Shown: positions 1 to 37,638 of the stretch, one piece after another
How the letters are laid out: every line of letters begins with the position of its first letter
Numbering within the stretch: the first letter of the stretch is position 1
DNA from: a virus
Lineage: Duplodnaviria; Caudoviricetes
Reading direction: 5' to 3' (one strand)
Length of the DNA: 37,638 nt
IMG/VR virus record: IMGVR_UViG_3300011338_000863
Coordinates: 1-37,638 of that record
The notes under the pieces: model-generated
The model's input: the letters and a program-made list of their open reading frames with translations, nothing else
The model's database searches: none
Told to the model about the DNA's origin: nothing
Made by a program: the position numbers and the translations under genes

Positions 1-127
1 CAGCAAGAGGCCAAGGACTCGAACGCTTCATGGGTTAACGATCCGAACAATCCGATTAACGCGGATCAGGCATTGGACGTGTCCAAGTTGCCTCCAGAAT
101 TATTGAAACACGTGCTTCGTGCTCAAG
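1..127. repeat. Terminal direct repeat, copy 1 (identical to 37512..37638)
   Basis: CAGCAAGAGG...GCTCAAG (127 nt) is identical at both ends. The ORF starting at 36510 reads in frame through the junction. Confidence 0.97.
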
Positions 128-144
128 GGGGGAAGGGTAATTAA
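1..144 (+). CDS. 3' end of the virion/ejection-type protein that starts at 36510 and spans the circular junction
   Basis: Frame 1 QQEAKDSNASW...RAQGGKGN ends at TAA 142-144, immediately followed by ATG 145. Confidence 0.85.
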   Translation, partial: QQEAKDSNASWVNDPNNPINADQALDVSKLPPELLKHVLRAQGGKGN

Positions 145-1161
145 ATGGCCGGATATTTTGTAGATGACGCAATCAATGCCATGATTGGCATGATCGCCAG
201 GGACAAAGCTAAGGAAGAGCGTGAGAAGATCATCGGTGAGCTACCCGACACGCCTAACCAGAGCGATTTGCCGTTTTGGGACCCTAGGCGGTACAAGACC
301 CCAGAGGAAGCCGAGTCAAATCTCGTCTCTTTGGACCCCAAATATAGAGACATGCAGATGCAGGCCTTGCAGGGGTTACGAGATAAAGCAAGTGGAGCTG
401 CCTCAGCCCAGGAAGATGCAGACCGGTTACAAGCTGTAACTGAAGCAAACGACTTTGCGCGCGGACGAGAAGAAGGTGTTTTGAACAACGCCAAGGCTCG
501 CGGTGTAGGCGGCGGTGGTATGGAGTTCGCTTTGCGGGCTCAGGCTGGTCAGGATGCGGCCAACAGGGTTGGACAACTGACCAACCAGTCGGCGGCGAAT
601 GCGGCGATGCAGCGATTAGCGGCTCAAGGTGCCTACAGTCAGGGCGTGGGGAACATGCGTACCCAGGAACAGCAAATGGCTGCCCAGAATGCAGACATCT
701 TGAACCAGTTTAATATGTACAATACGGGTCTCAAGAACCAGACCAATAATGCAAATACTAACATGCAGAATCATGCTGGGTTAGACAAAGTTAACCGGAC
801 CGAGGCGCGCGGACAGCGTGGCTTCCAGAATGCACAGTCGAACTGGGATCGCAAACTCGGCCTCAACCAACAGAATGTGAATGATATTTATGATGAAGGA
901 AAGAGCCTACAAGGCATTAATGAAGGTTTTTGGAACGTTGTCCGACAAGCTGCAGCGTCTGGTATGGGTGGTGAAGGAGGCGGTGGCGGCGGCGGAGGGT
1001 TCAACATCGGGCAGTTTATGGGTCAGGGTGGCGGTGGCGGCGGCGCTGCTGGCGGTGGCGGCGGCTACAGCAACATATCTATGCCTATGAATATGAACAT
1101 GAGTCAGCAAATGCCTAATTATCAGGACGATGCTTGGCTTTACCAGCGACGAGGTTTGTAA
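145..1161 (+). CDS. Putative internal virion (DNA ejection/pilot) protein
   Basis: 338 aa, Q/A/N/G-rich helical low-complexity protein with poly-Gly tracts, located after the tail genes as in podoviruses. Confidence 0.6.
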   Translation: MAGYFVDDAINAMIGMIARDKAKEEREKIIGELPDTPNQSDLPFWDPRRYKTPEEAESNLVSLDPKYRDMQMQALQGLRDKASGAASAQEDADRLQAVTEANDFARGREEGVLNNAKARGVGGGGMEFALRAQAGQDAANRVGQLTNQSAANAAMQRLAAQGAYSQGVGNMRTQEQQMAAQNADILNQFNMYNTGLKNQTNNANTNMQNHAGLDKVNRTEARGQRGFQNAQSNWDRKLGLNQQNVNDIYDEGKSLQGINEGFWNVVRQAAASGMGGEGGGGGGGGFNIGQFMGQGGGGGGAAGGGGGYSNISMPMNMNMSQQMPNYQDDAWLYQRRGL

Positions 1162-2624
1162 TGTACGGTTATCCAAATATTGACTTAACAGACGAGCAGA
1201 TTGAAGAGCTCAGCAGGATGAATAACGTCGCTCAAACGGAGCAAGCTCCCCCCGTGGAAGCTCCGCCGAGCTATGAGACCACGATTAGGTCAGATAAGGA
1301 CCGTTTCAAGACTTTGGCTCGGCAACTTGGACTTTTGTCCGATCCCAAGGGGATTAATGACTATGGCGACAAAATTAAAAGCCTGGTCAATGAGATCCCC
1401 CAGGGACGGGTCACCCAACAGCAGATGCAGGATGTCGCCGATAAGCGCGCCGGGATTAGTTTTTTAACTAATCCAGGACGAAGTATGTTTTATGGCAATG
1501 GCCAAGCAACCGATGTTACACCTTATAGCATTGAAGGCAATCGTAAGTTCGGTGAAGAGCTAATGAACCGGGCCAATGTCCCCCTGGAATATGCGGATAA
1601 ACTGCGGAAATACAACTCCGAGGACATGAAGAAACTCGAAGGTGCGCAGGCTCTTGAGCTTAACGAGATGGACAAGAAGACTAAGGCGGCCAGCGGCCTA
1701 GTTGAGAGGGAGAAGTCCGTTCAGGCATTAAAAACCAAAATGGACATGGACGACCCGAACTCTCAGATCTCAAAGGACGCGGCCAAAATATTCCAAGCGC
1801 AATTAGATGCCCAGATTGCCGAGAATGAAGGAGATGCCAGGCCTCGTTACCGAAACCTTTCCCAGCAAATGAAGGCAGCAAAGTTGGCAGCTTCCGGGGC
1901 AAGTTATAATCAAATCCAAGGATTAATGGCCAAGGACACCGAGCTTTACAAACGGGTCAAAGAGAAAGTCGATCAGGACATCAAAGAGAAATACGGCGAA
2001 GAGATGGCCGCTTCGGCTGGTATTCGTGCCAACGCTGCCATGAAACAGGCTGACCTGCCTAAGCACGAAGAAATGGTCCTTATCAAGGATATGAACCGAC
2101 TTAAGTCAACCGTCGACGCGATGGGCGAACTCGGGAAAATGAAGAGTAATGTCAATACAGGGATTCTTGAGGGTCCGGTCAAGTCTGCTTTGTCTAAGCT
2201 CGGAGTGGAATACAATGACATGGTTGAGCTCAAAGCGGGTATTGCCAGGATTTTCAATCGAGAGACGAAGGAAATTGCTGGTGTGGCTGTTTCTCCGAGC
2301 GAATGGGCGCGCATCGAACCTTCTTTGCCTAAGTACAATGATGACGATGATGTGTTTATGACCAAGCTTAAGAAGGCTATCATCGAGACCCAGCGTCTAT
2401 TGGACGACAAAGTGGACGAGTACGAGATTTACAAGGGAAAACCCATTGATCTCAACAAATATAAAGCCAGGATAGCGGCCGACCCTGAAAAGATGGCTCA
2501 TGTCCCGCCTCCGCCGGCAGCAACCGAGAAAACACCTGGATATCATGGAGACATCGTTCAGCAGAACGGCGTCAGCTATAAGTGGTCCATAAAAGAGAAG
2601 AAATACAAACCAGCGAGCATGTAA
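1161..2624 (+). CDS. Putative internal virion/ejection protein
   Basis: Long helical/coiled-coil ORF. The likely start is ATG 1161, overlapping the upstream TAA (TAATG). Confidence 0.55.
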   Translation: MYGYPNIDLTDEQIEELSRMNNVAQTEQAPPVEAPPSYETTIRSDKDRFKTLARQLGLLSDPKGINDYGDKIKSLVNEIPQGRVTQQQMQDVADKRAGISFLTNPGRSMFYGNGQATDVTPYSIEGNRKFGEELMNRANVPLEYADKLRKYNSEDMKKLEGAQALELNEMDKKTKAASGLVEREKSVQALKTKMDMDDPNSQISKDAAKIFQAQLDAQIAENEGDARPRYRNLSQQMKAAKLAASGASYNQIQGLMAKDTELYKRVKEKVDQDIKEKYGEEMAASAGIRANAAMKQADLPKHEEMVLIKDMNRLKSTVDAMGELGKMKSNVNTGILEGPVKSALSKLGVEYNDMVELKAGIARIFNRETKEIAGVAVSPSEWARIEPSLPKYNDDDDVFMTKLKKAIIETQRLLDDKVDEYEIYKGKPIDLNKYKARIAADPEKMAHVPPPPAATEKTPGYHGDIVQQNGVSYKWSIKEKKYKPASM

Positions 2625-2628
2625 AACC

Positions 2629-4332
2629 ATGGCAGAACCAGAATTCGATCCCAACAAGCCCTTTGACGTCGTAAGTGACAAGAAAGTTCCAGAATTCGAC
2701 CCAAACCAGAAATTTGAGGTTGTCAAAGGAGGCGCGCCCATTCAGGCAGATTTTAGGCCTGACCAGCCGTTTGAAGTTAAGAAATCGGCTCCGCCTAGTG
2801 TGTTAGAGTCCATTTTACGTGGTTTGGCTCAAGGGGCAAGCCTTGGTTATGCCGATGAAGCAATCGGCGGTGTAAAATCATTGCTTGGACCTAGGTCATA
2901 CCAAGAATATCGAGATGAACAGCGCGTTGCCGATGAGAATGCGCGGGGTACCAACCCGAAATCGTTTATCGCGTCTGAATTTGCAGGTGGGGTGGCAACG
3001 CCTATCGCCGCGGCGCGCGCACTCAAGGTCCTTGGACTAGCTAGTAATGCAGCCAACGCATCAAAATACCTGGATTTCGCCAAGAGGGCTGGTTCGGGAG
3101 CCATCCAAACAGGATTGACTGATTATGGCCAATCGAAGGGCGAATTTGACCCTAAAGAGACGGCTTCGGCGCTTGGATCCGGCGCGGCAATGTCTTTTGC
3201 CCCAGAAGCAATCAAGGGAGCAGTTAAAGCGTTATCTTACCCTGCTAGGGGAGTTATGTCCGCACTTGGATACACCGGACAGCTACCTCAGCGGGCAATA
3301 GAGGCTTCAGCTAAATGGTTGGGTGGGAAGACCCCGCCTGAGATGATAGAGAAGACTTCTTATCGGGAAACCGGGTCAAAGCTAACAAAGGAGTACGGAG
3401 AAGCTATGCGCCGCCGAGCGCTATCTGACAAAGATGACATCATCAAAAAAATGTCATTCAATCCTACTCATATGTCTTATGACGATTTGAATCCCGATCA
3501 GCGTGAAGAGCTTGCCGGTGTGTTGCAATCCTTAATCAAAAATCGTGGCCGCGAATCCTATGAGGTGCCAAAGAATTTGATCGCTCAGCAGCTGGAAAGC
3601 CAGCTTGGCGTATCCGAAGAGTTGAGGAAAACTCCGGTGATAGATTTGATGCAGGCCCGGATGAGAATGACACCTAAGACCGCTTACGAATATGCGGCCA
3701 CGGCGAACAAAACAGTGCCAATTGGCAACGTGAATAACGAAGCAGCTCTGACCTCTCGTGACTCCATCCTGCGTACTCTTGACCAGCATAATCGAGGGAA
3801 CATTAATCAAAACTTTGAAGACGTGGCCCAATATGGCGAAGGGATGAAAAAGGCTGGATTTGGTAACATCGTCATGGACCTTGAGAATAAATATAAGGCT
3901 GCGCCGAACCCACGAGAGCAAGTCTTAATGAGAGAAATCGAAGAAAAGGGTTCAATTGCCCGTGAGGCGCTGAAAAACATCAATATTGGAAGAGACAAAA
4001 TCAAGGATGCGATGCCCCTGTTCGGCGTATCAGGGACAATATTGAGCGGGTCAGATTCCTTGGGATCAATGGGCCAATTTGCAAGCAGGATGAGCAAAAA
4101 GATGACACCAGAGGGTGCAGCCAAGAGCATCGTGGCCAATCCTTCAATCCTTCAGGCCTTAGCTGGTCGTGGTGGGGAATTAGGTAAAATGTCTCAGGAA
4201 TTACTTGATTCAACGAACGCGGCGGGGATGACTGGCCTTAAGAGCAAGGCCTTTGTGATGTCCATGCACCCTAAGTTTAGAGCTCTCTTTTCGGACGATA
4301 AAGCCAATCAAGATCTCCAAAGTCAAGAGTGA
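2629..4332 (+). CDS. Putative large internal virion/ejection protein
   Basis: 567 aa with 'RGLAQGASLGYADE' and an Ala/Gly-rich membrane-interacting-like N-terminal half typical of podovirus ejection proteins; last gene of the late operon. Confidence 0.6.
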   Translation: MAEPEFDPNKPFDVVSDKKVPEFDPNQKFEVVKGGAPIQADFRPDQPFEVKKSAPPSVLESILRGLAQGASLGYADEAIGGVKSLLGPRSYQEYRDEQRVADENARGTNPKSFIASEFAGGVATPIAAARALKVLGLASNAANASKYLDFAKRAGSGAIQTGLTDYGQSKGEFDPKETASALGSGAAMSFAPEAIKGAVKALSYPARGVMSALGYTGQLPQRAIEASAKWLGGKTPPEMIEKTSYRETGSKLTKEYGEAMRRRALSDKDDIIKKMSFNPTHMSYDDLNPDQREELAGVLQSLIKNRGRESYEVPKNLIAQQLESQLGVSEELRKTPVIDLMQARMRMTPKTAYEYAATANKTVPIGNVNNEAALTSRDSILRTLDQHNRGNINQNFEDVAQYGEGMKKAGFGNIVMDLENKYKAAPNPREQVLMREIEEKGSIAREALKNINIGRDKIKDAMPLFGVSGTILSGSDSLGSMGQFASRMSKKMTPEGAAKSIVANPSILQALAGRGGELGKMSQELLDSTNAAGMTGLKSKAFVMSMHPKFRALFSDDKANQDLQSQE

Positions 4333-4627
4333 ATTTAGCTCCCCGTAACCTCTCGCACTCTCTTAGCCAGTTTTTAGCTTTCCTAAATGAAGCTCTCATT
4401 TCGGCCAATTCCAATTCAGCAGAGCTGGTCGGTATTCTTGGCATTCCAGAGGCCATGGCTGTTACCGTGTTCATATTCCTAATGTTTTGCTTGTTGTTCT
4501 CGACAATGGATTTCTCATTGGAAACAGCCTCGCTTAAAACCGGTATCCTGGCCTTAATCCAGTCTGCCAGATCACTAAGAGGGACGATAAGATCTTCGCC
4601 ATAATAGTCAAAAAAATGATCACGCAT
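4277..4627 (-). CDS. Hypothetical protein
   Basis: 116-aa ORF coupled to the upstream minus-strand gene; converges on the late operon. Confidence 0.7.
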   Translation of the reverse strand: MRDHFFDYYGEDLIVPLSDLADWIKARIPVLSEAVSNEKSIVENNKQNIRNMNTVTAMASGMPRIPTSSAELELAEMRASFRKAKNWLRECERLRGAKFTLDFGDLDWLYRPKREL

Positions 4628-4874
4628 TTACTGTTTCTACCTTTTTACCGCGCGGTCCCATTCTCTTGAACGTATATTTCTTTTTCTTCTTAACTTTGGC
4701 CCCCGAAGGAGTCTCGCCTGTGAACTCGGCTGGCTCAGATACCTTGAACTTTACCTTTGCAACAGGCAATCCACGTGCGGTGCTCGATGGGAGATAGAAC
4801 TCCATTAGCTTTAAAGCCACTGCGGAAAGGTCTATCTCACGGCCAACATCAATACTTTCAATTATGATTCTCAT
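4620..4874 (-). CDS. Hypothetical basic protein
   Basis: Start at ATG 4874 (MRIIIES) preceded by an AAGGAG Shine-Dalgarno; Lys-rich C-terminus. Confidence 0.7.
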   Translation of the reverse strand: MRIIIESIDVGREIDLSAVALKLMEFYLPSSTARGLPVAKVKFKVSEPAEFTGETPSGAKVKKKKKYTFKRMGPRGKKVETVNA

Positions 4875-5799
4875 CTTTAGTCTCCTTTGAATTGTTAAAA
4901 TTGACATCCATGCGATCTGCAATCACCTTTAACAGGCGGGTTGTCCATTCTTTTACAGGATCTGATTTTGTTGACTTCAGAACCTTTTGCACCTCTACAG
5001 CAGCGTCATTGAGTTGGTCAATGTTCAAATCACTGATTAGGATGCCCTTAAGAGCGGTGAGACCCGGTATCCTATCGCACCATGTATCAGGGATGACCAA
5101 TATTGGTGGAATTTCAGGCTTCTTTTCTTGCATAGGAGGAGGTGGATTTACGTTACCATACGGATGAGGCAAGTCGTCTCCCTTAAATATGTCGTCATTT
5201 TTCTGCCTATCTGTTCTCGTATCAGCCTCTTTGAATTCTGCTTCAAGTGCTCCAAAGTCTTTTGGTGCCACATTGTTTTCAGTTGTTCGGGATTCCCTAA
5301 CACCAGGATCTTGACTCTTAATGCTTTCCACCTCTGTCTCGTCAAGCATGCCTAGACCGCACAGCGACAGAACGGCACGGCGCTTAGCTTTCGTTTCAGC
5401 TTTCATCATCGCATTACACAGGTCTTCTCCTCTGAGAGCCCCAAGTAGAACAGCGCCAGTTGACTCATCAGAACGTCCTGTCGACATTTCAGTCACACGG
5501 CAGGTCACAACGTAAATCTCACCGACCTTCTCTTTGGACGTTATTTCCCTCTTAAGAGCCCTGGTCCTACATAGTGCGTCAGTGCACGCCTTTAGGGCGT
5601 AGAGAGTTTTTTTACCCTTGAATACCAACACCTCAAATGGTTTCTCGGCTGGGTCGAGACCAAGCTCGTTGCATCTATATAAATAGTAAGAAGTTAGTTC
5701 TTCTGGCTTTAACCCAGAGAGATCCCCGTTGGTAACCATTTTGTTTATTACTTCTGGAGCAAGAGATACTTTTTCTCTCACCGTTAATTCTTTTGACAT
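4858..5799 (-). CDS. Single-strand annealing/recombination protein (RecT/Bet-like)
   Basis: N-terminal GDLSGL...C..LGLDP..KPF...GK..LYA and 'MMKAETKAKRRAVLSLCGLG' helix resemble phage annealases; AGGAG SD. Confidence 0.6.
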   Translation of the reverse strand: MSKELTVREKVSLAPEVINKMVTNGDLSGLKPEELTSYYLYRCNELGLDPAEKPFEVLVFKGKKTLYALKACTDALCRTRALKREITSKEKVGEIYVVTCRVTEMSTGRSDESTGAVLLGALRGEDLCNAMMKAETKAKRRAVLSLCGLGMLDETEVESIKSQDPGVRESRTTENNVAPKDFGALEAEFKEADTRTDRQKNDDIFKGDDLPHPYGNVNPPPPMQEKKPEIPPILVIPDTWCDRIPGLTALKGILISDLNIDQLNDAAVEVQKVLKSTKSDPVKEWTTRLLKVIADRMDVNFNNSKETKDENHN

Positions 5800-5807
5800 A
5801 TTTTCTC

Positions 5808-5882
5808 CTAAAACATGAAGCCAAAATAAATGATCTCAACAATAAACAACAAGAGTGCCGAACCTTCAAAAATGTTTCGCAT
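5808..5882 (-). CDS. Possible 24-aa membrane peptide (MRNIFEGSALLLFIVEIIYFGFMF)
   Basis: Fills the gap between two minus-strand genes; AAGGGGA SD; hydrophobic. Not in the ORF track. Confidence 0.45.
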   Translation of the reverse strand: MRNIFEGSALLLFIVEIIYFGFMF

Positions 5883-6060
5883 ATTTATCCCTTTTCGAGC
5901 AACTGCAATCTTTGTCCAACAAGTCACCTGTATTCGACCGGATCGCTCTCAAATGCGTTCCAAGTTCGAACATTTGGTCCCTTATACCATGTAGATGATT
6001 TCCTACCATGTATAAAAGGTAAACAATGGCGCCCAATGAAAACCCAAGTAAGTATTCCAT
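5866..6060 (-). CDS. Small protein with N-terminal transmembrane segment
   Basis: MEYLLGFSLGAIVYLLYMVG hydrophobic N-terminus; first gene of the leftward unit. Confidence 0.6.
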   Translation of the reverse strand: MEYLLGFSLGAIVYLLYMVGNHLHGIRDQMFELGTHLRAIRSNTGDLLDKDCSCSKRDKYAKHF

Positions 6061-6063
6061 TTA

Positions 6064-6095
6064 ATTATAATCTCACTTGAATTGTTGTTTGTCAA
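6064..6095 (-). promoter_or_regulatory. Leftward sigma70-type promoter
   Basis: TTGACA (6095-6090), 17 nt, then TGA-GATTAT; a TATAAT lies 3 nt further on. The predicted start site is near ATG 6060. Confidence 0.55.
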
Positions 6096-6126
6096 TTGTT
6101 TGTTTGAAAAAAACTTAAACAATACA

Positions 6127-6155
6127 TTTACAATCAAACAAAACGGTGCTAAGTT
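6127..6155 (+). promoter_or_regulatory. Rightward sigma70-type promoter of the early island
   Basis: TTTACA (6127-6132), 17 nt, extended -10 TGC-TAAGTT (6147-6155); ATG 6163 follows after 7 nt. Confidence 0.6.
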
Positions 6156-6162
6156 TATTACT

Positions 6163-6381
6163 ATGTCAAAAAAAGAAGTTTTACACAAACTAAAAGTGGC
6201 ATGCGAGGTTAGGAAAATTAATCCGTCTCGGCTTGCTGCTGAAATTGGATGTTCTCCGAGTTATATTAATTTACTATTTAGCGGTCATTATCGCTATGAG
6301 CCCAGTGATGCATTCATCGAGGCGGCCAATGAGTGGCTTGATCGATGCTGGGTGTGTGGAAAGGATTGGAACAAGAAATGA
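6163..6381 (+). CDS. XRE/Cro-like helix-turn-helix regulator
   Basis: INPSRLAAEIGCSPSYINLLFSG is a classic HTH. ATG 6163 is preferred over the upstream TTG in the ORF track. Confidence 0.8.
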   Translation: MSKKEVLHKLKVACEVRKINPSRLAAEIGCSPSYINLLFSGHYRYEPSDAFIEAANEWLDRCWVCGKDWNKK

Positions 6382-7244
6382 TAAATGTGGTGGTTGCTTA
6401 CGCAGACGGAAATACAGACAGTCACGAGGTAAGTATAATCAGGTTCCCTGATGGCCAGACAAGTTCGTACATCAAAGACTTGAAGCCAATGGAAAAGGTT
6501 TGTTTTGTTGAGGTTAAATGCAGAATATTCAACAACGACGATTACATGTCCCTTCTTCAGGTGTGTGATATAATTAATCGCACGGGATGGACGTACGACA
6601 TCCATATGCCATATCTCTTCGCGGCGAGAAGCGATCGAGCATTTTCCGATGTGAGGAGTGTTGACCTTCCTGTTTACCTTAACCCTTTGATGGCCAATAT
6701 GAAACACGGGACACTGCGTAACATTTTGGTGTTTGATGCGCATAATAATTTTATCATTCCCGAGGAAGGAAGGATTCATTATCACAAAATGAGGAGGGTT
6801 AAGAACTTAGGGCCGAATAAAATAATCAATAAAATTATCGGGAAGATAGGAGAAGTAAACATTGTTTTCCCGGACCGGGGAGCGATTCTCCGTTATGGTA
6901 AACTTATTATGGAAAGGTCCGGACTCGGAGCTGTTTGCGGAGAAAAAAGTCGAGACAAAGAAGGGAATATCGAGAACGTAGAACTATGTTTTGCTTACCA
7001 AAAGTCAGGAATAAGAAACTATCTTGTCGTAGACGATTTGTGCGATGGAGGAAGAACTTTTATCGAGGTAGCTAAAGGCCTCAGGAGAACTGGGGCTAAA
7101 ATCGAAAGATTAGAGCTTTATGTTTCTCATGGTGTCTTCAGCAATGGGGTTGAGCCGTTGCTCGAGTATTACGACCACATTTACTGCACGAATTCACATC
7201 ATGAATTTGAACACGAAAAAGTTACCCAAATTAAGGTGATATAA
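6378..7244 (+). CDS. prs: Ribose-phosphate pyrophosphokinase-like protein (Adps-like, NARP1)
   Basis: RFPDG, MPYLFAARSDR, FDAH, VFPDRGA, PRPP-binding loop VVDDLCDGGRTF, LYVSHGVFS, CTNS. ATGA overlap with the HTH gene. Confidence 0.9.
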   Translation: MINVVVAYADGNTDSHEVSIIRFPDGQTSSYIKDLKPMEKVCFVEVKCRIFNNDDYMSLLQVCDIINRTGWTYDIHMPYLFAARSDRAFSDVRSVDLPVYLNPLMANMKHGTLRNILVFDAHNNFIIPEEGRIHYHKMRRVKNLGPNKIINKIIGKIGEVNIVFPDRGAILRYGKLIMERSGLGAVCGEKSRDKEGNIENVELCFAYQKSGIRNYLVVDDLCDGGRTFIEVAKGLRRTGAKIERLELYVSHGVFSNGVEPLLEYYDHIYCTNSHHEFEHEKVTQIKVI

Positions 7245-7246
7245 CA

Positions 7247-8662
7247 ATGACGATGAATAACTGGTTACTTTGCACAGACGTTTACAAGCTTGGACACATG
7301 GAACAATACCCCAAAGGGACAACTGAGGTTTATTCTTACCTCCACACGAGAAGTGACAGAAAATACCTCAGGGTGCCTTTCTTTGGTCTGCAGTATCTGC
7401 TTAAGAAATATTTAAGTGAGAAAATCACTTATGACATGTGCTTTGATCTAGCTGAGATAAGAAGAGGTTTAATTGGAGATCGTGGATCGTTCGAATTCTG
7501 TCGTAAATTATCGAATTTATCTGGAATTGGTTATTTGCCATTGAAGATCCGTGCTGTCCCTGAAGGGACCATGGTTAATAACCCGAATGCGTTGATGACC
7601 ATAGTCAATACCCATCCTGAATTTTCATGGCTTCCTGGATACCTGGAATCATTCTTTCTCCAGCTGTGGAATCCATGCACCGTGGCTGCAATGAGTAGGA
7701 AATACTATGAAATCGCCAAAAAATTTGGACTCACTACTTGCGACAATCTCGACCATTTGCCTTATGCTGTCCATGATTTCGGGTATCGTGGTGTGTCATC
7801 AAACGAAACAGCCGCTATTTCTGGTGCAGCCCATCTTATTAACTTCCTTGGTTCTGATACTATACCCGCGGTCAAGCTTATAAAGGATTACTATGGACCA
7901 TGTGATAGCATTGCTAAGTCTGTCCCTGCTAGTGAACACAGTGTTATGTGCGCCTTTGGTCGTAATTTTGAATTGGAGGCCTTTGAGAATATGCTCTCCT
8001 TATACCCGAATGGTATTGTTAGCGTCGTTGCTGACACTTACGACGTTTATAATGCTGTCACCGTTATTGCTGGAAAGCTCAAAGACAAAATCATGTCTCG
8101 CCCAGGAAAAGTAGTTTTCCGCCCAGACAGCGGTGAACCAAATCTTATCATCAATGGGGATAAGTCCGCTGATACGTTGCCTGCTGCTGATGGCGTTCTT
8201 AAATGCTTGCATGATGTTTTCGGTGGAACTGTTAACGGCAAGGGGTACAAAGTGTTAGACGAGCACGTGGGACTAATTTACGGGGATGGGATATTTTATG
8301 AGCGATACGTTGAGATTCTCTCGACGATGCAGGCTAATCGTTTTGCGTCTTCTAATCTCGTTGTTGGCGTGGGCGGCCTATTGCTTCAACAGCACAACCG
8401 CGACGATATGGGTTTTTCGATTAAGGCAACGAATGTTGTGGTTAATGGTGAATCGCGAATGATTTACAAGTCACCGATAACTGACCCTGGTAAGAAGTCT
8501 CACCGCGGCAAGATCATGCTGGTGAAAAATGGTGACAATTACAGCACCATCGACCAAGAGCAATCAGACGGATACACCCAGAACGAAATGCGTACGGTTT
8601 ATCTTGATGGCAAGATTTTAATAGACGAATCATTTGACCAAATTAGAAGCCGTGTGCTATGA
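7247..8662 (+). CDS. nadV: Nicotinamide phosphoribosyltransferase-family protein (Namat-like, NARP1)
   Basis: TDVYKLGH..QYP, FFGLQY, HDFGYRGVSS, SVPASEHSVM, SVVADTYD, RPDSGEP, GLIYGDGI, RDD.GFSIKAT, K.PITDPGKKS. Confidence 0.93.
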   Translation: MTMNNWLLCTDVYKLGHMEQYPKGTTEVYSYLHTRSDRKYLRVPFFGLQYLLKKYLSEKITYDMCFDLAEIRRGLIGDRGSFEFCRKLSNLSGIGYLPLKIRAVPEGTMVNNPNALMTIVNTHPEFSWLPGYLESFFLQLWNPCTVAAMSRKYYEIAKKFGLTTCDNLDHLPYAVHDFGYRGVSSNETAAISGAAHLINFLGSDTIPAVKLIKDYYGPCDSIAKSVPASEHSVMCAFGRNFELEAFENMLSLYPNGIVSVVADTYDVYNAVTVIAGKLKDKIMSRPGKVVFRPDSGEPNLIINGDKSADTLPAADGVLKCLHDVFGGTVNGKGYKVLDEHVGLIYGDGIFYERYVEILSTMQANRFASSNLVVGVGGLLLQQHNRDDMGFSIKATNVVVNGESRMIYKSPITDPGKKSHRGKIMLVKNGDNYSTIDQEQSDGYTQNEMRTVYLDGKILIDESFDQIRSRVL

Positions 8663-8669
8663 GCGGTAT

Positions 8670-8721
8670 GGGACTTTTACAGCAACTTAAATTTTTTGCG
8701 TTAAAAAAACTTATGAGTCCC
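8670..8721 (+). ncRNA. ACAGCA-clamp RNA unit 1 (minimal Y-RNA-like unit)
   Basis: Stem GGGACTT/GAGTCCC, ACAGCA at 8679, internal T-tract/A-tract hairpin. Confidence 0.65.
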
Positions 8722-8731
8722 GATGTACTTT

Positions 8732-8817
8732 GAAACTCTCACAGCAATAATAAAAGGGGTGCAAATCCCCTGATCCCCATTTTTACGGGGATCGCTTAAG
8801 TGCGTATCTAGAGTTTC
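8732..8817 (+). ncRNA. ACAGCA-clamp RNA unit 2 (permuted tRNA-like, YrlA-like)
   Basis: Stem GAAACTCT/AGAGTTTC, ACAGCA at 8741, T-arm AGGGG-TGCAAAT-CCCCT, loop-closed acceptor GATCCCC/GGGGATC, reduced D-like hairpin. Confidence 0.75.
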
Positions 8818-8821
8818 GCAT

Positions 8822-8936
8822 AGGTCGCTTACAGCAGAATAACACCCATCTAAGGGCGGTGTCCTTGGTTCAATTCCAAGTGGGCCCATTTTGTGGGCTC
8901 ATAGCTCAGTTGGTAGAGCACGCATTTATGCGACCT
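8822..8936 (+). ncRNA. ACAGCA-clamp RNA unit 3 (fully permuted tRNA module, YrlA-like)
   Basis: Stem AGGTCGC/GCGACCT, ACAGCA at 8831, T-arm CTTGG-TTCAATT-CCAAG, acceptor TGGGCCC/GGGCTCA closed by a loop, then canonical TA-GCTC-AGTTGGTA-GAGC D-arm. Confidence 0.85.
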
Positions 8937-8947
8937 GATTTTATTTT

Positions 8948-9035
8948 GAGTTCTCGAACAGCAATACTTTCGGAGTTGTCTTGTTCGCTTGGTCTGCTGG
9001 ACGAAGAAAGATAAGAAACGAAGAACGGAGAGCTT
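8948..9035 (+). ncRNA. ACAGCA-clamp RNA unit 4 (non-tRNA internal domain)
   Basis: Stem GAGTTCTC/GAGAGCTT (with G-U pairs), ACAGCA at 8958, internal imperfect hairpins and a purine-rich 3' part. Confidence 0.6.
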
Positions 9036-9036
9036 T

Positions 9037-9140
9037 GGGCGCCTACAGCAAATGAAATGCACGTCACGCCGAGGAACCGGGTTAGAGTCCCGGAGGACTA
9101 TGTCCTTAGTTTATGGTTAGAACATCGTAATCTGGCGCCC
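9037..9140 (+). ncRNA. ACAGCA-clamp RNA unit 5 (permuted tRNA-Asp-like module)
   Basis: Stem GGGCGCC/GGCGCCC, ACAGCA at 9045, GTC-AC-GCCGA anticodon remnant, T-arm CCGGG-TTAGAGT-CCCGG, short acceptor AGGAC-TAT-GTCCT, D-arm TA-GTTT-ATGGTTA-GAAC. Confidence 0.82.
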
Positions 9141-9143
9141 TTT

Positions 9144-9230
9144 AGGACACTGACAGCAGAACAAATCACCATTGGTTGATTTCGACTTTAAATCGAAAGA
9201 GGCGGTTCAATTCCGTCAATTATGTGTCCT
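9144..9230 (+). ncRNA. ACAGCA-clamp RNA unit 6 (unpermuted D/anticodon/T module, TTA anticodon)
   Basis: Stem AGGACAC/GTGTCCT, ACAGCA at 9153, hairpin AATCA/TGATT, anticodon arm TTCGA-CTTTAAA-TCGAA, T-arm GGCGG-TTCAATT-CCGTC. Confidence 0.8.
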
Positions 9231-9250
9231 TTTTATTTTTAGGAGAGAGA

Positions 9251-10975
9251 ATGAACATTATTGATATTATTGCCCAAGATGCAGCAAAAAACACCACCAC
9301 ATGGAATGGCGCGCCGAGTAACTCGACAACCGGCAGCCATTGCCTGGACTATTGGTCCAAATGTGGAACTTACCGCGGCCGCACTCAAGATGAAGTCAAT
9401 GCGGACATGCAGAAGATATTCTACGAAGACGAGATCAAGGCGCTTAAGGTTGTTTTTGGGTTGCGCTTGGTGACGCGTAAGGTAAAGACGCCTTTCTTGG
9501 CTCCTGGTCAAAAAGAGTTTCTTGATACCAAAGACACACAAACTGGTTATGGCCAACGCGATGAATTTTTTAAAGCTGTTCGCTGGCTGGCAATCAATAA
9601 AAGCGAATTGCTCCTTAAGAACTTAATCATGATTCCAGTTGTCGGGTCGTGGAAAGATTTTTTCTCTGAGGATCTGCTTGATGCTCTGAGTCCAATTGTC
9701 GTATTTGAGTTGGTTCGCTTGTATGCCAAGGACCCCTTGCTTCGTAAATACCTGCCAACGATGCACTCCAAGGGCAAGAAGCGCGGTGACTTAGCTAAGA
9801 AGAAATCAGATTGGGCTAAGAAATTCTGCTCGCATGTAAAAATTAGCCACAAGCAATACCGAGAGCTTAAAAAGAGCGGCAAGGCTCATACCTTCCAAAG
9901 GCAGATGAGCCAAGGAGATTGGGCGAATATCAGTTTTAATGAGATACCTGGACGAGCTATCTCTCACTTAACCAATCGCAAGGGCAAAGACGGCAAGATG
10001 GCTTTTGAGCGCCACGGCCAGCTTGACCGGTTTGAAACATGGGTATTAGGCCAAGATAAGATTAAGTTTAATGGATACCCATACGAATTAACCACGGCGG
10101 CCTCTCATAGTAAGGCTCCAAGCTCTTTGCAGAAAAAGATTTACAACCGTCAGTTTGAGCAATTGCTTGAACCATTCAAGGGTCACAAGCTTGGCAACGT
10201 ATTCTGCGCGCTTGATACTTCTGGATCAATGAATGACGCAGTGGTGGGCCCGACTACGGCTCTGCAAGTCTGCTTGAGCATGGGCCTTGTTTTCTCTTGC
10301 CTGAACACTGGTTGGTTTAAGGACACGGCCGTTCACTTTGGTGAGAGGTCAAACCTGATCCGATTCAATGCCAGCGATGATTTTGTGACACGCCTGCATT
10401 TCCTTGAGACGATGGCTACAGCATGGGGCAGCACGAACTTCCAGTCGGTTATTGATTTAATCATTGGCATCAGGATGAAACACCCAGAAATCCCGATTGA
10501 GCAATTCCCTGAGACGCTGTTGGTTTTGTCGGACATGCAGTTCAACGACCCTGGCGTGCAACACTCTTCAGCCTCCATGCCCACGCAGAGTTATTATAGT
10601 AACTTCACCAATGCTTATGGCCAGCGAATGATTATTACGCCTCAGATGCACAAACAGATGTATGGTCACTTGTACCAACAGGCTTCTTTGACTAATCATG
10701 AGGTGGCCAAGCAGAAGCTGGCTAGTGTCGGATTGGGTGACCTGAGAATCATCTGGTGGCAGCTAAACGGGAATACGACTGACTTCCCGGCGCAGATGAA
10801 CGACAAGGGCACCTATATGATAGGGGGTTTTGACCCAGTTAACCTCAAGGCGTTAATGGGATTGACTGCGGAGAAGAAGGATTTCGTGGCCACTGCGGAG
10901 GTTAAACAGCAAACCCCGATGGATGGTATGAATAATTTTCTAAGCCAAGAGATTTTTGGTCTCTTGAAATTTTAA
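9251..10975 (+). CDS. DUF2828-family protein (Ro60/TROVE-like helical domain plus C-terminal vWA)
   Basis: TWNGA..NSTTGSHCLDYW, R...GYGQRDEF, VGSWKD, MIDAS LDTSGSM, WGSTNFQ, LLVLSDMQF, IIWWQL. True start is ATG 9251 after AGGAG; the ORF-track extension to 9176 overlaps RNA unit 6. Confidence 0.8.
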   Translation: MNIIDIIAQDAAKNTTTWNGAPSNSTTGSHCLDYWSKCGTYRGRTQDEVNADMQKIFYEDEIKALKVVFGLRLVTRKVKTPFLAPGQKEFLDTKDTQTGYGQRDEFFKAVRWLAINKSELLLKNLIMIPVVGSWKDFFSEDLLDALSPIVVFELVRLYAKDPLLRKYLPTMHSKGKKRGDLAKKKSDWAKKFCSHVKISHKQYRELKKSGKAHTFQRQMSQGDWANISFNEIPGRAISHLTNRKGKDGKMAFERHGQLDRFETWVLGQDKIKFNGYPYELTTAASHSKAPSSLQKKIYNRQFEQLLEPFKGHKLGNVFCALDTSGSMNDAVVGPTTALQVCLSMGLVFSCLNTGWFKDTAVHFGERSNLIRFNASDDFVTRLHFLETMATAWGSTNFQSVIDLIIGIRMKHPEIPIEQFPETLLVLSDMQFNDPGVQHSSASMPTQSYYSNFTNAYGQRMIITPQMHKQMYGHLYQQASLTNHEVAKQKLASVGLGDLRIIWWQLNGNTTDFPAQMNDKGTYMIGGFDPVNLKALMGLTAEKKDFVATAEVKQQTPMDGMNNFLSQEIFGLLKF

Positions 10976-10989
10976 ACAAGGATAAAAAA

Positions 10990-11610
10990 ATGAATGCAGA
11001 TGCTTTAAAAAATCGTGAAGTTTACATTGTGGTTGACAAGTCAGGTAGCATGTCTACCCCGGACTGTGCAGGCGGCAAAAGCCGTTGGGATTACATGAAA
11101 GAGTCTGTTTCGGCTATTGCTAAGCTGGTCGCGCCTTATGATCCAGATGGTATAACAGTTGTCCCATTCGCTAACCAATTCAAAGTTTACGACAATGTTA
11201 CGCCTACTGTTGTCGACCAAATATTTTCCGAAAACACACCAATGGGTGGAACGGACCTGGCCGCTGTCCTTACTGAAGTGTTTGCGCGCTGCGTAGCTCA
11301 GAAGAAGAATGGTACCCTGAAGGCCAACGGTTCTTTGATCCTAGTCGCGACTGATGGCCAACCGAACGACAAGGAAGCGGCGAAGAAAGCAATCGTTAAT
11401 TTCGCAAATTCCCTTGAGAAAGACGAAGAAGCTGGTATTCTCTTTATTCAGGTAGGTAAAGACCCGGACGCCGCCAAGTTCTTAACTGAGCTTGACGATG
11501 ACCTGGTCGCTAAAAATGGCGCTAAGTTTGACATCGTTGACACCAAAAGTTTCGACGCGGTCGAGAACATGGCGTTTGAGGACGTGTTATTAGGGGCAAT
11601 TAATGATTAG
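10990..11610 (+). CDS. Stand-alone vWA domain protein
   Basis: MIDAS VVDKSGSM, GGTDL, LVATDGQP, FIQVG.D..A.KFL..LDD. Confidence 0.88.
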   Translation: MNADALKNREVYIVVDKSGSMSTPDCAGGKSRWDYMKESVSAIAKLVAPYDPDGITVVPFANQFKVYDNVTPTVVDQIFSENTPMGGTDLAAVLTEVFARCVAQKKNGTLKANGSLILVATDGQPNDKEAAKKAIVNFANSLEKDEEAGILFIQVGKDPDAAKFLTELDDDLVAKNGAKFDIVDTKSFDAVENMAFEDVLLGAIND

Positions 11611-11749
11611 TTTGATTGTATTCGTGATTGGTCTAATGATTGGATTAAACTTTGCCAGAGTTCTTAATTTGGTTGTTTTAAGTAAGAACAAAATTAAGAG
11701 GGAAGCCGCCAAGGTCGAAAGCAAAGTGATCAGCGAACTGAATAAGTAA
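11603..11749 (+). CDS. Small membrane protein (48 aa)
   Basis: MISLIVFVIGLMIGLNFARVLNLVVL followed by a basic tail; overlaps the vWA stop. Not in the ORF track. Confidence 0.6.
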   Translation: MISLIVFVIGLMIGLNFARVLNLVVLSKNKIKREAAKVESKVISELNK

Positions 11750-11756
11750 GCTGGTG

Positions 11757-11828
11757 GGTTGATTAGCTCAGGGGTAGAGCGCCTGTCTGAAGAGCAGGGC
11801 GTCGGTGGTTCAATTCCATCATCAACCA
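11757..11828 (+). tRNA. tRNA-Phe(GAA)
   Basis: GGTTGAT/ATCAACC acceptor, GCTC/GAGC D-arm, CCTGT-CTGAAGA-GCAGG, GGTGG-TTCAATT-CCATC. Confidence 0.92.
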
Positions 11829-11830
11829 TT

Positions 11831-12010
11831 GTTGCCGCGCCGTTGATGTCGAAACATGTGGTGAAAAGACGAATGAAGCTGTGGAAAGCCTAACGAGTCA
11901 AAGTAATCACGGGCAGTTATAGGTAACTGGCGCACGCCTTTAAGAGACCTCCAATCTCGGGCCACCTATCTGCGGGAAAAGTGTACCAGGTGTGAACCCT
12001 GGCGGCGACA
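11831..12010 (+). ncRNA. Long tRNA-like RNA A (acceptor + T-arm with ~150 nt insert)
   Basis: GTTGCCG/CGGCGAC-A acceptor, T-arm CCAGG-TGTGAAC-CCTGG, several internal hairpins; lies between two tRNAs. Confidence 0.65.
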
Positions 12011-12017
12011 TTAATTT

Positions 12018-12089
12018 TGCGGAGTAGCTCAATGGTAGAGCGGTGGATTGTTAATCCAATGGTTAAAGGTTCGAGTCCTCTCTTCGCAG
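12018..12089 (+). tRNA. tRNA-Asn(GTT)
   Basis: TGCGGAG/CTTCGCA-G acceptor, D-arm GCTC/GAGC, loop TTGTTAA, GGTTCGAGTCC. Confidence 0.88.
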
Positions 12090-12090
12090 T

Positions 12091-12164
12091 GTGTTCGTAG
12101 CCTAATGGTAAGGCGCCTTGCTGTGAACTAGGATATTCGAGTTCAATTCTCGACGAACACCCCA
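12091..12164 (+). tRNA. tRNA-His(GTG)
   Basis: GTGTTCG/CGAACAC, C discriminator plus encoded CCA, loop CTGTGAA, TCGAG-TTCAATT-CTCGA. Confidence 0.9.
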
Positions 12165-12178
12165 TTTAAGGAGATAAT

Positions 12179-12559
12179 ATGTCACTTGATTATGGTTCGC
12201 TCACTCAGTTGCAAAAGAAATACGTGTTCTCGTTAGACCCGCAGCTTTATGACCTGGGCACAAATCAGATGTCTAACTTCGACAGCATGTGCATTAAGCT
12301 TGATGCCATTAATGACCGTCTTGCACTAGATAGTCGTGATCAGCTTTCAATAAGGTGTGGGTTGTTATTGCCGACTGAGGTTTTTGAACTTGAATCCGGT
12401 GACAACGATGCTCATATGGCGTGCGCGGCCGTTGATGTCGATGATTTTGACGGTTCACTTTTTGATTGGTTCGTCACAAATGGAACTGCTGAGGATCTTG
12501 GCCTCGAGATGAGGTCACTTGATGGTTACGTGCACATAGAATTGGATGATTGGTTGTGA
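12179..12559 (+). CDS. Hypothetical acidic protein
   Basis: 126-aa ORF with strong AAGGAG SD. Confidence 0.75.
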   Translation: MSLDYGSLTQLQKKYVFSLDPQLYDLGTNQMSNFDSMCIKLDAINDRLALDSRDQLSIRCGLLLPTEVFELESGDNDAHMACAAVDVDDFDGSLFDWFVTNGTAEDLGLEMRSLDGYVHIELDDWL

Positions 12560-12771
12560 GTAAATTAATAACGACTCCTGAAGGGCTAATAAAGAAACAA
12601 GGTCAGGCATGGGAAGACGCTAATTGCGGAGAATTATGGGAGGTCGCTGCCAAGCTTTATGCAGAGATAATAAAAAACCTTGTTCCATCTGAACGCCATC
12701 TTGATGCGGTTAAGATCATGCTGTCAATCCTTGAAAGATCAAGTGGATGCACTGGTTTGGTGTGGACTTAA
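12550..12771 (+). CDS. Hypothetical protein
   Basis: Short ORF overlapping the previous stop; start may be GTG 12556. Confidence 0.55.
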   Translation: MVVSKLITTPEGLIKKQGQAWEDANCGELWEVAAKLYAEIIKNLVPSERHLDAVKIMLSILERSSGCTGLVWT

Positions 12772-12795
12772 TCCATCATGACAAGAATTGATATT

Positions 12796-12868
12796 GGGGA
12801 TTTAGTTTAACTGGTAAAACACTGGTCTCCAAAACCAGGTAATCATGGTTCAAATCCATGGGTCCCCG
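12796..12868 (+). tRNA. tRNA-Trp(CCA)
   Basis: GGGGATT/GGTCCCC-G, D-arm GTTT/AAAC, CTGGT-CTCCAAA-ACCAG, CATGG-TTCAAAT-CCATG. Confidence 0.92.
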
Positions 12869-12870
12869 TC

Positions 12871-12955
12871 GGACAGGTATCCAAATGGTGAAGGAAGCAG
12901 ACTGTAAATCTGTGGCCGCGCGCTAAACATGGGGGTTCGAATCCCTCCTTGTCCA
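12871..12955 (+). tRNA. tRNA-Tyr(GTA)
   Basis: GGACAGG/CTTGTCC-A, GCAGA-CTGTAAA-TCTGT, long variable arm, GGGGG-TTCGAAT-CCCTC. Confidence 0.92.
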
Positions 12956-12957
12956 TT

Positions 12958-13164
12958 ATGATTGACGATGACGATGTAGACTGGGCTGGTACCATGTTCT
13001 CAATGAGTAGCGGCTGGTCTGCTCTGATATTTCTGATTGTTCTTATTGCCCTGGCTGTTATTTGCTTCAAGAACGATGAGGACTGCAAGAAGAAAAACTG
13101 TCCTGCTCCGTTGCAGTCAATGCTTCTCAAGGGTGAATGCCGATGTGTTGGCACTCCGGAATAA
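12958..13164 (+). CDS. Small membrane protein with Cys-rich C-terminus
   Basis: TM segment WSALIFLIVLIALAVICF followed by C..C...CRC. Confidence 0.55.
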   Translation: MIDDDDVDWAGTMFSMSSGWSALIFLIVLIALAVICFKNDEDCKKKNCPAPLQSMLLKGECRCVGTPE

Positions 13165-13170
13165 ATCATT

Positions 13171-13353
13171 ATGTGTGTCGACTTTGACGATAAAGAGTGG
13201 ATGGATGCGAGCCCTCGGATGACGCTGAGAGAGTATTCGTGGATAATGGACAACCGAGAACGGTGCGATAAATGCAACCATCTCAAAATATTCCACACCG
13301 ACCATTGTTGTTCTTTTTGTTTTATCCCTGAATGCAGATGCAATAGTTGTTAA
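13171..13353 (+). CDS. Small Cys/His-rich (zinc-finger-like) protein
   Basis: CDKCNHLKIFH...CCSFC...CRC. Confidence 0.6.
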   Translation: MCVDFDDKEWMDASPRMTLREYSWIMDNRERCDKCNHLKIFHTDHCCSFCFIPECRCNSC

Positions 13354-13360
13354 GAATTAA

Positions 13361-13502
13361 GCCGCCGCGCCGTGGTGGGAACACGGGTGATTCGATCCCC
13401 TTGCCGTTGAACGACAACGGGTAGATTGGATTTAAAAGTTATGGGTCATGTCCAACTCGTCCATTCAAAAGCGAGGGTCAGGTTCAAATCCTGACGGCGG
13501 CA
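13361..13502 (+). ncRNA. Long tRNA-like RNA B (acceptor + T-arm with ~110 nt insert)
   Basis: GCCGCCG/CGGCGGC-A acceptor, T-arm TCAGG-TTCAAAT-CCTGA, internal hairpins CCGTG/CACGG, CCGTTG/CAACGG, TTGGA/TCCAA, CTCG/CGAG. Confidence 0.7.
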
Positions 13503-13530
13503 TCCAGGAGTTACAAACAAAGGAGATTGT

Positions 13531-13788
13531 ATGGAAACTTATGTATTAATGATTTTTGCTTACACAACTCACTTCTCTCAACCTAACGGTCCGCCCGTAT
13601 TCCATAGCGTTTATGGATTTCCGAGTACCGCGGCTTGTGAGCGGGCTTACAATGCTCTGTCCCCAAGCTCTGGCTCGATGTCAGTTAACCACACATGCGA
13701 GCTTGTGACGCTTACGGACAAATCACCTGACCCTTTATTCATTCCCTTCACGCCGCCGCCTCGTAACGATAAAAAGACACATCGTTAA
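13531..13788 (+). CDS. Hypothetical protein
   Basis: 85-aa ORF with AGGAG SD; F.S..AC..A...C motif typical of small phage proteins. Confidence 0.65.
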   Translation: METYVLMIFAYTTHFSQPNGPPVFHSVYGFPSTAACERAYNALSPSSGSMSVNHTCELVTLTDKSPDPLFIPFTPPPRNDKKTHR

Positions 13789-13843
13789 ATTATTACTCAA
13801 AATATTCTTATTTAACCTTCCATTCATCTAATCAACATGCTAC

Positions 13844-14218
13844 GTGCGATCCTGGGGACTGAGAAAGTTTTCAGTGGGGCCTGGACGAAAAGAATCGATT
13901 ACGCTTAGGGCAATTTTAGATTACTTGGATTGGTACCAGTCAATTGGAAGAATCAAATACACGCGGGCGAACGCCGGGACATTCAAAGTCAGCGGACGAT
14001 ATATTAAAGGCGCGCCTAAGGGCACGGCTGATATTATTGTCGAGTATGGTCCACACGGTAAATACCTCGAAATTGAGGTTAAAGCCGAAGACGGCAAGCA
14101 ATCAAAAGTTCAAAGAGAAAATCAAAGAGTTGTGGAAGCGCTTGGTGGTGTTTATATCATCGCTAAGAGCATTTTAGATGTTGAACGCAAACTAAGAGAA
14201 TTGGGAGTTATATGTTAG
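13844..14218 (+). CDS. VRR-NUC / PD-(D/E)XK nuclease (resolvase-like)
   Basis: KGTADII...YLEIEVK..DGKQS..Q......V...GGVY. Confidence 0.85.
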   Translation: MRSWGLRKFSVGPGRKESITLRAILDYLDWYQSIGRIKYTRANAGTFKVSGRYIKGAPKGTADIIVEYGPHGKYLEIEVKAEDGKQSKVQRENQRVVEALGGVYIIAKSILDVERKLRELGVIC

Positions 14219-14358
14219 TAAAAGGTGCAGCAGCAAAGACTAAAAAGGGATTAAAGGAAAACATCAAGACGGAGATCAAAGCGGGAAAGCCTAAGAAGCA
14301 AGCCGCGGCGATTGCCTTCTCGGAAGCGGGAGAGAAAAAGGCCAAGAAGAGAAAATGA
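14212..14358 (+). CDS. Small basic phage protein (48 aa)
   Basis: MLVKG...ENIKTEIKAGKPKKQAAAIAFSEAG, a common small phage protein pattern; coupled to both neighbours. Not in the ORF track. Confidence 0.7.
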   Translation: MLVKGAAAKTKKGLKENIKTEIKAGKPKKQAAAIAFSEAGEKKAKKRK

Positions 14359-15344
14359 GCACGGCTACTTATGAGAGGATTGAAGAAATTCACCCTCACC
14401 CTAATGCGGACAAGCTCGAGTTCGCTCGGGTCATGAATTATGAGGCCCTGGTTCCTAAGGGTGAGTACATGGTCGGTGAGGACGTTATTTTTATCCATCC
14501 TGACTCGATCCTCCCCGATCAGCCATGGGCTGAACCATTTAAGAAGTATGTCCGCGGACGGGTGCGAGCCATTAAGATCCGCGGTGCTTACTCGATGGGG
14601 ATCATTGCCAAGACGAACATCATGCCGTTCCCGGGAGCCGGTGACACTTGGTACTACGGCAAGGATGTTTCCGACTTGTTGGGCATCACTAAGCATGAGC
14701 CTGCTTTGCCTAAGGACACCAAAGCCAAGGGCGCGCTTCCATTCGGTATTTACAAGACCGATGAGAGCAATTGGCAAGGACTAAGGCATCTGCCATGGGG
14801 AGAAGAAGTTGACGTCACCCTTAAGATTGACGGCCAGAGCGCGACTTATTATTGCAAGAAAGTCAACGACGAGTGGGTGACTGGGATTACATCGCGCAAT
14901 CTTGAAATCAAGATGGAATGTCATAACCATCTAACCTATGCCAATGAGCAATTGCAGATCCTTGATAAGCTAAAGGCTTATTGCCAGAAGCATGACTTGT
15001 CATTGGCGTTACGCGGCGAGCTTTATGGTACAGGCATTCAGGCCCACCAATACAACCCTCATTCGATGATGCCGGTGTCTTGGGCATGCTTCAACCTTAT
15101 GAATATCGATACTTTGACCTATTTCTTTAAGGGTTCTGAGCATTATTATGAGGACGCATGCGTTGAGATGGAACTTCCAACTACGCCGGTTATCGAACGC
15201 GCGCCGTTGACCAAAGAGCTCATCCACAAGTACGACGAAGAGCTCGAAGAGCTGTTCGGGGTTGGATTCGAAGGCGTGGTAATGAAGCATTCGACTGGAT
15301 CATTCAAGGTTATTAATAAATTTTACGATTCAAGAAAGACATAA
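14355..15344 (+). CDS. ATP-dependent RNA ligase, DRB0094/Rnl5 family
   Basis: N-terminal OB-like IHPHPNADKLE...IHPDSILP...IKIRGAYSMG; motif I TLKIDGQS, SRN, RGELYG.GIQ, FEGVV, SFKVIN. Confidence 0.88.
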   Translation: MSTATYERIEEIHPHPNADKLEFARVMNYEALVPKGEYMVGEDVIFIHPDSILPDQPWAEPFKKYVRGRVRAIKIRGAYSMGIIAKTNIMPFPGAGDTWYYGKDVSDLLGITKHEPALPKDTKAKGALPFGIYKTDESNWQGLRHLPWGEEVDVTLKIDGQSATYYCKKVNDEWVTGITSRNLEIKMECHNHLTYANEQLQILDKLKAYCQKHDLSLALRGELYGTGIQAHQYNPHSMMPVSWACFNLMNIDTLTYFFKGSEHYYEDACVEMELPTTPVIERAPLTKELIHKYDEELEELFGVGFEGVVMKHSTGSFKVINKFYDSRKT

Positions 15345-15590
15345 ATGAAAATATTTGGCCTTAATGTCCTAACTGATGCCCAGTTGATGATGAAGCTCAT
15401 GGAGATAGGCGTTCCTCACGAGTTTGTTCTGGCCTTGGTGCATGAAATTTCTCAGGGTAACGGCAGCATTAAGTTGTCGCCTCCTCTTGCCGCGGGCATA
15501 CTCGCCATCATGAAGCTCAAGGGAATGGACCCGCAATTTACGGTTCTGGACAAATCTTCTGAACCGAAGGAAGATGTGGTGCTCAATTGA
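15345..15590 (+). CDS. Hypothetical protein
   Basis: 81-aa ORF abutting the ligase stop. Confidence 0.65.
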   Translation: MKIFGLNVLTDAQLMMKLMEIGVPHEFVLALVHEISQGNGSIKLSPPLAAGILAIMKLKGMDPQFTVLDKSSEPKEDVVLN

Positions 15591-16015
15591 CAGCGAAAAG
15601 AAGCTACCTCGGCAAGAATTACGTTGGCCTTTCTGGGATGATCAGCAAGGTTACCGACCATGAAGTCAGCGGATACCGTGTCATCGAGTTCCAATTGGAC
15701 TCTCTCTCTTCGTATTACAGCAAGAAAGACGGCGAGACCAAGAAATTCACCCAACGGGTGCCCTGCAAGTTCTGGGACAAGAACGGGGACGCCCCCATAG
15801 AAGCGGGTTGGTATGTGCATCTGGAGGGCCAGATAGCCTCTGATAAACATTCAGGACTGCATGTTAAAGCGCGCATTGTCGACCGTGTTTTCGAGGACCA
15901 GAGCGCTCTCGATGAAGAATACCGCGCCAAACCTAAGCCACCGCCTGTGGCTAAGCAGGAAGACATCTCGTTCCCGGACATTCCCCCAATGACCGATGAA
16001 GATATTCCGTATTAA
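15587..16015 (+). CDS. ssb: Single-stranded DNA-binding protein
   Basis: OB-fold pattern (NYVGLSG...GETKKFTQRVPCKFW...G.YVHLEGQI) and acidic tail DEDIPY. Confidence 0.8.
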   Translation: MTAKRSYLGKNYVGLSGMISKVTDHEVSGYRVIEFQLDSLSSYYSKKDGETKKFTQRVPCKFWDKNGDAPIEAGWYVHLEGQIASDKHSGLHVKARIVDRVFEDQSALDEEYRAKPKPPPVAKQEDISFPDIPPMTDEDIPY

Positions 16016-16029
16016 TTGTACACATGGTG

Positions 16030-16058
16030 TTGACAAGATAATTCGTGTCTGATAGTCT
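16030..16058 (+). promoter_or_regulatory. sigma70-type promoter
   Basis: TTGACA, 17 nt, TAGTCT with TGn extension; then AAGGAG and ATG 16081. Confidence 0.7.
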
Positions 16059-16080
16059 CTGATTAAGGAGACTGGCAAAC

Positions 16081-16470
16081 ATGAACACAGAAAAAATCGA
16101 ACTTCAAGCAGGAAATTTCATAACCATCGACGCGGACCCTTCGGTCCTCCAGGATTACGTGATCGCTATTCGTGCGCGCATGAAAATCCTTGAAGAAGAG
16201 GCACGCCTTTATGATGATGCCATGATGGCCCTGGTTAAGGCCAAGAACGGCAAGATTTCGTCTGATTTCGGTGAGTTCAAGGGGGAGGTTACCCTATGCG
16301 CCAAGAAGAAGTACAAGTTCAGCGTAGAAGTCCAGGACCTTGAGCAGCAGGCCAAGTATCTCGATACCAAGATTAAAGCCAAGAAAATGGTTGAGATTGC
16401 TTCCGGAGCGGAGGTGGACTCAGTTGATGAGTATTTGCGATACAACATCAAAATGAAGAAGGAGGATTGA
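16081..16470 (+). CDS. Hypothetical coiled-coil protein
   Basis: 129-aa ORF with promoter and SD. Confidence 0.75.
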   Translation: MNTEKIELQAGNFITIDADPSVLQDYVIAIRARMKILEEEARLYDDAMMALVKAKNGKISSDFGEFKGEVTLCAKKKYKFSVEVQDLEQQAKYLDTKIKAKKMVEIASGAEVDSVDEYLRYNIKMKKED

Positions 16471-16472
16471 AT

Positions 16473-16637
16473 ATGGAAAAGATCATTGTTCATTACGATT
16501 ACCCTCCAATACCATATCGTGGATGGGACTATTCTGCGGTGAGAGATAGCTATGAACCGGGAAATTATATCGGCAGTGGCAGCACGGCTGTTGAAGCGAT
16601 TCGGGATCTCTTGGAGCAAGAGGAAGAAAACGAATGA
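16473..16637 (+). CDS. Small conserved-looking phage protein (54 aa)
   Basis: MEKIIVHYDYPPIPYRGWDYSAVRDSYEPGNYIGSGSTAVEAIRDL; GGAGG SD; ATGA coupling. Not in the ORF track. Confidence 0.7.
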   Translation: MEKIIVHYDYPPIPYRGWDYSAVRDSYEPGNYIGSGSTAVEAIRDLLEQEEENE

Positions 16638-16840
16638 AACAGATTAGGCACAAAAAATATGGGGTGATGCTGTTAAGGGACTGTGCGCTTGGTGAGCCTG
16701 GGTGTCTGATATCCCAGCACTCAAGTTTGACCAGGGCAGAGAAATGCCTGCGTTCATGGGCGCGGGGAGGATGGGATGGTTTTATGCATGTTGCTGAAGT
16801 CATCCCCGAAGAGCCAATTCAACCAATAAAGGAGGATTGA
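16634..16840 (+). CDS. Hypothetical protein
   Basis: Coupled small ORF. Confidence 0.6.
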   Translation: MKQIRHKKYGVMLLRDCALGEPGCLISQHSSLTRAEKCLRSWARGGWDGFMHVAEVIPEEPIQPIKED

Positions 16841-16841
16841 A

Positions 16842-17057
16842 ATGTCAGACGGACCTTGGGGAATCATGGATAGAAACGAGTTCAAGAGGCTTTACACCGA
16901 TGAGATTGGTTTGACCCTTGATGAATACAATAATGCCGCAAATGAGGCCATTCAAGAAAGAAAACTCAGTGGGGATTGTCCTAAGTGCGGTCACCGAGGA
17001 GAGTTTATAAGGATGGCATTATGCTGTCCTCAACACGGCGTTTTTGGAGGATGTTAA
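16842..17057 (+). CDS. Small zinc-ribbon protein
   Basis: CPKCG...CCPQHG; GGAGG SD. Confidence 0.7.
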   Translation: MSDGPWGIMDRNEFKRLYTDEIGLTLDEYNNAANEAIQERKLSGDCPKCGHRGEFIRMALCCPQHGVFGGC

Positions 17058-17107
17058 ATGGATCACATCAGGATTTGCGAATTTAAAAACACTAAGAAGG
17101 AGTAAAT

Positions 17108-17290
17108 ATGAAGAAAAAACGCGTATCAGTCCACGTAAGAATGGACCCTGACATCGTCGAATACCTCGACAACGAAATGAAAGCAATGAGCCGCTCGGCC
17201 GCAATCCATGTCCTCGTCAATGAGGCGATAGATAATGCGCAACGAGACGACCGCGCGCTTAAAAGATTAGCAGCAAGAAAAGGAGTCTAA
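17108..17290 (+). CDS. Ribbon-helix-helix (CopG/Arc-like) DNA-binding protein
   Basis: RVSVHVRMDPDIVEYLD....MSRSAAIHVLVNEAI; AAGGAG SD. Confidence 0.75.
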   Translation: MKKKRVSVHVRMDPDIVEYLDNEMKAMSRSAAIHVLVNEAIDNAQRDDRALKRLAARKGV

Positions 17291-17317
17291 CCATGCAGTA
17301 CATAATGAGGGAGCACT

Positions 17318-18346
17318 ATGGACGTAAGAGTTTCAGACGCAGATCTATCCGACCCGAACCTGTTCACGCTTAGCTTTTTCCTTAAAGACAAATCCACCCT
17401 GCACCCGATTGAATATCGGAGACTGGCATTAGGGTACTTGGTGGATTTGTGGCATAATGCCACTGACAAACTGCTCACAACAAAGGAGATGAGTTGCATC
17501 CTAAAGATACAGGATAACGACTATGCTGTCAAATTAATAAGCGCGCTCAAGGATTGCGGATACATTACCGAGGAAGAGGGCGGGTTCAGAATCGTAAGAC
17601 ACACGTCTCACCAAAATCTCCCCCCCTCTGATCCGACTCCTAATCCAGTAACAACTGATGAGCATGAAACAACATCTAACCGGATGACTTACGCTTACGC
17701 TCCAGTCACGCTCTGCGAGCGAACGGATGCTCACTCCGCTTCGCTCCGTGATCAGTACGAGCAAAGTCAAGAGAAAAGCAAGAGTAAATCTGAAAAAAAG
17801 TTAAAAAACATCGAAAAAACAGCAGAAATCGTCAAAAAAGACCACTTTTTAGCCCAAAAGTCCCTTGACGAGATTTTGCTAGCATCGCTACCAGACGACT
17901 GCACTATCGTTCCGTCGATTTCAGTGACAAGCACTGAAATTCCCTCAAAGCGGGGTGTTAATCTCTATTATTGTATCTATGAATACTATGCTGAGAGGTA
18001 TGCGGATGTGATGAATGGTGCTGAGCCATCTAAGTGGACCAAGCGTGACTTCGGCGCGTGCAAGGCGCTTCTGGATAAATACGGTGAGGATAGGGTTAAG
18101 CAGATTATCGACCGTTATTTTAAGTTTAAGCCGCGGTACTCGATAAAGGATGGATACCCATTCAGCTCGGGGTACTCTTCAGTGGCGTTCTTGGCTGGAG
18201 AGATTGACGCAGACATCAAGAACCCTGGACGTCTCCTGCAGCAGAAGAGCGGCCAGAAGATAATCGAGAATGAGATGGCGATAGCCAATAGGGCGAGAAG
18301 CATTTTTGGAGGTAATTCTAATGTCAGAGAGCGTACGCGATCTTAA
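17318..18346 (+). CDS. Putative replication initiator protein
   Basis: N-terminal winged-helix-like region (ALGYLVDLWH...LKDCGYI.E...GFRI), low-complexity linker, C-terminal helical domain; position typical of phage initiators. Confidence 0.5.
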   Translation: MDVRVSDADLSDPNLFTLSFFLKDKSTLHPIEYRRLALGYLVDLWHNATDKLLTTKEMSCILKIQDNDYAVKLISALKDCGYITEEEGGFRIVRHTSHQNLPPSDPTPNPVTTDEHETTSNRMTYAYAPVTLCERTDAHSASLRDQYEQSQEKSKSKSEKKLKNIEKTAEIVKKDHFLAQKSLDEILLASLPDDCTIVPSISVTSTEIPSKRGVNLYYCIYEYYAERYADVMNGAEPSKWTKRDFGACKALLDKYGEDRVKQIIDRYFKFKPRYSIKDGYPFSSGYSSVAFLAGEIDADIKNPGRLLQQKSGQKIIENEMAIANRARSIFGGNSNVRERTRS

Positions 18347-19055
18347 AAAACGAATAGCAGAACTCGAAGAAAGATTTGATTTACGCAAAAAAAATGACCA
18401 TATTGATGAGTTGCACCCCATACCCAGGGTTTACCACGGGAGGACAATGAACTCTAAGCGGATCAATGAAACAGAGGATAACAAAGCATGGTTCACCAGA
18501 GAACTTGATAACATGAGGAGAATGTTCGCTCGATTCGGCTTAAGCCAGAAGATGCTTGAGGAATACGACGGTGTTAATGAGAAATATGCGATAGCCTTTG
18601 GCGATTGTCGCCGAGACTACATGACTGATACCATCATTAAAATGTGCGGCGGGGACAAGTTCCCCCTGATAAGGGAGATGCGTGAAGAATATAATCGGGT
18701 TAGCGAAAGAGCTCGTATTGACAATCCAAATAATCGACTTAATGCGCCGGTGCAAAAGGAACCAACACGCGAAGAGTATAAGGCCTCAGTCTACGGGATG
18801 ATGTACGTACATTACGTGATTGGTATTACCCCGGACAGCGAATGCCTGATGTCTTATTTCAAGGAGAAGTTCGGTGATATCCCATACGACATCAAGAAAA
18901 TCGAGGAAATCCTGCCCCGTGAACTTGTCCTACGCGTGGTTGAAAGCAAGGCCGATAAGAAGTCAGACGATGAATACGAAGATAGGGTGTCCGAGCCTAA
19001 AAAGAAGATTAAAGTGGTTGGGGATATAACTCGGATTCAGTGTGAGATGAATTAG
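18321..19055 (+). CDS. Hypothetical protein (helicase-loader position)
   Basis: Long ORF directly after the initiator-like gene; ATG 18321 after GGAGG. No ATPase motif seen. Confidence 0.55.
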   Translation: MSESVRDLKKRIAELEERFDLRKKNDHIDELHPIPRVYHGRTMNSKRINETEDNKAWFTRELDNMRRMFARFGLSQKMLEEYDGVNEKYAIAFGDCRRDYMTDTIIKMCGGDKFPLIREMREEYNRVSERARIDNPNNRLNAPVQKEPTREEYKASVYGMMYVHYVIGITPDSECLMSYFKEKFGDIPYDIKKIEEILPRELVLRVVESKADKKSDDEYEDRVSEPKKKIKVVGDITRIQCEMN

Positions 19056-19311
19056 GGCTCATGAAGTAAGAGAACTTGCTTTTTGCTATCCTCATGGCTT
19101 CTTCCTTGGTTTTAATCCCTGACTGAACCAACATTGACACACCACTCTCGTTGAGAACTATCTTAATACTGAATCCCTCTTCGTACTTTAGGACGTTGTC
19201 CTCTGGGATGTTCTCATGCCAGGTCACCATCAAGGCTAAATTCATGTGATGGCCTAAAGTTGATACCTTGTAGTCTGCGAATACTTTTTTTGGTGTGAAT
19301 TCCATTGCCAA
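19009..19311 (-). CDS. Hypothetical protein
   Basis: Minus-strand ORF with AAGGAG SD. Confidence 0.65.
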   Translation of the reverse strand: MAMEFTPKKVFADYKVSTLGHHMNLALMVTWHENIPEDNVLKYEEGFSIKIVLNESGVSMLVQSGIKTKEEAMRIAKSKFSYFMSPNSSHTESELYPQPL

Positions 19312-19316
19312 TCTCC

Positions 19317-19655
19317 TTAGTTCTGATGGTTAAACTGAGCGACGCGGTTTCTTTTGAGCTCGCGTTGCATGTCTTGTACGACTATCGTGTAGTCTTCTTC
19401 ATTGGTTAAATCGAAATCAGGGAAAATACGTGATTGAAAGTCCTTAGCTGCAAATAAGGCAGTCAGCATGAACGACGTCACTGATTCTTTGATGAAATCG
19501 AATGAAGCGTTGTACTTGTTAAGAAGAACCGGCCTGTCTTCGGTGTAATTATCCCAGGCATCGACAATCGCCTGCGCCTCTTTGAGGCTTAATCCCTTGT
19601 TAATCAGCTCAGACTCTTCAAATCGAATTAACTTCATCATTATTTGAGCTTTCAT
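19317..19655 (-). CDS. Hypothetical protein
   Basis: Minus-strand ORF, ATGA-coupled. Confidence 0.7.
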   Translation of the reverse strand: MKAQIMMKLIRFEESELINKGLSLKEAQAIVDAWDNYTEDRPVLLNKYNASFDFIKESVTSFMLTALFAAKDFQSRIFPDFDLTNEEDYTIVVQDMQRELKRNRVAQFNHQN

Positions 19656-19843
19656 GAGTTCTCCATTCTGAAGAATACGTCGCCTTTAATTATTATCTCC
19701 ACTGCGTCCAAGCGTACTTTAAAGTCTTCCTTGTCCTTAACTTCTTTTTTGGCCACATCGTCGTTTATCAGTTTGTAAAGATACATCACTGCTTCGTGTC
19801 TTTGTTGGTCTGTCATTCTATCTCCTTTGTTGGCTGAGCTCAT
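19652..19843 (-). CDS. Hypothetical protein
   Basis: First gene of a small leftward unit; alternative start at 19816 with AAGGAG. Confidence 0.6.
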   Translation of the reverse strand: MSSANKGDRMTDQQRHEAVMYLYKLINDDVAKKEVKDKEDFKVRLDAVEIIIKGDVFFRMENS

Positions 19844-19849
19844 AAATTA

Positions 19850-19877
19850 ATGATATCAGATTCCAATAATATGTCAA
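19850..19877 (-). promoter_or_regulatory. Leftward sigma70-type promoter
   Basis: TTGACA, 16 nt, TATCAT with TGn extension. Confidence 0.55.
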
Positions 19878-19916
19878 CATCATGTTTACAGTTAATTCAA
19901 GCTTAACCTGTAATTA

Positions 19917-19944
19917 TTGACAAACGTCATTAAAGTGCTACTTC
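19917..19944 (+). promoter_or_regulatory. Possible rightward promoter of the packaging/late operon
   Basis: TTGACA at 19917 followed 16 nt later by (TGC)TACTTC; divergent from the leftward promoter. Confidence 0.4.
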
Positions 19945-20013
19945 GCAAATTGGGGTACCTGGGTAGCGAGGGCGCAATGGTGCGCCTTTCGCTTATGTGG
20001 GAATTGGTGAATT

Positions 20014-20280
20014 TTGAATAATGAATTGGACACAGTAAGTAAGTTCCTTGACCAGTGTCCAGCAGATCAGGTTGAGCAGTTTCTGAAGATGACTCCACAG
20101 GAAAGGAATATGATCCTTTATGGTGGTAATCACGCGGAGAATCATGCTGCCTATATGGTTGGTTATCATCGAGCAAAGATGGTTTCTCACCTGATCGAGA
20201 GATTGGTGATGTTATTGGAGATAAGATGCCAGCCGGTAGGCCAACAGAATACAAAGAAGAATATTGCCGTAAGCTTGTAA
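20014..20280 (+). CDS. Hypothetical protein
   Basis: 88-aa ORF ahead of TerS; TTG start. Confidence 0.45.
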   Translation: MNNELDTVSKFLDQCPADQVEQFLKMTPQERNMILYGGNHAENHAAYMVGYHRAKMVSHLIERLVMLLEIRCQPVGQQNTKKNIAVSL

Positions 20281-20624
20281 TGCACATGAGAGACGGCATG
20301 AGCTTCGAATCATTTGCCCCGGAAGTTGGCGTTAATCGTGACACGCTCTATGAATGGGCAAATAAGCATGAAGAATTTTCCGACGCTAAAAAGACTGGTT
20401 CAGACTTCCGTTTGAGCTGGTGTGAAACGCAAATGGACTCCATGATTACGGGTAAGCATCAAGGCAATGCTGCTTTGCTGATATTCAAAATGAGGAATAT
20501 CGAGAAGAAGCTCTACGGTGATGCTGAGACCGATAAAAAGGTCGTCAACAACAACTTTAACCTGAGTACGGATCAGGCCAATAAGATTGTTGAGATAGCA
20601 AAATCACCGCATGAATCCTCATGA
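20226..20624 (+). CDS. terS: Terminase small subunit
   Basis: GRPTEY...G.S....A..GV.RDTLYEW...H.EFSDA; directly upstream of TerL. Confidence 0.85.
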   Translation: MPAGRPTEYKEEYCRKLVMHMRDGMSFESFAPEVGVNRDTLYEWANKHEEFSDAKKTGSDFRLSWCETQMDSMITGKHQGNAALLIFKMRNIEKKLYGDAETDKKVVNNNFNLSTDQANKIVEIAKSPHESS

Positions 20625-22005
20625 AATCTATCAAGCGGCAATAAGGAAGCTATGGGAAGTAGGAGACTTACAATACAAGCTCCATGCTGACCAAAAGCTG
20701 TTGGACCGCAAGATTAAGAGCACGCCGCATCGTAAGTATGTGCTCATGTGCGGAAGGCGTTACGGCAAGACAACCTTTTGCTGTATCCGTGCCTTAGAGC
20801 ACTGCATCCAAAATCCAAATGCTCGTGTCATTTACGCCGCGCCCACTGCCAAGCAAGCCGAAGGCATTATCCTGCCTATTATGCGCAAGGTCCTTGAGGA
20901 CTGTCCAGATGACCTCAAACCAGAATTCAAAGAGCAGAAGAAAAAGTTCATGTTCGCCAACGGTGCCGAGATTAAGATCGATGGTGCCGATGATGAACGT
21001 GGCAACCACTTGCGCGGTCCATTCGCTACCCTGATCATCGCTGACGAGTGTGGTTTTTGGCGACATTGCGAATATGTATTAACACATGTGCTATTGCCTC
21101 AGACGATTGATTGCGGTGGGAAGATGATTCTTATCTCTACGCCTCCTGAGTCGAATGGCCATGAATTCATCAACTTCGTCAACGAGGCCAAGGTCAAGGG
21201 AACATTCGACAAGCGGACCACGCTGGACAATCCAATCCTCACGAAGGAAGCGCTTACAGAGCTCATCGAAGAAGTTGGTGGAGAAGAGTCAGTTGCTTAC
21301 CGGCGTGAATGTTTGTGTGACCTGATTACTGACCCGCGGCGCGCCGTGATTCCTGAATTCAACCAATCTTTCGTCATCAAAGGGGCCAAGTGCCCTCCAG
21401 GGAACAATAAATATGTGTATGCGGACTGGGGTGTTACCCGTGATTTTAGTCATATCCTTTTTGGTTATCATGATTTCAATAAAGCCAAGTTCGTGTTCGA
21501 GGATGAACTCGTCTTCAAATATTCCCTCATCGACGAAATATACAACACCATAAAAGAAAAAGAGACCAAGTTGTGGGGTGAGAATCCTGACACGGACATC
21601 ACCAGAGTCAGTGACGTTGAAGCGCGCCTGCTCACTGAGCTCAAGATGAAATACAAGATGAATTGGGGTCATGCAAACAAGGATGACCGCAAGGAAGTCG
21701 ATGTGAACCGCTTCCGCCAAATGTTCTCACAGAAGAAAATCGAAATAGACGAGCGATGCAAGGTCCTTTTGGCCCAACTTGAATCAGGAATCTGGAATGA
21801 GCACCGCACAGACTACGAGCGCTCGGAACATCTAGGTCATCTAGATGGTATCGATGCGGCACGTTACGGGCTTCGTCTGCTTAACTGGAATCGTCCACCT
21901 AAGTCTATGGAATACGCATCTATCTACACCAACTTTAACATTGACGCGCACACTAAGCGCAAGAACTCATTAAGGGGACCGTCTCATGTACGACGTTATA
22001 TCTAG
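20611..22005 (+). CDS. terL: Terminase large subunit
   Basis: Walker A GRRYGKT, YAAPT, Walker B IIADE, ISTP, nuclease ADWG...D and HLDGIDAARY. Confidence 0.95.
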   Translation: MNPHEIYQAAIRKLWEVGDLQYKLHADQKLLDRKIKSTPHRKYVLMCGRRYGKTTFCCIRALEHCIQNPNARVIYAAPTAKQAEGIILPIMRKVLEDCPDDLKPEFKEQKKKFMFANGAEIKIDGADDERGNHLRGPFATLIIADECGFWRHCEYVLTHVLLPQTIDCGGKMILISTPPESNGHEFINFVNEAKVKGTFDKRTTLDNPILTKEALTELIEEVGGEESVAYRRECLCDLITDPRRAVIPEFNQSFVIKGAKCPPGNNKYVYADWGVTRDFSHILFGYHDFNKAKFVFEDELVFKYSLIDEIYNTIKEKETKLWGENPDTDITRVSDVEARLLTELKMKYKMNWGHANKDDRKEVDVNRFRQMFSQKKIEIDERCKVLLAQLESGIWNEHRTDYERSEHLGHLDGIDAARYGLRLLNWNRPPKSMEYASIYTNFNIDAHTKRKNSLRGPSHVRRYI

Positions 22006-23962
22006 CGAAAACCGATCGCCTTTACTCGACGAGGCCAAGAAGACCACGGGGATTCAGTATCCATCCAAGATGGGAGAATACATTGGCCTGCTCCCACGCG
22101 ACGAGATCGGGAAGGCCATTATCGACAAGATGGACAAGTGGCATGACTCGGTTGTCGGCAATGGTCTCATCGACCAGTGGCGCAGGAATTACCGTCTTTA
22201 TTACAACAGCGACCCATACATGCGCACCAAGCAATATTGGAATGATTTCGGGTTCACTGGCGAACACGGCGAATACTTGAACGTCAAGATCAACCATTAC
22301 CGAAACTTGATCACGCATATGTTGAACATGATCTTCTCGAAGATGCCAGCTTTGAAGTCGAGAGCTGCACAGAACACCTTCGAAGCCACATCGTCTGTGG
22401 ACTTGTGTGACTCTATTCTCGAGAACACCTTCAGCACCAAACGTTTAAACCGCAAGGTCAAGAAGGTCGGTGAAATGGGACTGGTGTTTGGTACCGGATT
22501 CGCCTTGGCTGAGTGGGACGTCATGGAGGGCGAGCCTTATATCACAGATGACATGGGCAGAATCGTTAATACGGGTGACATTAATGTCAGTCCTTTGTCT
22601 GTTCTCGACTTCTACACCGACACTTGCAAGCAAGACGAGAACGATATCGACTGGGAGATTGTTCGCCAATTCAAGAACAAGTATTTGCTGGCTGCTCAGT
22701 TCCCTGATTTCGCACAAAAGATTCTCGATATCGCCGATGACTATCGTAACAACGCGTTGAGCTACTTCGACCAAAACGAATCTGACGACATTCCAATATA
22801 TAAATACTATCACAAACCTGTTCCGGGCCTGATGCCTAATGGGCGCTACGTGATTTGTTTGGATAAGGACATCGTAATCTATGACGGTCCTAATCCTTAC
22901 TCGCGCATCCCTGTGTTCATGATTAAGCCATCTGAAGGGATGGGGACGTTTTACGGGTATAGCCCTTCAAATGACTTGGCTCCGATCCAGATGTTCTACA
23001 ACATGATCATGAGCTCGATTGCCACCAACGCCGCGGCGCATGGCATCCCGAATATTGCAGTCGAGAAGGGCAGCGAGATTACCACGGCTATGCTTGAAGG
23101 TGGAATGAACATGGTCATGGTCGACAAAGGCTATGCTCTTCCTCAACCGCTTAACCTGATGGCCACGCCTCCTGAAATGTACCAATTGACCACATTCCTT
23201 GAACGAATCATGGAGACGGTCAGTGGCGTAAACAGTGTGGCGCGCGGCAACCCTGATGATCAATTGAAGTCAGGTGTTGCGCTTGGCCTGATCCAGTCTA
23301 TGGCGATTCAATTCATGAGTGGATTTCAAAACTCCGTGATTAATTTCATGGAAGATTTGGGCAACCATGTGTTGAGCCTCTATAAGAATTACGCCAACAC
23401 CCCGAGAATCGTGAGCATCGCTGGCCGCGATAAGATTAACGACATTAAGCGCTGGTCGGGCAATGATTTGAGCATGGTTCACAGCGTTTACGTTGAGCCT
23501 GTTGATCCGATGTCTCAGACAATTGCCGGACGTGAAGCGCGCGCCGAGAAGCTGATGAACTCAGGTCAAGTTAGCGGATATGAGTACCTCACGGTTGCGA
23601 CGACTGGTCAGCTTGAACCGATTTACAAGCGGCCGATGGCTGAGTTGAACTACATCCGTTATGAGAATGAGAAGCTGCAAAGTGGTGAATGGGTTGAGGT
23701 TCTGATTACCGATCAGCATCAGATCCACATCGACGAGCACTTGACCATGACCTTTGACCCTGACTTCAGAAGCAAGGTTCAGGTTCCTGGGAACACTGAC
23801 CAAAACACGATGCAGGTTATCCTTGAGCACATCCAGAAACATAAGAACTTCTTGATGCTCGACCAAGCTCCACCTAATGGTCCGCAGATGAACCCAGGGA
23901 ATGGACCGCCACAACAAGGTCCGCCTAAGCCTCCTATGCCTCATCAGATGCAACCACAATGA
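21986..23962 (+). CDS. Portal protein
   Basis: 658 aa after TerL; SGVNSVARG...SGVALGL pattern and Pro/Gln-rich tail typical of podovirus portals. Confidence 0.85.
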   Translation: MYDVISSENRSPLLDEAKKTTGIQYPSKMGEYIGLLPRDEIGKAIIDKMDKWHDSVVGNGLIDQWRRNYRLYYNSDPYMRTKQYWNDFGFTGEHGEYLNVKINHYRNLITHMLNMIFSKMPALKSRAAQNTFEATSSVDLCDSILENTFSTKRLNRKVKKVGEMGLVFGTGFALAEWDVMEGEPYITDDMGRIVNTGDINVSPLSVLDFYTDTCKQDENDIDWEIVRQFKNKYLLAAQFPDFAQKILDIADDYRNNALSYFDQNESDDIPIYKYYHKPVPGLMPNGRYVICLDKDIVIYDGPNPYSRIPVFMIKPSEGMGTFYGYSPSNDLAPIQMFYNMIMSSIATNAAAHGIPNIAVEKGSEITTAMLEGGMNMVMVDKGYALPQPLNLMATPPEMYQLTTFLERIMETVSGVNSVARGNPDDQLKSGVALGLIQSMAIQFMSGFQNSVINFMEDLGNHVLSLYKNYANTPRIVSIAGRDKINDIKRWSGNDLSMVHSVYVEPVDPMSQTIAGREARAEKLMNSGQVSGYEYLTVATTGQLEPIYKRPMAELNYIRYENEKLQSGEWVEVLITDQHQIHIDEHLTMTFDPDFRSKVQVPGNTDQNTMQVILEHIQKHKNFLMLDQAPPNGPQMNPGNGPPQQGPPKPPMPHQMQPQ

Positions 23963-24303
23963 AATATCCTACTCACCAAGAAACGATGGACTACCTGGTT
24001 GATGATTCAGATCCGTTTGAAGAAGTAGCGAGATTCGAACTCAAGTGTGTATTTCATCATTTTATGAGCCACATTTTGACAATCAGGGAACAACAAGTTC
24101 TCGAGATGAGATTTGGTATCGGGAAGTTCAAAGAACACACACTTAAGGAAGTAGGAAAATATTGGAGTGTGACTACGGAACGGGCAAGGCAAATAGAAAG
24201 GAGGGCAATGAGAAAACTTAAAGGAAATAAAATTCTTGGAATGATCATGAATCATCACATCGGTAACGACTATTGTGAAAATATTGACATAGGAAAAAAA
24301 TAA
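23959..24303 (+). CDS. Sigma70 region-4-only HTH protein
   Basis: LTIREQQVLEMRFGIG...HTLKEVG....VTTERARQIERRAMRKLK closely matches RpoD region 4. Confidence 0.88.
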   Translation: MKYPTHQETMDYLVDDSDPFEEVARFELKCVFHHFMSHILTIREQQVLEMRFGIGKFKEHTLKEVGKYWSVTTERARQIERRAMRKLKGNKILGMIMNHHIGNDYCENIDIGKK

Positions 24304-24396
24304 GATAGTAAACACTTAAACCCTGTTGGACTTGTTAATGAGTCAATCTGGCATGTCGGATTGAAACATTAGCTGGTCTCGGAAGGAACGAGACTA

Positions 24397-25323
24397 ATGA
24401 CTGAAGCCACTTCATCTGTTGAAGTTGGTTCTGCTCCGGTTATCGACAATCTGTCGACGACTCCAGTTAGTGCAAAAAATGCACCTACTGGCCAAGCGAG
24501 CAAATCTAATGAACCCGCAATTGACGATCCTGATATCGATCTTGGAGACGGTCTTGTTTTCAAAAAGACTCAGCTCGCCGACAGCATCAGACGCCAAAAA
24601 GAGATTGAGGCCGGTTCACGCAAGAAGTTCGAGGAGGCTGCTCGTGATCGCAAGGAAGCTCTTGAGATTAAGCAGCAGGCCGCGGAATTTGCGCGTTACC
24701 TCAAGCAGAATCCCTTAGAGGCGCTCCATGAGTTAGGCGTTGACGTCAGCGGAATCTCACAGAATCTTTTAAACAAGGCCATTGAGCGCGAGCTCATGAA
24801 GCCAGAAGAGCGGGAGTCTGCCGACTTAAAAGAGCAGCTGGCCCGTGAGCGAGAAGTGCGCACTCGTTTAGAGGAAGAGCGCAAACAGCGAGAGGAAGAC
24901 TCTAAGAAGTCTGCTTTCGAACAAGAAGTTCAGCAATACGAGTCAATGCTCGTGGATAAATTCTCCAAGGCGGTCGAGAACGCTGGCCTACCTGCCGAAC
25001 CTGAGTACATCAAGTGGATGGCGGACATCGTTGAGGCCCACCTGCAAGAGAATCAACCCGTAAACATTGACGATATCGCAAGCGGAATCAAGCAAAAATT
25101 AATCAACAACAGCAAGTCTATCCTTGGCAAGTTCAAGGACGAAGAGCTCCGTGATTATTTGGGCGAAGACAACGCAAACCGGGTTAGGAAATTGTTCCTC
25201 ACTCAAGTCAAAACCCCAGTTATCAACAACCCTCCTTCTCATAGGAAAACCTACAACGCACCTAAGTCCAAAATGCTTGGGATGGCAGACATGCAGGCGA
25301 TCCGAGAGAAGTGGGGAGCATAG
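24397..25323 (+). CDS. Capsid scaffolding protein
   Basis: Charged coiled-coil protein between the portal and capsid genes. Confidence 0.7.
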   Translation: MTEATSSVEVGSAPVIDNLSTTPVSAKNAPTGQASKSNEPAIDDPDIDLGDGLVFKKTQLADSIRRQKEIEAGSRKKFEEAARDRKEALEIKQQAAEFARYLKQNPLEALHELGVDVSGISQNLLNKAIERELMKPEERESADLKEQLAREREVRTRLEEERKQREEDSKKSAFEQEVQQYESMLVDKFSKAVENAGLPAEPEYIKWMADIVEAHLQENQPVNIDDIASGIKQKLINNSKSILGKFKDEELRDYLGEDNANRVRKLFLTQVKTPVINNPPSHRKTYNAPKSKMLGMADMQAIREKWGA

Positions 25324-25335
25324 GAGAGATTATAA

Positions 25336-25830
25336 ATGGCGTCCCCATTCTTGAAAAGTGGTCCGATAGAGACCCAAAACATTCAAATCCGTCGAATCGC
25401 CGTGAAGGTCACATTGATTGGTAATACCGTCAAAACGTCCATCTACGGCAATACCGACACCCCGGATACTCGGGCTTACGTCGAAATTAACGGCGTGCAG
25501 CCGAGTACTTCTGGGACTGGTGCATTGTTTCTTGAGGATGCCGGCGCAACATTCGGCACACTTGATTCTGATGCGGCACCTTCAACCATCGGCATCCTGC
25601 TGAAAGTTGGTGATGCGATCGAATTGGTTAAGGCTGAAGTGCCAACCCTTACCATTAGCTCGAATGCAATGACTGCAGGTGTAATCACCAAAGCAGGTGC
25701 ATCAACTACTGGCGTGACCGCAAGCAACAACATCGCGTTCGTCGTGAGCGGAACCAACCTCGACTTAGACGCAGACGTGTCTAACCACATTTTCTGGGTC
25801 GACGTCACTTACAAAGCAAAACTCGTTTAA
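25336..25830 (+). CDS. Putative capsid accessory/decoration protein
   Basis: 164 aa, beta-rich, T/A/G-rich; AGGAG SD; adjacent to the MCP. Confidence 0.5.
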   Translation: MASPFLKSGPIETQNIQIRRIAVKVTLIGNTVKTSIYGNTDTPDTRAYVEINGVQPSTSGTGALFLEDAGATFGTLDSDAAPSTIGILLKVGDAIELVKAEVPTLTISSNAMTAGVITKAGASTTGVTASNNIAFVVSGTNLDLDADVSNHIFWVDVTYKAKLV

Positions 25831-25848
25831 TCGAAAGGTAATACATAA

Positions 25849-27072
25849 ATGGCTGCAATACATAGTTATAACGATTCGCTTAATGCGAATTTCAAGAACA
25901 CCTACGCGGATACGATTGAGAATCTGATTCCAGAAAACAATCACTTCTTGCGTGACATTAAATTCGTCCCTCGTGAAAAGCAGCAAGGTGGCACTTACGT
26001 GCAACCGGTCAAGCTGGCTCATGCGCATGGTATCACCTATGCGGCGAGTGGAACTGTTCCCAACCTTAATGCGGCAGTAACTTCGACTTACAAACAGGCC
26101 CAGGTCGAAGCTTACCAAACCATTATGCGTGAGCAGATTTCCTATGACGTCGCGGCGCGCGCTTCTTCGACAGAGAATGCGTTCCGAGATGCCACAGCAG
26201 AAATCGTTCAGGGTATGCGTGAATCTCATGCTCAGAAGCTTGAAGCTGAGGTTCTCTACGGCCAGAACAACTGGGGTACCGTCCAGACTCCTGCCGCTAC
26301 GACCTTGCTGATCAATCTTTCTGATTGGGCTCCTGGTTTGTGGGTTGGTGGCGAGAATGTCATGGTTGACATTTGGGACCCAACTTTAACCACGCTGCGA
26401 ACCACGGCCCAGGTGACAGGTATTGATTTTGATACCCGTACTTTGACTGTAACTTCCACGGCTGGCGTGCTGGCTAACGACTGGATCCTTCCTAAGGGTG
26501 CAGCTGCTAACCAGATGGCTGGTATTCATAAGATTCTTACGAATACTGGTACGCTGTTCAACGTTCCTGCCGCAACTTATTCGTTGTGGAAAGCAACTTC
26601 ATTCAGCGCCGGTGGTGCGGCTTTGACCTTTAAAAAGGTTATCGACGCGGCTGCTCGCGCCAGTGTCAAGGGCCAAATGGGCAAGGTCCGGGTTTACGTT
26701 AATCCAAAAGCTTTTGCAGATTTGACCAATGAGATTGAAGGCGCCAGGAATTACGGTGGTGAGCAATATGTGCCGAAGAACATGGAACGCGGCATTGAGT
26801 TCATGAAGTTTTTCTCTCCGGTTGGTGTAATCGAAATCGTCGTTCACAATATGGTGAAGGAAGGTTACGCTTACGGGCTCGAATTCTCGGGCTGCTGGAA
26901 GCGCATCGGCGCGACGGACGTGACCTTTAAGATCCCAGGTCGCCCACAAGAAGAGTTCTTCCTCGAGCTGGAAAACTCAGCTGGCTATGAGATGAGGTCG
27001 TTCTCCGACTTCTCGGTGTTCTGCTCTAAGCCTGCATGTAATTTCATTATTACAAATATCGTCAACACCTAA
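25849..27072 (+). CDS. Major capsid protein
   Basis: 407 aa following the scaffold and followed by a terminator; LNANFKNTYAD N-terminus and HK97-fold-like C-terminal pattern (GYEMRSFSD..VFC.KP). Confidence 0.85.
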   Translation: MAAIHSYNDSLNANFKNTYADTIENLIPENNHFLRDIKFVPREKQQGGTYVQPVKLAHAHGITYAASGTVPNLNAAVTSTYKQAQVEAYQTIMREQISYDVAARASSTENAFRDATAEIVQGMRESHAQKLEAEVLYGQNNWGTVQTPAATTLLINLSDWAPGLWVGGENVMVDIWDPTLTTLRTTAQVTGIDFDTRTLTVTSTAGVLANDWILPKGAAANQMAGIHKILTNTGTLFNVPAATYSLWKATSFSAGGAALTFKKVIDAAARASVKGQMGKVRVYVNPKAFADLTNEIEGARNYGGEQYVPKNMERGIEFMKFFSPVGVIEIVVHNMVKEGYAYGLEFSGCWKRIGATDVTFKIPGRPQEEFFLELENSAGYEMRSFSDFSVFCSKPACNFIITNIVNT

Positions 27073-27079
27073 TAGGACT

Positions 27080-27108
27080 GGGGGCCTAAACAGCCCCCTT
27101 TCTTTTCT
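27080..27108 (+). terminator. Rho-independent terminator after the MCP
   Basis: GGGGGC-loop-GCCCCC followed by a T-rich tract. Confidence 0.8.
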
Positions 27109-27134
27109 TCTCTTTTTTCTTCTTTGGGGGTCTC

Positions 27135-27569
27135 ATGTCTGCACCTGGATTTTACGATTATCAAGTTCTGTTAAACGGTACGACTACGTCAAACAGCTAC
27201 ACCTACTCTTCAATTATTAACACTGGGAAAAACAACCAGATGTGTGTTTTTATCAGCTTGAGCCTGGGTGCCGGTCTGACGTCTGCTGAATACAAATTCC
27301 AGCAGTCATTGACCAACGACCCAGCTGGGGAATGGTATGATTATCCCATTGTTAATTACTCAACTCTGACAACCAGCGTTGATACACCTGCTGAATATTA
27401 TTTGACGTCTAAGTCTTTCACCCAGTCTTTAACAGCAGGTGCCGGGCAGGCTCTTAAGCTTGGTCCGTTCCCCATTATCGTTGGAATGCCGTTCTTCAGG
27501 GTTGGCCGTAAGGCTAGTGGCGTTGGAACCTTAACCGATAAACTGACCATCACTCGAATTGTCGTATGA
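27135..27569 (+). CDS. Putative structural protein
   Basis: 144-aa beta-rich ORF in the structural module. Confidence 0.55.
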   Translation: MSAPGFYDYQVLLNGTTTSNSYTYSSIINTGKNNQMCVFISLSLGAGLTSAEYKFQQSLTNDPAGEWYDYPIVNYSTLTTSVDTPAEYYLTSKSFTQSLTAGAGQALKLGPFPIIVGMPFFRVGRKASGVGTLTDKLTITRIVV

Positions 27570-29578
27570 GCAAGTGCAAAGACTTTTACGCCGGCGCATC
27601 ATTTGTCGCCGACACGCAGGACAATTTGACTTCAGTGAATGAGAAGTTTCGTATCCCTGTGTCTAATGCTTACTCCATGCCGGTTAGGGCGTCGTTTCCT
27701 GTAACTGGAAATGGTTTTGTCCTTGACGACACGGCGAGCACTGACTTGCATTTGGTCGCCGATGATTTGACTGGTGGTGCAGACTGGGCATCCCGTGTTG
27801 GCGGATTTACAGCGGTTCATACTGGTTCACCAACTGTTGGCATGGAAACTCCGCTGTATCCTGCTGGTGGTTTTGCAGGAACAGGATACCGCAAGGCGGT
27901 CGGCGATTTTACCACGGCAAAGTATTACAAGCTCGCTTATAATGCCGCGCACGCGATTACGAACTCTTCGACTGTTACTTATGACATCTTGCTCCAAACC
28001 GGCGTGATTGCGACAGAAGAGCATTTCTGGGCACGCTATATCACTGCCTTAACCAAGTTTAACCTAGACGTTTACGCAAAAAATGATGGTTCAAATAATT
28101 ACAAACTTTACGTAGAGATAGACCACGTAACAACCAATGCGCTGTGCCGATTTACCGTTACGCAAATGGCGACTTTGTTGCTGACCTTCACTTACGACGG
28201 TGCGACAAAAGTGCTGACGATGTACGTTAATGGCAACGCGGTTGTCACTTCTGGATCGAATATCGGATCTTCCACCGGAAGTGGTAACGTTAGCACCGAT
28301 ACGGCAACTGACCTGTGGGTCGGACTTGTCGATACGGTGGTTGGAAAACCATTGGTTAAGGGTAAGATACTTGAGGTCGTTCGTCACCAATCCGTACTGA
28401 GCGCTGCGACAATATTGCAGCGTTTCCAGAAAATGGCAGGGATGCAACTGGCTGATGGAACTTACCCAGCAACGGCCACGATTCACAACTCATTTGGATA
28501 CATCCCGGTTAATAAAAGAATTTGGGCCTTCACCAAAGACTGGCCGATGATGAATGAAAAGGGGATCCTCGCCAATGTGGCTTTCGGGTGCAGCATGTAC
28601 AGCACGGCTATCACCGACGGTACAGGAGGAGCGAGCAACCTAACGATAACGGCTGGTGTCACCGCGGCGGCCGAGGCCAACGCTATTAATTCGGCAGTCA
28701 ATGGACAGACATTAACGATTCCGGGAAGCGGAGCTGTTCTTGACACGGCTATGTGGTTTAATTTTGGACTCAATGCCAGCGTCAAAGGAGCGGCGACAGT
28801 TGTTTGGCGCCCCAGCATCGCTGCCAGTTCTGCGTTTATTTACATATACGACGAGACGACGCTTAAATACTGGGTGACCGGAACGACTTGGAGTTTGACT
28901 CCAACGGCAATTGATTTAAGCTCGTTTATTATCCAGGGCACGGGCACGCTTACTGACCCTTATATTTCTAATGTCCCGTTTACCACTGAAACAGGATATG
29001 TTGGTTTCCATAGAATCGATATTTTTGTTCATAACAATACGACTCTTGATGCAACCAAGGAGATTAAAGTTTACTGGTGCCAGGTTTGTGACTCGCAGCA
29101 ATTCGCAGCTGAACCCCTGGCTGTTATTCGCCCTACTGGCGGAGATTCAAGCGTGATGCTCGGAACTCAGTTCCAATGGCCATCATCGATTATCAACTAC
29201 AATGTGGGTCAGATTAACTTCGACTTTTACCCGATATTCTCATCGACCCAGCCAAGACTTAGCCCATCCAACGCGATGACGCAAATGTCTGGGAGCACGG
29301 GGAATAACTATTTGCAAATGAACAATGGTTCTGCTGCAATCAGGTTTAAGGACAATGCGGCCCATGTGGTTTCATTATCTCCGACGTTTACCAACTATGA
29401 GCTCCTGCAATTCCAGCTGAATTGGAACAATGGGAACAGTAAGATGACTCAACAGATAACCAACAAGGGATTATCTGGAACGGCTGTTTTCACTGCGCCA
29501 TTGAGCAGTGGTAACTTTTTCCTTGGAACAGGCAGCCAATCAGCTGGTGGCTATTTCAAAAACATTGTGATTAGGTGA
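27566..29578 (+). CDS. Tail fibre/spike-like protein with LamG-like lectin domain(s)
   Basis: T/G/S/N-rich 670 aa; LTFTYDGATKVLTMYVNG...LWVG...GKI.EV is a LamG-like signature. Confidence 0.65.
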   Translation: MSKCKDFYAGASFVADTQDNLTSVNEKFRIPVSNAYSMPVRASFPVTGNGFVLDDTASTDLHLVADDLTGGADWASRVGGFTAVHTGSPTVGMETPLYPAGGFAGTGYRKAVGDFTTAKYYKLAYNAAHAITNSSTVTYDILLQTGVIATEEHFWARYITALTKFNLDVYAKNDGSNNYKLYVEIDHVTTNALCRFTVTQMATLLLTFTYDGATKVLTMYVNGNAVVTSGSNIGSSTGSGNVSTDTATDLWVGLVDTVVGKPLVKGKILEVVRHQSVLSAATILQRFQKMAGMQLADGTYPATATIHNSFGYIPVNKRIWAFTKDWPMMNEKGILANVAFGCSMYSTAITDGTGGASNLTITAGVTAAAEANAINSAVNGQTLTIPGSGAVLDTAMWFNFGLNASVKGAATVVWRPSIAASSAFIYIYDETTLKYWVTGTTWSLTPTAIDLSSFIIQGTGTLTDPYISNVPFTTETGYVGFHRIDIFVHNNTTLDATKEIKVYWCQVCDSQQFAAEPLAVIRPTGGDSSVMLGTQFQWPSSIINYNVGQINFDFYPIFSSTQPRLSPSNAMTQMSGSTGNNYLQMNNGSAAIRFKDNAAHVVSLSPTFTNYELLQFQLNWNNGNSKMTQQITNKGLSGTAVFTAPLSSGNFFLGTGSQSAGGYFKNIVIR

Positions 29579-29579
29579 C

Positions 29580-29924
29580 ATGAACGCTTTAGTTTTCAAT
29601 GAAGTATCCAACTGGGTACCAAAGGTTGTTCTTCTTTTTGCCGTCCTGTTGTTCGGGTATGCATGCTGGACACTTATTAAGTATGTAGTAAAGACAAAAC
29701 ACGGTGAAATAATGGACAAATTCTCTCACTTAGACAGGCATCTTGTGCAACTTAGAGATAACATTAATCATTTGACAGACAAAATTGATGGCATGGTCAC
29801 AAACGAGCAACATCGAGAGAGTAAACGTGAACTCAAAGAGAGCTTGTTTGAGATAAAAGACCAGTTCCATGACAAATTCGAAGAATTGCGCAAACGTGTG
29901 CAGAGCTTGGAGGAGCGGATATGA
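29580..29924 (+). CDS. Membrane protein with coiled coil (holin/antiholin-like)
   Basis: One N-terminal TM segment plus coiled coil, coupled to the endolysin. Confidence 0.55.
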   Translation: MNALVFNEVSNWVPKVVLLFAVLLFGYACWTLIKYVVKTKHGEIMDKFSHLDRHLVQLRDNINHLTDKIDGMVTNEQHRESKRELKESLFEIKDQFHDKFEELRKRVQSLEERI

Positions 29925-30517
29925 TTTTTTTAAGCGTAGCTCATGATGCGATTGCGCGCGGTGCCGCAAATTCTAAGTTCGGCATTAACGAATATGAATG
30001 CAGCCAGAAAATGACTCAGGCCTGCCAGGACGCTTTGCGTGCTGAGGGCGTTGAGGCCATGTATTATGACATCGGGCACATCACACCTCATAAGGCACCT
30101 AAGATTAGAGCGGTTAATTTGCATGACCCTCAATTGGCGGTAGAAATCCATTTGAACAGCGCAGAATCGGTCGGAAATTATGTCTCTTGTTTCCATAATC
30201 GAGGGAACGAACAAACATCTATGCTCTCCGATTACATCTGCTCTTCAGTTGTTAAGTGTACGGGAGTTAAGCGCTTCAAGTCCGTTGCGATACCTGAGCC
30301 AGGGTACGACACCGAACGTTATTGGTTCGTAACCAAGACAGACCCTCCGGCGATTATCGTAGAGCCGTTGTTCATGAACAACGACAAGCACATGGAATGG
30401 CTGATGACTGGAGACAATATCCATCTCCTCGGTCAATCGATAGGAAAGGCGATTGCGTTATGGGTTGGACGAAAGAAAGAATCTTCGGAAACAAAATCAC
30501 AACGATTGTTGGGTTAG
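29921..30517 (+). CDS. Endolysin, N-acetylmuramoyl-L-alanine amidase (Amidase_3)
   Basis: IFLSVAH, GA......NE, VEIHLNS, PAIIVEPLFMNN zinc-amidase motifs. Confidence 0.88.
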   Translation: MIFLSVAHDAIARGAANSKFGINEYECSQKMTQACQDALRAEGVEAMYYDIGHITPHKAPKIRAVNLHDPQLAVEIHLNSAESVGNYVSCFHNRGNEQTSMLSDYICSSVVKCTGVKRFKSVAIPEPGYDTERYWFVTKTDPPAIIVEPLFMNNDKHMEWLMTGDNIHLLGQSIGKAIALWVGRKKESSETKSQRLLG

Positions 30518-30645
30518 GCTGTGTCGGTGCCACGGCAATAGGAATCCAATTGCAGTCAATGGATGGTTACGTCGATCTGGGCAAGATTATGCAAGGGTTA
30601 TCAATGCTGGTCGGCGGCCTAACAAATATCCTGTCACGAGATTAA
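30460..30645 (+). CDS. Putative holin (two TM segments)
   Basis: MGWTKERIFGNKITTIVGLGCVG...LSMLVGGLTNILSRD; start at ATG 30460. Confidence 0.55.
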   Translation: MGWTKERIFGNKITTIVGLGCVGATAIGIQLQSMDGYVDLGKIMQGLSMLVGGLTNILSRD

Positions 30646-30646
30646 T

Positions 30647-30877
30647 ATGATGCCGATTCTGGTTAAGGTGGTTGTTTTTTTAAGTTCGCTTGCCTTGGTC
30701 AAGGCTTTCTTCTCTCTTTGGAAGAAAAAGAGCGTGATTACGATTGATATTGATAAGCAGAAGAAAATAGAAAAATTGTTTGATGAAAAAATAAGCCAAC
30801 TAAAAGAAAAAGAACATGAGAAAATGGACAAAGAGCAGGTGCTTGCTGAGCTTAATCGCTATCGTGACGTTAATTGA
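30647..30877 (+). CDS. Inner-membrane-anchored protein (i-spanin-like)
   Basis: N-terminal TM segment plus charged helical tail in the lysis cassette. Confidence 0.5.
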   Translation: MMPILVKVVVFLSSLALVKAFFSLWKKKSVITIDIDKQKKIEKLFDEKISQLKEKEHEKMDKEQVLAELNRYRDVN

Positions 30878-31232
30878 ATCATGTGCCGCGCCAATTAAGT
30901 TGGAGCCCATTGTTGTTGATTACTCGAAGTTAAAAGGATTGAACGAGATTGACCCTAAGAATCCGCCAAAGGATGGTGTTTGGATGAGTTGGCCTGATGC
31001 CACGTCCATGGCAGTCAATCAGCGCAATCAAAGATTGGGATGCCAAGAGAAAGATTTGCAGTGCCAAAAAGAGATTGCCAAGCTAAACCTGGCTAACGAA
31101 CAACTGGAAAAGCAGATTAAAACTGATATAAGAGCATCATGGTGGTACAATTGGGCTTTCCCGATTGGTATCTTGACCGGGTTTATTGTCGGAGCAGTTG
31201 TGCCGATTGCAGTTATGGGAGGGATGAAGTGA
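30816..31232 (+). CDS. Lipoprotein with C-terminal TM (spanin, u-spanin-like topology)
   Basis: Signal peptide ending LIESC, coiled coil, C-terminal TM AFPIGILTGFIVGAVVPIAVM. Confidence 0.6.
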   Translation: MRKWTKSRCLLSLIAIVTLIESCAAPIKLEPIVVDYSKLKGLNEIDPKNPPKDGVWMSWPDATSMAVNQRNQRLGCQEKDLQCQKEIAKLNLANEQLEKQIKTDIRASWWYNWAFPIGILTGFIVGAVVPIAVMGGMK

Positions 31233-31516
31233 TGGATAAAGCATTGATAAAGGCATTGGGAAACATTAAGCATTTCGCGCGCAAGGCGATGTTTATGCCC
31301 AAAAAGGGCGCGGGTGCATCCAGTAAAATGGATGGGACAGAAACTCCAAATGCTAAGAATGCAACCGAGGAAGCAGTGGAGCCAGTTGACAACCACGAAG
31401 AGGAAGCAGCTGAGCCAAAACGTCATCAGTACACTTTGATTTCTTTGAGTGGACCGAAGTCATCTGATGGGGATATGCCAATGAAAAAGGCATCGAAGAA
31501 GTTTAAGAACAAGTAA
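31232..31516 (+). CDS. Hypothetical low-complexity protein
   Basis: Likely start ATG 31232 (TGATG overlap); basic-acidic-basic composition. Confidence 0.6.
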   Translation: MDKALIKALGNIKHFARKAMFMPKKGAGASSKMDGTETPNAKNATEEAVEPVDNHEEEAAEPKRHQYTLISLSGPKSSDGDMPMKKASKKFKNK

Positions 31517-31609
31517 TCATGCATTGATTTTCCATTGAAGCGTCAGATTTTCCTGTGTTTTTAGGTCGGGCGCTTCAATAGAACAGCAATGCACCACTTT
31601 GGTGGTGTT

Positions 31610-32530
31610 ATGGCCTATACGACCGATGAACTGATTCGTCAGATCAAGCTTACGTGCTTTTTGCCGTCCGCGCAGGAAACTTTCACAGACGAGGACATGC
31701 TATCTCTTGGTGATGACGAGATTTTAAGCTCGTTCACGCCGATGCTCGTTGGTCTCAACCAAAATATCTACCTGGAAAGCGTGACGACACCATTTGTTGC
31801 CGGGCAAAGTCGCTATGTCCTCGATAAGTACGCCATGTGGAACAAAACCAGGCTTATTTCTCGTCTGACAGGAACCAATGTTATCGAAATGAGCCACGTC
31901 GAGATTGACGAGCTGCCTTATTTCTCCCAATCTGGCACGCCGCGCGGATTTTATCTTGATAACGACAGCATAATTGTCGTTCCAACCCCTGCGACAACCA
32001 CGGATAGCCTTTATTACTGGATTTATCGCCGCCCTGGCCGGATGGTTTTAACTTCGGCCGCGGCCAAGGTCCTCTCTGTTAATTATGCGACAGGACAGGT
32101 GACTTACACGGCTGTACCGCCAGCCACTTTCACCTCGACGTCCACTCACGACTTCTACGCTGGTCGATCGCCGTTCCGCCGCGTCGGCACCGAGGTTACT
32201 GCAACTAACTTGGCGGCCAATGTTCAGACGTTCCCGATTGCTTCGGTGCAGGGATTGCTCCCCAATGATTACGTTTGCGTTGTTGAAGAGACCGTGTTCC
32301 CTCCTTTGTCGGCAGAGCTGCACTCATTTTTACAGGAAGCCATTATTAAGGTCATGTCCAAGGCTCAATTGGACCCAGAGGCCTACGCCATACAGAAACA
32401 AGAACTTATGGAAGATGCGAAAAACGCCTACATGGCGCCGGGTAACCGAACTGTCGGGCAACCGCTGAAGATTTCGTGCCGTAAAAACCCATTCATCGGC
32501 TACACCCGATATTATCCAAGGATTCCTTGA
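31610..32530 (+). CDS. Head-tail adaptor / tail tubular protein A-like
   Basis: MAYTTDELIRQIK...QETFTDED...GQSRY...GTPRGFYL....IIVVPTP pattern; start ATG 31610 after GGTGG. Confidence 0.65.
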   Translation: MAYTTDELIRQIKLTCFLPSAQETFTDEDMLSLGDDEILSSFTPMLVGLNQNIYLESVTTPFVAGQSRYVLDKYAMWNKTRLISRLTGTNVIEMSHVEIDELPYFSQSGTPRGFYLDNDSIIVVPTPATTTDSLYYWIYRRPGRMVLTSAAAKVLSVNYATGQVTYTAVPPATFTSTSTHDFYAGRSPFRRVGTEVTATNLAANVQTFPIASVQGLLPNDYVCVVEETVFPPLSAELHSFLQEAIIKVMSKAQLDPEAYAIQKQELMEDAKNAYMAPGNRTVGQPLKISCRKNPFIGYTRYYPRIP

Positions 32531-33834
32531 TGTCTTTTGTCATTGATTACAAGGCGCTCGGCCTTTACGGGAACATTAACGAGCTCGAGTCTCCGGACGG
32601 CGCGCTATCCGTTGCGGACAACGTTCTCATTACCAAAGATGACGTTATTGAGTCGCGTCCCGCTTTTGAGGCATGCCAGAACGGTTTGCCGGCCGCTAAG
32701 CCATTGCAGATGTTTACGGGCAAGGGACTTCTTTTCACCCACATCGATAATCGGATATTCTACAAGGACGCTTCCTCTTGCAGCTACACGGCTTTGTCGT
32801 CTGGGGTCGGAGACATCATTTATCCTCGGAGCATCCAAGTCGATGGCAATAATCTCTATATCCTTGAGAACGTTTTCCCTGGAGATACCTATAACCTGCG
32901 CGCGGCGAACATCCTAAGCGAGTACGTCTATACGATCCGTGCGGGTATGAACATCCCAAATATGAGGTGTTTCACGGTTGATGGGACGCTGATGTACTAC
33001 TGCAAATACGTTCCCGCAAATCCGTTGCCGACGACGGTTGAGCTGAGGAAAATTGACCTCTCGACAGGAACGGACACCCTAATTGCTGGGTCTTCGTACG
33101 GACACGTTGATAACACCGGCGCGCTGGCTAAATTTTACGATATCAGCGGGATTATTTTTGATTCAACAGATATATATACAATGTCGAGTTCTGCGGTCAG
33201 GAAAATCGTTAAAGCAACCGGCGTTGTCACTACTCCTTTGGGATCCAATACTGGGGGGTTCACTGACGGAATAGGCGCCGCGGCTGCTCTGGGATGTTTG
33301 GGGCTGGCAAGCGACGGTACGAGTTGGTTTACCACTCAATCATTTTCTAACCAAGTTTACATGAGGAAGATCAATCCTGCCACCTGGGCGATGACAACTC
33401 CTGGTGGTGGCTCGACTATCGCTTATGACAACACAACGCCATCGAATGTCGCAGTGGATTCGACATATATGTATTTCATGACTGCGACGAGCGGTTTCCG
33501 AGTGCTCAGGTTCAATAAAACAACCGGAGCTGCCACTGTTTTGGCTGGTGCGCCAAGTAATCCTGGTTCTGCCGGATATGTGGATGGGAACGATGTTGAT
33601 GCACGATTTAACTTTGACAATAAAACATGCTCGGACAAAGATTTCACCGTTGCTGGATTTTGTTCAGCTCCGGCTTGCTGGGGCGGATTCACCTTTATCC
33701 CTGACTTTAATAATCAAGTCATCAGACGATTTAACCCCGGTCCAAATCAGGTCATTACCTATTTAGGGAATGCCATGTCTCCGGCTTCGACCGATGGCAG
33801 CTACTCACAAACCAGCATCATGGGGCCCGCATAA
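32527..33834 (+). CDS. Tail protein with NHL-repeat beta-propeller
   Basis: Repeated (L/I)AG...G.(V/T)DG.G..A.F motifs and IPDFNNQVIRR. Confidence 0.65.
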   Translation: MMSFVIDYKALGLYGNINELESPDGALSVADNVLITKDDVIESRPAFEACQNGLPAAKPLQMFTGKGLLFTHIDNRIFYKDASSCSYTALSSGVGDIIYPRSIQVDGNNLYILENVFPGDTYNLRAANILSEYVYTIRAGMNIPNMRCFTVDGTLMYYCKYVPANPLPTTVELRKIDLSTGTDTLIAGSSYGHVDNTGALAKFYDISGIIFDSTDIYTMSSSAVRKIVKATGVVTTPLGSNTGGFTDGIGAAAALGCLGLASDGTSWFTTQSFSNQVYMRKINPATWAMTTPGGGSTIAYDNTTPSNVAVDSTYMYFMTATSGFRVLRFNKTTGAATVLAGAPSNPGSAGYVDGNDVDARFNFDNKTCSDKDFTVAGFCSAPACWGGFTFIPDFNNQVIRRFNPGPNQVITYLGNAMSPASTDGSYSQTSIMGPA

Positions 33835-36140
33835 TGGCACGACGAATTAGAACCCAGGAATACGGGGATAACATTTTTTTGACGTCTTCTTCTGGGATTA
33901 AGAAAATCGAAGATGTCACCTTGCCGATCACGGAAGCGGGCATGCCTATCCCGCTTGATTTGGAGTTGACCTCACAGTCTCCAAGCGCGGGTCACCCATC
34001 GACGTTCACCACCAATGAGATTTTCAGGTATCGGACGTTATGGGGTCTTAAGGACGCCAACAATAACTTGATTCTCGGGCCGCCCTCTCAGGGGCAGATT
34101 GTTTTTGCGGCTGGAGCGACCCAGGACGTCAGCATTGTGATCCGGATCCCATCAGGAATCACTACGCGCCATTTCTTGCAAATATACCGCTCTCGCAAGA
34201 CCACGTCGCCGACTCTCCCGGTTGACGAATTGTTCTTGGTTTACGAAGCAAACCCGACTGGCGCAGAAATCGCCGCGGGGCAAATGACAGTCGAAGATTA
34301 TCGAGAGGAAATTATCCTTGGCGGACCGATTTACACCAATGCCAGCCAAGACGGGATCATCCAGTCCAATTTCTCGCCGCCTTATGCGACAGACATCGCC
34401 TTGTTCAAAGACTTCATGTTTTACTCGAACACTAGGCAAAAGCAGCAACTTAACATCGCCTTAATCGGTCTTTTTGACCTGGTTTCCGGAACAAGCACGA
34501 TAACGATTGGGACAACGACTTATACCTTCATCGCCTGCGCCGACGCGACGATTACCACTGCGCCCACGGGCGAGAATGCGGCTCTCGGGCGTTTTGTCTA
34601 CTACACGGCCATAGCTTCACGCGCTGAGGCTATAAGAGGAACAGCTGAGAGCTTGGTCAGGGTCATTAACAAGTATGCCTCGAATACCGCATATTATGCG
34701 TCTTATGTCTCGGAATACGGAGACACCCCCGGGCAGATTTACCTTTATGAGCGCAGCCTCGGCGGTTCAGCCTTCAGTGTCACGGCCAACACCACGGCTA
34801 CTGGTCGAAATTTTGAGCCAAAGTTCCCGACATCTGGAACAACGGTCATCAGCGACAATAATAGTCGTCCGAACTGGATCTATTACAGCAAATACCAACA
34901 ACCGGAAGCTGTTCCTTATGTCAATTATCTACCCGTGGGAGCGCAAAACGATCAAATTCAGAGGATTATTGCGCTTCGAGACAGTCTTATTATCATCAAA
35001 GAGCGCACTATCTGGCGACTAACGGGTACATCGGAGAACAGCTTCTCGGTGTCCATCCTTGATAACACGGTAACTGTTGGCGATCGTTATGACTCCGCCG
35101 CGGTGCTGAACAACCAAGTTCACTGTCTAACCAACCAGGGCGTTGGTGCCATCAGTGATACCGGCGTGCAAATATTGAGCCGTCCGGAGGAGTTCAATCT
35201 CACTTATCCAACTATCGGCGGAGATGGGTTCAGTATAGGTATTGGCCATGAGCAGATGCGCCTGTACGTGCTGTGCACATTCGACCCAGAGTTTAAACAA
35301 GAGGCCGTCACTAATCCAGCCGAATACGCCTATCCATACTCTTGCTACGTCTACAACATTGCAACTTACCAATGGTCGCGTTGGCTTATTAATTCCAATT
35401 GCTTCGCGATCTATAACGACCTCCTTTATTACGGACTTAATAACAATTTTGGACACGTTCTCAAACAGCGTGTCTACGCTTACGATTTTTACGACGAAAG
35501 CGGAACCGTAACCATATCGGCCATCAACACGACGACCAAGGAAGTCACATTCTCGCTTACCCCGACTGTTAATTATGACGGGTATTACACTCAGTTTGGT
35601 TATGGTTACGAAGATAACCTTGACGCCGGTTGGTTGATTGTCCAGGGGGACAATAAATACGTTGTTGACCGGGTGACCGCTTCTAATAAGGCCATCCTCA
35701 ATACTGTAACCGCACTGACGACCGGAGCGAAGACCTATTACCGCTCGATTCCGAAGCACATCGAATACTCACCATTGACCAACGGCAATGCTGCTCTGAT
35801 GAAGCAATACACAGACATCATGGTCGTTGGTCAGTTCGATGAAATGTACAAGATGCGCATGGAATTCGCCAATGAGCGGGACAGCAAAAAATACTTTAAT
35901 TATTACACCTATTCCGCAGCACTTGAAGGCATGGACATCATCACCAATGACGTGAGTTCGACATTCACCAACACTGGGGCGACGAAGTTCAAGCGTTTGA
36001 GGACCGCCGTGCCGAAGAAAAAGCAAATGGGTGGACAACTTAGCGTCAAGATAAGGCATAACGTGGCCGGATCCAGGATGGCGATTAAGGCAATATCAAT
36101 TAAGAGTCGAGTCATCGATTCAGATAGGTTGGTCCAATGA
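33834..36140 (+). CDS. Tail nozzle / tail tubular protein B-like
   Basis: 768 aa; PPYATDIALFKDFMFYSN, IYYSKYQQPEAVP, I.ALRDSLIIIKE..IWRLTG beta-propeller motifs. Confidence 0.7.
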   Translation: MARRIRTQEYGDNIFLTSSSGIKKIEDVTLPITEAGMPIPLDLELTSQSPSAGHPSTFTTNEIFRYRTLWGLKDANNNLILGPPSQGQIVFAAGATQDVSIVIRIPSGITTRHFLQIYRSRKTTSPTLPVDELFLVYEANPTGAEIAAGQMTVEDYREEIILGGPIYTNASQDGIIQSNFSPPYATDIALFKDFMFYSNTRQKQQLNIALIGLFDLVSGTSTITIGTTTYTFIACADATITTAPTGENAALGRFVYYTAIASRAEAIRGTAESLVRVINKYASNTAYYASYVSEYGDTPGQIYLYERSLGGSAFSVTANTTATGRNFEPKFPTSGTTVISDNNSRPNWIYYSKYQQPEAVPYVNYLPVGAQNDQIQRIIALRDSLIIIKERTIWRLTGTSENSFSVSILDNTVTVGDRYDSAAVLNNQVHCLTNQGVGAISDTGVQILSRPEEFNLTYPTIGGDGFSIGIGHEQMRLYVLCTFDPEFKQEAVTNPAEYAYPYSCYVYNIATYQWSRWLINSNCFAIYNDLLYYGLNNNFGHVLKQRVYAYDFYDESGTVTISAINTTTKEVTFSLTPTVNYDGYYTQFGYGYEDNLDAGWLIVQGDNKYVVDRVTASNKAILNTVTALTTGAKTYYRSIPKHIEYSPLTNGNAALMKQYTDIMVVGQFDEMYKMRMEFANERDSKKYFNYYTYSAALEGMDIITNDVSSTFTNTGATKFKRLRTAVPKKKQMGGQLSVKIRHNVAGSRMAIKAISIKSRVIDSDRLVQ

Positions 36141-36508
36141 AATTTTCATCGATAAACAAGCTTAGCAAGGAAGACTTTGCGGACTCACCAGAATGGTTCA
36201 CTCGCTTCCTGGACACGTTCAATATCTTCTTGGACGAGACTTTGTTGGCCTTGCGCGGTCAATTTAGCCTATTGGAGAATGCTTTGGTGCAGGTTATCGA
36301 GTTCCCATTCACTCATAACGTGGCTTCCAGCTTCCAGAACAAGATTAAGGGGAAACCCAAGGGGATTATCCCGATTTTCGCACAAGACAACATGATCGTG
36401 GGGTATTCGTATTCCTACACGCAGAAAAATGAGTTATCAATCACCTTGAAGTTCGATGCGGCCGGCACCACCCAGGCTAACTGCATCGTGCTTGTCGTGG
36501 GGGGCTAG
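36137..36508 (+). CDS. Small tail-associated structural protein
   Basis: 123-aa ORF coupled to the nozzle gene. Confidence 0.55.
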   Translation: MKFSSINKLSKEDFADSPEWFTRFLDTFNIFLDETLLALRGQFSLLENALVQVIEFPFTHNVASSFQNKIKGKPKGIIPIFAQDNMIVGYSYSYTQKNELSITLKFDAAGTTQANCIVLVVGG

Positions 36509-36509
36509 G

Positions 36510-37638
36510 ATGGCCTATTTCAATCGGCTGTTCGGCGTTAATCAAAATAACGACGCGAATCAGCAGAACAATTCACCTTCTCAGTTGTTACAGCTCAACA
36601 ATTCTGGCGGAGCCGCAGGATTTAGCTCGGGAGGCGGTGTTACTCAAGCTGCCGCGCCGGTTCAGAAGGATAACGGACCGACCAGAAGCGGCATGAACTT
36701 CATTAACTCACAGCGCTATTTTGACCAGAACCCTGGCCAGAATTTCGCCAGTAAAATCAATGCGCGCGCCGACGACGTGTCACGTAATGAGGTGGCCAGC
36801 AACAGCAACGCGAATCAGCCATTGCAAAGCTATTCGGGAAGCTTCTGGCACCCTCAGGATGTCGACGAAGGACACATTAAGAGCGCAATTGGTAATCTAA
36901 CGTGGAACAAGGGTACTCCCCAGTACGAAGATGCTTACGGGTACCTGTCCGGCCTGCTAAATGTTGACTTCAAAGACCCTGGGCGCGCCTCTTGGACTCC
37001 GAGCGACAAGTTTACCCAAACCAAGGACATGTTCAATACGAGTGTCGCCGACGATAAGGGGAAAAACAACCTCATCAAGAGTTTTTCGACTAATCCTAAT
37101 CGGTACACTGGAGGAGAATTAGCTTTGGACCGCTTGCTTTTCGGTGGCGACGCTCAGGCCAATGAGGCATTGACCAAGTCAACTGCGAAGCTGAACTCAA
37201 CGGCAGATTCAATCAAGGCGTACAATGACGATCTCAACGCGACAATCGAAAAGCAAAAGAGCACCGAGGCGGATAATGCTAAGCGCGCGCGCCAGATTAT
37301 GACCGGGATTTACGACCAGAACAAGGATATTATCGGGAACGGTAAATCTGTTTGGGACGTTGATGGAACCGGTTCGCCTTTCTCTGGGACAAGCAATGAC
37401 CAGAGGCAGACTGGAACAGCGACAAGAAACACCACCTTGGACCAGTATCGGTCTTTAGCCAAATTGCTTGGAATAGACCCCGGTGAAATTCAAATCAATC
37501 CGAACGTGGTGCAGCAAGAGGCCAAGGACTCGAACGCTTCATGGGTTAACGATCCGAACAATCCGATTAACGCGGATCAGGCATTGGACGTGTCCAAGTT
37601 GCCTCCAGAATTATTGAAACACGTGCTTCGTGCTCAAG
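36510..37638 (+). CDS. Putative internal virion/ejection protein (about 381 aa when joined across the junction to 144)
   Basis: ATG 36510 MAYFNRLFGVNQNNDANQQ..., open to the window end and in frame with positions 1-144. Missing from the ORF track because it wraps. Confidence 0.8.
   Translation, partial: MAYFNRLFGVNQNNDANQQNNSPSQLLQLNNSGGAAGFSSGGGVTQAAAPVQKDNGPTRSGMNFINSQRYFDQNPGQNFASKINARADDVSRNEVASNSNANQPLQSYSGSFWHPQDVDEGHIKSAIGNLTWNKGTPQYEDAYGYLSGLLNVDFKDPGRASWTPSDKFTQTKDMFNTSVADDKGKNNLIKSFSTNPNRYTGGELALDRLLFGGDAQANEALTKSTAKLNSTADSIKAYNDDLNATIEKQKSTEADNAKRARQIMTGIYDQNKDIIGNGKSVWDVDGTGSPFSGTSNDQRQTGTATRNTTLDQYRSLAKLLGIDPGEIQINPNVVQQEAKDSNASWVNDPNNPINADQALDVSKLPPELLKHVLRAQ
37512..37638. repeat. 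Terminal direct repeat, copy 2
   Basis: Identical to 1..127. Confidence 0.97.

Follow-up and report, generated by a model that had tools for sequence, protein, structure and literature searches.

What are the six short RNA units that, in a small river phage, tile positions 8670–9230 directly 5′ of a gene for a DUF2828/DUF7788 protein, and what would that protein do with them? Positions refer to the window, the whole 37,638-nt stretch of DNA that was analysed. The features concerned are as follows.

8670–8721, + strand: unit 1, a 52-nt minimal handle RNA with a 7-bp stem and ACAGCA at 8679–8684; interior an A/U-rich loop containing one weak hairpin; size like that of Class I RNAs
8732–8817, + strand: unit 2, handle, T arm (8755–8771), sealed 7-bp acceptor-like hairpin (8772–8793) and degenerate D remnant
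8822–8936, + strand: unit 3, handle and complete circularly permuted tRNA, with anticodon loop 8847–8853 (UCU, Arg; A at position 33), T arm 8864–8880, 7-bp acceptor 8881–8887/8895–8901 closed off by a loop, and D arm 8904–8919
8948–9035, + strand: unit 4, handle and a long imperfect hairpin of no recognised type
9037–9140, + strand: unit 5, handle and permuted tRNA, with anticodon loop 9061–9067 (GUC, Asp; C at position 33), T arm 9077–9093, sealed 5-bp acceptor 9094–9106 and D arm 9109–9123
9144–9230, + strand: unit 6, handle and tRNA-like arms in normal order, namely a weak D-like hairpin, an anticodon-like arm (9180–9198) and a T arm (9201–9217)
9251–10975, + strand: DUF2828/DUF7788 protein, 574 aa, predicted Ro60-like helical ring plus vWA domain
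14355–15344, + strand: ATP-dependent RNA ligase, Rnl2-type, OB fold

The layout agrees with a preliminary description of this DNA, which had given the same six units separated by 1–11 nt, each with ACAGCA 8–10 nt from its 5′ end. The spacers measure 10, 4, 11, 1 and 3 nt, and the motif starts at 8679, 8741, 8831, 8958, 9045 and 9153, at offsets of 9, 9, 9, 10, 8 and 9 nt. A 7–8-bp terminal stem forms in every unit folded alone. The complementarity of the ends is unit-specific, as had been claimed: in a 6 × 6 matrix each 5′ arm matches its own 3′ arm at 7/7, and a single one of the 30 foreign pairings does so (arm 1 with unit 2, using G–U). Folding z-scores are −5.0, −3.2 and −2.5 for units 2, 3 and 5, −1.9 and −1.7 for units 1 and 6, and −0.4 for unit 4, the interior of which thus folds no better than chance. 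In the minimum-free-energy (MFE) structure of the whole 588-nt stretch, units 2, 3 and 6 are left unclosed, so that the units would fold separately only during transcription or after processing. For sigma-70 promoters there is no excess over chance around the array (11 against 11.7 expected), with none in the 500 nt upstream. An Rfam scan of the window at gathering level returned five tRNAs and nothing else; the proposed scan with YrlA and Y RNA models yields no family at cut-off.

Relatives of the array were found by an alignment-based search, which was needed since a search with the single locus sequence gave no matches. Around the homologous genes of 80 viral loci, ACAGCA occurs 44 times on the + and 3 times on the − strand within 500 nt upstream, and 36 times versus once within 500 nt downstream, which bears out the suggestion that the motif would be enriched near DUF2828 homologues. 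At 110 of 288 unselected ACAGCA sites near such genes, the 7-nt arm is matched exactly by its own partner, compared with 4.1 ± 1.9 matches when arms are swapped; the paired sites comprise 85 distinct arms, 52 of the 110 units are shorter than 60 nt, and many lack tRNA cargo. Covariation counts are circular, the rows having been picked for pairing, and we do not take them as proof. In a reverse test, loci were chosen by the RNA pattern alone: the gene lies in the flank at 30 of 80, always on the same strand, and in the remaining records it occurs elsewhere in 8 of 15 with a closed handle versus 1 of 25 without. The covariance-type search advocated earlier was made with R1, a model trained elsewhere, which gave 50 matches, all on the + strand, at 23 of 44 untrained DUF2828 loci and none over 36 TROVE loci (about 1.5 kb around each TROVE match, GC-rich members included). 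Trained as it was on short units, R1 fails to find units 4 and 5 and only just detects unit 3. Under a strict rule, no closed unit lies within 1.5 kb of the gene in 72 of 145 distinct gene clusters. The protein family itself is found in 628 of 50,697 annotated phage records (5,872 clusters at 50% identity), among them laboratory phages of E. coli, Mycobacterium, Listeria and Bacillus. On these sequence comparisons, the stem–ACAGCA handle is a widespread family tied to a DUF2828-type protein clade. The preliminary description did not see that it extends beyond the window's phage, and in the literature searched no paper joins DUF2828 to an ACAGCA RNA.

The protein had been labelled a Ro60/TROVE-like DUF2828 member. 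Its profile matches are strong for DUF7788 and below cut-off for Pfam DUF2828 (25.6 bits against 29), with no match to Pfam TROVE (PF05731); a sequence search of the PDB at E 10 found nothing, and phrog_850, an RNA-binding protein, is matched at E 1e-52. The Ro60 part of the label is upheld by the predicted structure (pLDDT 89), for which all 12 Foldseek matches with E < 0.001, among those listed, are Ro60/TROVE chains. The comparison with Ro60/Rsr that had been called for gives Z 21.1 against Xenopus Ro60 (1yvp; 407 residues aligned, rmsd 3.8); the best chain from outside the Ro group reaches Z 10.6. The MIDAS motif DxSxS...T...D (D322, S324, S326, T395, D428) is invariant across 68 homologues, and residues 151–250, which may contribute to a basic RNA-binding rim, contain 25 K/R versus 8 D/E by sequence count. 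The protein is thus predicted to be a Ro60-type ring; the RNA ligase encoded at 14355–15344 may be a partner in repairing RNA.

What the handles carry was said to differ from unit to unit. The interiors do vary, but they are not arbitrary: units 2, 3, 5 and 6 are tRNA-derived, and the YrlA domain order of T, acceptor and D is present in units 3 and 5 and partly in unit 2. Unit 1 is the best R1 match in the window (34.8 bits); unit 2 lacks an anticodon arm and scores 24.7 bits. In unit 3 the anticodon stem consists of two local and three long-range pairs, and ARAGORN reports tRNA-Arg(tct) once the unit is de-permuted and no tRNA in native order; unit 5 likewise reads as tRNA-Asp(gtc) after de-permutation. 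The permuted tRNA and anticodon loop of these two units had been overlooked. Unit 4 is the weakest. In unit 6 the handle stands where the acceptor stem would be, the anticodon-like arm has a 7-nt loop with UUA at the anticodon position, and the scores are low (Rfam tRNA-Sec, a weak 21.6 bits; R1, 19.7 bits).

Across the family, 24 of 50 permuted units have an in-register composite 5-bp anticodon stem (null 3.8 ± 1.7, maximum 11). These 24 carry 14 different anticodons, with U33 in 21, a purine at 37 in 23 and A38 in 21, letters that were not selected for; U33 is absent from both permuted-tRNA loops of the window. We considered whether the bodies are tRNAs of the anticodon's amino acid and rejected this, as the nearest bodies agree in 0 of 24; the benchmark for this comparison (41/80) profits from close relatives that occur among phage tRNAs, and divergence may account for part of the 0/24. 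An NCCA end is encoded in 8 of 56 permuted units, and the mismatched bodies and rare NCCA fit baits rather than decoders. Short units mostly lack an anticodon loop. Hairpins with 7-nt loops are enriched among them, at 35 of 133 (17.6 ± 4.2 expected), and a stricter anticodon-hairpin test is marginal (13 versus 4.2, null maximum 17).

Two units of the window hold a rearranged tRNA with an anticodon loop, so the protein is probably loaded with a rack of tRNA mimics. We propose that a single transcript spanning the six units is processed into small Y-like RNAs, that the predicted ring would bind these through stem and ACAGCA and display their tRNA-shaped cargoes, and that the cargoes probably act as bait, drawing host enzymes whose cleavage or modification is aimed at tRNA anticodons. 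To this account as a whole we assign a probability of roughly 0.45. Its parts differ in strength. The handle, its covariation, its link to the protein clade and the permuted tRNA anatomy are shown by sequence and its comparison; binding of the RNAs by the protein through the handle is probable; and the decoy role, granted such binding, is slightly favoured and the least certain part. Co-transcription, processing, one RNA per ring and protection would follow by analogy with Rsr/YrlA and phiLo Ro60/Yrl. Cleavage of tRNA is a known mode of defence, which phages answer with tRNAs (PMC11555353). Against decoys, units 2 and 4 have no anticodon loop.

The same particle might have another job. The RNAs could be gates or tethers that take the ring to host PNPase or the phage RNA ligase and so serve RNA decay or repair, with the tRNA fold giving stability and the anticodon loops being leftovers. 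We think this possible, though not likely. TROVE loci, too, have permuted tRNA domains with a hairpin 5′ of T; as PNPase and RtcB are the published partners there, stability or tethering may be what the fold serves. Gating and tethering are the reported role of Yrn1/YrlA (PMC4201824), phiLo Ro60–Yrl binds and damps host PNPase (PMC12135203), an RNA ligase gene lies in the window's genome, RtcB lies downstream in Listeria phage LMTA-34, one amoebozoan homologue has an extra PF13563 domain, and the many units devoid of tRNA cargo fit as well. Leftovers should decay, yet register and U33/R37/A38 are kept over the 14 anticodons and on mismatched bodies. A product that decodes is a further alternative: RNase P would open the acceptor loop, and the RNA, in two pieces or ligated, would receive CCA, be charged and replace a cut host tRNA. 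In M. smegmatis, YrlA is cleaved by RNase P and acquires CCA (PMC4201824), the acceptor has 7 bp in 41 of the 56 permuted units, some of which encode NCCA, and all 24 in-register units read as tRNA genes when de-permuted, which is partly by construction. Such decoding is nevertheless very unlikely, since body and anticodon disagree throughout, unit 5 has a 5-bp acceptor, position 33 is A or C in the window, and a handle branching off the anticodon stem would probably clash with the ribosome.

Handles acting in cis, as operators for the protein's control of its own leader or as processing marks, would not be free RNAs at all. Unit 6 ends 20 nt 5′ of the start codon, the ribosome-binding region pairs with part of unit 2 in the whole-stretch MFE structure, and a single unit stands just upstream of the gene at many rumen and gut phage loci; but units lie downstream of the gene in 37 clusters versus upstream in 47, occur within tRNA clusters (Bas63, below) or, in one record, up to about 200 kb away, and an operator has no need of tRNA-mimic arrays, so that we regard this reading as improbable. 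Random hexamers with fortuitous stems, or an assembly artefact, can be dismissed for practical purposes. The + strand of the window has an excess of ACAGCA (27 versus 10), a loose stem rule is passed by 11% of random positions, and unit 4 folds like shuffled sequence. The Poisson P of 1.4e-6 for six ACAGCA in 588 nt, at the + strand rate of the window, would not be decisive alone, since any hexamer at any place could have been picked; decisive are the fixed offset, the stem closures and the recurrence in other genomes. The array is not an assembly artefact, because contigs from a second study are identical to the window over 8606–8888, 8943–9111 and 9163–9514. Together with the arm-swap control, the strand bias, the reverse test, R1 at untrained loci and the anticodon register, this refutes chance for the array as a whole, the interior of unit 4 excepted.

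For the bait account, phage Bas63 (Felixounavirus) offers a phenotype. Its g130, a homologue of the window's protein, counters the ppl defence system, and the report of this (bioRxiv 10.1101/2024.10.10.617714) notes the likeness of gp130 to Ro60, guesses at Y RNAs among the neighbouring tRNA genes and identifies no RNA. We find two handle RNAs downstream of g130, inside the tRNA cluster (locus L081, 7879–7936 and 8421–8546), both unannotated and one beneath an opposite-strand hypothetical ORF. The same report has ppl proposed to degrade DNA, not tRNA, which speaks against decoys. This anti-defence phenotype can now be tested through the handle RNAs, and the RNAs of a protein family widespread in phage records have gone unannotated. 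If the bait account is true, the rack would be a new type of counter-defence, using RNA sponges instead of replacement tRNAs, and the 'variable arm' of bacterial Y RNAs would be recast as an anticodon arm.

The handle also resembles dictyostelid Class I RNA (RF01414; Kjellin et al. 2021, PMC7919456), a likeness missed earlier. Both have a short, sequence-free stem joining the ends, an unpaired motif (ACAGCAA in Class I) beside the 5′ strand, a variable interior and many copies. Family consensus ends (A 0.71, A 0.69, G 0.72 at 5′; C 0.72, U 0.68, G 0.94 at 3′) approach the AAG...CUGU of Class I, which the window's units fit poorly; the 11-nt Class I motif (T3, C6, C9, A10, A11) is matched at 5/5 positions in units 1 and 2 and at 4/5 in units 3–6. 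The Class I length of 42–65 nt is reached by unit 1 only, the commonest length in the handle family being 40–69 nt. Against a gathering threshold of 41.5, unit 1 scores 20.9 bits (E 0.31) and the best of 16 related loci 38.4. Unlike dictyostelid Class I RNAs, handle RNAs are phage and bacterial, polycistronic and often loaded with tRNA cargo, and their spacing of 1–11 nt in the window contrasts with a eukaryotic DUSE promoter about 60 nt upstream of Class I genes. Class I RNA is known to be bound by Rnp1A, an RRM protein (PMC7919456), and no paper in the literature searched links Class I RNA to Ro60. Among the matches listed (best 120 per protein search, 20-protein cluster look-ups, Atlas) there is no dictyostelid DUF2828 homologue; amoebozoan ones come from the non-dictyostelids Dracoamoeba, Pellita, Endostelium and Rhizamoeba, transcriptome entries that may be contaminants, and in a quick tree they group together, apart from the window's protein. 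It is a tentative idea, less likely than not, that DUF2828 proteins form a second Ro60 lineage whose Y RNAs are the stem–ACAGCA RNAs, that the ring serves phages as a rack for exchangeable anticodon baits against immunity aimed at tRNA, and that Class I RNAs, regarded as peculiar to social amoebae, are eukaryotic members of this RNA class and have a Ro-like partner that was overlooked. A bait rack could offer a first mechanistic entry to the function of Class I RNAs, a question that dates from 2004.

The closest known systems are Rsr/Ro60 with YrlA/YrlB (RF02553; PMC4201824; bioRxiv 10.1101/312249), which share a ring protein, several adjoining same-strand small RNAs, a terminal stem and a permuted tRNA domain in the order T, sealed acceptor, D; the window's units lie, as YrlA RNAs do, less than 4 kb from the Ro gene on the same strand. 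The window's protein differs in having 10–14% identity to solved Ro60s and no Pfam TROVE domain, and the locus in having six RNAs. Its handle is 7–8 bp plus unpaired ACAGCA, with GNCGAA in 0 of 6 units; the bulged GGUCCGA helix of animal and Deinococcus Y RNAs, reported absent before, is likewise in 0 of 6. Units 3 and 5 reach 30 and 22.6 bits against the Rfam YrlA cut-off of 69. The 20 permuted tRNA domains listed from TROVE loci have other leaders, never ACAGCA; a pattern search found them, whereas a scan of 20 of the 36 loci gave no YrlA at the Rfam cut-off. Some also have a hairpin upstream of T, which in YrlA is called a variable arm and in handle RNAs has an in-register anticodon loop. 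Thermus phage phiLo (PDB 9kop, 9l5y) likewise has a phage Ro ring with upstream small RNAs, Yrl1 and Yrl2, and a proposed anti-defence role (PMC12135203); that paper mentions neither ACAGC nor DUF, the phiLo RNAs are of CGAA type, and its Ro60 aligns with our model at Z 14–15 and 12% identity. The array and its protein, for which a new Ro/Y-RNA-like system had been suggested, are distinct in handle and protein clade, but they belong to the Ro60/Y RNA system as a variant of it rather than forming a system of a new type.

The array of six putative RNA units upstream of the Ro-like gene is real. With the DUF2828/DUF7788 protein which that gene encodes, we regard it as a variant form of Ro60/Y RNA systems. 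The features concerned lie as follows.

6345-8662, + strand: genes for a PRPP synthetase-like protein and NAMPT, immediately preceding the array
8670-8721, 8732-8817, 8822-8936, 8948-9035, 9037-9140 and 9144-9230, + strand: units 1 to 6
9251-10975, + strand: Ro-like gene (574 aa)
10990-11610, + strand: stand-alone vWA protein, 14 nt past the Ro-like gene
11832-12014, + strand: 180-nt spacer from tRNA-Phe to tRNA-Asn, with GC-rich paired ends and a T-arm-like hairpin at its 3' end
13362-13506, + strand: tRNA-like RNA of ~145 nt (RF00005, 24.6 bits), missed by ARAGORN

Re-derivation from the sequence recovered every unit of the preliminary description, with the offsets, spacers and stems given there; each of the six carries a handle (a 7-8 bp terminal stem with ACAGCA 8-10 nt from the 5' end). 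By itself, the ACAGCA count (P = 1.4e-6, uncorrected) is only suggestive of a real array. A covariance model of the handle was derived from short units in other genomes (52 of 62 candidates, look-alikes removed). Its three best matches over the entire window, both strands included, are units 1, 2 and 6 in that order, and most of the array is letter-identical in contigs of a second study. Units 2, 3 and 5 beat shuffled sequences in folding; unit 4 folded no better than its shuffles.

The window is an entire virus record of 37,638 bases with direct terminal repeats, seen in riverine samples, and has genes for terminase, P22-like portal and capsid, amidase, PRPP synthetase, NAMPT, a vWA protein and an RNA ligase. 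The array sits within what looks like a counter-defence block; the PRPP synthetase-like and NAMPT pair is presumably the NARP2 NAD-rebuilding anti-defence pathway. Further downstream, the tRNA-like RNA at 13362-13506 combines an acceptor stem, D-like hairpin, T arm and CCA-like end with a very long central stem bearing a 7-nt A/U loop. The tRNA-Phe to tRNA-Asn spacer folds no better than shuffles and has no Rfam match.

In profile searches the 574-aa protein matched DUF7788 (E = 8.5e-22); DUF2828 stayed under cut-off, and membership of Pfam TROVE was rejected for want of a match. Its predicted shape is like that of Ro60: Ro60 chains are the top structural matches of the AlphaFold model (pLDDT 89, from 68 sequences), with Z = 21.1 versus 10.6 for the best other fold, at 10-14% identity. 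The MIDAS residues are invariant.

The handle follows this protein clade. At 80 viral loci, ACAGCA within 500 nt on either side of the gene lies mainly on the gene's strand rather than the opposite one (44 versus 3 and 36 versus 1). Across 215 loci, 162 of 288 near-gene plus-strand sites close under a loose stem rule, versus 10-19% in control classes; under a fixed geometry with no preselection, the site's own arm pairs in 110 of the 288, versus 4.1 when arms are swapped. After clustering, the fixed-geometry rule finds one or more units within 1.5 kb in 73 of 145 gene clusters and none in 72. A reverse search for ACAGCA followed by a T loop returned 124 loci, 80 with flanks (three pairs share a contig); the gene is present in 30 of these 80, on the same strand every time. 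For gene-less loci, it occurs elsewhere in the record in 8 of 15 closed-handle loci searched (16 of 17 submitted) versus 1 of 25 unclosed (28 of 33 submitted). Outside its training set, the model gave 50 matches, spread over 23 of the 44 DUF2828 genome loci scanned. In 23 TROVE-bearing genomes (36 loci) it gave none, and the permuted tRNA domains present there stand behind other leaders. At these canonical TROVE loci the leaders are clade-specific, and a TACTTC-like word closes 16 of the 20 listed; GNCGAA occurs in 1 of 20, and several have anticodon-like loops upstream of T.

Units are carried by the cultured phages Bas63, Winky, LMTA-34, FADO and phi1_175008; ValKK3 has no clear unit within the stretch fetched. 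On the strand opposite the permuted Bas63 unit (8421-8546 of its locus), the annotation places a hypothetical ORF, bas63_0137, which is probably not a real gene. In Listeria phage LMTA-34, the handle RNAs are preceded, at a distance of ~650 nt, by a ROOL-like RNA (922-1473 of the locus; 88.5 bits, cut-off 99.1), and RtcB is encoded downstream of the homologue's gene.

Rfam gives weak YrlA matches to units 3 and 5, whose type of cargo parses as anticodon loop, T arm, sealed acceptor and D arm. The anticodon stem comprises two local pairs plus three with the strand past the D arm, and the handle branches from the break in this composite stem. Sixty T-acceptor-D domains were found after ACAGCA, 56 of them handle-closed and 50 long enough; an in-register five-pair composite stem is present in 24 of the 50, versus 3.8 in shuffles. 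These 24 loops have U33 in 21, purine 37 in 23 and A38 in 21. With the register set by long-range pairs alone, purine 37 is found in 37/39 and U33 in 22/39, the linkers being A/U-rich. Rearranged in silico, 24/24 read as tRNAs and none unrearranged, partly by construction. The anticodons are Arg(UCU) in unit 3 and Asp(GUC) in unit 5, both absent from the phage's five real tRNAs (Phe, Asn, His, Trp, Tyr). Among 678 tRNAs, the nearest body shares the anticodon's amino acid in 0/24 cases (benchmark 41/80). In unit 6 the anticodon arm precedes the T arm, as in an ordinary tRNA; unit 2 lacks an anticodon, unit 1 is a bare handle, and unit 4 contains a long imperfect hairpin. Some mimic loops elsewhere (L079, 5789-5904; L148, 2741-2858) have wobble A in place of G in His- and Asn-type anticodons.

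Most likely, array and gene would be co-transcribed and the units then cut apart; the predicted ring would bind each one by its stem and ACAGCA and stabilise it, as reported for Rsr RNAs (PMC4201824) and for the Yrl RNAs of Thermus phage phiLo (PMC12135203). Units with anticodon loops may then serve as bait for anticodon-directed enzymes, a step that we infer; for the whole explanation, bait included, we put the probability at about 0.45. Bait is preferred over decoding because the anticodon loops are kept on mismatched, sealed bodies. The main rival, rather unlikely in our estimate, is that the RNAs tether or gate decay and repair enzymes. Bas63 g130 is reported to act against ppl (bioRxiv 10.1101/2024.10.10.617714), the one phenotype in the protein family, and this shows anti-defence value without revealing the target.

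YrlA is built like the window units, but these lack GNCGAA and score below the Rfam cut-off. The hairpin upstream of T is termed a "variable arm" in Chen 2014 (PMC4201824), and the available part of the YrlA structure paper (Wang et al., bioRxiv 10.1101/312249) describes an anticodon stem and reports no anticodon loop of this kind. Our literature search found no description of a DUF2828/DUF7788 protein with stem-ACAGCA RNAs. Homologues of the protein are recorded in four non-dictyostelid amoebozoans, with no dictyostelid among the matches listed; the Rhizamoeba homologue (P0234, 843 aa) has an added PF13563 domain. For dictyostelid Class I RNA (RF01414), the available part of the source (PMC7919456) gives none outside Dictyostelia, from a search of few non-amoebal genomes and no phages. 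It is this RNA that the handle resembles, in its stem and ACAGCAA and, for the consensus of the handle family, in starting with AAG and ending with CUG; the window's own units fit these end sequences poorly.
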